A stretch of 64,000 nucleotides of DNA from Botryllus schlosseri (Eukaryota), in assembly GCA_051294905.1 (NCBI GenBank), contig CM119373.1, positions 2,668,001 through 2,732,000 of the forward strand, written 5' to 3'. Shown one piece after another: positions 1 through 64,000 of this stretch. The translations under genes and the position numbers were made by a program. Every line of letters starts with the position of its first letter. Within the stretch, counting starts at the first letter, position 1. Under the pieces are notes generated by a model that was not told where the DNA came from, did not search any database, and was given only the letters and a program-made list of their open reading frames with translations.

Positions 1-1823
1 CGGAGTCGCATGTTACATGGCCTAAAACTTTATATGTGTTGGTGCGTCGTGGCGCGGTAATGGTGAACGCCGATATGCTCATTTTTATAAATCTTGCGTA
101 TTTTTTTCTTGGGGAAAAAGTACCCAATAATCAAGATACCTGACAACTTAGAATCGCGCAAAGCGATTGCATAAATTTTCAGAAAATACTCTATAATTTA
201 TGCTAATTCACGAAATAATTTTTGGCCCCTTCGAGCTCGGCCCCGCTCAATTGGGGGTTTGGGGTACGGCAGTTACGGCCCTGGTTGTGCGTTAAGACCA
301 GAAGGCATATATGGGTTCTCTCGCTGCTAATAACATATCACTGAACATCCCTGCTGTAGTATTGCGTAGTACAGATATTGCAGGCTAGCGATTTGTCAGG
401 AATGCGACGCTATCATGCCTAAGCTTATATTCAGTCAGGTAAGGTGCCGTAGCCGATTGCTAAATACATAAGCATACCAGTTACAGACATATTCAATTTA
501 TCTCAGCAGGTGGAATGCGCTCAGTTGCAATTTGGAATTGATTTTCCAATTCTGGCGAAGGGTCCTTTAAATAAATATATTTTGACGACCATACCGACCA
601 TGACTATACCGAACGGTGATTCGCAGCAGCTACACTCAGAATATGCAGGTCTTGCGGAAAAGTTGCGATACATTTCGAAACTGTTTTCGTGGGTACAGAG
701 AGAGTACATAGTGTTACTGCTCATAACTTGGGAGAAACATTTTAAGTTTTCCCCAAATTCCACGACCGATCTGGCAAACTGAAACCCCGTTGATGAAGGT
801 TAATATATATTTGAAAAAAAATCCGCTCGGGCCAGTGGTTTCTAACAGGGCTATATCCCCCCTCCCCAGAGGAAGATTTTGATAAACATGGGGCGATTGA
901 GAGGCGAGAACGTACGGAGGGGGCGATAGGGAACGAAAATGTTCGAATGTTCAGTCATTTAAACTTAACTACCTGCGAACCGGATACCAGTACAATATAC
1001 GTTATAAAGGGGTTATTCTGGTACTGCCGCAAAGGTTACTCGTCACAAACTATCCTCCGATACCGGGATCGCCGCGGAAAGTCGGACTTTTTTTAGTCTA
1101 TTTATCGGCGATCCGAGGTAGCTCTATAAATATCCCGTTTATATGTCGCCTTTCTCGAATCCGAAAATATGGCGGGCCATAAATATTTGCCGAGCTTGAT
1201 AAGGGAGCGATGAGTGAAAAGGATTAAGAACCACTAGTGACTAGTGGTTCCCAACCAGGGGGAATTCCGCCATTAGTGGGAATTTGGCAATTTTAGGGGG
1301 GAATTCTGCTATAGAATTGTATCGGATTTCCCAAATTGTTCATGACCGGACTGTCAAGTAGACAACTAGTTATTTCCGAACGTATTCTCCTTATAGCTGT
1401 TTTTTTTGTTTCTGGAAGTATGTTTAAATGCTGTTTGAAATCTCCTTTTTACATACAAATTCCCACTTGTTTTTTAAACTAGTTCTAATGCGCTGCAGTT
1501 CGCGAGACAATTTTGCAGGCCAGCGACGGCCTCTCAACCAAATATATCCTAAGCGAGCAAATGGCGTGCCGAATTTATGACAAAGCCTCTGATGAAAGAA
1601 TTTATCTTATATTTTCAAGTCAACATTTTCGGATAATGACAAAATATTCCAACGTCATCGATTCAGGTCGAAGACATTGCTAGTTAACTTGCTTTGTTTT
1701 TAATGAGCAGCTATCCGATCGAAAAAGACATGTTAAACTTGGTGCAGTGTTGTCAAAACGGAATGGGTGTCCTAAATTTCAATGAGCTTCAGCAGGAAAT
1801 CTGATCACGTGTATGCTATATAT

Positions 1824-2317
1824 CTGGACTGTAACCAAGTCACGAGGCTCCGAGTCACAAGTCAATCTCACTGTCATAATTTCAACTCGGGTCAAGTCGA
1901 GTCATTTTCAATTCACCACTGAGTCAAGTCTGAGTCCATTTCATCGAGCAAAGTCTCGAGTCCGAGTCATGGTATTATGACTCGAGTACCAGTCCAAGTC
2001 ATTGTGTTGGCTGCTCAGTTTCCGGTTGAAGTCTTGTTAAGCCCACTTTTTATAGCTCTGTTTGGTGATATTGAATGGTTTGGATTTATAATATACTAAT
2101 TTCCCCCACTTTGAGCAGTTTCTGGTTGCATTTCCAAGTACCAGGACCAACAGACGAATTCCAGTAGGGTGGTCACTTTACTGTTCTTCGAAATTACAAT
2201 GAAATGTCGGTGTTGGCCGCCTGAGTATCGCGTCATATGACTTAGTTCGAGTGATGCGTAATGACTCGAGTCAAGTCGAATCATCAGGAAATTGCGACTC
2301 GAGTCATTACAACCCTA
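1824..2317. mobile_element. Non-autonomous hAT-like element (GACTCGAGTC subterminal-repeat family), degenerate
   Basis: Clusters of GAGTC/GACTC motifs at both ends. Right end ...GAGTCATTACAACCCTA. The ends match the element at 58308-60176 in inverted orientation. Confidence 0.7.
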
Positions 2318-3289
2318 AGCAGCATGCAACTAATGGCATGAATAAAATCAATTGGCCCACCCAAAGATGCATCATTATTCATCACTTGCCCTAAATTTTT
2401 GAAAACACTACCCCCATCAACTCTACCGGTGAATCTGATCACATGAGCTGGGAAAGGATAAATATTTGATAGTAATATGTACGTACAATTACTAATTTTC
2501 ATGACGATCCACGCGTTCATGACGAGTACCGGTGAGTATTCGTAAAATGATCCCTCGCGATTTCGGCGCGTATAGTAAGTTTATATGAAAATTAATTTAG
2601 TCCGGAAATGGACATGGACAGTTTTACTGCGGTATTTGGTATACAGTTATGTCATCATGGCTATGCCGTGGAATGCGGCCGTTGGTTAGCAAAAAGGTTG
2701 TCAACCCCTGCTGTACTTGATCACAATCTATTCACTCAAATTAGCAACTGCACTCTAAATTAACAATTGTCAACCAATCGAACGCTTGATGGCCTATATT
2801 TTACGTCTGAGGTGAATGAGTCCAAAAATAATATTTCTGATGCCCCTGTTTCAATGAATAGGATGGTTCCGTGTAACAGTAAACCCTGGCACCTCGCATC
2901 CGACTGTATGGTGTTCAAGTCTTGGAGCCACCGAAATTGTCACATCACTCAATATTTATTCCTTCGAAATGTGGAGTTCGATCTCAGTCGCTTACCGTGA
3001 ACGCAATAGTTACCGGGCGAGGGTACTAATATTTGCAGAAATGCATTGTGACAATTCCCCAGCAACGCAGCAACGCGTAAACGTATATCTCTGTGTAGCA
3101 GTATGCTCGACAAATCAGGTAAAAGTAAACAAAATAAGGCATCTTATGATGCTGAAGCAGGCGCCACAGTAATATCAATTACGATACGCTTACTTTTGAT
3201 TCCTTTGTCCTTTACATCGGAAACTGGGGAAGCGAGTGGCGCAATTGGTTAAACGCTGCAGCACCAATGGGCTGCTAAGTATAATCGGT

Positions 3290-3738
3290 AGCCTAATTGC
3301 TAGATTGCGAAACGGTAGTTTCAAAGGTTATGAGGACCATACTTACCGTGATTAAATATTTGATATAGGCGACAATGCGGTATGAACGTAACCACGCAAC
3401 CCGTGATACTTTCGTTAAAGCATATTTGTCACTCCATATGTACAGTGCGCAAAGCGCAACGACAATTCCGGGTGTTACAGGACTTCTATGAAAATTAAAT
3501 GTTGGTACGACGTGAAAACATCCCCGAAATTCCTTAGGCTATCTTTCTTGTTGGGGGATTAAACTACTTCTACTTGACAAACTGAAAATAGCGAAAAGGA
3601 AGTAAGTAGTTCACAAAATATTACAAAGTAGAAGTAGAACTAGCGAAAATAAGATCTACGTGAGTAATTACCAGAAGTAGAGGAAAACTACTTGAGTACT
3701 TCGAAAAAGTATAAGTACTGCGTTACTGACCACCTCTG
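3290..3738. mobile_element. Partial copy of CAGAGGTGGTCA-TIR hAT-like element
   Basis: Similar to 36480-36933. Ends in TACTGACCACCTCTG with AAGTAG subterminal repeats. Confidence 0.75.
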
Positions 3739-4101
3739 CTGTTGTCAGTCAATCATTTTACAGCTCAAAGAGAAGATAGATGCAAGGAATGACTTACAGA
3801 TAGAAGTAGATAGAATACGTTCAATGCTATAAGGCATGGTAAACAGACTAAACACCACGACTTTTTTGGAAGTTGGCCGATTCTGAACGGCCTAAATGCA
3901 GGCTGGCATGAAGAGGCAACGTGATACATATGGGCCATGAGTCATCATTAGTGGAGATACGGGGTTCACTATTATCGCTGCGTATTGCGGACACGAATAT
4001 GAGATGATATATTTATCTTAGCACTCAGCAGAATGCCGCAAACTGCAAGTTTTACTAGGAGCATTAGGCTACATTGAGTCATATTGACTATATATGTATA
4101 G

Positions 4102-4953
4102 TAGGATTGTTCAGAATTGGTCGACTTTCAGAAATTCCTTGTTTTTCAGTCCGTTTCCCTTGCCCTATGCCTTAAAAATGTGCTCTAGCTACTTTTGTCT
4201 GTAACTCATCCCTTGCATCTGCGCACATGTTGAGCTGGAAGAAAATCGCCTGAAAATGGGGGATTCCCCTAAATTTTGAGTGCCGCCACTTTACGTAGCT
4301 TAAACTAAACTGACATATATGTCAGGGTTTAAGCAGCTGTTGTGGTTTGGGGTGATGCAAAACCTCACTGTATATATTTTTCTGTGTTCAGGACACCATT
4401 TTCATATTTCGAAATATCAACCCATCAATCATATTGGTATTGGATTTTTGTCAAATTAAGCCATTTTTTTGTTATGTTGTTTCGCTTCGTTGTCCATTTC
4501 CCCGTTATGTTATGTTCATTTATTAATAAGATATTTACAACGTCTCTGGCCGATTGCATTGTGCATTTACAGTTGTATTCTTTTGCATGGTGAATTGTGC
4601 AAAATCATGCTCAGTTTTAGGTAAGTTTGAGGATTTCCAAGGCAATGTGCAACCTGAAAATGGTGTCCTGAACTCGGAAAAATATCGAGAGTGAGGTTTT
4701 GCATCACCTCAAACCACAACAGCTGCTTAAAATCTGGCATATATTGCATTTTAGTTGGCTAAGTAGAATCGTGGCCTTCAAATTTTAGGGGAATCCCCCA
4801 TTTTCAGCCGATATTCTTCCAGCTTCACATGCACACAGGTGCACGGGATGGGTTACAGAAAAAGTAGCTAGAATATGTTTTTAAACCATAAGGCATGGGA
4901 AGCGGACTGAAAACCATGACTTTTTGAAAGTCGGTCAATTCTGAACAACCCTA
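4102..4953. mobile_element. Foldback/MITE-like element with ~300-bp terminal inverted repeats
   Basis: 4102-~4404 (TAGGATTGTTCAGAATTGGTCGACTTTC...GGACACCATTTTCA) is the diverged reverse complement of ~4655-4953 (TGAAAATGGTGTCC...GAAAGTCGGTCAATTCTGAACAACCCTA). Confidence 0.8.
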
Positions 4954-4956
4954 TTG

Positions 4957-5230
4957 AATACGTCCTGGGATGCATCAATACGAATCAAGCTCTCCGCACC
5001 TTCCGCAGAGTTCCATTTGCAGCTTTTGACAGTCCATGCGAGCGAATTAAGACTGTTTTCAAGACTACGTACTTACTTGAGTACATTTAAAGTCAGTCAA
5101 TTCTCCTTCTACTTCAAGTAGTTTGAAGTGGCTTATGGTAGAAGTATTTCTACTCGTACTTGGGTAGATTTTTTCGTCGCTACTTCTACTTCTACTTGAG
5201 TAGCTTTCTTGACTACTTTGACCACCTCTG
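4957..5230. mobile_element. Partial copy (other end) of CAGAGGTGGTCA-TIR hAT-like element
   Basis: Reverse complement of 34303-34500 plus 35834-35920. Ends in GACTACTTTGACCACCTCTG. Confidence 0.75.
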
Positions 5231-5664
5231 ATTATTGCGTATTCAATAGCTCAAACAACAAGCACTTGGAATTGTTATGCAAATGAATTTAAAAAGTATA
5301 AAAGTAACTGTTGATACAAGCGGATTGCCTGGGTTTAGCGACAGAAAGGGTCATGCTCTTAGTACACTGTCTTTTGTAAAGTTTTGTGGTTGGAGAGACA
5401 CTTAGCCTGGGAAGTGCCATGCAGAGCAATATTTGTTACGAAACATTGAAGTTGATTGTATGACACAGTAGCACAAACAAATTATTGGAATTGACCGGCT
5501 TAGAAGAAGTAAGATAGCCAGCAAACAATGAAATGAGGACTAAAAATATAACCGATTGGAAGTATCACTGCAATGGATTACTAAAGTTGGATCCAAATAG
5601 AAGAGTACATAAATATATCACTTGGAAAAATATAATCAGCAATGAGAAAATATATACATATTTT

Positions 5665-6680
5665 GTACAGCACATCAAAATATACCTATTTATTTGACTC
5701 AACTATGTCAAAATTGCATACCTGTGTAGGAGTTCATGAAATATAGTGCTGAAGATAGCAAAAATATGTCCTTAGCCTAAAATTAAGAATTGATGCATAT
5801 TCGGTACAGCACATCAAAATATACCTATTTATTTGACTCAACTATATCAAAATTGCATACCTGTGTAGGAGTTCATGAAATATAGTGCTGAAGATAGCAA
5901 AAATATGTCCTTAGCCTAAAATTAAGAATTGATGCATATTCGGTACAGCACATCAAAATATACCTATTTATTTTACTCAACTATATCAATATTGCATACC
6001 TGTGTAGGAGTTCATGAAATATAGTGCTGAAGATAGCAAAAATATGTCCTTAGCCTAAAATTAAGAATTGATGCATATTCGGTACAGCACATCAAAATAT
6101 ACCTATTTATTTTACTCAACTATGTCAAAATTGCATACCTGTGTAGGAGTTCATGAAATATAGTGCTGAAGATAGCAAAAATATGTCATTAGCCTAAAAT
6201 TAAGAATTGATGCATATTCGGTACAGCACATCAAAATATACCTATTTATTTGACTCAACTATATCAAAATTGCATACCTGTGTAGGAGTTCATGAAATAT
6301 AGCGCTGAAGATAGCAAAAATATGTCCTTAGCCTAAAATTAAGAATTGATGCATATTCGGTACAGCACATCAAAATATACCTATTTATTTTACTCAACTA
6401 TGTCAAAATTGCATACCTGTGTAGGAGTTCATGAAATATAGTGCTGAAGATAGCAAAAATATGTCCTTAGCCTAAAATTAGGAATTGATGCATATTCGGT
6501 ACAGCACATCAAAATATACCTATTTATTTGACTCAACTATATCAAAATTGCATACCTGTGTAGGAGTTCATGAAATATAGTGCTGAAGATGGCAAAAATA
6601 TGTCCTTAGCCTAAAATTAAGAATTGATGCATATTCGGTACAGCACATCAAAATATCCCTATTTAATCGATCAAACTATC
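5665..6680. repeat. Tandem array, 139-bp unit, 7 full copies plus a partial copy
   Basis: GTACAGCACATCAAAATA recurs at 5665, 5804, 5943, 6082, 6221, 6360, 6499 and 6638. Units differ by only a few substitutions. Confidence 0.97.
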
Positions 6681-9425
6681 AGCACTATAATTTTAATAAA
6701 TTTTGAAATAAATGAATTCTAACAGCGCAAAAGTATAATTTAATGGATGGTCACCGCATGAATTTAGTGACAAAGTTTCAAGTGTGAGTATACTGCTTAT
6801 TCCACAATTTCTTAGACTGGACAGATACTCAGCCAGCCAGCCTGACAGGCGTCTGGCCCAGCAATATTGGGTATTAGAAGAAAACATTGAGGTGGCTTCT
6901 GTGGCTCCTTTGACGGAGTAACCAAAAATAAATCATTGGAAATGACAGTGTAATAAACCACACAACTCGTGTGACATGAGGGGTCGCTTAGGATTAGGAT
7001 TAGGATTGGAATATACAAAATTTCTAGATTAAGAATTGGATTAGGATTTGAAGCTTCGGATTCGGATTGGATTAGGACATAGAAATTTCAAATCCGCTCA
7101 TCTCTGATACACAGATGTTCTCAAATACTTTGGTCCATGAAACCCAAAATTAATTGCTTTGAGGTCTTGCAATGCAACCCAATAAATTTCTATCATGACA
7201 TACCAAGTTGGCAATAAGAACATTTGAACACGCAAGATTTATAGAAATGGGTACATCGGCGTTATCCATTACGGGGCCATGATGCACCAAGACATATAAA
7301 GTTTTAGGCCATGTAACATGCGACTCCAAGAAGTGTGGCAGAACGATCGACAGCGAGAAAACCTTGGCCGAAAAGGACTGCCCTTATGCTGACCGAAAAC
7401 TTCGTTGTATATACAAAATACATATATAGGTTTAATTAGGCGCCTGAATGACTGGCGTCGAATGTTCCTGTTTTGGCAATCTGAACCTCACAAGACAGGA
7501 AAAATTTATATGCCAGTGAAGAAATACCAATTCGAAATCGTGTGCGTCTTTTAGTTTAGAGCCTACGTTTGGGCGTTTCTATATTCTGATATAGCAGATT
7601 GGAGGTGACGAAATAACATCATGTTACGGAGTCATACCAACGGGCCCTACAGTTTCCATAACACCTCACTCAGCTCTACCTGTAAATCTGATTACGTGAG
7701 CAGAGAGGAGAAGAAATTGATAGCAATATATATACAGGCAATTCTCGATCTTATTGACCGATTTCATCATGAAGTATCGAGAATTTTCAAGCTTCACGCT
7801 GGCTCATGCACTAAACAGTACGACTAAGTACGTGGCAAAAGCGAACAACGTGATTTTGGTAGGTTTATCACCCTATGGAAGCCCAAGACCCAAGTTTTTT
7901 GGGGGGGCGTGACGAAGTGCTGTTTCGTTCCTGCCAACGGGTATACGCCCGAAGATGTTAAATTGTTATTGAAGGGTCCTACCTATTCAAACACACCTCA
8001 CTCAGCTCTACCTGTAAATCTGATAACGTGAGCAGAGAGAAGATAAAAATTGATATCAATATGTATACAATTCCCGATCATATTGACCGAATCAATCATG
8101 AATTATAGAAATTCTTCGCGCCTGACGCGTGCAGCCGAGAAAAGCTAACTCAGCTAACGGTTCCAATGTAGATGATAACTGATAAGTAGCGATAAACAGC
8201 GCATTAGCTGAGGGGGGTCTGGGGGCGAAGCCCCCCATAAGTCCGGTTTATCATCATATGGGGGCTCAAGAGCAACGTTTGGGGGGGGGCTGACGAAGTG
8301 CTGTTACGGCCCTGCATTTTCATATTCTAAGAACAAGTAGTTTCCTCTTGACGATTATATTCTTACAAAAATTATTTCCATTTTTGATAGTATACTGATT
8401 AGATTTTGCTAGAATGTCTGATGCCTGAATGCCTGAACTCAAATTCTACGCCAGACTCTCCCTGAGTTGTCGTCTTGGAATATCCAATTAAATTTTGTCC
8501 CATTAAAGCTGCACTTATGAATGGAAGTGTCTGCACGTCTGGTACAGGACGAATAATTTCTCAGGCTATTCGTCCGGCACTGCCAGATAAATGTTAGTAC
8601 TGTATCCATGAATAAGAATACCATATAGAGCAGGCCTGGGCAAAGTGCGGCCCGCGAAACCATTCTGTGCGTCCCGCGTAAGGTTGCCTGGAATTCATAA
8701 CAGCAAACCTGCTTTTTGAATGTTGAAGAGTAGACTGAAACCATAGACTGTATCAATTAAACAAGAAATTCGTTTTTTCTTAAGCCTGTTCAGTGTTCAT
8801 TAGTATGCCGCTATTACGCTGCCTATACCGCGCATGCGTAATCCAGATTCAAAATAATGGCAATGTGGCAAAGTATGAGTAACATTGAAATTCACTATTT
8901 CGATATAGTTTAGGTCAAACCTTCTTTGCTGACATTGTCCCATTACGCATTATACGATACATGTTTCAAATTGTTACGTGAGGCGTTTCCAAATCACTAA
9001 TTCGAAAATCAAGTCAATCAGTGCTCGCGATTACTATATGACTCATCATATCTATCACCCATAAAAGATGAACAGTGAACAGGCATGTCAAAAAAATAAA
9101 GCCGAAAGCTGAAATTCAAAGAAGGTTTCGGGCACCAAATATTTGTATACTGGTCTTTAGGGGTGAAACGGTCCTTTTAGTTTTTTTCCGAACATGGTGC
9201 CGAGATTAGTTATTATTTTTATTTATTTATTTGTTGGTTATCATTTTTATTTATTTATTTTTTAGGAATTTTAATTATGCCAAAACACGAAACACTCGGT
9301 CAAGGGAGGGTGAATTTCAGAAAATCTGCAAACTTTGCTGAACATCAAGGCTATTTGAGCTACACACTGCTCGGAATGAAGCAACCAAGACAATTGCTTT
9401 GTACTATCCCATATACATTTCCGTG

Positions 9426-9689
9426 CAGTGGTTCTCGAACTGGGGGCGTGAATGCATCTGAAGGGAGGCGCGAAGCTGAAGTTGAATGAAAAATTTTTGC
9501 GTGCTCAGTGCGATTTCTCATAGACAACCATAACCTTCCATGCCATCACACTATCCGTCGGGATTGCTAGCATGCTGGTTGCTCTTCTTAATATGTTTTT
9601 TGATATCATGATAGGGGGGGGGGGGGTTGGACGCGAAATTTTTCAATATCATAACGGGAACGTGTCTAAAAAAGGTTTGAGAACCACTG
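9426..9689. mobile_element. Short CAGTGGTTCTC-TIR (Charlie-like hAT) MITE
   Basis: CAGTGGTTCTCGAAC...GTTTGAGAACCACTG. Related ends occur near 833, 19908, 32845, 44995, 48105 and 52663. Confidence 0.75.
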
Positions 9690-10132
9690 TTTTAGTGTAT
9701 TAATAGAATAACGGGGACAGTTGTTTAAAGAGAATTAAAATGTATCATGTTCAACATTGTTTCGAATCATGACGGCAAATAGATATTTTTTAAAATTTAC
9801 CGCCGCTTTCTCGTTACCTAACATCAACACATTCACTGAGCAGCATTTATTAACAATTAACAGCATTGTTGCGTCCCAATGCCAATCTCCATAACAATGA
9901 AAATTCGAGGCTGATTGTGGGAGTTCCAGGGACACGAGCGGAATAAAATTTATATCTCCGTAATCAGTGCAGAGTTAGCTTTCGATTGATACCCGTTTTA
10001 CCAAATTTATTGCTCGTCAAGCCGGTCAAAAATGACCGTCAAATTGCCTGTAGCCAAATGGAAATTGTGACGTGTTACAATTTCACTGAGGCTAGAGATT
10101 TGGCTGTGTCGACACCATATAGGACACTATGC

Positions 10133-11291
10133 TAAGAGGTCAAGAATCCGGGTGATTTTTTGGCAACCGGATTGGATCCGGATTACAAATTTTACTGTTT
10201 TGCCGGATCCGGATCAGGACAGGATTTCTATTTTGACAAAAACCTGATCAGAATCATGTCCAACATATTTAGATTCAGACAACGTAAAACCCATCTTCTC
10301 GGAGGTAATAAACCATATTTTTTACATGAAAAAGTCGGATAATATGAATTTTTCGCTTAGGAAATTTCAACGGCAGAATCGTCTTGAGTTGCTCATTCGT
10401 CACATCTTGATATCATTTGGGGTTCTTTCCCAATTCATAATGTCAGAGATTTCAGAATTGATTGCTCGAAGTGACGTTGTAAATGCTGATGAAAATACCG
10501 TCACAAAGACGAAAAGTGATGTTTGAAGACAGTTCAGACACTTGGTACACAAGCAAGATGGGAAATATGCTGAGTATGTTATGTGCTGCCAATATCATCT
10601 CAAACTTTATCTGATTTCAAACTTTAACTGATTAGCTCGAGTACTATATTAAGAGTCTTTTGAGTGACTCAGAGTTTGGAGATGGCATCGGCTTACTGAA
10701 GTATTGGACGAATCCCAGTACAATTGGCATGTATACAAATCTCAGTATAGACTTGCTGTTGGGGAAATCAGAATCAGCATTCAATCGGTATCAGTAAGTG
10801 CATCTAGTGAAAGGGTATTCAATTCGTGTGGAATACTATTGACAAAAAACGATCCTTCCTCTCAGCTGGCGGCTTAGATGCTTTATTTGTGTTATAAAGT
10901 GATGGTGAGGATGTTTTCAAGTGAGGTTAGGCTGATTGTGCCATCATTTTTTTTCAGTCTGTATCTTAACGATTACCATGTTGCAGCACTTGAATACAAT
11001 TTAAGTTATAGATTGTCTGTTTGCAGTATGTAAACTACTATTATTTTGTAAGTTCATCCTGCCTTCAGCTTCTGTTGATGTTTTCTTTTTCAGAAATCAC
11101 CACATGGTAATATAATATTTAGCGCTGCTCATAGTAACATGGATCATGAAGCAATTTTTGAAAACAGGATTATTTTTGGACTCGGATAATGAAATATGCG
11201 ATTGCAACAGGATCAGGATTGGATGAGGATTATGATATCATGAAACAGGATTGGATCAGGATCCTAAAAAACCATGATCCGTACATCTCTA
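10133..11291 (+). mobile_element. Decayed hAT element with remnant of the transposase C-terminal dimerisation domain
   Basis: GGATC/GGATT subterminal repeats at both ends. Right end GATCCGTACATCTCTA. Around 10790-10890 the sequence translates to a broken 'SASSERVFNSCGILLTK' hAT motif. Confidence 0.65.
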
Positions 11292-12665
11292 ATCTGAGTA
11301 GGTCGGTGCTGTCGATTTCCGAAAGAATGCGCCTTCTACGACCGCAGTCGATGTGACCACATGTATTCATAAATCTGACGTTTGTGCACAGAGAGAGTTA
11401 ATATATTTGAGATTTGCTCAATCAGTGTCCCATAGTCCATAACGATCATATCTATCCTCACCGCCCCCCGCGATCTCCTAATTAGTAGCTCTTGCCCCCT
11501 TGGCGGGGGCAAACGCACGTAAGGGGCGCTGGCGCCCACTTTGGGAACCATTGCTGTAGTGTGTCGATCACTCTAAAAGTGCGACACTTGAAAATTATTC
11601 CAGTTATATGTCGTATTTCGTGTCGAGTGATGTCACAATGAAAGTAATCTTTAAGTTCTGTACCACAAACCAGATTTTTATGCCAATCCATGCCTGCGCA
11701 CGTGATGTCAATGTACCACAATTTGGTAAAGTAAACGTGGCATAATGCCACTGCTTTGCGGGAGTAGATTCCTTCCAGCGGAAATCGAACACATATGGAG
11801 TCAACGCATGATATGTACTTTACGTACAACTCCGATTTACCTGCTATATTTTCAAAGTATGGGTTGACTTCGCGTGATGTCGTTCTCCTACGCTAAGGTT
11901 GCAGGAAACCATGGCGATTTGTTTTTAAAGTAAACGCATCAGGGACCTGATGATTCTGTAACAGCTGCTATTGCAATCTGCGGTAATGAGCTCTCACTAC
12001 CCCCTTTATCACACAACCAAAAGACATATCTGCGGCTGCATATTCGACGTGACTCGGAAAGGGGGAACGGAACTTACGAAGCTGACACCTGAAGAGCATT
12101 ATAATACGTTTTCTGACTTCATATGGATAAGTGAAAAGGCTTTCACATAATTATGCTCATCTGGAAATTCAATCAGTTCTGGGTTGATTCGCGGTTTAAT
12201 TTTGGGTTAGTTCCGGTTGTCATTTAGTGCTGATCGTTATGTACCGTTCTGAATCTGGTAGCTTGACTTGCATCCAATTCGTCTAACACACCAAACGGCG
12301 TTGTGGTGTAAGTCAGCATGAATTCTTTGATTGGAGGGAATTTTACATCGTCTATATAATGTTGTGTGGAATAAAAAATGAAATTAACGAACGGAACAAA
12401 TAAAAAGACACTTACCACCAATTGCATTATTATATTAAACCCGGATCCGGCAACCCGTGACTGGTCAAATATGACCCGTGAGATGGTTTTGAGTGGTCCA
12501 CGTGGTAAATAATATAAATTATATAAAAATCCCACGTAATTCATTGTGAACTGGCAAGGTCAACCAATAATATGTTTAGCATGACCGCAAATTTGGGATG
12601 TTGATGACTGATCAACAAGTTTCGACGCATTGTCGTAGCCGGGAGAGGCGGAAGGGGCCTGCCAC

Positions 12666-12861
12666 CAATGTTCCCTCTAAGCTGCGCGCGTGCGCGGCCG
12701 CGCACTGCTGACAAAGAACGCCGCGCACAGAAAAATCGGTGACGCGCACAAAAAAGCCAAAGTGACGACATTTTATTCAGTCGTTATGCACTGTTGTCCA
12801 TGGGACCGCGCAGTGAGTTGGTGAGTGCGCGCAGACTCACGAAAAATTATAGGGAACATTG
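12666..12861. mobile_element. ~195-bp hAT-type MITE (CAATGTTCCC TIR)
   Basis: CAATGTTCCCTCTAA...TTATAGGGAACATTG. 8-bp TSD CCTGCCAC/CCTGCCAT. Other copies at 21937 and 63488. Confidence 0.9.
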
Positions 12862-13919
12862 CCTGCCATCCCCCAATTTTTGGTATATCTTTGTAAATTT
12901 TTCAATAAGCATAGTATTTCACGGCAAATTTATTCAAGTTCATATTTTGAAACACACTTCGCGCAATGTATTGCGTTTAGTACACCACCTGGAAGACAAT
13001 ACGAAAAAATACGCCCAATTTATAGAGCCATGTTTGTCGGCTATAAAACCATCACACAAAACGATCGACGCGTATTGGCGGAAACCTATTGATACGTCCA
13101 GCCGCCAAATACGGCTGCCCTTGCAATCTTGGCACCGCGGTACAACTGCGACCGAATTCATTCGTTAACTTTAGAATATTTACGCGCTTCGCGCGGCTAC
13201 AACGTAAATGCTCACTGCTTTTTCATGACGTAGATGTCAGCAATTTTGCTGCGTAGTAAGATCAGTCTTGCGTTCAGCGTTACTTAATCCAACTATAGTA
13301 CATATTGGACTGCTAAAGAAAGATCATTACCAATCAAGGGGCCTGCGCAAGGATCGAAAACCTACATGTGGCACTTTGGCCAAAAACGGTAGCCACCCCT
13401 GTATCAAAGAGTTGTATGGCTTACATCAACATTCTCATTGGCCAACTACAGTTTGTTATCGTAAATGATTTGTCAGAATTTCCCATTTTAAAATGTTTTT
13501 TTTTATCGAGCTGTTATGCGAATACACCAAAACACCCCACCGAAGAAAACATTATTCACCTATATAGTTTCAACTTGCATTGGATTTCAGTGATGTTTCC
13601 TTCTTTCAAGAGTTTTCATTGCAATTCGGACCTGATCCAACAAAATCACAATATGTCCGTGAAATTACTTTTTCGGGGCACTCAACTGACTTCGGCTTGC
13701 TTGCAGTACTTAATCGAGTGGTTGCGTTTTTATACTATTATCAAATATGAGATGACTAAAATGTTTCGGAAGTTCTAGATTCTGTAATATTGCCCGCATG
13801 TTAAATTCGTCGGCGGGTCATTTCCAATCAACACTGCGAGAAAATACTATTACAGAGTATCATGTCGTTCACGAATATCGCTGTTACAAGACATAACTCT
13901 GAATCAAACGTGAGCCTTA

Positions 13920-14220
13920 TGATGACTCATCAGCACACAGGATTCGGAAACAATTGAAAGGGTATGTCGGTGGTTGCCAACTAAAATTTTGCCAGATAAT
14001 TTATTATGTAACGATACCATGATCGTTTTCGGAAATCCTTTTGTTGACATAGCTGAATCATATATGTATATACTGTAAGGGTGATTATCTTACTCCGGAT
14101 AAAAGCATAATGAAGTATACACTATATTTTCGATAGCAAATAACCCATCATGAAGACCATAAAAAAAAACTGAAATTTCAACCGCTCCACATCGATCAAG
14201 AGCTACGATAGCACATGAGC
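13920..14220 (+). promoter_or_regulatory. Promoter and first part of non-coding exon 1 of peptide gene copy 1
   Basis: Aligns with 41235-41505. TGACTCA at 13923, GGAAATCC at 14031, GGATAA at 14097. The TATA position reads CATAAAA (14158) versus TATAAAA in copy 2. Confidence 0.6.
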
Positions 14221-16142
14221 CATAGGCGCCGAGTTACGGGGTGGCAGGGTGGCGCAGCCATCCCATGACACAATTATGGGGTGGCGACGACCCCATACAG
14301 AATGCTTGAACACCCGCCGTATGCGCTGTCCATTAGCTAGTCCGTGATATCGCGTAAATGACAACTATAAGCGCGCGAACTAGTGCTGAAAACGCCCCAA
14401 TAAATTGTAATCCGTGATTAGTAATCAATCATACAATCGAAGCGACCTCGTTTACGTCGATTTCGACAGCGCACGCGCTGAGAAACACTGTCTCCTCTCT
14501 CGACCAAATTCACGTTCTTCTTCCCTCAATCAAAATGTATTTACGCGCATGTTCGTTAAAAAAATAATTTTCGAGTTAGTTTTGTGAGTCTTTTTAATTG
14601 GAGCGCGAAATACGACAGTGTGTTTGTGTAATATGTATGCCTGCAAATTGAAAGTCATTGCTGCGCTAAGTGCGCACATTCATTACTCTAACAAGGTTTT
14701 GCTAAGTTTTATCGGGAAATGCAGCAATGCAGCGCAAACGTCGTTATAATGAGCAAACAATTGTCGCTATGTCAGACTCGAACGGAATTACTGATTAGTT
14801 GCGCGCTTTCTCGTTTGCTATCATCTGTAGGCTACTAATTCTTGTCTGCTTTATGCACTCGCATTCTCTCGATGTCACTTCTCAGTGTTTGATTTGTTAT
14901 TAATACTGCGCATTGTGCAATGCACGGTGTTGAATTACGTCGTCAAGTATTGATGCAACAAGAGATTCTCGTGGCGCAAATTGAGAATTTATTCGATTAG
15001 TTTGAGCGGGAACCAATAAACTTCATTGCTGGGCGGACTCTATTGGGCGCAACCTTATCGCGGATCGAATTTCAAACCATCAGGATTTGTATTTCTATTG
15101 ATAAGGTTGCGGCATGCGCCCATATTGCTTTTGCTGCAATAACACCTGGATAATTAAAATCGCAATATTTCACGATCAAATTCGACTGGCTGATCGGGAC
15201 CTACGTAGGCCCCGGGCTGAGAGTAACCAGCGCGTTGTTGGTATTAAACCCTAGGTGCGTAGCCAGTGAGTTTCTCGTTTAAAACTAGAAATCCCGTCTT
15301 TTTGAAATGCCAATTCACTAATTCGTATTATCGATGCTGCCTACTGCAAATTAGCGAGAATCATTTGTATGCAAAATGGGTCACTGACATCTGACGTGCG
15401 CTATCGTCTATCGTCTGATTTAACGCGTCCGCATGCAGGCCTGCACGCTATAATCGCTGGCATGAACTATCATGTGCACCAGGCTAGGCCTGATATCGTT
15501 ACCAGCCTGAAATATCGAGTCTGCAGCAGGACTGGCGCATGCCATAACTACGCTGGCCTAAATTATAGGGACTGCTTCAGGCCTCGCATGATATCCCTGC
15601 TATCTCTACTTATACGATTGTTATGTCATACTGGCTTAAGAGTGACTGCGCGGAATAAAATAACTTTGAATCTGCGCAATTGGCCACGAACGGACGTAAT
15701 TGATTAGCGCTAATACTAAAACATCAGAAGGTGTGTGTCAAGGCCGAGTTATCAAAAGATACGACAGGCCTGAATCACCTGAAATCGGTGCCGTTACAGA
15801 ACAGAGTTCACGGCAGACTTCATTCGTATTAATTTGTAAAATTGTTCGTCATCAGCGAGGTTCCGTATTCAATTGTTCGCGCGCGCGTATTGGTGAATTG
15901 TTGATGCTGGAGCGAGATCGAGGAATCGCTAATCAACCGCTGGACTCGCTGGCAAGCTTACCCGGACATATGCGCATTAATTCGTCAACACGATGAAGCT
16001 TGTCCTATCCATGTATTATGAGCATTTACGCATGTGCTTAACCGTGATAAATTAATGCTAGTTTGGTAAATTTGAAACAATTTGAAACCCCTCCTTTTTT
16101 TCATCTCGCCACCCCATTTGAAGATAAAAGACGGTGCCTATG
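14221..16142. mobile_element. 1.9-kb non-autonomous hAT-type element inserted in the 5' UTR exon of peptide gene copy 1
   Basis: TIRs CATAGGCGCCG / CGGTGCCTATG. Degenerate 8-bp TSD ACATGAGC (14213-14220) / ACTGGAGC (16143-16150). Absent at the paralogous site ~41503. Confidence 0.85.
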
Positions 16143-16159
16143 ACTGGAGCGATACCAAA

Positions 16160-16225
16160 GTAAGACTGGATTGCGAATTCCATACTCTTACATTGCCATA
16201 TTAACATTCATTACTTCGTCTGCAG
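16160..16225 (+). other. 66-nt intron 1 (5' UTR) of peptide gene copy 1
   Basis: AAA|GTAAGA ... TTCGTCTGCAG|ATTCAACATG. Same length and position as 41521-41586. Confidence 0.75.
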
Positions 16226-16232
16226 ATTCAAC

Positions 16233-16507
16233 ATGCAGCTGAGAACCACTCTGATACTTTTTGTCGTAATCGGGCTTGTCCTGCAAGGTGATGCCTGGTT
16301 CTGGGCCAGGCGCCGCCGCTATTATGCCTGAAGGAGGAGGTACGTCGCCAGGAGACGGCGTTACGACCAGGAACGTGGCTACTACGCATTGAAGAAGACG
16401 AATCGAAGGGATACTATGGAATGGATGATGATGAATCCAAAGGATACTATGACGAATCCAAGGGATACTACGATGGAGCTAAAGGGTACTACGAACAGGA
16501 AGAATAA
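16233..16507 (+). pseudogene. Secreted cationic peptide precursor, copy 1 (signal peptide + ARRRRY repeats + acidic ESKGYY repeats), with premature stop and frameshift
   Basis: MQLRTTLILFVVIGLVLQGDA|WFWARRRRYYA*RRRYVARRRRYDQERGYYA with TGA at 16329-16331. The -1 frame from 16391 reads EEDESKGYYGMDDDESKGYYDESKGYYDGAKGYYEQEE* (TAA 16505-16507). Missed by the ORF track because the open part is only 32 codons. Confidence 0.8.
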
Positions 16508-17055
16508 GTAAGTATAGTAGTTACTGATCCTCAGTTATGTAAATCTATCTGCGACTAGTGTATATATCCATATATTGCGACACGTACAACTCCTACAAAT
16601 TACATCTCAAACTTTAATACCGCTTGTGACATCCGATTCGCACTTACTCATACCACTTCTTTACTATTCGTTTGTACCATTTCATAGCTGTATCACATAT
16701 GCTTACCTTTATGTGCACATATTTTGTAGTATCATACGGTTTTAGTTCATTTTACTCTTATTTGCAATAACTCTAATAAGATCAATTTCAATTTTTGAGT
16801 CATGTGTGAAATTCTGACTTCGTATGGTTCGATTGCTACGCTTGATATCGTGTAAAGTGTTGAGGGATATTTTTTGCTGTTTCTAAGAGATTTCAGTTCA
16901 AAACAACCGTAATATGCTCAGTGCTCATATCCAATATGATGGGATTGTCATGGTGTTGTGGCTGTGAATTGTCATCGTCGAATTTCTTCCATCAGTAAAT
17001 CATAACTGGATTTGTTATTATTTTGTGCTATCCACCGATATTTTGTTATTTCAAG

Positions 17056-17100
17056 ATCCCGGCGTACAAAGGCCGAGGCAGAATAAAGAATTACACACAT
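17056..17100 (+). other. Putative 3' UTR exon 3 of peptide gene copy 1 with AATAAA
   Basis: Donor GTAAGT at 16508, directly after the acidic-frame stop. Acceptor TTTTGTTATTTCAAG ends at 17055. AATAAA at 17082-17087. Homologous to 44644 onward. Confidence 0.55.
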
Positions 17101-17799
17101 TTAAATTGAGTGTATGAATTTATTTCAAGCAGCTCAAATTGCGTCGATATTTATGCTCGCTGTAGGACTGGTTCAGGGTTGGGCAGGGACGTGCGGTGAG
17201 GGAAGGCAACTGAGGCAGTATATCATTTGTGTGTGGTTGAAGACTTTGCAACAATGTTATAAGACGATCACGACTCCACAGATATGTCATTTCCAGAAAC
17301 GTGCGTATACCTTTGAACTACATGTTTTGGATTCCGGACCAATCGGGGATTCAAGTGAAAAATAGTATTTAAACTGTAATTTTCGATGATAACTTGACTC
17401 TTGGTGCCAAGAAGCGGATACTTTCAATACTCGTTAAAATCATCTATCACTACTAGGGTTACCATATTTTGAAATCCTAAAAGAGGACAGTTTTCATAAA
17501 TTCTGAAAGCTCCAGGAATCCTGGTAATCTTGGAAAATTTTCGACCGATAGTGCTGTGTGGAATGAAAAAAGTCATGACTTTGGCTCGAATCCCGAATTA
17601 CACGCTTTTTTGCGATAGTGTGTGGTGTTGACTAAAAATTAAAAAGGTCGTCAATTTGACTCTACTCACGATTTACCCGATTGTTTGTTTGTTGTAATAG
17701 GTGATGGTTGACTACTATAGTCATTTACACCAGGCAGACATTCGTCATTTTTATTCCGTAGCAGCCGACATCTAGCACGGCTCAATTCCTGACTTTTTT

Positions 17800-19106
17800 A
17801 AGACACCGTTTACACGGATGAGATGGCTAAAAGGAGCCTAGATAAATCTCCAACACGCGTGCAGGAATTCTGTAGCCGACCTCGGTTGGACTCGAACCCA
17901 CAATCTATTAGTGTTGCAGCTTTGGATTATACCACTATACTAGGGTTACCATATTTTTGTTTCACAAATTCCGGACGCTCTTCAGCGCCCACTAGCGGAT
18001 TTCAAAATGAGGTGTGAGCGCATTGTCGATCAATATGACGTCACACCAGCAACGCTTTGTCTATCGACTAGAGGTGGTCGCGATCCGGTTCAGGAGTATG
18101 TGGTTGTGTATTGTATGTTGCAACCTGGGCCATAGCCACATATTGCAGCCCCATCCCACCCAAATAAACACTGGTCTTGGGCCCATCGCAGGGTATTCGA
18201 TGCAACTTCTGGGGGTTTACTATATGCATCTGGTCGTTAAATAATTTGAATGAATTGTGTCAATAATATTGGCTCTTCCATATATTACTGTATAATTTTA
18301 ATGCTCTCTCTGTCCACATAATCAGAGTCAGCGGTAGAATAGAGCTGATGTAGGATGATGACTTCGAAAATGCAAGGGGCGTAATTGTACATCGTTTAGT
18401 CATGTTCATGTCACGCCGATAAGATTATTTATCAGCCTAATGCGGATGTGCACGTCACCACTGAGCTATATAAACACCGCACATCCGGTGTTTTCCAACC
18501 TTTTATGGTCGCGAATCCATTTCCAATTTGAAAATGTGCCGTGGCCCAGCTCACAATTTGATGAGCTGATTACTAATTAAAGGACGGCACATTTGCCCAG
18601 ACTTACTCAGAGCCAATTTTGGAAGCTAATTACGTTCAACATCTTCGCGAACCCCAGAATAAAGGCAAACTACCCCCAGGTTTAGAACCAACATCTTTGA
18701 ATAAAGCATCCAAACGACCTAGAACGACGACTCTATGAACACCGCTATCTTGTAATTGCGATTACAATTAGACTTCTTTTTGTAAATGAATGTTATTTTT
18801 TATTTATTTTTTGATCGCACTTTTTGCGAGGGCGGTAGTACCCATATTAAAACCAATATATATGATACTAAATCGCGCGCAGCGCGAAAAAAAAATTCAT
18901 GTAGCAAAAATCTGCCCAAAAATAGTCTTGTTTAGGTTGATTTACGAAAAAAAGATATGAGCTTACTTGAAGCCTTCAAAATTCCGGACATTTAGGCATA
19001 TTTTAGAAATTCCTCCCGGACGCAGTTTTAACAGTGAAATTCCGGACATGTCCGGGAAATTCCGGACGTATGGCAACCCTGCACTATACGCTATCTCGCA
19101 ACTACC
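17800..19106 (-). mobile_element. tRNA-derived SINE, split by the 17941-19081 insertion
   Basis: The minus strand rejoined across the TSD reads ...TAGCGTATAGTGG (A box)...GGTTCGAGTCC (B box). Body similar to 40700-40840. Confidence 0.6.
17941..19081. mobile_element. Nested hAT-type element (TCCGGAC subterminal repeats)
   Basis: TAGGGTTACCATA...TATGGCAACCCTG. Perfect TSD CACTATAC at 17933-17940 and 19082-19089. Diverged relative at 30008-32002. Confidence 0.9.
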
Positions 19107-21936
19107 CGATTGTTTGCGAAACTCTAACATTCGCTGCATATCGGAGACGCATTTTTCATACCATTTTGATCCTGTTCGGAGAAAAAGAGGACAAATTTCC
19201 AAACGAGTGGACATTTAGGCGTCCTCCGAGGACCCTTTCAATTTATTGATAAAAAGGACAAATCTTCTTAAAAGAAGACGTATGGTGACCCTAATCACTA
19301 CTCGACTCGAATCATCAGAATTTATACTCGATTCCTATTTGAGTACTCAAAGTGCCCATCCCGACTTACTGGTACCATTCCACACAGTACATTTGATCCT
19401 TATCGTAAAATTCATTTCCTTCTCACAGAGCGCTGATCAATTAATCACCAGGTACTACCAATGTAACTGGTCAAAGACCATGTATTCCCACTATGTTAAC
19501 TATCCATTCCAAACCGCAGAACCATATTCCTGAATGTCACTACGTCAGAATACTGCACCGCCAAATTCATTATTGTTGATATCAATGTAGCTTTCGATAA
19601 CCTACACGCAGGCTTGCGATATATTTAGCACCCGAAGGAACATTTTTTGCAGATTAGTAAAACGAAATTAGAGTTGTTACCTTTCGCTTTGATGTTTTAC
19701 ATAGTTCCTTGGTAGTTGTCGGTAAAAGTTAGAGGAAAAGCAAATATTACATGAACAGGCACAAAAAGTGCAAATCAAATCTATTTTTTCAGATTCAGCC
19801 CATGAATCCTTTGCGTTTACCTTAACTTTTTCCATTAGGGAATGATCATTTTAGCGTCTTTGTGAAAAGGCTCACAGAAAATATCTTTGAAATTATACAA
19901 TTTAGGGCAGTGGTTCCAAACGTGGGGGATATCGCCCCCAGTGGGTGATTTTAGGAAACAAGGGGGCCTAAATACCAAAGGGACGACTGGGGGCGATAGG
20001 GGACGTAAATGTTAGAACGCTCAGGGAGATATATTTAATTAATACGATCAAAAATGCACGTGAAGACGGCTTATTCCGCATATATGACTCGAAAAAAGGC
20101 CAACTCAATGGAAAGTAGACGCGGAAAACGGTTTTCCGAGCACCTTACACCACGGGAAATGGCATTTTTTCAATAAGCTCACCAGCGATCAGAGTTTAGT
20201 TGATAAATTTCCCAAATATATGTCCTATTTTTCGGATCCGTAAATATGGGGGAGGGGGGAGAATGTGTGTCGAGATTAATATGGGGGCGACGGGCCAAAA
20301 AAAAACACTGATCTAAGGTTACCATATTTAGGGATCCTGGAAGGAGGACACTTTTCACAAACTACAAAAGTTGGATTACCGTACTACAAAATTGCCGATT
20401 CTGGAAGTTTTACGTGAGATTATGCTGTGTTGACTAAAATAAGTATAGTTTTTACGGAATCGCCCGAACATCAGCATCCCATATTTCACGTCATGAATGC
20501 CAATTTTTAGTTGTGCCTGTCCATTACCCTGGCTATCAAGCGATAAAGCAGGTCGAATTCTCAATTAGACTTTCCCGGAGGAAATTACTTGAAAAAGAGG
20601 GACATATTGTAACTCCATAATCAAGATTCTCGAAACTGATTCAACCAGTAGGTCATGGTAAGTCCCAACCTGCGCCAGAAAATCCCCACAGATCCTCGCA
20701 TGTTTAAAGTCCCAGTTGTAATAGAGAATGTCGAACAATGTTTGCAATAACAATCATGAAGGTAGAGCTGGTATGGCAATATGCTGGAAAACCGGCAATT
20801 CAAAATATTTCACAGTTACAGTAATTATTTGGAAATAAATAGAACGTTTTACATAAAAGTCTTATTGAAAGTAAAAGGAACTAACTCGAATTGCGGGAAA
20901 AGAGGGCATAGGTCATTTTTGAGCGTTCATTTGGAGTCATGTGTACTCGCTATGTCACAATGGATCTGTGAAGTCACGCCGTTGTTAATATAAATTCCGC
21001 CCACCATCGAATGTTCATTCTGCCTACGCGTATAATGGGTATTTTGAACACATGTTATGAACACATCGCACCACGATATTGATATCATATAGAATCACGG
21101 CACGGAATTTTCTACCGATACTGACAGCCGAATCAATATCTGCTTGATAGCGCTCGCTCGGTAGTTGAACTGCTGAATTCTTTGCATCTCTTGTTGGTTA
21201 GCGAGAACGAATCTGGAGAGATCGTGTTATACAAAAACAAGGCGCGAATATTCTGGAGCACAATGATTCAAGTGGCCGAGTACTCGATTCTGACTCTAGT
21301 AATATTTCTAATGATGTGACATATATACGGAAACATTTTTACACCATTTCATCTGTCGCTCAATGACTCCAACAAAATGCAAAATATTTATTTGTGACCG
21401 ATCGCCAAGGATTATGCGTTGACTGGACTTCCGTGCAAAATAGCGAGCGTCACTGCAGCGAGTTTTAAAACAGCGAACGTCATAAGAGGGGGGCAATTAA
21501 AATAACTAGTGTCAAAACAGTGAGGTATTCAAATTAACGCAGTGATTCCTAACTAAGGTTCCTTGAGCCGGTAACACGTATCACGCTGGAGGTCAAGACT
21601 CAACTCATACATATGATTCGTGATAGCACGCTTGTCTTGGTAATTAGGCGTGGTCAGTCGTAGATGGTGATTGTTATGGTGGGGGTCGTGTGCGGTTCGA
21701 CATCGAAACCCCGTCCTTCAATATTAATTAGCAGATTTGCAATTCAGCAACTGATATCACCTCTGCGTTAGCTTGGATTTGGACCAGTTTAGCTTGCATT
21801 GCGGTTAGCTTGAGTGCGTTTGTGTAAGGTTTGGATTAGCTTCGGCAATCGCTATTTTGAATTTCTGTTCTTACACTTGCTGTTCTGACGCATGTAATTT
21901 TGAACGCGATCCAGATGCGTGATAGTTACCCTTAGG

Positions 21937-22133
21937 CAATGTTCCCACTAAGCTGCGCACGTGCCCAAATGCGCAGTGCTGAGACGGTCTCTGCGCACAG
22001 AAAATCTAAGTTGCGCTCCGAAAATCCAAAGTGATATCCTTTTTTTTTTCAGTCGTTACGCACTGTTGTCCAAGGGTCTGCGCAGTGAGTTGGTGAGTGT
22101 GCGCAGACTCGTCAAAAATTAGTGGGTACATTG
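21937..22133. mobile_element. CAATGTTCCC-TIR MITE, copy 2
   Basis: TSD CCCTTAGG at 21929-21936 and 22134-22141. Confidence 0.9.
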
Positions 22134-22137
22134 CCCT

Positions 22138-22648
22138 TAGGGCTGGGCAAAATCGAGTAAATGAGTGATTCGATTCTGAATCACGAAATATGCTTCGAGT
22201 CGAGTATTCGAGTATCACTCATTATGACGTCACAACAGAATGTACTATGTCAAAGTTCAAATATGTACCTTGTATGGCACCACAAAAAACATGATGCCTT
22301 TTATCCGCCACAATAAAGATACTTTGGTATTTTTTCGACCACACCGATTTCACTGCACTTCTTGACAATGTTGTGGGATGATCGTGACTTCGGAAATGTG
22401 TTATTTTCAGTAACGTTCGTAGCTTTGTACTATGTCTCGTATGCTGCGACACTGCCAGTCAATGGTTCAAGGCTTCCTCAGTGGAAAATAGTTTAAAAAC
22501 TATAATTCTCGTTAGTAAATTAACTTTCAGTTGCGAGGAGCGTATAATTTCAGTACTAGAAAAAAATCGTCTTTTACTACTCGACTCGAATCATTAAAAT
22601 TAATACTCGATTCTGATTCGAGTACTCGAATCATTGCGCCGAACCCTA
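22138..22648. mobile_element. Non-autonomous TIR element with TCGAGT/ACTCGA subterminal repeats
   Basis: TAGGGCTGGGC...GCCGAACCCTA ends. Confidence 0.65.
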
Positions 22649-23783
22649 GCTACTCTGACTGTATAGATTGTCATTGCATTTATACCGACATTTCATCGTC
22701 ATGCAATATGTCTTGGTGGCCCTTTTTCATTGTTCTCATCTGGAAACGTTTAGATACGTTGTGCATTTGATAGGCACAAATAAATCCACCGGATTCTTTA
22801 TTGGTTGACAAATATGGACTCATCACATCAAAGTCATCTTGATTAATTGAAAAATTGAACTTTTTTAAATACCTAAATCTACCATGGTGTGGCAATGAGG
22901 AAAAATTGACATTTAACATAATTTAAATTCACAAATATATCAGCAGAAATCAATATCACATACTACTAAAATTATTTTCATTCATTAAATGTTAAGACTC
23001 TGTAGAAAAGCATATTGAGAAATTTCATCATACATATTGCTCACCGTACACATTTGAATGGCTGGAAATAATTTAGTATTGATGCAACATAATGTAACCA
23101 TTCACCAAGACTTGTCAATGAGCAATGAGCATGCATATAACATCAATGTCTTGATACAGGCACCACGAGAGTGCTTATTGTGATTACCAATTACTACGCT
23201 ATTGCTATCAGATGTGTATATATATTATATTGCTTTACTGTATCTACATGATTATCGTGTTGCCTAATTAGTTTGTTAAAATATCTTGTTTCCATTTGCT
23301 TTGCTGTGTCATCGGTGCCGAGTCTACACAAGAAAAAATAAGGAGAAAATAATCTAGACATTGATAGCGTCAAATAAAACATATGCGATCTCATATAGTA
23401 TGATAGAATTTCAATACTTCCCGCTATACATTATTGCCAGTTTCTTCAGGTGGAACGTTTACATAGGTTACATTGGAAGTTTTACATGTTTAGATTGACC
23501 AAAATTTAGTTTCCAACCTCAAAATAGATAATCTCTGCCACAGACCCTATAAAACGCGCCATTCGGATTTGATAGCGTGGCAGGAAAGCTATTGTTATCA
23601 TGTGAAGTTATAGTAAATAAAATAAACTAATTCAATTATAGAAATTATACGCAGTGAAGCGATTGGATTATACTGGAGAACGACCGATGTATTTCCGTCA
23701 CAAAAAGTCATCGGAACCCCATCTCCCGTACTTGTTAAACATTTTAGCGTGTGATTGCGCTTCCTCCTCAACAATGTGATTAC

Positions 23784-24295
23784 TAGGGCAAGTTTTTGCA
23801 ACTTTTGCCACTTTTTTTCACAGCTTCCGGCAACTTCCTAAATATTCGTACGATATGTAGAATGCTGTTTTACGCTATTTGAAGGAATCTTATCGTGCAA
23901 CTTTTTGCAACTTTTGTCCATTTTTTTCATGCAACTTTTTGCCACATTCTGCAACTTCTTCGATTTTTCAGGAAAGTATGTTTTATTTTGGTGATATACA
24001 CGGCCAAATACGACTGAAATACCGCAAATCAGCGCTGAAGTAATGCTTCAACGGGTATTTCGGGAGCTGAGCCGGAAATTTGACCATTTTTTAAAGTCAA
24101 TCAATGAAAGAAACTGTATTTCGGGAGTGGAGCTGGGTAGTTGACCTTTTATTTTTTATTTTTTTTAGTCAACCGAGTATAATGTTGTCTTTTAGTGCAA
24201 CTTTTGTTAAAAAATAAATGCAACTTTTTACAGCAACTTTTGTCAAAAATAAATGCAACTTTCGACGAATTTAACTGCAACAAAAACTTGCCCTA
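23784..24295. mobile_element. hAT-type MITE with GCAACTTTT internal repeats
   Basis: TIR TAGGGCAAGTTTTTG / CAAAAACTTGCCCTA. Degenerate TSD GTGATTAC/GCGATGAC. Confidence 0.85.
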
Positions 24296-24523
24296 GCGAT
24301 GACTAATTACCGCGTACAATATATTATTTTGAATTGCGTGTCTGCGTATGAATTTAGCACAGTACAGAAGGGACATAGTACAGAAGCCAAATTCCGAACA
24401 GTCACTGAATCCCTTTACGTGAGGCTATTGGCGTCAGTCATATTAAGACGTATATGCGTTCGGTTTCATGCAGTCCTACACAACACCCCGTGTGCCGTCG
24501 TATATCCAGTACTCTAATAACCT

Positions 24524-25808
24524 CTACATGGCTCTCCATTGAGCATATAGTAGTTCTTTAGAGTCATATTCAGTCCCTAGAAACTAAATTATCACCGAAG
24601 TGCGGCCTGTTCTACAGCCTTGGGCGCTTCATGCCAGCATGGGTTCTTCTGATACTCTTTAAATCCTTAATCCAATCGAAGTTACATTATGGCATCCTCT
24701 GTTGGGGGGCTGCCAGTAAAACTGCACTCAAGCCACTGCAGAAACTACAGCATAAAGTACTCCGAATCATAGTTCTTTAGAACTACATGGCTCTCCATTG
24801 AGCATATAGTAGTTCTTTAGAGTCATATTCAGTCCCTAGAAACTAAATTATCACCGAAGTGCGGCCTGTCCTACAGCCTTGGGCGCTTCATGCCAGCATG
24901 GGTTCTTCTGATACTCTTTAAATCCTTAATCCAATCGAAGTTACATTATGGCATCCTCTGTTGGGGGGCTGCCAGTAAAACTGCACTCAAGCCACTGCAG
25001 AAACTACAGCGTAAAGTACTCCGAATCATAGTTCTTTAGAACTACATGGCTCTCCATTGAGCATATAGTAGTTCTTTAGAGTCATATTCAGTCCCTAGAA
25101 ACTAAATTATCACCGAAGTGCGGCCTGTCCTACAGCCTTGGGCGCTTCATGCCAGCATGGGTTCTTCTGATACTCTTTAAATCCTTAATCCAATCGAAGT
25201 TACATTATGGCATCCTCTGTTGGGGGGCTGCCAGTAAAACTGCACTCAAGCCACTGCAGAAACTACAGCATAAAGTACTCCGAATCATAGTTCTTTAGAA
25301 CTACATGGCTCTCCATTGAGCATATAGTAGTTCTTTAGAGTCATATTCAGTCCCTAGAAACTAAATTATCACCGAAGTGCGGCCTGTCCTACAGCCTTGG
25401 GCGCTTCATGCCAGCATGGGTTCTTCTGATACTCTTTAAATCCTTAATCCAATCGAAGTTACATTATGGCATCCTCTGTTGGGGGGCTGCCAGTAAAACT
25501 GCACTCAAGCCACTGCAGAAACTACAGCGTAAAGTACTCCGAATCATAGTTCTTTAGAACTACATGGCTCTCCATTGAGCATATAGTAGTTCTTTAGAGT
25601 CATATTCAGTCCCTAGAAACTAAATTATCACCGAAGTGCGGCCTGTCCTACAGCCTTGGGCGCTTCATGCCAGCATGGGTTCTTCTGATACTCTTTAAAT
25701 CCTTAATCCAATCGAAGTTACATTATGGCATCCTCTGTTGGGGGGCTGCCAGTAAAACTGCACTCAAGCCACTGCAGAAACTACAACATAAAGTACTCCG
25801 AATCATAG
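24524..25808 (+). repeat. Tandem array, 259-bp unit x5, made of flank plus the 5' end of a truncated LINE
   Basis: CTACATGGCTCTCC recurs at 24524, 24783, 25042, 25301 and 25560. The fifth unit runs on into the rest of the LINE. Confidence 0.97.
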
Positions 25809-26437
25809 CTAGGGCCCCAAAGGGGCATGGCTGCCCATCTAATAAGTCGCTGCTGAAGAGATTCGGCGTCCTAAACATAGAAGATATGCGGAAACTAGAA
25901 ATCGCCAAGTTTATGTATCAGTTTCACTGCGGTCGTTGCCCCAAATATTTCAATGACTCCTTTACCTCTGAATCAAAAGCGCACAAGTACAACACACGCG
26001 CGTCCACGTCGTCCAAATATCATATGATCGACCGAAAAGATCATCGCTCTATCAAATATGCCGGACCTGATGTGTGGAACAGTATCCCGCCGGCCATCCG
26101 ACAGTCGACGAGCATGTCCACATTCAAGTCGAAATACAAACAATTACTACTAAATAAATACAGTCCATCCTCAAGATTACCGGACCACGACTGACCTATC
26201 GATCTCGCTTCCCATGACATGCCGCCCTATTTGTTGTCGCTTTCTTTTTCTATACTATCTTCTTTACTTTCATTTAGTGTGCATGCCTCCTCTTTACATC
26301 GCCTAGGCCAATGTGGGTGTCAGATTCCATAGACTACTCCTTGTCGCTTCGACATCTTCCTGTCTTTTCATTGTATCGCATTTTTTGTGGTGTATTGAAC
26401 TGATAAAATTGCTAATAAACCAATGATGATGATGATT
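25598..26437 (+). mobile_element. 5'-truncated CR1/L2-clade LINE (C-terminus of ORF2, 3' UTR, (ATG)n tail)
   Basis: Frame open 25598-26194: SHIQSLETKLS...SLIQSKLHYGILCWG...LQKLQHKVLRII...FMY...HKYNTR...SIKYAGPDVWNSIP...FKSKYK, typical of the post-RT region of CR1/L2 ORF2. Ends AATAAACCAATGATGATGATGAT. Confidence 0.9.
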
Positions 26438-28036
26438 ATAAGTATCTTCTTTAATGCAACTACTTCACGATTGGGAAAATACAAACAAAAATACTCATAT
26501 TTTGGTACTGCATATCTATTTTATATGTGGCATGTTTTATTTTTTACCTATTTCTTCGGCGTATAAGATTCCCATATCGGTTTTGATAACTCAATCTTCG
26601 AGTGGCTTGTCAAACCTGTTAACTGACTGATCGCAAGTGGATATTCAAACAGTCTTTCATTTGGCTCGAAGAATTATCTGGGCTTTTTGAAGCTGCAGTA
26701 CAGCCCAGTCTTTAGAAAACCAAACGAGGTAAATTAATTACCAGGACGGAGGAATGGAAGGGATTGAGAATGAATAGCATGAGATAAATAGCTTTACGCC
26801 GTGGTAAAAGATATACAGAAATCCATTGAACACCTCCAATGCCGCTATTGTGTATCGGGCAACAATATTAGTAATATACCAGGGATATGCTGGGATTAAT
26901 TTTGGGTTAAATCCTCTCGAAAGTCGGTTATCAAACGTCTTATTGGTTCATCTGTTCACAACAGTAATTAGCGGTAACTGCGTATATATCAGATGAATAT
27001 ACTGGTACAATTGGTTTACGGTGATTAGGGTTGATTCATTTGGCAGAAATGAAAGAATCACGATCATTATTTGGACAGTTTCAGATTATTCGAACTAACC
27101 GATGCGGTTCATATTTGAATATTCGGCAACCAATTCATCCATTTCCCAAAGCCGTCAGCTAAAAGCGAGCAAGTCAGATTAACAGATTAACTTGTAGAGT
27201 TGTGATGTAGTTGAATATGTAGTTACTTTTGAGTTTTTCTTCCGCAAATATTCGTCGCCTCACCGAAAACAATGTATTTCCACAGCTCGATCCAGTAGCA
27301 TTCTTCGGTTACATTGATATGGCACGATTCTATATTTGAGAAAATAAATTACAAAACTAAACTAATATAATAGTATAAATTGCAAATGCACTTGCACGAA
27401 TCACAGTAGATTATGGAGCGGTGGTTCTTCACCAGCGTTAGATCGAATCCAGGGTTTTCATGAGTCACTTTCAATAGTTCGGTGAATTAGTTTTATACAG
27501 CATATATAATTTGTTCGCTACTCTCCGGCTTAGACATTATTATCTGCTGTAGATCACGCTCGATCGCATGGCCAAGATGCTGATACTTCTGGTAACTTGT
27601 TCCACTCATTTAGGCCAATTTCTATCTCTTGATGCAAAGCACGCGAGATAGAGATACACATGCCGTTTCGTTATATTATTTATTGCTTAGTAATTCTTAT
27701 GTATATCCCTTTACACACTATTATATCCGGGCTCAGGAACATTCTCCATCAATGGAGCCATGTGGGCCCTATATAATTCTTTATTGCACTTCCAGTGAGC
27801 CATTCAACAATGCCAATCAACTGTGACGTCAAAACCGAACATTACTGATGCCATCGTAGCACGATGTGCCGCTTACTTCATGTCTTAAAATAGGATGTGA
27901 TTTTTACAACCGCTCCCGCCTTCCCAATAATGCCACGTAGTTGGACCCTGTGGGTGGCGGTGCGATCAGAACAAGCCGTGACCTGACTATCACAAATAAA
28001 TTTTCAACTATGGGGAGAATACACATATAGAGTATC

Positions 28037-29322
28037 CAGAGGTGGTCAGTAACGAAGTACTTCTACTTTTTCGAAGTACTCAAGTAGTTTTCCTCTACTT
28101 CTGGTACTTACTCAAGTATATCTGAATTTCACTACTTCTATTTCTACTTCATAATATTTTGTGATCTACTTACTTACTTCTCGCTATTTTCAGTTTGTCA
28201 AGTAGAAGTAGTTTAATCCTCCAATCACCGAGATAGCCTGAGAAATTTCAGGGCTGTTTTCACATAGTATCGACATTTAATTTTCATAAAAGTTGAGTTA
28301 GGCCCAGAATTTTCGTCACCCTTCGCGCGCAGTGAATACGGATCAACCAGTATGATTTCACGAAAGTATCGGTGAATACAATTTAGGTAGCGGGTTGGCG
28401 TGGTTCCGTTCACACCGCATTGTCGCCCTTCGCCATATCAAGTATTTCATCACAGTATATATGGCTTATCATAACGTTTGAAACTGATGTTTCGCAATCT
28501 AGCATTTACTTATCATATTGTAATCAAGCTGTCCATGGCGTGTCCTGGAAAAGTGGACTCTGACTTTTTTTTAGTTTTAGAGCTGTTTTAGCATACCAAC
28601 CTTCGTAACTTTATGGACAAAAGATATTAAATAAATGTTCCGTTTTTAGATTTATATTTCACTTTCAATTCCCAGTACCATATATTTTGATTTCTAATTT
28701 AGGCCTGTATCAGTTCTTTCGTCTGGATAACGTACATGTTGAAGTATAAAAACAAGTGTAGTAATGTCTTCAATTTCCAGAAATAAAGCTACACAATATA
28801 GCTTACGGTCCACCATATTTTTAATAACGTTTACTAATCGCACAAAGCGTTTACACCGTATCCAACAGAACATCTCCGTATTGCTCTTCGACTAAACTAC
28901 AGGTCTTATAATATGGGGGAGCGCGCAGTACCATGATATTTTCTAAAACGTGCTGTTTGAGTAAACAGAGAATTAATATCGCATTTCCATATCAATGCTA
29001 TCATTTTCATCCCATGATGTGCACGGATGCTTACATACTATCGAAAATTGGAGACCTGCTGGTATGCATCAATATGAATCAAGCTAGGCACCTTTCGCAT
29101 AGCTCAATTTGCACCTTTTTACAATCCATATGAACGAATTAGGATAGTTTTCACAACTACTTACTTACTTGAGTACTTTTAAAGTCAGTCAATTCTACTT
29201 CTACTTCAAGTAGTTTTAGATTGCTCATGTAAGAAGTACTTCTACTCGTACTTGAGTAGATTTTTTCGTCTCTACTTCTACTTCTACTTGAGTAGCTTTC
29301 TTGACTACTTTGACCACCTCTG
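28037..29322. mobile_element. Full-length non-autonomous hAT-type element (CAGAGGTGGTCA TIR)
   Basis: CAGAGGTGGTCA...TGACCACCTCTG. Perfect TSD AGAGTATC at 28029-28036 and 29323-29330. Confidence 0.92.
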
Positions 29323-30007
29323 AGAGTATCACGAAGCCATAAACAATATACCGATTCAAATTTTTAGTTTTGTGTTTTCGCAGCGGTGATCTCGTGATTT
29401 GACCTATTAGTTAAATCGAAATATCGAAGTTACTGATTAACACTATTTAAACTCGGAATATGTCATTCTGAAAAGTCAGTGTTGACTCATTCCTATACAA
29501 ATCGTGTCAGCAATATGCGAATTGCAAAACCTAAATCACTACATTCTCTGTCAGCTAGACCCCAGAGCCAGTTTGTGCGACAGCAGACAGATCTGTGTTC
29601 TAATGAAATAATAAATATATTTCATTTCATAAAATCGCCCGATAATTGAATCCCAGAGGAAACTTCCTCAATTTGCAGACTTATATCAGGAGATAGGTTT
29701 CAGAAAACCCATTTTTCATGACGAAGTGGGCACTTTCTGATCAACTCTTATGAACTGTTGAAAGGCATAAACAGTCGAATAATGCGGTCTTGAATTAATA
29801 AATTTATTTTTTGAAAAATTCTGCGGAAGTTCACAATGGAATTATATTCGTGATAATCGTGCTACTTGAGAATTACTAACTTGTATTTGCCGGACATGGA
29901 GTCATATGCCACCGTCACAGCAGCCTTATGTGACTCACGAGCCATAGGTCACCGAACCCTACAAGATATAGACACGTAGATAGGGGCGAAACTATCAGGC
30001 ACTATAT

Positions 30008-32002
30008 TAGGTTTACCATATTTTCACGGCCGGAAATCCAGGCTTTAACGTCCACTACCGGGTTTTAAAATGCTGCGAACAAATTGTATGTCATTATGAC
30101 ATCACACTTGCAATGGTGTGTCTGCCGATTGTATGCTGGAGTGGATTTTTGGAGATAGTGTCGGGAATTAAGTAGGGTATTAGGCCATCTTTGATTTTAG
30201 CTCTACATGGTGATTGATAGAGATGGTATTCGTTTGTCGCCTCACTACATTCTATTCATAACATCGACAAAAATAAGGGATTTTTTCCGTAACGAAACAA
30301 ATCCAGTATTTCAAAAACACGCCAGAGAAAGAGCATATATTTATTTTATTCGCGTAGTAGGCATCTGGTTTGTAGTCGCCCCTAGCGTGACTGTTAAAGT
30401 GTATGATTGAATTCTGTCCATAATATTGCTTCTTCCTTATATAAATATTGACTATTCATCCTCCCTCCTCCTATGTGATCACATATAATGGTATATTGGT
30501 GAAGGTGATGACTTCGAAAATACAGGACATGTAATGGTCAGTGTTGGGATAAAGTCACTACCTTCGAGTCACGAGTCATTTCGAGTTATTGTACATGTTG
30601 ACTCCAGTCAAGTCAAGTTACACGATTTTTGGAGGTGACGCGAGTCAAGTCGAGTCAAGTCAAGTCAAGTCACGAGTCAAGTCAAAATTCAAGTCAAGTT
30701 GCCATTTCGAAGTATGAGACATGATTACGTCATTGCATTTTGCTAGCTGTCTGGAACGATTGGTCATTGATTCTGAACCGATGAACGAATATAGAGGTAA
30801 ATATACACGCAAGTAGGCGCTGTATCGCTCACATATACGTAGAACTGTTAAACTACGTAAGTAATTGCATAGCCTCAGTTTATAGTTACCAGCCAAAATG
30901 GCAAAGGGATTGATAAGATGCAATACACTATCCATTTACCTGTTGATATGATACAATTCCAATGTTTGAGGAGTATATAAACTATATAGGAATTCAATTT
31001 CAATAAAACAAGATGTTTGGCTCAGGTAAGAACAGAGAACGGAAATGGATATTTTTCTATTAAATTACTTTACTATTAGTTTACGACAACGTAAGCTGTG
31101 AGCTTCGATCTCTGCGTTTGTGGTCAATTTATTAGTGTGAAAACAATGGCTGCTAGGTAAAACACACGATCATTCAAGGATTGTTCGCTCTCACGGGTTA
31201 CAACAGCGTTCCACGAACAATCCCAACATATGGAAGATATAGTGATTTTTATTGCCACCGATTACTTGATGATTTGAAATAGACTCGTGTATTTTGCTCC
31301 GAGTCACGAGTCAATCTACATTTCTGAAACGCCGAGTCAAGTCATACGAAAAAGATGACTTGAGTCAAGTCATGACTCCAGTCATCCCAACAGTGGTAAT
31401 AATGCATTATTAAGCCATGTTCAGGTCACACGGATAAGTCTATGTAATAGCCTAAATGACGGTCCGTACCAGCAGGTTTCACATCGGGTGGTTCCCAACC
31501 TTTTATGGTCACGACTCCATTTCCAATTTTGAAGTCAGTACCCTGGCCAAGACTTACGCAGAGCCTATTTTGGATACTTATTACGTTCTATATATTGGCG
31601 AACTCAGAAAAAAGGGCAATAAACGAACCCAAGATATAGGACCACCGTCTTTGACTAAAGCATTCAACCGGCCTTTACCGTTCTCTTATAATGGCAATTA
31701 CAATTTAATTGAATTCAAATTACATTTAAAATTTGATATCAGTACATTATGGGCATTTTTATTATTTCTTTTATTGTATTTTTTAGAGGGAGCTTTACCA
31801 TAAGAAACTAAATGGATGTGACAATAGTAGCGTAAATTTGTGCAAAAATATGTTATTCTTTATTTTCACTCACGCAATAATTTTGGGTCCCAAGCTGTCA
31901 AAATCCCGGATATTGAGGTATATCTAGAATTTCCCCCCGAACACAGTTTGAACTCTGAAATTCCATACATGTCTGGAAAAATCCGGACGTATGACAAGCC
32001 TG
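30008..32002. mobile_element. Diverged relative of the 17941-19081 element, with nested 30539-31395 insertion
   Basis: TAGGTTTACCATA...TATGACAAGCCTG. Internal similarity to 17941-19081. Nested CAGTGTTGGGAT...ATCCCAACAGTG element with GAGTCAAGTC repeats. Confidence 0.7.
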
Positions 32003-34501
32003 CCAGACATGGCGTGATCACTTCATGAATGTGATCGATCGCGATTACGATGACTTCTTAATGACGCGATTATGATTACAGCAAAATCTCGAAGTAGTCG
32101 ATTACGATCACGATTACAATGAAAAGGTAATCATGATTACTCACGAATATATTCATTTTGCTCCTTAGAACTTAAGCCTTCAACGCATATTGGAAGACAA
32201 TATAACGATTGCGCTGAAATAGCCTCCATAGATAATTTCCATTTTAAGGGGACGACATTGGATTGTTACGTCACAATACATCAGTTATCCAACTTGATCG
32301 TGGACGATTTCTTGCCCCAACGATTTACATTATAGGTGCAACCCACGCTAACAAGATATACAAGCTGATGGCTGATGCGGCAATTGCGAAATAACGATTG
32401 GTGCCTGTTTCAAGTATGGCAATATGAGAAAAAGTGAACATAACATACTGCCATAATAAATCATGTTCGTCGTAGCTGAACAACATACGTATGCCTATTG
32501 CCGATAATCTACTTAATACAGTTATTGCGAGTTGCCCAAGCGAGTGACGTCAACGAACACCTCGGTTATGATTTATATCAGAAGTAGATGATTTTATCGC
32601 TTAGATGTGGAGACGTCATATTTCATTTGACGAGTACAAAATAGCAAATCTTTACGCGGTGTTGATACTCCTCTCCAAGCAGAAACGTCCACACTGCGCT
32701 TAACTAAGAATTATGGTACCAAATATCAAGAACTCCGTTACCATTTGAAGCTAGGCAGAGTGTTGGTGACCACAATCCTCCTGCGAGGTAGTGGTGTCTG
32801 GTATAACCTGAATAGCGGCATGGCAGTGCACGGTTCTTTAAATCAGTGGTTCTTAATCTCTTTGACCTCGCGGACTCGTGACTCGTAAAAAAATTCCCCG
32901 TTAATTAAATTACGAGAAATTCATGCAAATTATATGCAATATTGAAAATTACATTTGATTAATATTTAAACCAAATATTTATACGTGTTTTTTTTTGAAG
33001 TCTCTGCTAAGCGAAACTCGCGAAATCCTGTTACCGACCACTAACCAGATTTTCATTGTTCGGTATTATGCGACTTGGATTTTAATATCGGCTTTATTAT
33101 ACTGACAACAATCGCTAGATTGCAATGTCGTAATTCATCGAAGCTTGTTTAAGAGTATGCGTAGTTTTCATATATAACTTGTCCGAAACGAGTTTCAGGT
33201 TACTTTTAAAACATTTCTTATAGCACTTGCATCATTGCGACGAGCGTTCTATAAGTAGCCTACACCATGAACTCTCTGATTCGATACAGTACAAAACTAT
33301 GTTTCTCATTTCTACTAATATGTTTTATTTATCTTATTCAGTGCTCTTCAACCTGTATGAAAGTTCGCACTTGTGCGAATGAGAAAAATCGCAGTGCGAA
33401 TGGTGCGAATGAAAAAATCGGATGAGTGCGAATGAAAATCGTGAATAATAATTGTTAATTTTTCTGACGCGAAATAATTCAAATAAACTTAACTGGAAAT
33501 TCAAAGGCAGTGTAACTTTTGTAGTTGAGAGGCAATTGTAAAAACTTGTTTAACTTACGACGCATCACCAATTCACAAGCCGTAGTGAATAATTATTTTT
33601 GCACTATAATTATTACCAAAGGCCTAGTTTGGAAGCTGGTGTAGTAGCAGACATACAGTATATCAGTCTGTCTGAGCCTACGACTGGCTCGAATAATGAC
33701 GGCAAATTGACTTTCAGCTTTCTTTCGCTGAGCAATCATCATATTTTGTAATAACGGATCGATTAGCGCGAGGCATGAGGATAGCAGAAAATACCATGGT
33801 TACAGACTCACATTTGAAAGTTACTGTAACGCAAATTTTTGCCACTTCGAGATTTAGTAAAGTATGACCGGCAAAGGGTATAATTTTGGGTCGACACGGT
33901 GCCAGAGCTACCTGTTAATATGTATGTAATATTTGTTGCATTTTTTCTGCGATTGGTTTTTCATATCCAAGGTAAGACCACGATTTGGGTCATTACAGCC
34001 CTGCTAAAGTGATCGATTCAAATTTAAAAGTAAAACCAATATGGCACAGTATGACGTAGCTTTTGAATCTGTTTGAATCCTGTTAGTGCAGGGGTTCCCA
34101 ACCTGGGGTCCATCGACCCCCTGGTGGTCCGCGAGAATGCATTTGAGGGTCTGTGATTACCTTGCTTAATTTTCAGAAGAACAAAAAGCGATAGCGAACT
34201 TTTTACATTCATTTCACTCTTTAAATGCACATGTGCCAAGCTCAAGCACGGTACAATAAACTATACCGGTATGCATTAGGATAAATTGATGCTGCTTACT
34301 ACCAGAGGTGGTCAAAGTAGTCAAGAAAGCTACTCAAGTAGAAGTAGAAGTAGCGACGAAAAAATCTACTCAAGTACGACTAGAAGTACTTCATCCATAA
34401 GCCACCTAAAACTACTTGAAGTAGAAGTAGAGTTGACTGACTTTAAATCTACTCAAGTAAGTAAGTAGTTTTGAAAACAGTCTTAATTCGTTCGCACGGA
34501 C

Positions 34502-35833
34502 GATATGTTCGATAGAAGCGTCGTGCAACGAGATGCCAATACACATAAGACACCAGTTTCTTTGTTTGAAATACCGATATGAAACTTTAACTAAGTCGAA
34601 CCACCCAAACTCTGAATTACTCCAGACAACGTGGGAAGACACATACTGCCTATTGAGAAACAGATATTGTACGTTCAACTTCTTAACAAGATCGAACCCA
34701 CTCGACGACCAGTGCATTCGCGGCAAGGAACTCGTTCGAGCAGCGCCTTGGACAATCGGTGATTTACAGGTTGATTTGTCATTATCACGAATTATCAATC
34801 GTCACTCATTTCGATACATTGTGAACGTAGCCTATACTGAACTAATGGGCGCATACCCAATCCATTTACATGTTTTCACAGACGGATCGAAGACCACGGA
34901 TGCCACAGGTTATGCGATATTCGTTAAAGATCGGAATATAACAATATCCCACAAATGCCAAGGAGCTCTGTCGTCATTCACAGTAGAATCATATGCCATA
35001 TTAGCCGCTCTTCATTGGATCGAAACGAATAACGTTAGCCAAGCTGCTGTTCTCAGCGATTGCCTTAGTGCACTGGACTGTATAGCTAATTATCGAACAG
35101 ATGGGCCTTTTATCGTTAATCAAATCGTTAATGTTCTCAACAGGTTGATGAGTGAAGGAAAATTAATCACGCTCATATGGATTCCGGGCCACGCAGTAAT
35201 TCCCGGAAATGAAGTAGCCGATCGTCTGGCCAAGGAGGCGACATCATCACACCGTGCCACCACAATTCATGACATCCCTATAGACGATGCAAAGAAAATC
35301 GTTTTACATAAATGCAAAGCTATTTGGAACCAGGAATATCTCGATTCAGAAACAGGAAGCCATTACAAAATCTTCCGACCAAATCTGGAGGTGAAATTAC
35401 CATCAGTCCCACCAAGACACAGCGAAGCTACGTTGTTTCGACTACGCACCGGTCACTGCGGACTCAATGCACATCTCCACCACATTGGTTGCTCGGAATC
35501 CCCATTGTGCGAGCATTGCGGCGAATTAGAAACGGTCGAACACTTTATTATGACCTGCTCACATCTGACTGAGATAAGAAGAAAGCTACAACGTATCGCG
35601 CAGACAAAAAACGTACCGTTCCAGCTATATAACCTTTTAACGGACAGCAACATTATCGCCGATATACTCATGGACTTCATACGAGAGTCAAAGCGTCGCA
35701 TTTAGCCACGTACTCATTTTGTATTTTCATGACATTTCTTGCTATTCATTTTGATCAAAATGTCTAAATCGCCGTGGTGCAAAAAGCCTTCGATGCGAAA
35801 AGCACCACTAAATGTTTTTATACATAATAAAAA
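34502..35833 (+). mobile_element. 5'-truncated RNase H-containing non-LTR retrotransposon (I-group LINE)
   Basis: 12-bp TSD GTTCGCACGGAC at 34490-34501 and 35834-35845. Ends in AATAAAAA. Confidence 0.9.
34533..35705 (+). CDS. LINE ORF2 C-terminal fragment: RNase HI domain plus CCHC zinc knuckle
   Basis: RNase H motifs FTDGSK, VESYAI, LSDCLSAL, WIPGH and GNEVADRLAK, then RLRTGH and CEHCGELETVEHFIMTC. No RT domain (5' truncation). Probably not independently expressed. Confidence 0.88.
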   Translation: MPIHIRHQFLCLKYRYETLTKSNHPNSELLQTTWEDTYCLLRNRYCTFNFLTRSNPLDDQCIRGKELVRAAPWTIGDLQVDLSLSRIINRHSFRYIVNVAYTELMGAYPIHLHVFTDGSKTTDATGYAIFVKDRNITISHKCQGALSSFTVESYAILAALHWIETNNVSQAAVLSDCLSALDCIANYRTDGPFIVNQIVNVLNRLMSEGKLITLIWIPGHAVIPGNEVADRLAKEATSSHRATTIHDIPIDDAKKIVLHKCKAIWNQEYLDSETGSHYKIFRPNLEVKLPSVPPRHSEATLFRLRTGHCGLNAHLHHIGCSESPLCEHCGELETVEHFIMTCSHLTEIRRKLQRIAQTKNVPFQLYNLLTDSNIIADILMDFIRESKRRI

Positions 35834-38800
35834 GTTCGCACGGACTGTCTAAAGCTGCAAATCGAGCTATGCGGAAGACGCAGAGAGCTTGATTCGTATT
35901 GATGCTTCCCAGGAGGTATCAATTTTCGACAGAATAAGCATTCTTTCGCATCATGGGATGCAAATTATAGTATTGATATGAAAATGCGATACTAAGCCTT
36001 TGTTTACTAGAAGACCACGGCCCGTTTTCGAGAATATCATGGCATTTGGCATGGCGCCCTATCCCATATTATAAGGCCTCAAGTTTAGGCGAAGAGTAAT
36101 ACGAAGAAGTTGTGTCGGATACGGTTTCAGCACTTTGCGCGATTAGTATACGCTAGTAACAAATATTGTGGATCGAAAAAGTTATATTTAGTGTAGCTTT
36201 TTTTTTCGGAAAATAGAGGCATTACTACGCTTGTTTTTATGCTTCCACATGTATGTTCTGCAGACTAAAGAACTGAAATTAATTAGAACTCAAGGTATGA
36301 TTCTCGGAATTGAAAGTGAAATACAATAGGCTACCACTTCTAATAAGCGAAAATACATATCATGTCTTTTGTCCATAAAGCTTCAAAGGTGATCTGCTAA
36401 AACCGGTGTATCTTTCGAAAAGGCTGGATTTTCCAGATTAGCACGACAAGTAATGGGCGGCTAGATTACGAAATTATAGGTAATCGCTAGATTGCGAAAC
36501 GGTAGTTCCAAACGTTATGGTGGGCCATATTTACTGCGATGAAATATTTGATATGGGCGACAATGCGGTGTGAGCGGAACCAAGCAATCCTGTATACCTA
36601 TATTATATTCACTGATACTTCCGTGAAAACATGTTTGTCAATCCATAACTACAGTGCGCGAAGCGCAACAAAATTTCTGGGCTTTATTGACTTTTATGAA
36701 TATTAAATGTTGGTGAAAACAGCCCCGAAATTCCTCAGGCTATCTTTCATATTGGGGGATTAAACTACTTCTACTTGACAAACTGAAAATGGCGAAAATT
36801 AAGTAAGTAGATCACAAAATATTACGAAGTAGAAGTGGAGAAAATCAGATCTACTTGAGTAAGTACCAGAAGTAGAGGAAAATTACTTGAGTACTTCAAA
36901 AAAGTAGAAGTACTTCGTTACTGACCACCTCTGCTTACTACAGTATGTGTACAAGTACATTGACCTTAAACTACAATGCTACAGCTACCAAAACATTGAA
37001 TACAGTTATATCAGGTTTGCGTCCTCCATTACGTGATAGAAAGCATGCGGTTTAGTTTAGGTAAGGCAGCAGCCCGTGATTTCAATTTGCTTCCGTTGAA
37101 AAAGTTTATAGGAAGTGCACTCTGGGTGACCTATTTTAAAATTTATATCTCTAAGGTAAACTGCTTGGAGGAGCGCGACTACTTTAATTAGGTTTCTGGC
37201 TAAATTTGGAACGGGATCCGCAAAATTATTAATTTGTATAAAGGGGTCTGTGACAACAAAAAGATTGGGAATCACTGCTTTAGTGCGTCGATAACTCTAA
37301 AAAGAGACACCCGAAAAGTCTTCCAGATATATGTCGGTGATGTCGCAATGAAAGTAATCTTCAAGTTTTGTACCACGGACCAGCTCTTCAAATCAATCCA
37401 TCTCTGCATATTTGAGTTCATGCCGATACCGCAGTGTCGGTGTACCATAATTTGGTGAAGCACAGATGGCATAGTGCAACTGCTTTGCGGGATTTGAATC
37501 CTTCTAGCGAATGTCGAACATACACGATATATATACGGAGTCAATGCATAAGGTGTAGGCAGAAGTACGAAGCCGATTTACCTGAAAGATTTCCACACTA
37601 TGAGTTGACTTCGCATGATACCATTTGCCCTACGTCAAGGCTGAAGGATGTCATTGTCATTAGTTTTTAAGCTAAACTCACCAGGCAGCTGATGATACTG
37701 TAACAGCTGCTATTGCAATCTTCGTTAATGCGCCAGCACAATTAAACGACATCTCTACTGTGGCATAATCGACAAGAATCCAACTGAGGGAACTTATGAA
37801 GGTAACACTAACCGGCCAGCTTTGTAAGCGCAATTTAGTCAGCATCGATTCTTAGCATTACATTAATGCGATCTCGTGCAATAATGCTCATTGCCACTTA
37901 TACCCATGCTTAGAGTCACGAGCCACATAATGTGTCTCCCCTTATTAAAGTACTCTTAGATATGTGGAAAGAAATGTGTTTGTGACGTCAGGTGGACAAG
38001 TTAAAATACTTGCAAGTGATATACGTAAATGTTCATGCAAATATTAAATCACTTCCATGGTTGGTTTCCGATTAAATTTTGGGTTTGTTATCGTTGCACC
38101 TTAGTTTTGAATCCAAATGTGGTCAAACGTCAAAGTAGTCAAGAAGACAACTCAGGCAGCCGAAAGCTACTTCAAGTAGAAGTAGAATTTGTTGTCTTTG
38201 AAAACTGGTCAAAAACCAAGTAGTTTGTACAAGCAGCCATAAATACCCTGTCATGAACCGTCACAACCGGGAAATAGACATACGCGGACAATGCAGAAAG
38301 CTGTGATTGCGTTGTTATACTTCCCATGCAGGATATACATATTTTCAACAGCATACGGGTTCGTCCGTAATATGTGACACAAATAATACTTTCGCTATAG
38401 AACAATAGCTCTATACCTTTGTTTCACTCTAGTGACCCTTTTGGAAAATGCCACGGTATTATGACCTCCGTCGTATTACAAGGTCCGTAGTTAATAAGAC
38501 GATGAGCGTTACGGAGAAGTGGTATATCGGATACTAAGAATTAGGAAGTCACTTGAAAATGCATGGTAGAAACGTATAATTCCAAACGTTTACTGAGCTT
38601 TTTGTACTGTGATGAAACTTTCATATGGACCTAGCATAGTACCCATGAACCACACAACCGCTGGATTGGGGGTTCTCGAACTATTTTAAATTTCGCACCC
38701 TTTAAATTCACATGCATGAATAGCGTACCCTCTCAAGAGAATATGTACGGCTCGCTGCAAAGTATAATTTTATGGTTGAAGCCATACAGAGGCCTAACCA

Positions 38801-40093
38801 CAAACATAAACTTTATCCAAGAGAATTTCCGGCCCTTAGGCGCAGATAGGGAATGTCAACTTTGCATTTGATTCTCGTGAAAGAACCCTGTTTTATACTC
38901 GCTTAGCACCAAATCATGCCGGGAAATGAGGTTGCTCGCGTACCCCTGGGACTACACGTACCAGTTTCAGAACCCTTGCGCTACATAAATTATATTAACC
39001 TACACTTTCGTGGAAAGATGTAGGTAACTCTATATGTATATTCGCGCGAAGCATGAGGACATTCTGGACTCTTCCCGAAAACAGATCCTGAATTTCTCCA
39101 TCATGGTCTCTCCCTCTCTCCTATTAGAAATAGGATACGTAATACTACATTATGTTTGACAAACTGTGCATAGCGCAAAATTAGTGAGTCCAGAAATATA
39201 ACTCAGTCGAACTGGTAGAAATATCTATTTACTTGAGTAATTAGTGAAAATAGAGGAAGGCTACTTGAGTATTTCTATAAAGTAGAAGCGCTTCGGTAAT
39301 TACCACAAATTCGTCTTAACGCATTAAATGGAGTTTTGATGACAGTCAGCAGAAAACTCTCCTGGACTCTTCTGTAGAGGTTGTCGGTAACGAATACCCT
39401 CAACTTTTTCATAGCACTCGAGAAAATTTGGGATACTGGCACTAATTGATCAAGTGGTTATGTTTTTGGAGTAGTGGCTCCCAAAGTGAGTGCCAGCGCC
39501 GCCGGGGGGTTATCGACCGCGTAGGGGTGATATCTAAAAACCGGCGATTGGGGGCGCTGAGAACAAAAGGGGACGTTTATATGCAGCATAGAAATCAGTG
39601 TAGGAATTCCAACTATTATTATCTATATTTTCTACTAACAGACACATGAATACGTGGACACGTCATTCGCTTTTGTACTAAGCGCTTTCAATCTGAAAAT
39701 AGTCACCGACACTCTTCAAAGACGTTCATTTGCACGGAATAGTGAGTTTTCTAACCAATCTAACCATAACGGCCAAAATGTTTAGTCAGCTATGCTTATT
39801 GTAGACATGTTTGTGAACGCATGTACAACGAGTATGATGAATTTTTAAGAACTTAATGCACCGCAATGACGCACAAAGATATTTGAAAGTAATTGGCTTG
39901 CACGATTTTTTTCCTTGGTAGTGTCTGTTCTGAGATCTCGACAGAGTTACGTAACGTGTAGCGTACTGCCTATAAACTATGTTAACCTAAAAGGCCATTC
40001 GCGCTAATGTCGTTTGTGTCAGCAATCAGCAAAGCAACTTTTTGTCGATGTTAGTTGTAGGGGGCGTTTGATACCTGGAATTTTGTCCAAGGA

Positions 40094-40600
40094 AGAGAGA
40101 GAGAGAGAGTCTTTATTTTCATCCAACCAAAATACGTAACAAACGGCAGTGATGGTGGTACAGAAACTATGCATGCACAGTATTCGGTATTAGATAGGAA
40201 TGATCGATAAGACCGTGAAGGTCATCTAGCCTGATCACACCAGCATTAAACAGGTACACTTGACTCTGAACAGTCTGGCTGTAACAAATGTTTAGTTAAA
40301 AATGGAGAATAGAAGACAAATTAAACGATGGTAGCAAATGATCAATGAAGCAATGTCTGGGCGAGGTAGGGCAACAGTGTTAGTATAACGACAAGAGGTG
40401 ATCAAGTAGGTCTTTTTTGAATCTATTATAAGGCAATTCACGGATATGTGGTGGTAATGCATTCCAGATGATAGGTCCCGAGATATATCTCTTAGTTAGG
40501 TTGCTATTAGGTAGGGGTAAGTAGATTAGTGTTTTTACAAGTTTTTCAGTCACTGATGTTTTAGACTATTATAAAAATTAGATTAAAAATTTTTCAGGAA
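40094..40600 (-). mobile_element. 3' remnant of a CR1/L2-type LINE
   Basis: Minus strand translates to IYLPLPNSNLTKRYISGPIIWNALPPHIRELPYNRFKKDLLDHLLSLY*, followed by a 3' UTR ending AAAATAAAGAC(TC)n. Confidence 0.7.
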
Positions 40601-40699
40601 TTTCCTAATTCTAGAATAGTGGTTCTCAATCTGTGTGACTTCGCGACACCCTCTCAAAGGGGAAATAGTTTGGGGCACGCTATTGCACTTCGAGTACCC

Positions 40700-40915
40700 T
40701 GAGTGGCAAGTAGCGCAGTGGTACGTTGCATCATTGCAACACAAATGGGTTGCCGGTTCGCGACCGACCACGGTCGACTACCGAATCCATTGCTAAGTGT
40801 TATTGGTTTATCTAGGCTTCTCCTAGCCATCTGATCTATAAGTTGGCCGCTCAGGAATCATAATAACCAATCTCGGTCTGGTGTAACTGACCATGTCGAA
40901 ATACTATGAACTCAA
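40700..40915 (+). mobile_element. tRNA-derived SINE
   Basis: A-box-like TAGCGCAGTGG and B-box-like GGTTCGCGACC. No complete cloverleaf. Second copy at 17800-19106. Confidence 0.6.
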
Positions 40916-41234
40916 AATAACAACGACTACGACGAGTGCAAGATGTGGCTAGATGAAGACTAAACAAGAGATAGAAAACCTACGTCATGCGATTGTTTAG
41001 CCCCTGGTTCTGAGGACGCTGACTAGAAAAAGGTCCACACTTAGGCCAAACCTCAACATCACGGTGGAATTTCCCGAGATATCACTTCCCTAATGCTATT
41101 ATACGTGGAGGAGTTTGGATCCCACTGCCATTGACGATGAAGACCCCTCCATAAGTCGCTGTGTTCAAAGTGTCCTTACCTAAAATGCCACTAGAAATGA
41201 ACCCAATCAAGGACGATATCGACGAAGGCCGTTT

Positions 41235-41460
41235 CATGACTCAGTCATCAGGCATCAGCATACATGATTCAGAAACAACCGGAAGCCTGCCAACTAGAAT
41301 TTTGCCAGATTTATTATTAGCTAACGATGCCATGATTGTTTTCGGAAATCCTTTTGTTGACAAAACTTCATTCTATATATGCATACAGTAGAAAGAATTA
41401 CACCGGATAACATTATATTTGCGATAAAAAATAATCCATCATGATGACTATAAAAGAGAC
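41235..41460 (+). promoter_or_regulatory. Promoter of peptide gene copy 2 (TATA box; AP-1, kB-like and GATA motifs)
   Basis: TGACTCA at 41237, GGAAATCC at 41344, GGATAA at 41405, TATAAAA at 41449-41455. The first three are conserved with copy 1. Confidence 0.6.
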
Positions 41461-41520
41461 TCGACATATTAACCGCTCCACATAGATCAAAAGCTACGCT
41501 AGCACTGCAACGATACCAAA

Positions 41521-41586
41521 GTGAGACTGGATTGTGAATTCCATACTTTAATATTGTAATGATAACATTTATTTTAACTTCCGCAG
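41521..41586 (+). other. 66-nt intron 1 (5' UTR) of peptide gene copy 2
   Basis: AAA|GTGAGA ... TTAACTTCCGCAG|ATTCAACATG. Confidence 0.75.
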
Positions 41587-41593
41587 ATTCAAC

Positions 41594-41869
41594 ATGCAGA
41601 TGAGAACCACTCTCGTACTTCTTGTCGTAACCGGGCTTGTCCTGCAGGGTGATGGCTGGTTTTTCAGGTGGAATTGGCGCCGCCACCCCGGCAGAAGGAG
41701 GTCCGTATCCAGAACGGGTGGGGGTAGTGATTCGAAGCCTAAACCTAGAATAGAGAAGACTAATCGAAGGGATACTATGATGAATCCAAGAGATTCTACG
41801 TTATGGAAGACGAAGTCAAGTGATGCTACGACGAATCAGGAGCTAAAGGTTACTACGAAGAATGAGTAA
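41594..41869 (+). CDS. Secreted cationic (antimicrobial-like) peptide precursor, copy 2
   Basis: MQMRTTLVLLVVTGLVLQGDG|WFFRWNWRRHPGRRRSVSR... Hydrophobic signal peptide followed by a W/R-rich region. 91 aa unspliced. If GTAAGT at 41866 is spliced to 44644, the end becomes ...KNESRRRKSDKE* (TGA 44672-44674). Confidence 0.7.
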   Translation: MQMRTTLVLLVVTGLVLQGDGWFFRWNWRRHPGRRRSVSRTGGGSDSKPKPRIEKTNRRDTMMNPRDSTLWKTKSSDATTNQELKVTTKNE

Positions 41870-42389
41870 GTGTAGAAGTTACTGATGCTCAGTTAGGTAC
41901 AATTTATCTGCAACTAGCATATCTATATTCGCGACACGTATAACATCTAAATTACATATCAAACGTTGATACCGATGGCGACATCCGATTCGCACTTATG
42001 CATATCACTTCTTCACCATTCGTTTAGATTACATCATATCTTCCTCACGTAAGGTTACCGTTATGTGCAGATGTGCACATATTTAGTAGTATCATTGTTT
42101 TAGTTAATTTTACTCTTAATATATTTGTAATTACTCTAATAGGATTACTCATGAGTAACCTGCTCACTTCGCACGGCTCGATATCCATGCTTGATGTCAT
42201 CTAGTGTGTTGAGGTATCGCATATATTATTCCTAAGTAATTTCAATTTAAACCATCCGTAATATGCTCAGTGCTAACATTTTTATGGTTGGATTGACACT
42301 CTTGATGCTGTGGTTGTGGATTGTACTTCGTCGATTTTCCTCCACCATTTAAATCACAATTGGGTTTAATATTATTTTGTGCTATCCAC

Positions 42390-44615
42390 TAGGGATCGTG
42401 TGAACGTTAGGTTCACGTGAGTGTTCTATGTGTGAACTAGTGTTGGGATGACTCAAGTCATGACTTGACACGAGACACCTTGACACCTTTTTCTTATGAC
42501 TTGACTTGAATCGAATCACTTAGGAAAAATGACTTGACTTGACTCGACTTTTCAGAAATGCGGATTGGCTCGTGATTCGAAGCAAAATTGACGATTCAAT
42601 TTCAAGTCATCAAGTAATCGATGTCGACTAAATCGCTGTATCTTGTAGAAGTTCGGATCGTTGACGATACGCTGTTGTGACCTCTGAGAGCAACCAATCA
42701 CTCAATGATTGTGCGTTTTACTGAGCAGTCATTGTTATATCACAAAAATGATCGCAAAAGCGGTGATCGGCGCATACAGCTCACGTTGTCGTAAACTAGT
42801 ACTACAGATCAACTAGTACTCGACTTGACTTGACTCGACTTGACTCGAGTCACATCCAAAAATCGAGTGACTTGACTTGACTCGAGTCAAAATGTGCAAT
42901 GACTCGAGTCTCGAGATGTCTCGCGACGCGAAGGTCGTGACTAGATCTGAACACTGAGGTGAAACTCATACATTTAGAAGTTCACGTTCACAAACGAACC
43001 TTGGTAGGCTTTGCACTGTGTACGTTTTTCTCGTATACTACAATTTTCACGTCATTTTAACGTATTTGGTGGAAATACTTTGCATTTCAACTTCGGACCA
43101 CACTATGCATATCGCTGGCAGTATAAACATCAACACTTAACGAGCATGCACCTTGACAAGCTCGAAAATCTTACTTGTTTTGTTACAAAAGTTTGCTCAA
43201 ATATTCATATCACGTTTGTGAATATGTAGTACAGTTGTTCTTAACCTTTTTTCATATGGTTACCCCCAAGAAGAAAATGACGGGATGCAAATACCCCCCT
43301 TCAAAAAATAACAAATTACAGCTTGCACTCAATTAATTGTAAGACAGCACAAAGATGGATCATAATGTACAATGAAATGCCCGTTCATAATTTCAAGTCA
43401 ATGAAAAGGCTGATGCTGTTTTCGTGTAATCTATTGGTCAAATCTGGACAAGGGGGAGAGTAATATACATTATCTCTCATGTTATTGTCATTCGCAAAAT
43501 TATTTCGTTTTGATAGATACCATTGCAGAAAATTCTACCTGACAGCAATACGTTGAAGGAAATTCAATCAAAAAGTTCAATGCCATTTTGACAAAGATTG
43601 GTGATTCATTTTGAAGGCGAGCCCAAAAGGTTCCAAACGTTTTCAGACATAATTTTACTGACTAGACTAGACCACTACTACACTTTTCAATGCTAACAAC
43701 TATATTACTACGATATTGTTACTGCATTATAGGTGTAAAGCTTAACTTAGACGTCCCTCGTTGTCTTTCAATTTGTCAGCACGCGCAATAATATATGATC
43801 CGCACTACTGCACTATAAATTGGACTTACCTACCACGATAGTTGACTGCATTCGGCCCTGTTATTCATAATCATTAATGGTTACTATGAAACTATGTTAC
43901 GTGAAACGAAATATAAACAAGCTCGAAAAAATATATGTTGCCCTAAATTGATATTCACGTTTGAAAATACTTCAGTGCAGCTAGGCATATGAAAAAAACG
44001 TAAATTTGAATTACCCCCAAAAATTGGTCAATTACACCTTTGCGGGAATTATCCCCAGGTTAAGAACGACTGTTAGTAAGTCACAGTTGTGAGATTCACC
44101 CGCTATCACACAACATCAAGAACGAAATCAAAAACCAAATATGTGCGATTGGTGTGTTGGGTAACTTGTTCGTGGCGCAATATCGGTAGCAGGTACAGAA
44201 ACCCGTTTGACACTCACCTCAATACGATATTGACAATATCAATGTATCAATAGTCAGATGCCGAGCACGTTTTCCGGACAGGCCTGGACCGTCAAGGCGT
44301 GAGCCTATATTCCCTTGCAAGTCCTCATCGAATTAGTTGCCAAAGCAACGTAAGATATTGCTTTTATGGGATTATTTTGGCATTTCCTTGCTCGAGTTGA
44401 TATTTAGCTACGTTTTAAAAATCAGCATGTAGGCCTACTTCAGCATTGTGTCTGACATAATGTGGCCTGAGTCGTCGCTATAGGTATCGTGTACACTAAA
44501 ATATCACTTCACTGAAATGTAGGGGAGGAATTGGCAATATGACGTCTCGTAATGTCTTAGGTTCACGTTCGCGTTCACACGAACCTTGACCTTTCAGGGG
44601 CTCGCACCATCCCTA
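42390..44615. mobile_element. hAT-type element (TAGGGAT TIR, GTGAAC/GTTCAC repeats) with nested elements, in putative intron 2 of copy 2
   Basis: TSD CTATCCAC/TTAGCCAC. A single CTATCCAC empty site is present in the paralog at 17028-17035. Nested elements at ~42449-42956 and ~43210-44072. Confidence 0.85.
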
Positions 44616-44815
44616 TTAGCCACCGATATTTTGTTATTTCCAGGTCCCGACGTAGGAAGTCTGACAAAGAATGAAGATTACACATTTTTAAAAGAGTGTA
44701 TGACAATATGTATACTCCAAGCAGCTCAAATTGTGTCGATCTATATGCTTACAAAAAGGTTGGCTCTGGGGCAGTGATTTTCGATCAGCGATGGCATGTG
44801 AGGCAGTCTCTAATC

Positions 44816-45891
44816 CAGGGGTGGGCAAACTACGGCCCGCGGGCCGCATGCGGCCCTCCACACTGTTCTGTGCGGCTCGCGAGAGTCTAAACAAACTTGA
44901 TAAAAATATTGATAATATGCGTATAAAAAATCGAATTATTGCTGGGGCTTGATTAAAATTTTTCTTAGTTTATTTCACCATGATAAATCTAAGGCAGTGG
45001 TTCTCAAAGTGGGGGTGTTAAAGCATCTGAAGGGGACGCGAAGCTGAGCTCATCTGATTTTTTTTCGCGCTCCGCGCGATCTACATCCCATTCCTGGTCA
45101 TTGCTCTGTATTTAGTCAGAATTTCATATTTAAAAATCTCTCATCCACAGTCGTGTACTTCCATTCCATCTAACTATCCGTTAGGTTTGATAGCATCCTA
45201 TGGTTGCGTTTTGTGATATGACGATAAGGGGGGCGCGAACTCTTTTACCGTCATATCTCAAGGCTCACGCAGTTTGAAAGGTTTTAAATGCTAAACATCA
45301 CAGAAATCCTGAACGAGGTTGACTCGGATCATTAGTGTGATTTCAGATTAGCCACTCCAGTTTTGATTAATTCAGTGATGTGCTTATAAAAAAACGATTC
45401 GCGCGTGACTTAGGTAGATTCGTTTACTGTATGCGAAGAATCAGGGTATCTATATTTTATCTACACACAGTAGAAGCGTGTTTAAAGCTAACATGGTTAT
45501 GATGCTATCAGCATTGTGTGTCCTGGAACTGATCCAAAAGTGGCATTAGTAAATCTATGAATAGATCGCTGCTCAGTGCTCAGAGATATAAATTTCAATC
45601 CTGATCTAAGAACCGAGACAACTGACTTTCATCTCTACAGTTTTGACAAATTTGTTATCGAGGTCAACCATATTAACCTATGAAATCTCGCCACTGTTTC
45701 TGACGCGTGTACGGCATCATCAAAGCAATGTTTGGATTGTTTTAAATAAGCATGTCTATTATCTCCTTGTCCTCACTATAAAATCAAATACCGATATTGC
45801 GTTTTGGCTTATGATCACAATTTTAGTGCGGCCCGCGAATGGATTCAGATGTTGAATGCGGCCCGCGAGCTCAAAAGTTTGCCCACCCCTG
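44816..45891. mobile_element. hAT/Charlie-like element (CAGGGGTGGGCAAAC TIR, GCGGCCCGC subterminal repeats)
   Basis: CAGGGGTGGGCAAACT...AGTTTGCCCACCCCTG. TSD CTCTAATC/CTCTAACC. Confidence 0.9.
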
Positions 45892-46334
45892 CTCTAACCT
45901 ATTGTCAGGTTAAGCATTTTGTGACATCACTGTGAGCTGATCACGACTCCTCAGATATGTCATTCTCAATAACATGCGATGCGATGTTCTACATCAGTGG
46001 TCGGGAACCTATGGCTCGCGAGCCATATATGGCTCTTTTGGGTATAAGATATGGCTATTTGCCGAATATGTACTTTTGTACTGAATTGATCAGTATTGCA
46101 GCGACTTGTTGGTATATTTTCATCACGGCCAATATAATTATTCTCGTGGCAGTATAAACATGTCTTTGAGAGGTAAAGACAATGCTGTCTTCAGGTTTAG
46201 GGGCTCGGACCCCCTCTTTTGAAAATGATCAAATTTAAGTAGCTGTCACACCGGCGACCAATGTCTCTCGCGAATTCTATGTACCCGACTCGAAATCTCG
46301 AATTGTGCGATACGTTGATAAATCAAAGAGCATA

Positions 46335-49300
46335 CACTGTAAAAAATCTGGTAGATTTACTGGGAAATCTCCGTAAATTTTGCAACGAATTACCGGTAGC
46401 TGCCAATAACTGTGCGTAGCTTGTAATTTTACATTTTGATATGTAATATTACCTCAAGTTAGCTCTAAAGTCAAGTTACCAGAATTTCTTCGCAAAATTA
46501 CAGACAGTTACTCGTTTCTGAAGTTTACCAGGCTATTGGCAAAATTGATTAGCTTGAAAATCTCTGCAGCCAATGTATACGTGGAACTGAATGTTACTGA
46601 TATCATTCTCGTGGTGATTTGACCTGATTCAACCTCGTTCGCGAGACTGGGGTCTGTCATACGGAAATTGTTGGCCCTAGTACCAATTTCAGTATAGTAC
46701 ATAGTATAGGCTTACCATATTTCGGAAATGAAAAAAGAGGACACTTTTTCAGAAATTTCAGACAAGCAAAACTGGAGAAGAATTCTAAAAAAACAGGTAA
46801 ATTTTACCCGCTTCATGATCGGATGACTAAAAAAAAAAAAAAGGTCATCACTTCCGCTCAGAGCTCAAAAACACGTTTTTCACTCCACATTGCCAGGTGG
46901 ATGACTGAAAAAAAAAAAAAAAAAAAAAAAAAGGTCTTTTTTCAGAGCTGAATTCACCCCTTTTCCCTCCGAAATACCCGCCGGAGCTTCACTTCTGCGC
47001 TAATTTGCGGCATATCACTCGCGATTTCCTCTAAATATGACCTAAATTTTCAAAATAGAGGACAAAATCTCAAAAAAGAGGACAAAAGGGCGTCCTCCGA
47101 GGACACTTTCAAAAAAGTCAAAAAAGAGGACAAATCCTCTTAAAAGAGGACGTATGGTAAGCCTAACATAGTAGGGTAAAAGAAACAACTGACAATCGTA
47201 GATATATAGCCACTATATTATAATATAAGGCTGTGGCTATCGGCCGGTCTCGCTGGTTACATTCGTTGTCACGGATAGGACTGATGAGTTGGAATATCAG
47301 TTTAGGATGTATAATATTGTTCGGGAAACTAGAAATATCAGCGCCGCATGCTAAGTTGACCAGTTGCTAATGGCGAACAAGGCGACCGCGACCTGTAATA
47401 GCTTACATTAGGTTACCGTTACGCGTTACTGATTTTCCTGAGATTCGTAGTAAACAACCAATGCATCACTGTGACATCACAAGCAGCGTCTGGTTACGTC
47501 AATACGGTAAGTAGTGACATCACATGGAATAAATATCAATTTATACGCAATTAGATGGGAAAGAAAGGGACTAGATGTAATGATAAATGTTTCTGTAAAA
47601 AAACGACTTAAATCAAACATTATAACGCAGTGGCCAGTAAATATTATTGGTGGCATGTTAGCGGATGAATACCACTTATTTTGAAATCGTTAGAGTGGCG
47701 TATCGTCGTCTGGCCATTGTAGAGATTTGATCAAAGGTGGAGCGAAGCTTGTGCTTGAAGAAAGTGGACACGATCGTTGAATGCTGATTGGGATACGCAT
47801 CGTAAAAGGTACAGTGCTACATAGTATTCGTTACCTTGAATATCTACGACTGTGCACACCACCGGGATAACTTTGATTTCATGATTGAAATATTTCATTC
47901 GCCGCATTCTCTGTTCTATTTTGGGATGTTAGTCGACCTATATACTGACCTGTGACACCACATACTCTGCCGCGGAGTAGTTGAAACTGTTGGTATGTTT
48001 ATGTCATTTTGAGCCATAGCATAGACATGTTTCCATCCACTGCTAGATTTGTTTGGTACGCATGCCACCTCAAATGAGGAACCTTTTGCTTCAATACATA
48101 AGATCAGTGGTTCTCAACCTGGGGAACGCGAGAAATTGACAAAGTCTGTATGAATTCTGACTAAACATGTGTTTCACAACCATTTTCAGAAGACGATTGT
48201 TGAAGATGAAACTTATTTCGTATTCAAGAAAGCTCGCCAAATTCAAACTCCAGCAGTCGCGCTCAACTTCATTTAAGCAAATTTGTGATATTCTTTGAAG
48301 ATTTAGAGGAATTCCCACGTGTAAGTCATTCATTACTTCATAGCTTTGGCAGTAGCCTAAAGCTCTTTGCGCTGGATAGCTGTTGTTAATAGCTGGCGAA
48401 CTGCACTGCGTAAGACAGACTTCGATGCAATATAGGTTGCTCGGTTTCGCCCTCAATTAAGCTACCCTATATCAACACAATTTGATTCAATTCAATTCCA
48501 AAACTGATCAAATTGGGCATGGCAGTACAGAACGACGCCTTGTTCTCTGTAGACACTACCAGCATTAGGGTTAGTCTCAGTGCAACCTACCTTGAAACAA
48601 ATTGATGTCCTGTCCAATGTTTTTTTGCTATTTTCAAACAAGTTTGGGGAAATTTGTCAAAAATGTTAAAGACTGGAATACGGCGTAATTCAATGGCGTA
48701 AGACATAAGATCAGGGATAGGCAACCTGCTGCCGTAGATGGGAATTTGTGCGGCCGCCAACACCTAATTCAATTAGTATGTGTTAGCATCCGTCGACATG
48801 CAAATTGAAATTACTAATTCACTCCCGATTTTTTTAGAGATTTTAATTATTCTTGAAATTTTCTTCGCGCTCCACGCAATTCAACATAACTTAATTTTTC
48901 GATTTTAATATAGTAGCGCCCTTCTAAATCTGACCAGGAATTAGAATCGTGTGCTCCTCACGAAAGAATTTTTTTATGGTACATTTGGGCGATTTCAATA
49001 TATTTCCACTACCGATACGCTGGACAATCCTGATCGGGGGTCAAGAAATAACAGCATGCAATAAAGTGCATGGTGAAGTAGGTCATGAATCTCTACTATA
49101 TCATGTAAAAGGCGGAGCCGTCACCACACAATGTATCAGTACCGGGACTTCAAAAATTGTTATATTTTTGTTCCCTCTTTGTCTTAGTAGTCTTTATAAT
49201 GTCATGTCTAGGTTAGGAACTTTGCTTATTATAGTGACTTCCGCATGAATTCTTTTTAGTGGAGCTGCAAGATACTCTACACAGAAGGGATGAGGGCGAG

Positions 49301-49804
49301 AAAGAGAAACAATTGGAAGTTTGGCCGATGGTGGGAGACCACTCGTGTTACTGCATGTCTCCTAAAGAAGAATTAGACCTCCAGCAGCAATACTTTTCCA
49401 TCGATAATCTTCTCATCGTGAATCATGAATGAATATACAGTTTGTTCCAATCTCGTTTTGGGGCTGTGAAGAAGCTTTTGCGATATTTTAGCATCAGGTT
49501 GTTTTGCGATAGGTATCGGTTGTACGTAAATTTACAAGCTGGTATGTAATCCTGATTTACACAGACAGCATGTATGTAGGTAGGCGGTAAAATTACAGTC
49601 TGAGTGGCAAATATACAGGATAAATGTAGATTGGATATACCGGAGGTGACTGTAACATTACAGTCTGGCGTGTAAAGTGAGATTACCGGACGAATGTAAG
49701 TTCAATTTACATTGACTAACGGTAATGTTAAATTACCACGAAATGTCTGGCTACCGTGCTTCCAAACATTTCGCGGTAAATCGAGGTTTTTATTTTTTAC
49801 AGTG
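46335..49804. mobile_element. Non-autonomous EnSpm/CACTA-like element with nested insertions
   Basis: TIR CACTGTAAAAAA / TTTTTTACAGTG with flanking TA on both sides. GTAA-N-TTAC palindromic subterminal repeats at 46345-46510 and 49520-49790. Confidence 0.75.
46707..47165. mobile_element. Young hAT-type MITE (TAGGCTTACCATA TIR)
   Basis: Perfect TIRs. Perfect TSD ACATAGTA at 46699-46706 and 47166-47173. Confidence 0.92.
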
Positions 49805-50600
49805 TAGCAGACATGGGGACGTCCATTTCAAAGCGCAGTTTTCAAATACAAATTGTCTTGCTGATCTACGGCGTAAAATGAACTGTTGTGGATGTGACAT
49901 TCACAATTACAAACTCGAATTACAAACAACACCATAGCTATCCCCACGTTCTTGATTGGTAAGTATATCTCTGTGTAGTGCCGGCGATAAAATGTATGCG
50001 TGTAGCGCAACGTTATGTTACCGCCGAATACTTTGGGAATTGAGAAGTCGTTAAGTGTTTAGATTTTCGGAATCAGTCAGACTGTCACATTCGATTAATA
50101 TCAGTTATAATAAATTCTAAGCTACTTATACGATGAATTGTGTATCAATGGTGAGGCTTGGCCCGTCTGTGCCTTACCTCTCGTTTCGGGCTTTATTTTC
50201 GATCAATAAATATCAGTTTTTACAGAGGAAATATGGCGTATACGAGGAATCCCATGTATAGTGAGTTCAAATTAGTGATATCATGATGTCACGAATTTTC
50301 AATTGTGACGTAACGGTTGATTGTCATGTATGGCTCTTTGGGAATTGAGATGAAAAAATAGGGCTAATATGGCTCTTCGGACAAAAAAGGTTCCCGACCA
50401 CTGTTCTACATGTTTCGTATGCTGCAATACGATCAATTGGCGTTTCAAAGCTTCCATGGTGGAAAATATTGTCGAACATATTCTTTTCGTTAAATTAACT
50501 CTTATTAGCAAAAAGCATATAACTCGTATTACATCTTCTCTCACTATTGGATTAGAATCATTGTGCACAACACTACATAACGGCGCCTTTCCTCCAAGTA

Positions 50601-51562
50601 GGGGAGATGTGGTACCGATGGATCACTGGGACCGAAAATACTTTGAAAATTCTCTATGATAATTCCATGATTACACTCCGTGAACTTGTCTACCATTGCA
50701 TGCTGGCAAAATCTTTCCTCACATACAAAAAAATTCGACGTGCGCCAGGTATAAGGTCTCTCACAGATGATTTTTGTTTTGGGGGGTTTAAACTAAATTT
50801 AGATCGACATATACATTTTTATTTGTAACCTTGAACACGAACAAACCAGCAATCATTTTTATTGTGAAGTGTAGGGCTTGTATCAGGATATATAATGGCA
50901 CCTATTATTTTTTTTCAGTACTTTCCTTGAGTAGACTTTTTTCGATTCATGTATAAAATTCGTAGGGTGGGGACCGATGATACAATAGCCAAATCAAGCA
51001 AAATAATCAAGCATACTAATTATGAAATAAATGAAACATGCCTACGTACAGAAAATCTTTATGTAATAATTGCATATGATGTTTTATCGCAATAACGAGG
51101 TATTTGGAAGTCACACTGTCGATTTTCGGGCAATATGTATGTACCCTCAAATTTATAAGTCCGAGCCTAAATCGAAACGTGATTTTATGACAACATTTGA
51201 GTTAATATTTATTCTATTTTTGGACAGTTGCGACCAAACATTCTTCTTTGGCTTGCTGTAGCTTAGATTATAATACTGACCAAGAAAAGTAGTCACATTT
51301 GAGTTTTTTAGGGTATCTGTGTCATAGGTCCCGGAGTCGTGTGCCATTGGACCCACCGGGTGGGGACCGATGACACGTTCGAGCAACAAATTTTGAACGT
51401 CCATAAATATTTTTGGAAAAGACGGATATTCATGTAGATGTGAGCGATAGGTAGAGCTTGTATCAAAGTAATGAGCCAGCAAAAGATCTGCTGTTTTCGG
51501 CTGAACATTTCAGGGCCAGCGATCATTTTCCAATTTTTGATCCATCGGTACCACATCTCATC
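50601..51562. mobile_element. TIR element flanked by TA
   Basis: GAGATGTGGTACCGATGGATCA / TGATCCATCGGTACCACATCTC inverted ends. Internal GGGGACCGATGA repeats. Confidence 0.7.
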
Positions 51563-52662
51563 TACATCCGATCCGTATCATCAAGTTTATTTTCCTTATC
51601 CCAAATTTCTCATTAATCCTCCATGTACTACCATTACAACTGATAACGTCATGGAGCTTATACTCACGTTATGGCGTCTCTCATTTGCAAATAACAGAAC
51701 CATATTCCCGAATGTCGGAACGTCGGATTGCTGCACGCCCCATTTCAACACAGGCCAAGCTCAATTCTATTTGAATATTGTTGCTATCGAGGTAGCTTAC
51801 GATAACCTTAAATCCACTTATCCACTCTTAGGCTTGCCTAAAATAGGATAATTTTTATTCAGACGACTAAGACGACAGTAGAATTGTTACCTTTGGGTTT
51901 CATGATGTTTTACACTTCCTTGGTAGTTGCAGGCAAAAGTTACAGATACAATGCGCAACAAATGTTACAAGAACAGGCACGAAAACAACAAATTAAATTT
52001 GCTTCTCAGATTCAGCCCATGAATACTTTGCGGTTCTTTCTCACGCCATTGTCGACTGTGGTACAGAAGACCAACAGGTGACGAGCGCCACTTATCTTTT
52101 CCTTCAATTAGCAACCACAACAACAACAACTTTGCGGTTCCTTAACTTTTCCCAGTAAGGAAGGATCATTTTTCTCGAGTTCGTGATATAGTTCTGAGGA
52201 ATTACTATTGAAATCATCAATGAACAAGATTCTTGAAACAGATCCAACTCGTAGGTATGGTATACGCTCGAACTTGCACCAGAAAATTGCGACATATCCT
52301 CGAAAGTACACACACTCAGAACGTCGAACAATGTTTGCAGTTACAATCAAGAAGGTAGAGCTGGTGTGGCAATTTTTGAAAAACCTTTTGTAAATCAGCA
52401 ATTCAGCATGTTTCATGACAACAGTAAATTTTGGAAATAAATACGTCTCCCATGAAAGTATTGTTGGACATATAAGCAACTAACTCGAAATGCGAAAAGA
52501 GGACGGTTGGGCATATTTCAACGTCCTCGGCGAACCATTCACTCTTCTCAGGAAAAGAGGACAATTCCTCCTAAAAGCCATCTGTTATGCCAACTACACT
52601 AAGAAGAACCAAGGTAGGGCTAAATATGGGTTGCCACTCTGGCTACGTCTATGCCCGTAGAG

Positions 52663-53402
52663 CAGTGGTTGTCAAACTGGGGGGGGCGCGAAGTCGTGTG
52701 AAAGAATTTAATTTTCTCCAATTCGGAATAAGTTTAATCTCTGCTGACACTTCCAAGTTCCAACAACACCGAAAATCCCTAGTAATTTGCGATTTAAACG
52801 TCATATAGTTGCGCTGTACCATCCAGACACTTATGCTAGATTGTGACCGACACCGGAACTTGCTTCGATCAGAAGATGTCTCTGAAGTATGAGGAGCTGT
52901 TCAATGCGTTTAGGTGTTAGCTGGTGCTTTTATTGTCTGTCTGATGAGCATTTGTGCAGTGTGCGTAGAAAGACACAAAGTTCTGGAGAAATAAGATATT
53001 TCCTTAAAAGATCATGTCATATGCATTGTATAAAATTCCTAAGCTAATAGTCGGGTACGTTTGAGCAAAACCCAAGTCAGGAAATAGAATGCATTAAAAA
53101 CCAAAATCGCTAAAATATTGATACGCAACGTGATACCATTGCACGGGAATATACTTTTGACAAATTGTTCAACAGAAAAAAAATTTACCGTATGGCGCGA
53201 TTTAGCTTCAGATCATAATTGTTACTCTGTGGATAGACTGAGTTTCATATTTGGGAAGTCTCTCAACAGTCATATAACGTTCCATGCCTACAGACTATGC
53301 GTTGGTATTGCATTACGGATGCTCTTAGTTATTTATTATGGCGATAAGGGGGGCGAGACAGTTTTCATCAATATCGCGTCTAAAAAAGTTTGAGAACCAC
53401 TG
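52663..53402. mobile_element. Charlie-like hAT non-autonomous element
   Basis: CAGTGGTTGTCAAAC...GTTTGAGAACCACTG. Confidence 0.75.
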
Positions 53403-53989
53403 ACGGATGATTTTGCACAATGCAAAACGTGACTGATATCCTGCCGTGAACAGTGAACATATCGCACGATATTAAAATCCTTACGTCTCAGCGAAGCACT
53501 GTCCAAATATTTGCAACCGCCACTGACAGCCGAATCTAATCAGCTCGACAGCGCTCGACAGGCTGCTGAATTCTTTACATCGCTTGTTACGGTCGAAAAA
53601 TGAATTTGGAGGGGCTGTGTTATCTATAGTCCCATCACAGTTCGTCCAGCGTTATACAGAAACAAGGCGGGAATATTCTGGAGCACTATGATTGGAGTTG
53701 ACGAGTACTCGAATCTGAATCAAGTAATATTTTTAATGATTCGTGTCGAGTATTGAAATATGATATATTCGATTACAGAAACGATACGATCCTTGATAAT
53801 TTTACAGCGTTAATTATAGTTTTTATAATTTTTTGCGCAACTACCATTGAACGTGCTGGAAACGATGTGTGCCTAGCTATCCTGTGTTTAGTGGTGGTGT
53901 GTTCATGCTAACTCGTGCAGAGCTCGAAATTAATACCAGCCATCCATGAATTCTCACTCAGCTTTAGCTCAAAAAATATTTTATTGCAA

Positions 53990-55225
53990 CGAAGCATTTC
54001 ACAAACTGGGACAGAATTACAATCCTAGCGAAACAGTTGTTTTCACAAATTAGATTCTAATTAGAGCAAAGAAAATTTTCAAAAATTGGGATAGAATTAC
54101 AATCTTAGCAACACAGTTGTGTTCACAAATTAGATTCTAATTAGAGCAAAGAAACATATCACAAATTGGTGCAGAATCAGAATTATAGCAACACAGTTGC
54201 AACCACAAATTAGATTCTAATTAGAGCAAAGGAACACTTCAAAAATTGGGATAGAATTACAATACTAGCAACACAGTTGTTTTCACAAATTAGATTCTGA
54301 TTAGAGCAAAGAAGCATTTCACAAATTGGGATAGAATTACAATCCTAGCGAAACAGTTGTGTTCACAAATTAGATTCTAATTAGAGCAGTTTTCACAAAT
54401 AAAATTTAATTAGAGCAAAGAAGCATTTCAAAAATTGGTATAGAATTAGAATTATAGCGACACAGTTGATTTCACAAATTAGATTCTAATTAGAGCAAAG
54501 AAACATTTCACAAATTGGTGTAGAATTAGAATTATAGCAACACAGTTGCAACCACAAATTACATTTGAATCAGAGCAAGGAAACATTTCAGAAATTGGGA
54601 TAGAATTAGAATCTTAGCGACACAGTTGCTTTCACAAATTAGAGCAAAGAAACATTCCACAAATTAGGGTAGAGTTACAATCCTAGCGACACAGTTGTTT
54701 TCACAAATTAGATTCTAATTAGAGCAAAGAAACATTTCAAAAATTGGTGTAGAATTAGAATTATAGCGACACGGTTGCTATCACAAATTAGATTTGAATC
54801 AGAGCAAATAAAGATTTTACAAATTGGAGCAAAATTAGAATTATATAGTTACAGTTGTTTTCAAAAATTATATTGGAATTAGAATAATTACTACAGTATT
54901 TTTTCCGAATTAGAGTAGAATCCGAATTATAGCTAGTTTTTATTTTAAAATTAGAGTCGAATTAGAATTACAGCCACAGTTGTTTTCTAAATTAGATTCG
55001 ATTGAGAGCAAAGAAACATTTCATAAGTTAGAGTATCACCAGAATTATAGTAGCACAGTTCTTTTTACAAATTATAGTGGAATTGGATCGATAGCTACAC
55101 TGTTTTTCCAAATTAGAGTACAATTAGAATTTTGGGTTCAGTTGTTTTCACAAATTAGATTCGAATGAGAGAGACGAAGCACTTCAAAATTTAGATTACA
55201 ATAAGAATTTTAGCTACACAGTTTT
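53990..55225. repeat. Degenerate minisatellite, 80-bp unit built from two ~40-bp subunits
   Basis: TTAGAGCAAA at 54061, 54141, 54221 and 54301 (period 80). The core TTTCACAAATT recurs about every 40 bp. Confidence 0.9.
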
Positions 55226-56036
55226 TCACTAATTAGACAGATAGACCACAACAAGATTGTGTAGTTGTCCAAGTCAGCAAACGATATCAAAATCATCACT
55301 TGGATTTCTGAAATCTGCTCATAAAACAGAGAAGCTTGTTTGATTGAAACCCGAAATTTTTGTCTCCAATCAGGACATACTGTAAAAATGACAGTATCTG
55401 GAAAACTTTTGGATATGCGAGGTCCCAAACATAATAACACGCGAGAAGATCAAGTACTATCTCAAATAGTTCCGCTTTAGTGTGAGAAGATCCCTCTATG
55501 CGGATGCCATTCGCAACGATCCATGACTGCAGGTCACCATTTTCATGGTGCGCTAGTACGAGATGTGGGGGACTCAGCTTTGTGGATGTTAATTCGACGG
55601 AATGGGCCTGGAATTAAACAAGATATGTTAATTAAAATTATATTGCCAATAATCCATGTGTGAAAGCACAAGATTTAGATTAGGTATAGAAATGCTTTTA
55701 TGGGACTTCTCCATAATGAATATGTAATAAAAATACAGCTGAAGGGTCAACATAGTTTAACAAGCTCAACTCATGGAAACAAGTGATCACAAATTCTGTC
55801 GTCACGGTATGCTATCTAATCGTTGACATCTATGGGTTCTTCCACGTAATCAGATATCTTATGTAAATGAGTACTTGAACATATGAAGTCCTGATTACTG
55901 TCGATGGTAAACCATAAACTAGTAAATTTACTAAGATTTAATGATCCATTCAGATTTGATCAGTATACCATCATACAGATACCTTTTGGAACGGCAAAAG
56001 TAGTATGTTCACATTCACTTATTCTATGCTCTATAT

Positions 56037-57086
56037 CAGTGGTCCCCAACCGTTTTCCACCCACGTACCACTTCGAGGTGTTATTAGGTGCTTGCGTACT
56101 ACCTACATAATTTATGCACGCCGTAGGCGGTCAAAATGTTTTCACTGTTCATGATATCATACTCACGTATTTGAGCTTTGTGACTTGCAATAACTAGGGC
56201 GAGTTTTTTACCTAAAATCGGAAGATTTTGACCTAAAAAAAACTTGATTTTGACCAATTTTTGACATCATGTACGCCAATTAGGCGTTTTCGCACATAAT
56301 GTTGTATTCATTCCTGGTAGGGAGTGGGACTGTCTGTCCTTACGAAAAAGCGTTCTTGACCTAAAAACTGACAAATTTTGACATGAAAAAACTTTATTTT
56401 AACGATATCTGGCCCAGTAGTTACACCACGTATTATGGTAGAGTTAATTAAAATTTGTTGTAGGACAACGAAAGATACTTTCCTACATTCTCGGGTAGAA
56501 AGTGTTTGTCTTTACTAAGTAGCTTGCCAAGAATGGAGAAATTACGTTTAACAGCAGTAGTTGTTGGCTGGCAACACTGAAGCTGTGCGTACACTGCTGG
56601 TGACACAACATGTTGCTTCATACTGTCAATGTTGTCATGCATCACAATTTGTCATCATGCGCTTCTTGATAAAATAACCATGCAATGTCAAGCAGTCTTG
56701 CTTCAGTTAGGATATTGCGGTACGTTGAGCATAACACCATGTCAATTGTCAACCTATTTGATTAGTTTAACAGTTTATGATCCACGATGAGCAGACAATG
56801 GGCCGCCTACAACGGTAGGCCTATAAAGTGAGCAACAAACTGGAAAACGCTCAATTTTATAAAGCAAAATCGCCCTAGTAATAACAAATATTAAAGTAGG
56901 CATTATCAGCACGGCTTGATGAGATGCATGGAATTGTTTTTTCACCACTAGTCAAAAAAATTCAAAATCAAACCCACTAAGCTAATAACTTCCTTCGGTC
57001 GAAAAAAAAACTGAATGTACTCGCGTACCACCTGGAAGACCCTCGCGTGCCCTAGTGGTACGCGTACTACAGGTTGAGAACCACTG
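56037..57086 (-). mobile_element. Internally deleted hAT element with transposase C-terminal remnant
   Basis: CAGTGGTCCCCAACC...GGTTGAGAACCACTG. TSD CTCTATAT/GTCTATAT. 56448-56645 (-) reads CQPTTTAVKRNFSILGKLL, a decayed PxTSxxVERSFS motif. Confidence 0.85.
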
Positions 57087-58307
57087 GTCTATATCCATGG
57101 TAGCCAGCATCATGGACTCAAAATTCAGGACTACCGTACCAATAATTACATTAGCAGCAGAAAAGATTTTTCATGGTGTGGAAAGAAAACGATTTTACGA
57201 CTCATTCTAACTTTATCCTTATCAAAAATATGATGTAATTCAAAAATATTTAATAATCATTTATTGTTCGGAAGCCTTTTTTAAGTTTGAGTATATTTAT
57301 TGCACCGTCACAACGCATAGTCAATCTAAACATAGGCATATTTTCAGCACCCAAAAACAATTATGCCACATTTTTGCGGCTAAATGTGAACTCAGCAGAC
57401 CCCGAATTAAAACAAATGTTTGTGGCGTAACTCGGAAATTAACAGACCGCGAATTAGAACTAACTCTACATGCGCCCATGTTAATCCACCAAATTTTCAG
57501 ACAACTAGCGGTACTTTTGTGACGGTCTGTAAAGTTCGAACTTGTGCCAAATCCTGCCATGTAAAACGTTTGAGATGTTATGGAAAACGCCGAACAATGC
57601 TTGCTGAAAATCAGGACAAGAGTTAATATCAGTACAAGTTAAGACGTTATGGTAAATGTATGTTCATTGTTCACACAGTACCAGGTTAAGCAAGCCGCAA
57701 ATCTTACAACCTACCTGATAAAGCCTAATCGCCCTCAAATCATGCTGTGCCCTGATTCTCTTTTCAGTTAACGCGTTTTGTAACTCCATCAGGAGCATAA
57801 CCTCATCGGCTTTTCCTCCCTACAAATAAATACAATCATATTAGCCATGTAGAAGATTTGGTGAAGGACTTTCCAGGTATTGCATTTCGGTTCATATGAT
57901 GGCAAGAGTTGTGCCGCAACAATATTTAATATATACAATATAAAATTGCAACAAAAATTAACGCGACTATCATAACTAATATGCATTCTAGTATAGTTCA
58001 TTATTACAAACCTCTTCATCTGTCACTACTCCAAATATTTTTTCAAGAGTAGTAAGCATTTCGCAATACCTATCACGCATCTCTTCTACACTCCTCGGAA
58101 CGAGCATTTGAAACTCCGCTCTGATCTATTACAAAAGTAAAGCATTACCATAGAAGCGACTAGTAGTGAGCAGAGCATGCATACACACTTCTATAGGTTA
58201 TATTATAGAAATTAAACATGGAACGGCAACGACCGATTTTGCAGCTTCGTTCCGCTTCGCCGAGGCTGGAGTGGAGAATTGTTTTGCGTAAGCGACTGTA
58301 GGATTTC

Positions 58308-60176
58308 CAGGGTTGTAATGACTCGAGTCATGACTCGACTCGAGTCAGACTCGAGTCACGATTTTTTTGTGACTCGACTTGACTCGAGTCATTTTCTTGA
58401 AATGGAAAAATGACTCGACTCGACTCGAGTCAATATTTGGATTGACTCGACTTGTACTCGAGTCATTACGCATGACTCGACTCAAGTCATTGATTCGGCT
58501 TATTTTATATGACTTGAAGGTGAATAAATTTGCGAATCACAATCGAAGCAAAGTTCAATTAGAGCCAATGAAATGACTCAGATGGCCAAGTAGCCTACTT
58601 GGAAGAGACTGGTAAGCTCATGTGTAGATTTGAAGGCGATGATTCTTTTCATTTTTGGGCGACTAGAATGGATGAGTATCTAATGCTCTTCAGTGTGGTT
58701 CAAAAACGCTTTTCAATTCCTGCATCCAATGCACCAGTGAGACGTGTATCCAGTGGATGTGGATTATTCTAAGGCCATGCCGCTTTAACATACAGGAGAA
58801 TCTCCTTTCACTTTAGTATTTTTAAATGTAACTCATTGATGTGATATGCTGTCTGTGAAAACACTCAATACCCTTCGTCCATTTGACGTTTTGTTAGGTA
58901 TGTGCATTGCATTGAGTGATAATGAATGGCTAATGTTGTGTGATGTTCGTACAATAGGGCTGATCAAAAATAACTTTTTTTCTACTGGGTGGCTACTTGA
59001 TCAAATTGTTACGTTGCATAAAAAGAACACTGAATCTGGCTTGATTTTAAAAAGTAGAATCAATGATGTGAGAGGAGAAAATTTTGGATTTGAAAATAAA
59101 GGGAGTATTTTTAGTGATAAATGCTTTCATATAATATAGTTACATACAATTACATACTAGTAGTAAGCCGACTATTTTTTCTTATCCAAAATATTCCACT
59201 CTAATAATTTCGCTTGTTCTAGTTGGAATTGAGCCAAATTTGCTATGAATCATATTTTTTAACAATCTAACAATATCATGAGGTAGCCGGTAAAATTCGA
59301 AAGTCTCTATTTGTAATTAATCCAAACTATTTTGGCATTGCTTTGTACTGGTTGGAATTGAGCTAAATTTAAGTTCTTTTTAGAAAATCTAACAAATTCA
59401 ACAAAGTATCCTCCTTTTATAGATTTTGTACTAATTTTTGAGAATTTTTGGTAAATGTTAGGCAAATTCGACTAAGATAACAGTAAATCAGCACTAAAGT
59501 AACGCTCTGGCGACTATTTCGGGAGCTGAGCAAGAAAGTTGACCTTTTTCTGGTCAACAATCTGATAATGTGAAAGCAAAACTGTACCTCTACATAAACG
59601 TTTATCTGTTGATTCTCTACCAGCTTGTATCTAGACGTGAATTCGTTGGTTCCCTATCAGATAGTATGTAGACGTTTATTCGTTAATTATCTATAAGCTA
59701 TTTGTGAGCGGTCGTCGATGTGCTCGTAATAAAAACTGAATTCTTGTATTTGTGATATATCAGAATGACAAGACAGATATTTGATTTAAAGTTCTAAGAT
59801 TAGTAAAGTTATCGTATTGGCGGCCTGTCTCGTCTATGTCTGCAGCATCGGTAATTGAGGCCAGGAACTGTCCGTTATCTGCCTAAATAAACATGTGCCA
59901 AGACTATGATAGAGACAAAATAAGCATGTTTGACAAGCAAGCAATTCGATATCACCCAAGTAGGATTGAAACATAAGTTGAACATGACTTCAATACTGTG
60001 ACTTGGACTCGGACTCGAGTCATAACACTATGACTCGGACTTGACCCTTAAAACGGTGGCTTGGACTCGGACTCGACTCGGTGATGAATTGAAAATGACT
60101 CGACTTGACTCGAGTCAAAACCACAAAAGTAAGATTGACTCGTGACTCGGAACCATGTGACTTGGTTACAACCCTG
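58308..60176 (+). mobile_element. hAT element with GACTCGAGTC subterminal repeats and decayed dimerisation-domain remnant
   Basis: CAGGGTTGTAA...TTACAACCCTG. Perfect TSD AGGATTTC at 58300-58307 and 60177-60184. Around 58680-58770 it reads FSIPASNAPVRRVSSGCG. Confidence 0.92.
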
Positions 60177-60478
60177 AGGATTTCTGGCAATCCAAAAGCT
60201 ATCTTCCCGAGGGAAAAATTTCTGAATTTGGTCTTGATCGAAAGCTACTGTTGCACCGATTCCAAAAATATAAATTAAAATAATGATCAGGCACTGATCC
60301 ACCTAGAATCTGCCCTCCAAATCTGAAATATCGGCATTGTTCAGATCAAATGATTTTCAGTATTACTTCTCAAAAAAACTATCACAAAAGTTGAGGAATC
60401 TCCGACAAAAGGCAAAAGCGTCTGGCGAGTCTTCATGCTTGAGTTCACCAAAATTGTGTTCAAGCACACACATTGTGT

Positions 60479-62611
60479 TCATGCACTTCTGGCCGATAAA
60501 ATATGTTCACAATCAGAATTTGAAATGTGGTTTTCAATCTCTGGTACGTCAGCTCTGGGAATTTCAGAGGTTTCATAAAGACTTATAATCGGTTCCAAAT
60601 AATTAGTCTTCTTTTCCCCTTTTTTGTCAATCATTTGAATACACATCCAACGTTGATGATAATAGCTCAAACTCAGGGCTAAATTTTTGAAATTATACCA
60701 TCTTTTTGATTTAAAAAAGCCATTCTTTGCTTCGAATCTCATTGCCCATTGCATCCGCAAGGGCCCAAACTGCCTCATTTGTTCTGGGAAGTGGACCAGA
60801 TAGTGTAGTTTGGGAGTGAATGGCAAATCAGGGTACAGGCGTATGATTTCTACATTATGAACAGCAATCAGATATTTGAGATCAACGTAAGTTTCCTCAG
60901 ACACTACAGTAGATAATGAGAGCTGAAGTATTTGAAGTAACCTTAGCAAATTCAACCAATGATCATTCATTTCAGAAATATCTGGCCCAATAATGAAAGG
61001 CAGAGCTTGAAGCAATACAAGCATATTAGAAGCAGTTTGCGGAAAATTCGCAGTTGGTTGCAAGTGTTTTCTCTCTATCATTTGAGGTCGATCTTTACGG
61101 TCAGACTTACTATACTCAAAGTTCCGAAGCTGGCTGTTCAGTCGAGCAAGTGTCAATGTGCCATCTTCAATTTCATGTACTAAAAATGCCTTCAACTCCA
61201 TTTTCACTATCCCCTCAAGCAATATGTGCATTGCATCATGGACCATACATTTGGTCACATCAAAATAAGGTATTTCTGATAAGAAAGTTCTCTCATTAAC
61301 ATCAAGTTCACGAGACATTGCGATTCGGTTTTGAGCACTCTCACATTGTTCAAGAGCCTGCAAACTATTTTCATGTTGGCTTTTGTTTCGAATTGGGCAC
61401 TGCTCATGTGTATAATAAATCGAGAGATCTTGTTTAGCAACATTGCATGTGCGACATGGCTTAAAAGCTCCTCCAACACCTTCTTTGAAGTCAGCTAGTA
61501 GTTGAGCAGCCGGGGTGTCGCCAACACAAAACAGAAGGTAGCCATGTACTATTTTTTTTATACCTTTCACTGTGAGAGTAACATCTTTTGACATTTGCTG
61601 CATCGCGTCACAAAAATCCTTCAAAAGCGCATTACGACCAGAAAAGTCTTTCAAATCAATAGATTTTGCAATGCACAAGAGCTGGATACTATCAAGTTCA
61701 CTACGGCATTCCGGTGGAATGTTCAGAAGGGACCAGTAAAATGCAGACATTTTATGCTTTTTGCGATAAGCTCCGATAGGATTCACTATTTCAAATTCAT
61801 CATGATAAAGTGCAAACATGAGGCTATCAGCATTTTTAGTAATCCCTGCATGCGATTCGACATATTTTCCTTGTGTAACATCATTCATTATGCCATTGGC
61901 ACATAGCGTATTTGCCAATGGCTTGGTAATACTATTCAATAACGCTTCAAGCTGCTTCAGGAATGGAACAAAATAACCCAAGGCAGGTTTTTCAATCAAC
62001 TTATACATTCCACAGGTAAATTCATTTGAGAACCGCATTCCTAAGACGATTTCTTCCTGATCGACTAGGCCAAAATGTTCTCGATAGAATTTGTTTCTTC
62101 CTGCTTTAGATTTCAATACTTCAGGTATCAATCCCTGTTCTCTCAAGTGTTGGGATGTACAAGTGCTGCTATTGGTACTGATTGTTCTACCTACAAGAGG
62201 AAAACAATTAGCACTGTTATTTGACTGGATAATATCTTCGAGTCCGGCATCACTCAATTTATGTAATGTCTGAAGTCGCAGGAATAAAGCTGCTGTTGGT
62301 AAAATCGAAGTTATTTTAGAACAAGGGCCATTGTTTGATTCCTCAGCATTTCCATTTTCACCATTGGAAGCAGGTAACATATCATAGTCAGGAGGAGTAT
62401 ATGCTTCACAGTGGAACAAGTCCGATTTCTTCACATTTTTATGTCTCCTTCTACAATGCCTACAGAGGTCCACATATTTTGGAAAAATTATGCCACAAAT
62501 CCTGCATGATATGACCAGACTCGGATGTTGCGTATGGCGCCGCAATAAGTGTGAAGAGAGCGAATCAGCAGACCCAACAAAGGGGCACAACCAACACGCT
62601 TTATTGGACAT
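60479..62611 (-). CDS. EnSpm/CACTA (CMC)-superfamily transposase with two N-terminal C2H2 zinc fingers, probably C-terminally truncated
   Basis: 710-aa open frame with CWLC..HLLRRH and CRIC..HCRRRH fingers. Motifs HDEFEIVNPIG, HKMSAFY, NIPPECRS, GDTPAA, CRTC, HDAMHILLEG, KLHYLVH, FGPL..W.MRFEAK and NFKN are typical of animal EnSpm-like transposases. Confidence 0.85.
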   Translation of the reverse strand: MSNKACWLCPFVGSADSLSSHLLRRHTQHPSLVISCRICGIIFPKYVDLCRHCRRRHKNVKKSDLFHCEAYTPPDYDMLPASNGENGNAEESNNGPCSKITSILPTAALFLRLQTLHKLSDAGLEDIIQSNNSANCFPLVGRTISTNSSTCTSQHLREQGLIPEVLKSKAGRNKFYREHFGLVDQEEIVLGMRFSNEFTCGMYKLIEKPALGYFVPFLKQLEALLNSITKPLANTLCANGIMNDVTQGKYVESHAGITKNADSLMFALYHDEFEIVNPIGAYRKKHKMSAFYWSLLNIPPECRSELDSIQLLCIAKSIDLKDFSGRNALLKDFCDAMQQMSKDVTLTVKGIKKIVHGYLLFCVGDTPAAQLLADFKEGVGGAFKPCRTCNVAKQDLSIYYTHEQCPIRNKSQHENSLQALEQCESAQNRIAMSRELDVNERTFLSEIPYFDVTKCMVHDAMHILLEGIVKMELKAFLVHEIEDGTLTLARLNSQLRNFEYSKSDRKDRPQMIERKHLQPTANFPQTASNMLVLLQALPFIIGPDISEMNDHWLNLLRLLQILQLSLSTVVSEETYVDLKYLIAVHNVEIIRLYPDLPFTPKLHYLVHFPEQMRQFGPLRMQWAMRFEAKNGFFKSKRWYNFKNLALSLSYYHQRWMCIQMIDKKGEKKTNYLEPIISLYETSEIPRADVPEIENHISNSDCEHILSARSA

Positions 62612-62892
62612 AAAATAGCGAAAATGTCATATAATTGGATAAATGAGTGAGTAACCTGTAAAGCAAGATGCACATAACTTAGTCAAGAATTATAGTTAGA
62701 TCACTAGGCATAAATCACAATTCCACCAACTTAGAGGATTAACTGATATTATGAAACTCAGTTTTGATACTACTGCAGCTTGGTGTAAAAGGCACTCTAC
62801 TTATACTTCTCTCACTGCTTCTTGCTATTATAAGAACCCTCTTAACCACATAATCATAACATATCACATGTTGATATCCTTAAACGAATTAC

Positions 62893-62962
62893 CTTCAATT
62901 AAATCAATGTGTTCTCTCTTAATGCCGTTCGCAATCAAGAACCTCTCCATTCCTTCCGCCAT
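62893..62962 (-). CDS. Putative upstream coding exon of the EnSpm-like element
   Basis: ATAATGG start, MAEGMERFLIANGIKREHIDLIE-G|GTAATT donor. Acceptor TCTTGCTTTACAG ends at 62656. Confidence 0.4.
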
Positions 62963-63487
62963 TATGAAATCCGCGACACGTTCAACTACATCCGCAAAGT
63001 CACTGTACTGCGACTTACCGATCCGTCTACTTATGCGGTGTATTGACCTTTGACCCTGACTGAGTTCCCGCCGTTACCGAGAGAGGTGAAGCGTAAATGA
63101 GAGAGAGAGAGAGAATATATAGGGGTGTTTATTCAGTCAACAGTCAAAAGCAGAATGCACTGATAATAGCCACGCAGGTAACACTAAAAATTACTAACCA
63201 ACGTATTTCAGAATTACATGGTAATGACAATGATTGATTGATTGATTTCTTGATTGCTATACTTCTGATTTGCTACGGCAAATAGTCAATAATGAGGAAA
63301 CGCAATATAATGGAGGCCATAGTCAAAGACAATCATGTGGTGGTAATGATCAATTTATTCTGTCAGTTTGGTAGGAAGATAAAATGATAAGAGAAACGTT
63401 CACAAAACCTGGTAAATGCAAGAAAGCCACACACTAAAATAATGGAGCGACAGTGATGGAAAAGCAGTCCAATTAATGGCTTCTGAG

Positions 63488-63627
63488 CAATGTTCCCCCT
63501 TTGCTGCGCACGTGCACAATTGCGCAGAGTTACGCACACGCCACGGTTACGCACTGTTGTCTAATGGACCACGCAGTGAGTAGGTGAGCGCTTGCTGCAG
63601 ACTCATCAAAAATTAGAGGGAACATTC
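63488..63627. mobile_element. CAATGTTCCC-TIR MITE, copy 3 (internally deleted)
   Basis: TSD CTTCTGAG on both sides. Confidence 0.85.
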
Positions 63628-64000
63628 CTTCTGAGCTATATGTAAACGGGCTATAAAGCACGCATCACTCACAATAAAGTCGTTAATGCCGTTCAACATC
63701 TATTATGGAAATGCTGCATCACTTGAGTGGCTACATCTTACAGCTTATTTCTTCCCCTACAAATAACCCAGCGGGAGCAAACGGGCCCCAGGGTCATTGG
63801 CTTTACTGATGACGTCATGATCGGCACACGAGTGTTGGCTGTATATACCCTGCCTTTGATGATCTGGTAATCCACCAGTGACATTATGATAAGTTTTAGA
63901 AAGCAGCGTTTCCAGCGTCGACCTCACAATCCCTTTCAACCTTACTGATCTCAAAACTCGTGCGGACCAGACTATTAAAATGTATGCGTAAACTCTTTCA

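Follow-up and report, generated by a model that had tools for sequence, protein, structure and literature searches.

The window (the whole 64,000-nucleotide stretch of Botryllus schlosseri DNA analysed here) carries two copies of a gene family whose members encode a predicted signal peptide, a cationic head and an acidic tail of repeated K/R-GYY cassettes. The better preserved copy occupies positions 16233 to 16507, and its non-coding parts extend on both sides of the reading frame. The features of the two copies, in window coordinates, are:

13928..14220, forward strand: promoter region together with the upstream portion of non-coding exon 1, separated from the gene by an insertion (aligns to the upstream regions of paralogs)
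14221..16142, no strand assigned: dispersed repeat of 1,922 bp inserted in exon 1 (inverted repeats, multi-copy in the genome)
16143..16159, forward strand: 3' remnant of non-coding exon 1 (paralog alignment; the exon is read-supported on paralog L004)
16160..16225, forward strand: 5'UTR intron of 66 nt, GT..AG (homologous to a spliced 70-nt intron of L004)
16233..16295, forward strand: predicted signal peptide of 21 residues ending in G-D-A (sequence and hydropathy; conserved in paralogs and relatives)
16296..16364, forward strand: cationic head, in which WFW precedes three Arg runs that end on YY, YV and Y (sequence and paralog alignment)
16329..16331, forward strand: premature stop TGA (AGA is aligned in L002, L003 and window 41587)
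16365..16507, forward strand: acidic tail carrying the five K/R-GYY cassettes, with one nucleotide deleted near 16387-16390 and the stop at 16505-16507 (sequence and alignment)
16508..17055, forward strand: 3'UTR intron directly after the stop, with donor GTAAGT and the acceptor placed by homology (the homologous L004 intron is spliced)
17056..17114, forward strand: last (3'UTR) exon, a diverged remnant (71% identity with exon 3 of L004 across 79 nt, E 0.001)
41594..41870, forward strand: second family copy (L006), more decayed, frameshifted and with stops in the cassette frame, its start approximate (72% over 939 nt to 16143-17035)

The ATG (16233), TGA (16329-16331) and TAA (16505-16507) of the first copy all lie where the preliminary description had placed them. 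Up to about 16390, frame 1 encodes a signal-like hydrophobic stretch (Kyte-Doolittle peak of 3.56 over 11 residues), WFW, three Arg runs with YY, YV and YD after them, and one GYY unit, R-GYY. The remaining four units, K-GYY in acidic spacers, are read in a second frame (16391-16507), giving five GYY in total, each preceded by K or R. The claim that one stop and a single-nucleotide deletion hide a continuous frame of signal, WFW, Arg/Tyr runs and five K/R-GYY units agrees with these coordinates and with an alignment to five paralogs. In this alignment the codon opposite the TGA is AGA in L002, L003 and the in-window paralog at 41587 and falls in a gap of the Arg repeat in the other two, and the one-base gap of the window copy comes directly after the first GYY. 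One detail of the earlier translation has to be amended, namely the 'A(x)' before EEDESK at the frameshift, where the paralogs have G-M or D-M. The earlier reading had also overlooked a further lesion, the 1,922-bp element in exon 1.

The likeness of the window copy to its paralogs ends at 16143 and picks up again at 13928-14214. The detached upstream region (13928..14220) is 70.7% identical over 287 nt to window 41253-41505 and 92.5% identical over 40 nt to L004. A separate copy of the L004 promoter region, 90% identical, lies at G000:C3:2651652-2651935, and no coding part was found alongside it. The element that separates the two parts of the gene (14221-16142) has 11-bp terminal inverted repeats with one mismatch, 8-bp flanks alike at six of eight positions, and no long open reading frame. 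Its candidate copies number 2,306 genome-wide, and among 40 that were scored the best full-length copy is 92% identical. The element is likely a non-autonomous DNA transposon, which we take to be of the hAT type. Judged against the intact paralogs, the stop, the frameshift and the exon 1 insertion make the window copy, with high confidence, a presumed pseudogene. Its loss looks recent, since splice sites and cassettes are still recognizable and identity to L002 and L003 across the coding part stands at about 90-92% (141/154 and 139/154). The same likeness, together with splice sites and four cassettes that are still intact, would favor a functional copy whose lesions are assembly errors or belong to one allele, or one that makes a short 11-residue head product ending at the stop. 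However, three independent lesions, including a multi-copy 1.9-kb element with 36 ATGs on the forward strand ahead of the gene start, render this highly improbable, as does the broken or truncated state of six other loci of the 16 in the family, which birth-and-death turnover predicts. The window copy itself adds little beyond evidence of such fast turnover.

Elsewhere in the window, a 715-aa open reading frame on the reverse strand (60482-62626) matches Plavaka transposase (E 1.8e-7), a forward-strand segment (34461-35705) is retroelement-like with an RNase H/RT match, and another forward-strand segment (25598-26194) is LINE-like by eye, with no Pfam match. Tandem arrays occupy 5654-6679 (period of ~139 bp), 24524-25808 (~259 bp) and 53970-55237 (~80 bp). 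An Arg run with a Tyr motif at 47711 was rejected as a further family member and attributed to chance, having neither a signal stretch nor a family DNA match.

A DNA search of the same genome with the window copy returned 27 matches (best non-self E 6.9e-97), which, with 464 kb around them, resolve to 16 loci: eight on contig C3, six on C14 and two on C2. Intact frames of 70-187 aa are present at nine of the 16 loci, and the other seven, both window copies among them, are broken or truncated. Thus the intact homologs with an in-frame KGYY tail that the preliminary description had called for do exist in this genome. One of the nine, L020, has a changed 5'UTR splice acceptor. The gene structure of the family (L004:1888-2432; window 16505-16513) comprises a 3'UTR intron at, or a few bases from, the stop and, immediately ahead of the ATG, a short intron in the 5'UTR. 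The decayed copies L006 (window 41594-41870) and L009 have a different head (FFRWNW, Arg run), and L009 has no start codon. A genome-wide search for a tandem K-G-Y-Y codon pattern gave 73 matches, 72 of which fall inside family genes on C3 and C14, the single match on C6 being out of frame; the reversed control gave none. The 27 DNA matches at 16 loci and the near-confinement of the pattern to family genes imply that the observation made in the window is not due to chance.

More distant relatives with the same signal and Arg/Tyr head were revealed on contig C4 by a protein search. These genes (L085, L088-L091, L094, L096 and L098) have Arg/Tyr- or Arg/His-rich heads and short, multi-exon acidic tails, and no reading frame in the scanned 130 kb of C4 contains K/R-GYY. 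They are candidate antimicrobial peptide genes. Since the C4 relatives lack GYY, the cassette tail has been added within what is a broader group of cationic-head peptide genes. Beyond this genome, relatives with a cassette tail were found neither among 358 candidates drawn from 5.8 billion proteins with L004 as the query nor among 7,999 scored proteins with L007. An alignment query gave ten matches, all head-only or unrelated; a full HMMER scan gave 11, comprising five head relatives (Logan/ENA contigs) and six others, five of which were inspected and represent unrelated repeats; and the ESM Atlas returned no usable match for either query protein. These negative searches of proteins, HMMER profiles and the ESM Atlas do not prove that the cassette tail is absent outside this genome. 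In three relatives known from contigs (P0009, P0014 and P0015), WY is placed after an Arg run. Within the freely accessible literature covered, no paper was found for the cassette or head motifs, and none of those listed on tunichrome or RiPP biosynthesis describes such a precursor. The accessible parts of a single-cell atlas paper (PMC13635237), including four supplementary files, contain neither the family motifs nor marker identifiers. The precursor family is apparently undescribed.

The family is strongly transcribed, spliced and polyadenylated, as seen on paralog L004. A search across sequencing runs listed no carrier recorded as RNA, and it is raw reads that establish the expression. In two raw single-cell RNA runs of one study, 6,189 and 2,956 of 22.2 million records each match L004 with at least 92% likeness, and 3,988 and 1,687 with at least 99%, counts that include reads of paralogs. 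The reads come from one strand only. A template-switch oligo marks the transcript start at 1470, poly(A) follows 2516, and both introns are spliced with GT..AG borders (1511-1580, 54 and 28 reads; 1891-2431, 802 and 357 reads). Reads that extend into further cassettes (113 and 122 in the two runs) and loose read ends at the post-stop donor of a C14-type gene (394 and 167) indicate that the long C14-type forms are also transcribed. Trp-Tyr units are confined to one gene of C14, L011, which has nine K-WY cassettes and all eight matches to the WY pattern. The WY block of L011 has zero depth in both runs, and near-identical reads (at least 99%) number only two of 609 and five of 303; the gene is therefore silent, rare or different in the sampled animals, and the WY branch has no expression support.

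The tails of the nine intact genes contain 3-19 K/R-GYY cassettes and were split at every K or R, with no selection on motif. Of the 103 tail K/R sites, 89 precede GYY, nine precede WY, one each precedes LFY, SYY and SNY, and two precede spacer. The K/R-GYY-D/G/E register is maintained while the codons of the cassettes vary synonymously, with Lys encoded by AAG in 40 cases and AAA in 38, and Gly by all four of its codons. After the exclusion of 11 of the 103 units (nine WY and two coreless) and the counting of identical units once (92 reduced to 66), pN/pS over the 66 distinct units was 0.016 at D-3, 0.11 at K/R, 0.11 at G, 0.045 and 0 at the two Y, and 0.51 and 0.66 at two spacer columns; these ratios are descriptive only, with no formal test, because the units are tandem copies and not independent, and some pS values exceed 1. 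Variation across the cassettes is thus biased toward synonymous change.

The reading that we favor, and to which we give an even chance, is that the intact members are multi-core ribosomal precursors of excised, oxidized Tyr-Tyr metabolites of the tunichrome or botryllamide kind. In the proposed pathway the signal would first be removed and the precursor packaged in blood-cell granules. Cleavage of furin type within the Arg runs, and of the tail at its single basic sites, would then yield G-Y-Y-D-x-x-K pieces, and furin has been reported in morula-cell granules (PMC9966394, accessible sections). Removal of the D-x-x-K spacer would leave GYY or YY, the Tyr residues would be hydroxylated or brominated, and the last Tyr would be oxidatively decarboxylated to an enamide. 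With the Gly kept, the result would be the backbone of tunichrome Mm-1; with the Gly lost and deamination, that of the botryllamides. Such products would act as phenoloxidase substrates and in chemical defense. As a multi-core RiPP system would have it, the family provides a transcribed, ribosomally made precursor in which a core recurs between conserved flanks. With regard to products of the host, YY corresponds to the botryllamide backbone known from B. schlosseri, provided that the additional Gly is removed; GYY corresponds to Mm-1, which was not found reported from Botryllus in the accessible parts of the sources. The preliminary proposal of a polyprotein releasing GYY tripeptides is partly supported by the intact homologs and the expression of the family, but has to be moved from the window copy, which is very probably dead, to its intact paralogs; the host is an ascidian, a lineage with Tyr/DOPA chemistry, as that proposal presupposed.

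It is possible, though rather doubtful, that the tail instead remains uncut, as a Tyr-rich polypeptide hydroxylated to DOPA in place, whose role in granules, extracellular traps or the tunic would be to supply phenoloxidase with substrate in bulk, to bind metal or to form cross-links. Lys adjoining DOPA is typical of adhesive proteins, Tyr makes up 21-26% of the tail in the DQER-type genes, and tails lengthen through neutral Tyr-pair units; the titles of published work also name DOPA polypeptides of ascidian blood cells. Moreover, the core has no closing basic site on its C-terminal side, so its release needs a cut before D/G/E or trimming, and there is no obvious enzyme for a cut after the last Tyr, which counts against excised cores. 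Yet the strict D-x-x-K/R-G-Y-Y order, in which a basic residue invariably adjoins the core on its N-terminal side and persists in units whose core has become WY, LFY or SYY, makes the tail look like a processing register and not a mere composition.

According to a further explanation, which we consider unlikely, what the gene delivers is an antimicrobial peptide, the Arg/Trp/Tyr-rich head, with the tail only neutralizing it during storage and the GYY repeats incidental products of slippage. The layout resembles that of styelin and botryllin, head-only relatives exist in this genome and elsewhere, and head charges of +5 to +11 are set against tail charges of -6 to -17 in the nine intact genes. 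However, the C4 relatives neutralize the same head without GYY, the core residues G, Y and Y seldom change at the amino-acid level although their codons have spread synonymously, and long tails bring no added net charge. Across the nine genes, tail length correlates with Tyr count (rho 0.99) and with net charge (rho -0.78, p 0.014), the latter counting against the favored reading. The six genes with a +8 head have tail charges of -10 to -17 and 13 to 38 Tyr, and the tails of L004 (63 aa, 14 Tyr) and L010 (147 aa, 38 Tyr) have the same net charge of -14; longer tails mainly gain charge-neutral Tyr-pair units. Under any reading of the tail, the Arg-rich head may be antimicrobial.

Sulfotransferases prefer a Tyr that directly follows an acidic residue and has few basic ones in its vicinity. 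That the units are Tyr-sulfated signaling peptides of a neuropeptide-type multi-copy precursor would suit the multi-copy layout, the single basic sites and the acidic spacers (94 of 192 tail Tyr have at least three acidic residues within five positions), but is very improbable given that position -1 is acidic for none of the 192, a basic residue lies within five positions of all 192, the units lack an amidation-plus-basic ending, and the family sits among cationic peptide genes of blood-cell type. Both alternatives named in the preliminary description, a neutralizing tail and Tyr sulfation, have therefore lost ground to the C4 tails without GYY, the charge data and the poor sulfation context.

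Linkage of tailoring enzymes to precursor genes is not expected in animals. In favor of the proposed pathway, the genome has many tyrosinase matches (22); these and the 2OG-Fe(II) matches lie away from the family clusters. Against it, no tailoring enzyme turned up near the three clusters when 140 of the 1,782 open frames in 464 kb were scanned, a scan that short exons would escape. An enzyme cluster beside the genes was rejected, the scan having given only a short-chain dehydrogenase (SDR), two Bcl-2 genes, a kinase, F5/8, GH18, zinc-finger pieces and mobile elements. The short-chain dehydrogenase gene (L030:5607-6260, reverse strand) lies ~17 kb from the first family copy on C3, and the two Bcl-2-family genes (L053:2869-3423, forward strand, and L054:3-524, reverse strand) are near-identical, in opposite orientation and inside the C14 cluster.

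Building on the favored multi-core reading, a wider claim can be put forward tentatively: the family might supply the missing ribosomal precursors of the dehydro-Tyr/DOPA molecules of ascidians, as an animal multi-core RiPP system in which K-GYY would lead to Mm-1-type compounds and botryllamides and K-WY to quinoline enamides (perspicamide and botryllamide H). If true, a cassette rule would predict the tunichrome of each ascidian from its genome, and the closest invertebrate relatives of vertebrates would have an animal-encoded route to small-molecule RiPPs. Against the favored reading, the distribution of the botryllamides fits a free-amino-acid, microbial or non-ribosomal route, as they also occur in the distant ascidian Aplidium altarium, and their acyl half recurs in a different compound type of Atriolum robustum (PMC5315671, accessible parts). 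The family is a good and testable candidate for an old biosynthetic question, the origin of tunichromes and dehydrotyrosine compounds, which the available text of two reviews leaves open (PMC3039461, PMC10880069). Botryllamides have drawn study for their inhibition of ABCG2, and in Botryllus both cytotoxicity and allorejection are driven by substrates of phenoloxidase. An abundant candidate precursor amenable to knock-down in a laboratory model makes the question of origin directly testable, with exact masses to seek.

Among known systems, the pre-propeptides of styelin, clavanin and botryllin (PMC9966394, PMC10608444, in the parts consulted) share the layout of a signal, a cationic piece and an acidic C-terminal piece, the signal being hydropathy-based in the present family. 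The modifications of styelin named in the preliminary description are confirmed in the literature, styelins carrying DOPA, dihydroxy-Arg/Lys and bromo-Trp. The family head, about 15 residues rich in Arg, Tyr and Trp, is unlike the helical peptides of 23-37 residues in styelin, clavanin and botryllin. Botryllin comes from the same host. A 19-base botryllin primer (PMC9966394) has one exact match in the genome, at locus L028 on contig C11, which encodes pieces of the published botryllin epitopes, one of them with two differences; by this evidence the host is B. schlosseri or a close relative. In this gene, W-G and five Arg stand right after the signal, upstream of the first epitope of the published mature peptide, and resemble the family head. 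The family is nevertheless not botryllin, as contig and sequence differ, KHK is absent and no K/R-GYY was found in the botryllin exons. Homology to known peptides was tested with Pfam, where no match reached E<0.01 (the best, E 0.027, being unrelated), and with the KHK motif, which is absent from all heads of the nine intact genes; the family is therefore not assigned to styelin or botryllin. A search of the genome with the clavanin model gave no match, and its control was equally silent.

On the side of chemistry, perspicamides and botryllamide H are quinolinecarboxylic acid derivatives from a botryllid, reported from other species. They would fit the Trp-Tyr core of the nine K-WY units, which are confined to L011 in a block without reads. 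Such quinolines are presumed Trp/kynurenine products in ascidians (PMC13268815, accessible parts). In plant cyclopeptide-alkaloid RiPPs, the C-terminal Tyr of a ribosomal precursor is oxidatively decarboxylated to a hydroxystyrylamine (PMC12871766, in the text available), the same end group as proposed for the present family; the plant systems differ by a BURP cyclase and macrocycles, and the likeness is one of chemistry only, homology not being implied. Tunichromes (Mm-1, Mm-2) and botryllamides are, in the available parts of the sources, compounds without known genes (PMC3039461, PMC5315671, PMC6264260, PMC4413197). A 2010 review left a ribosomal or non-ribosomal origin of tunichromes open (PMC3039461), a 2023 review lists them under unidentified pathways (PMC10880069), and reviews regard them as substrates of phenoloxidase that probably derive, as fragments, from DOPA proteins (PMC5465252), each as far as the accessible sections go. 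Mm-1, given in the preliminary description as Gly followed by two DOPA-derived residues, is indeed Gly-DeDopa-DeDopamine, and the GYY of the cassettes is its unmodified backbone, while a Tyr-Tyr origin is stated for the B. schlosseri botryllamides (PMC3039461, accessible sections).
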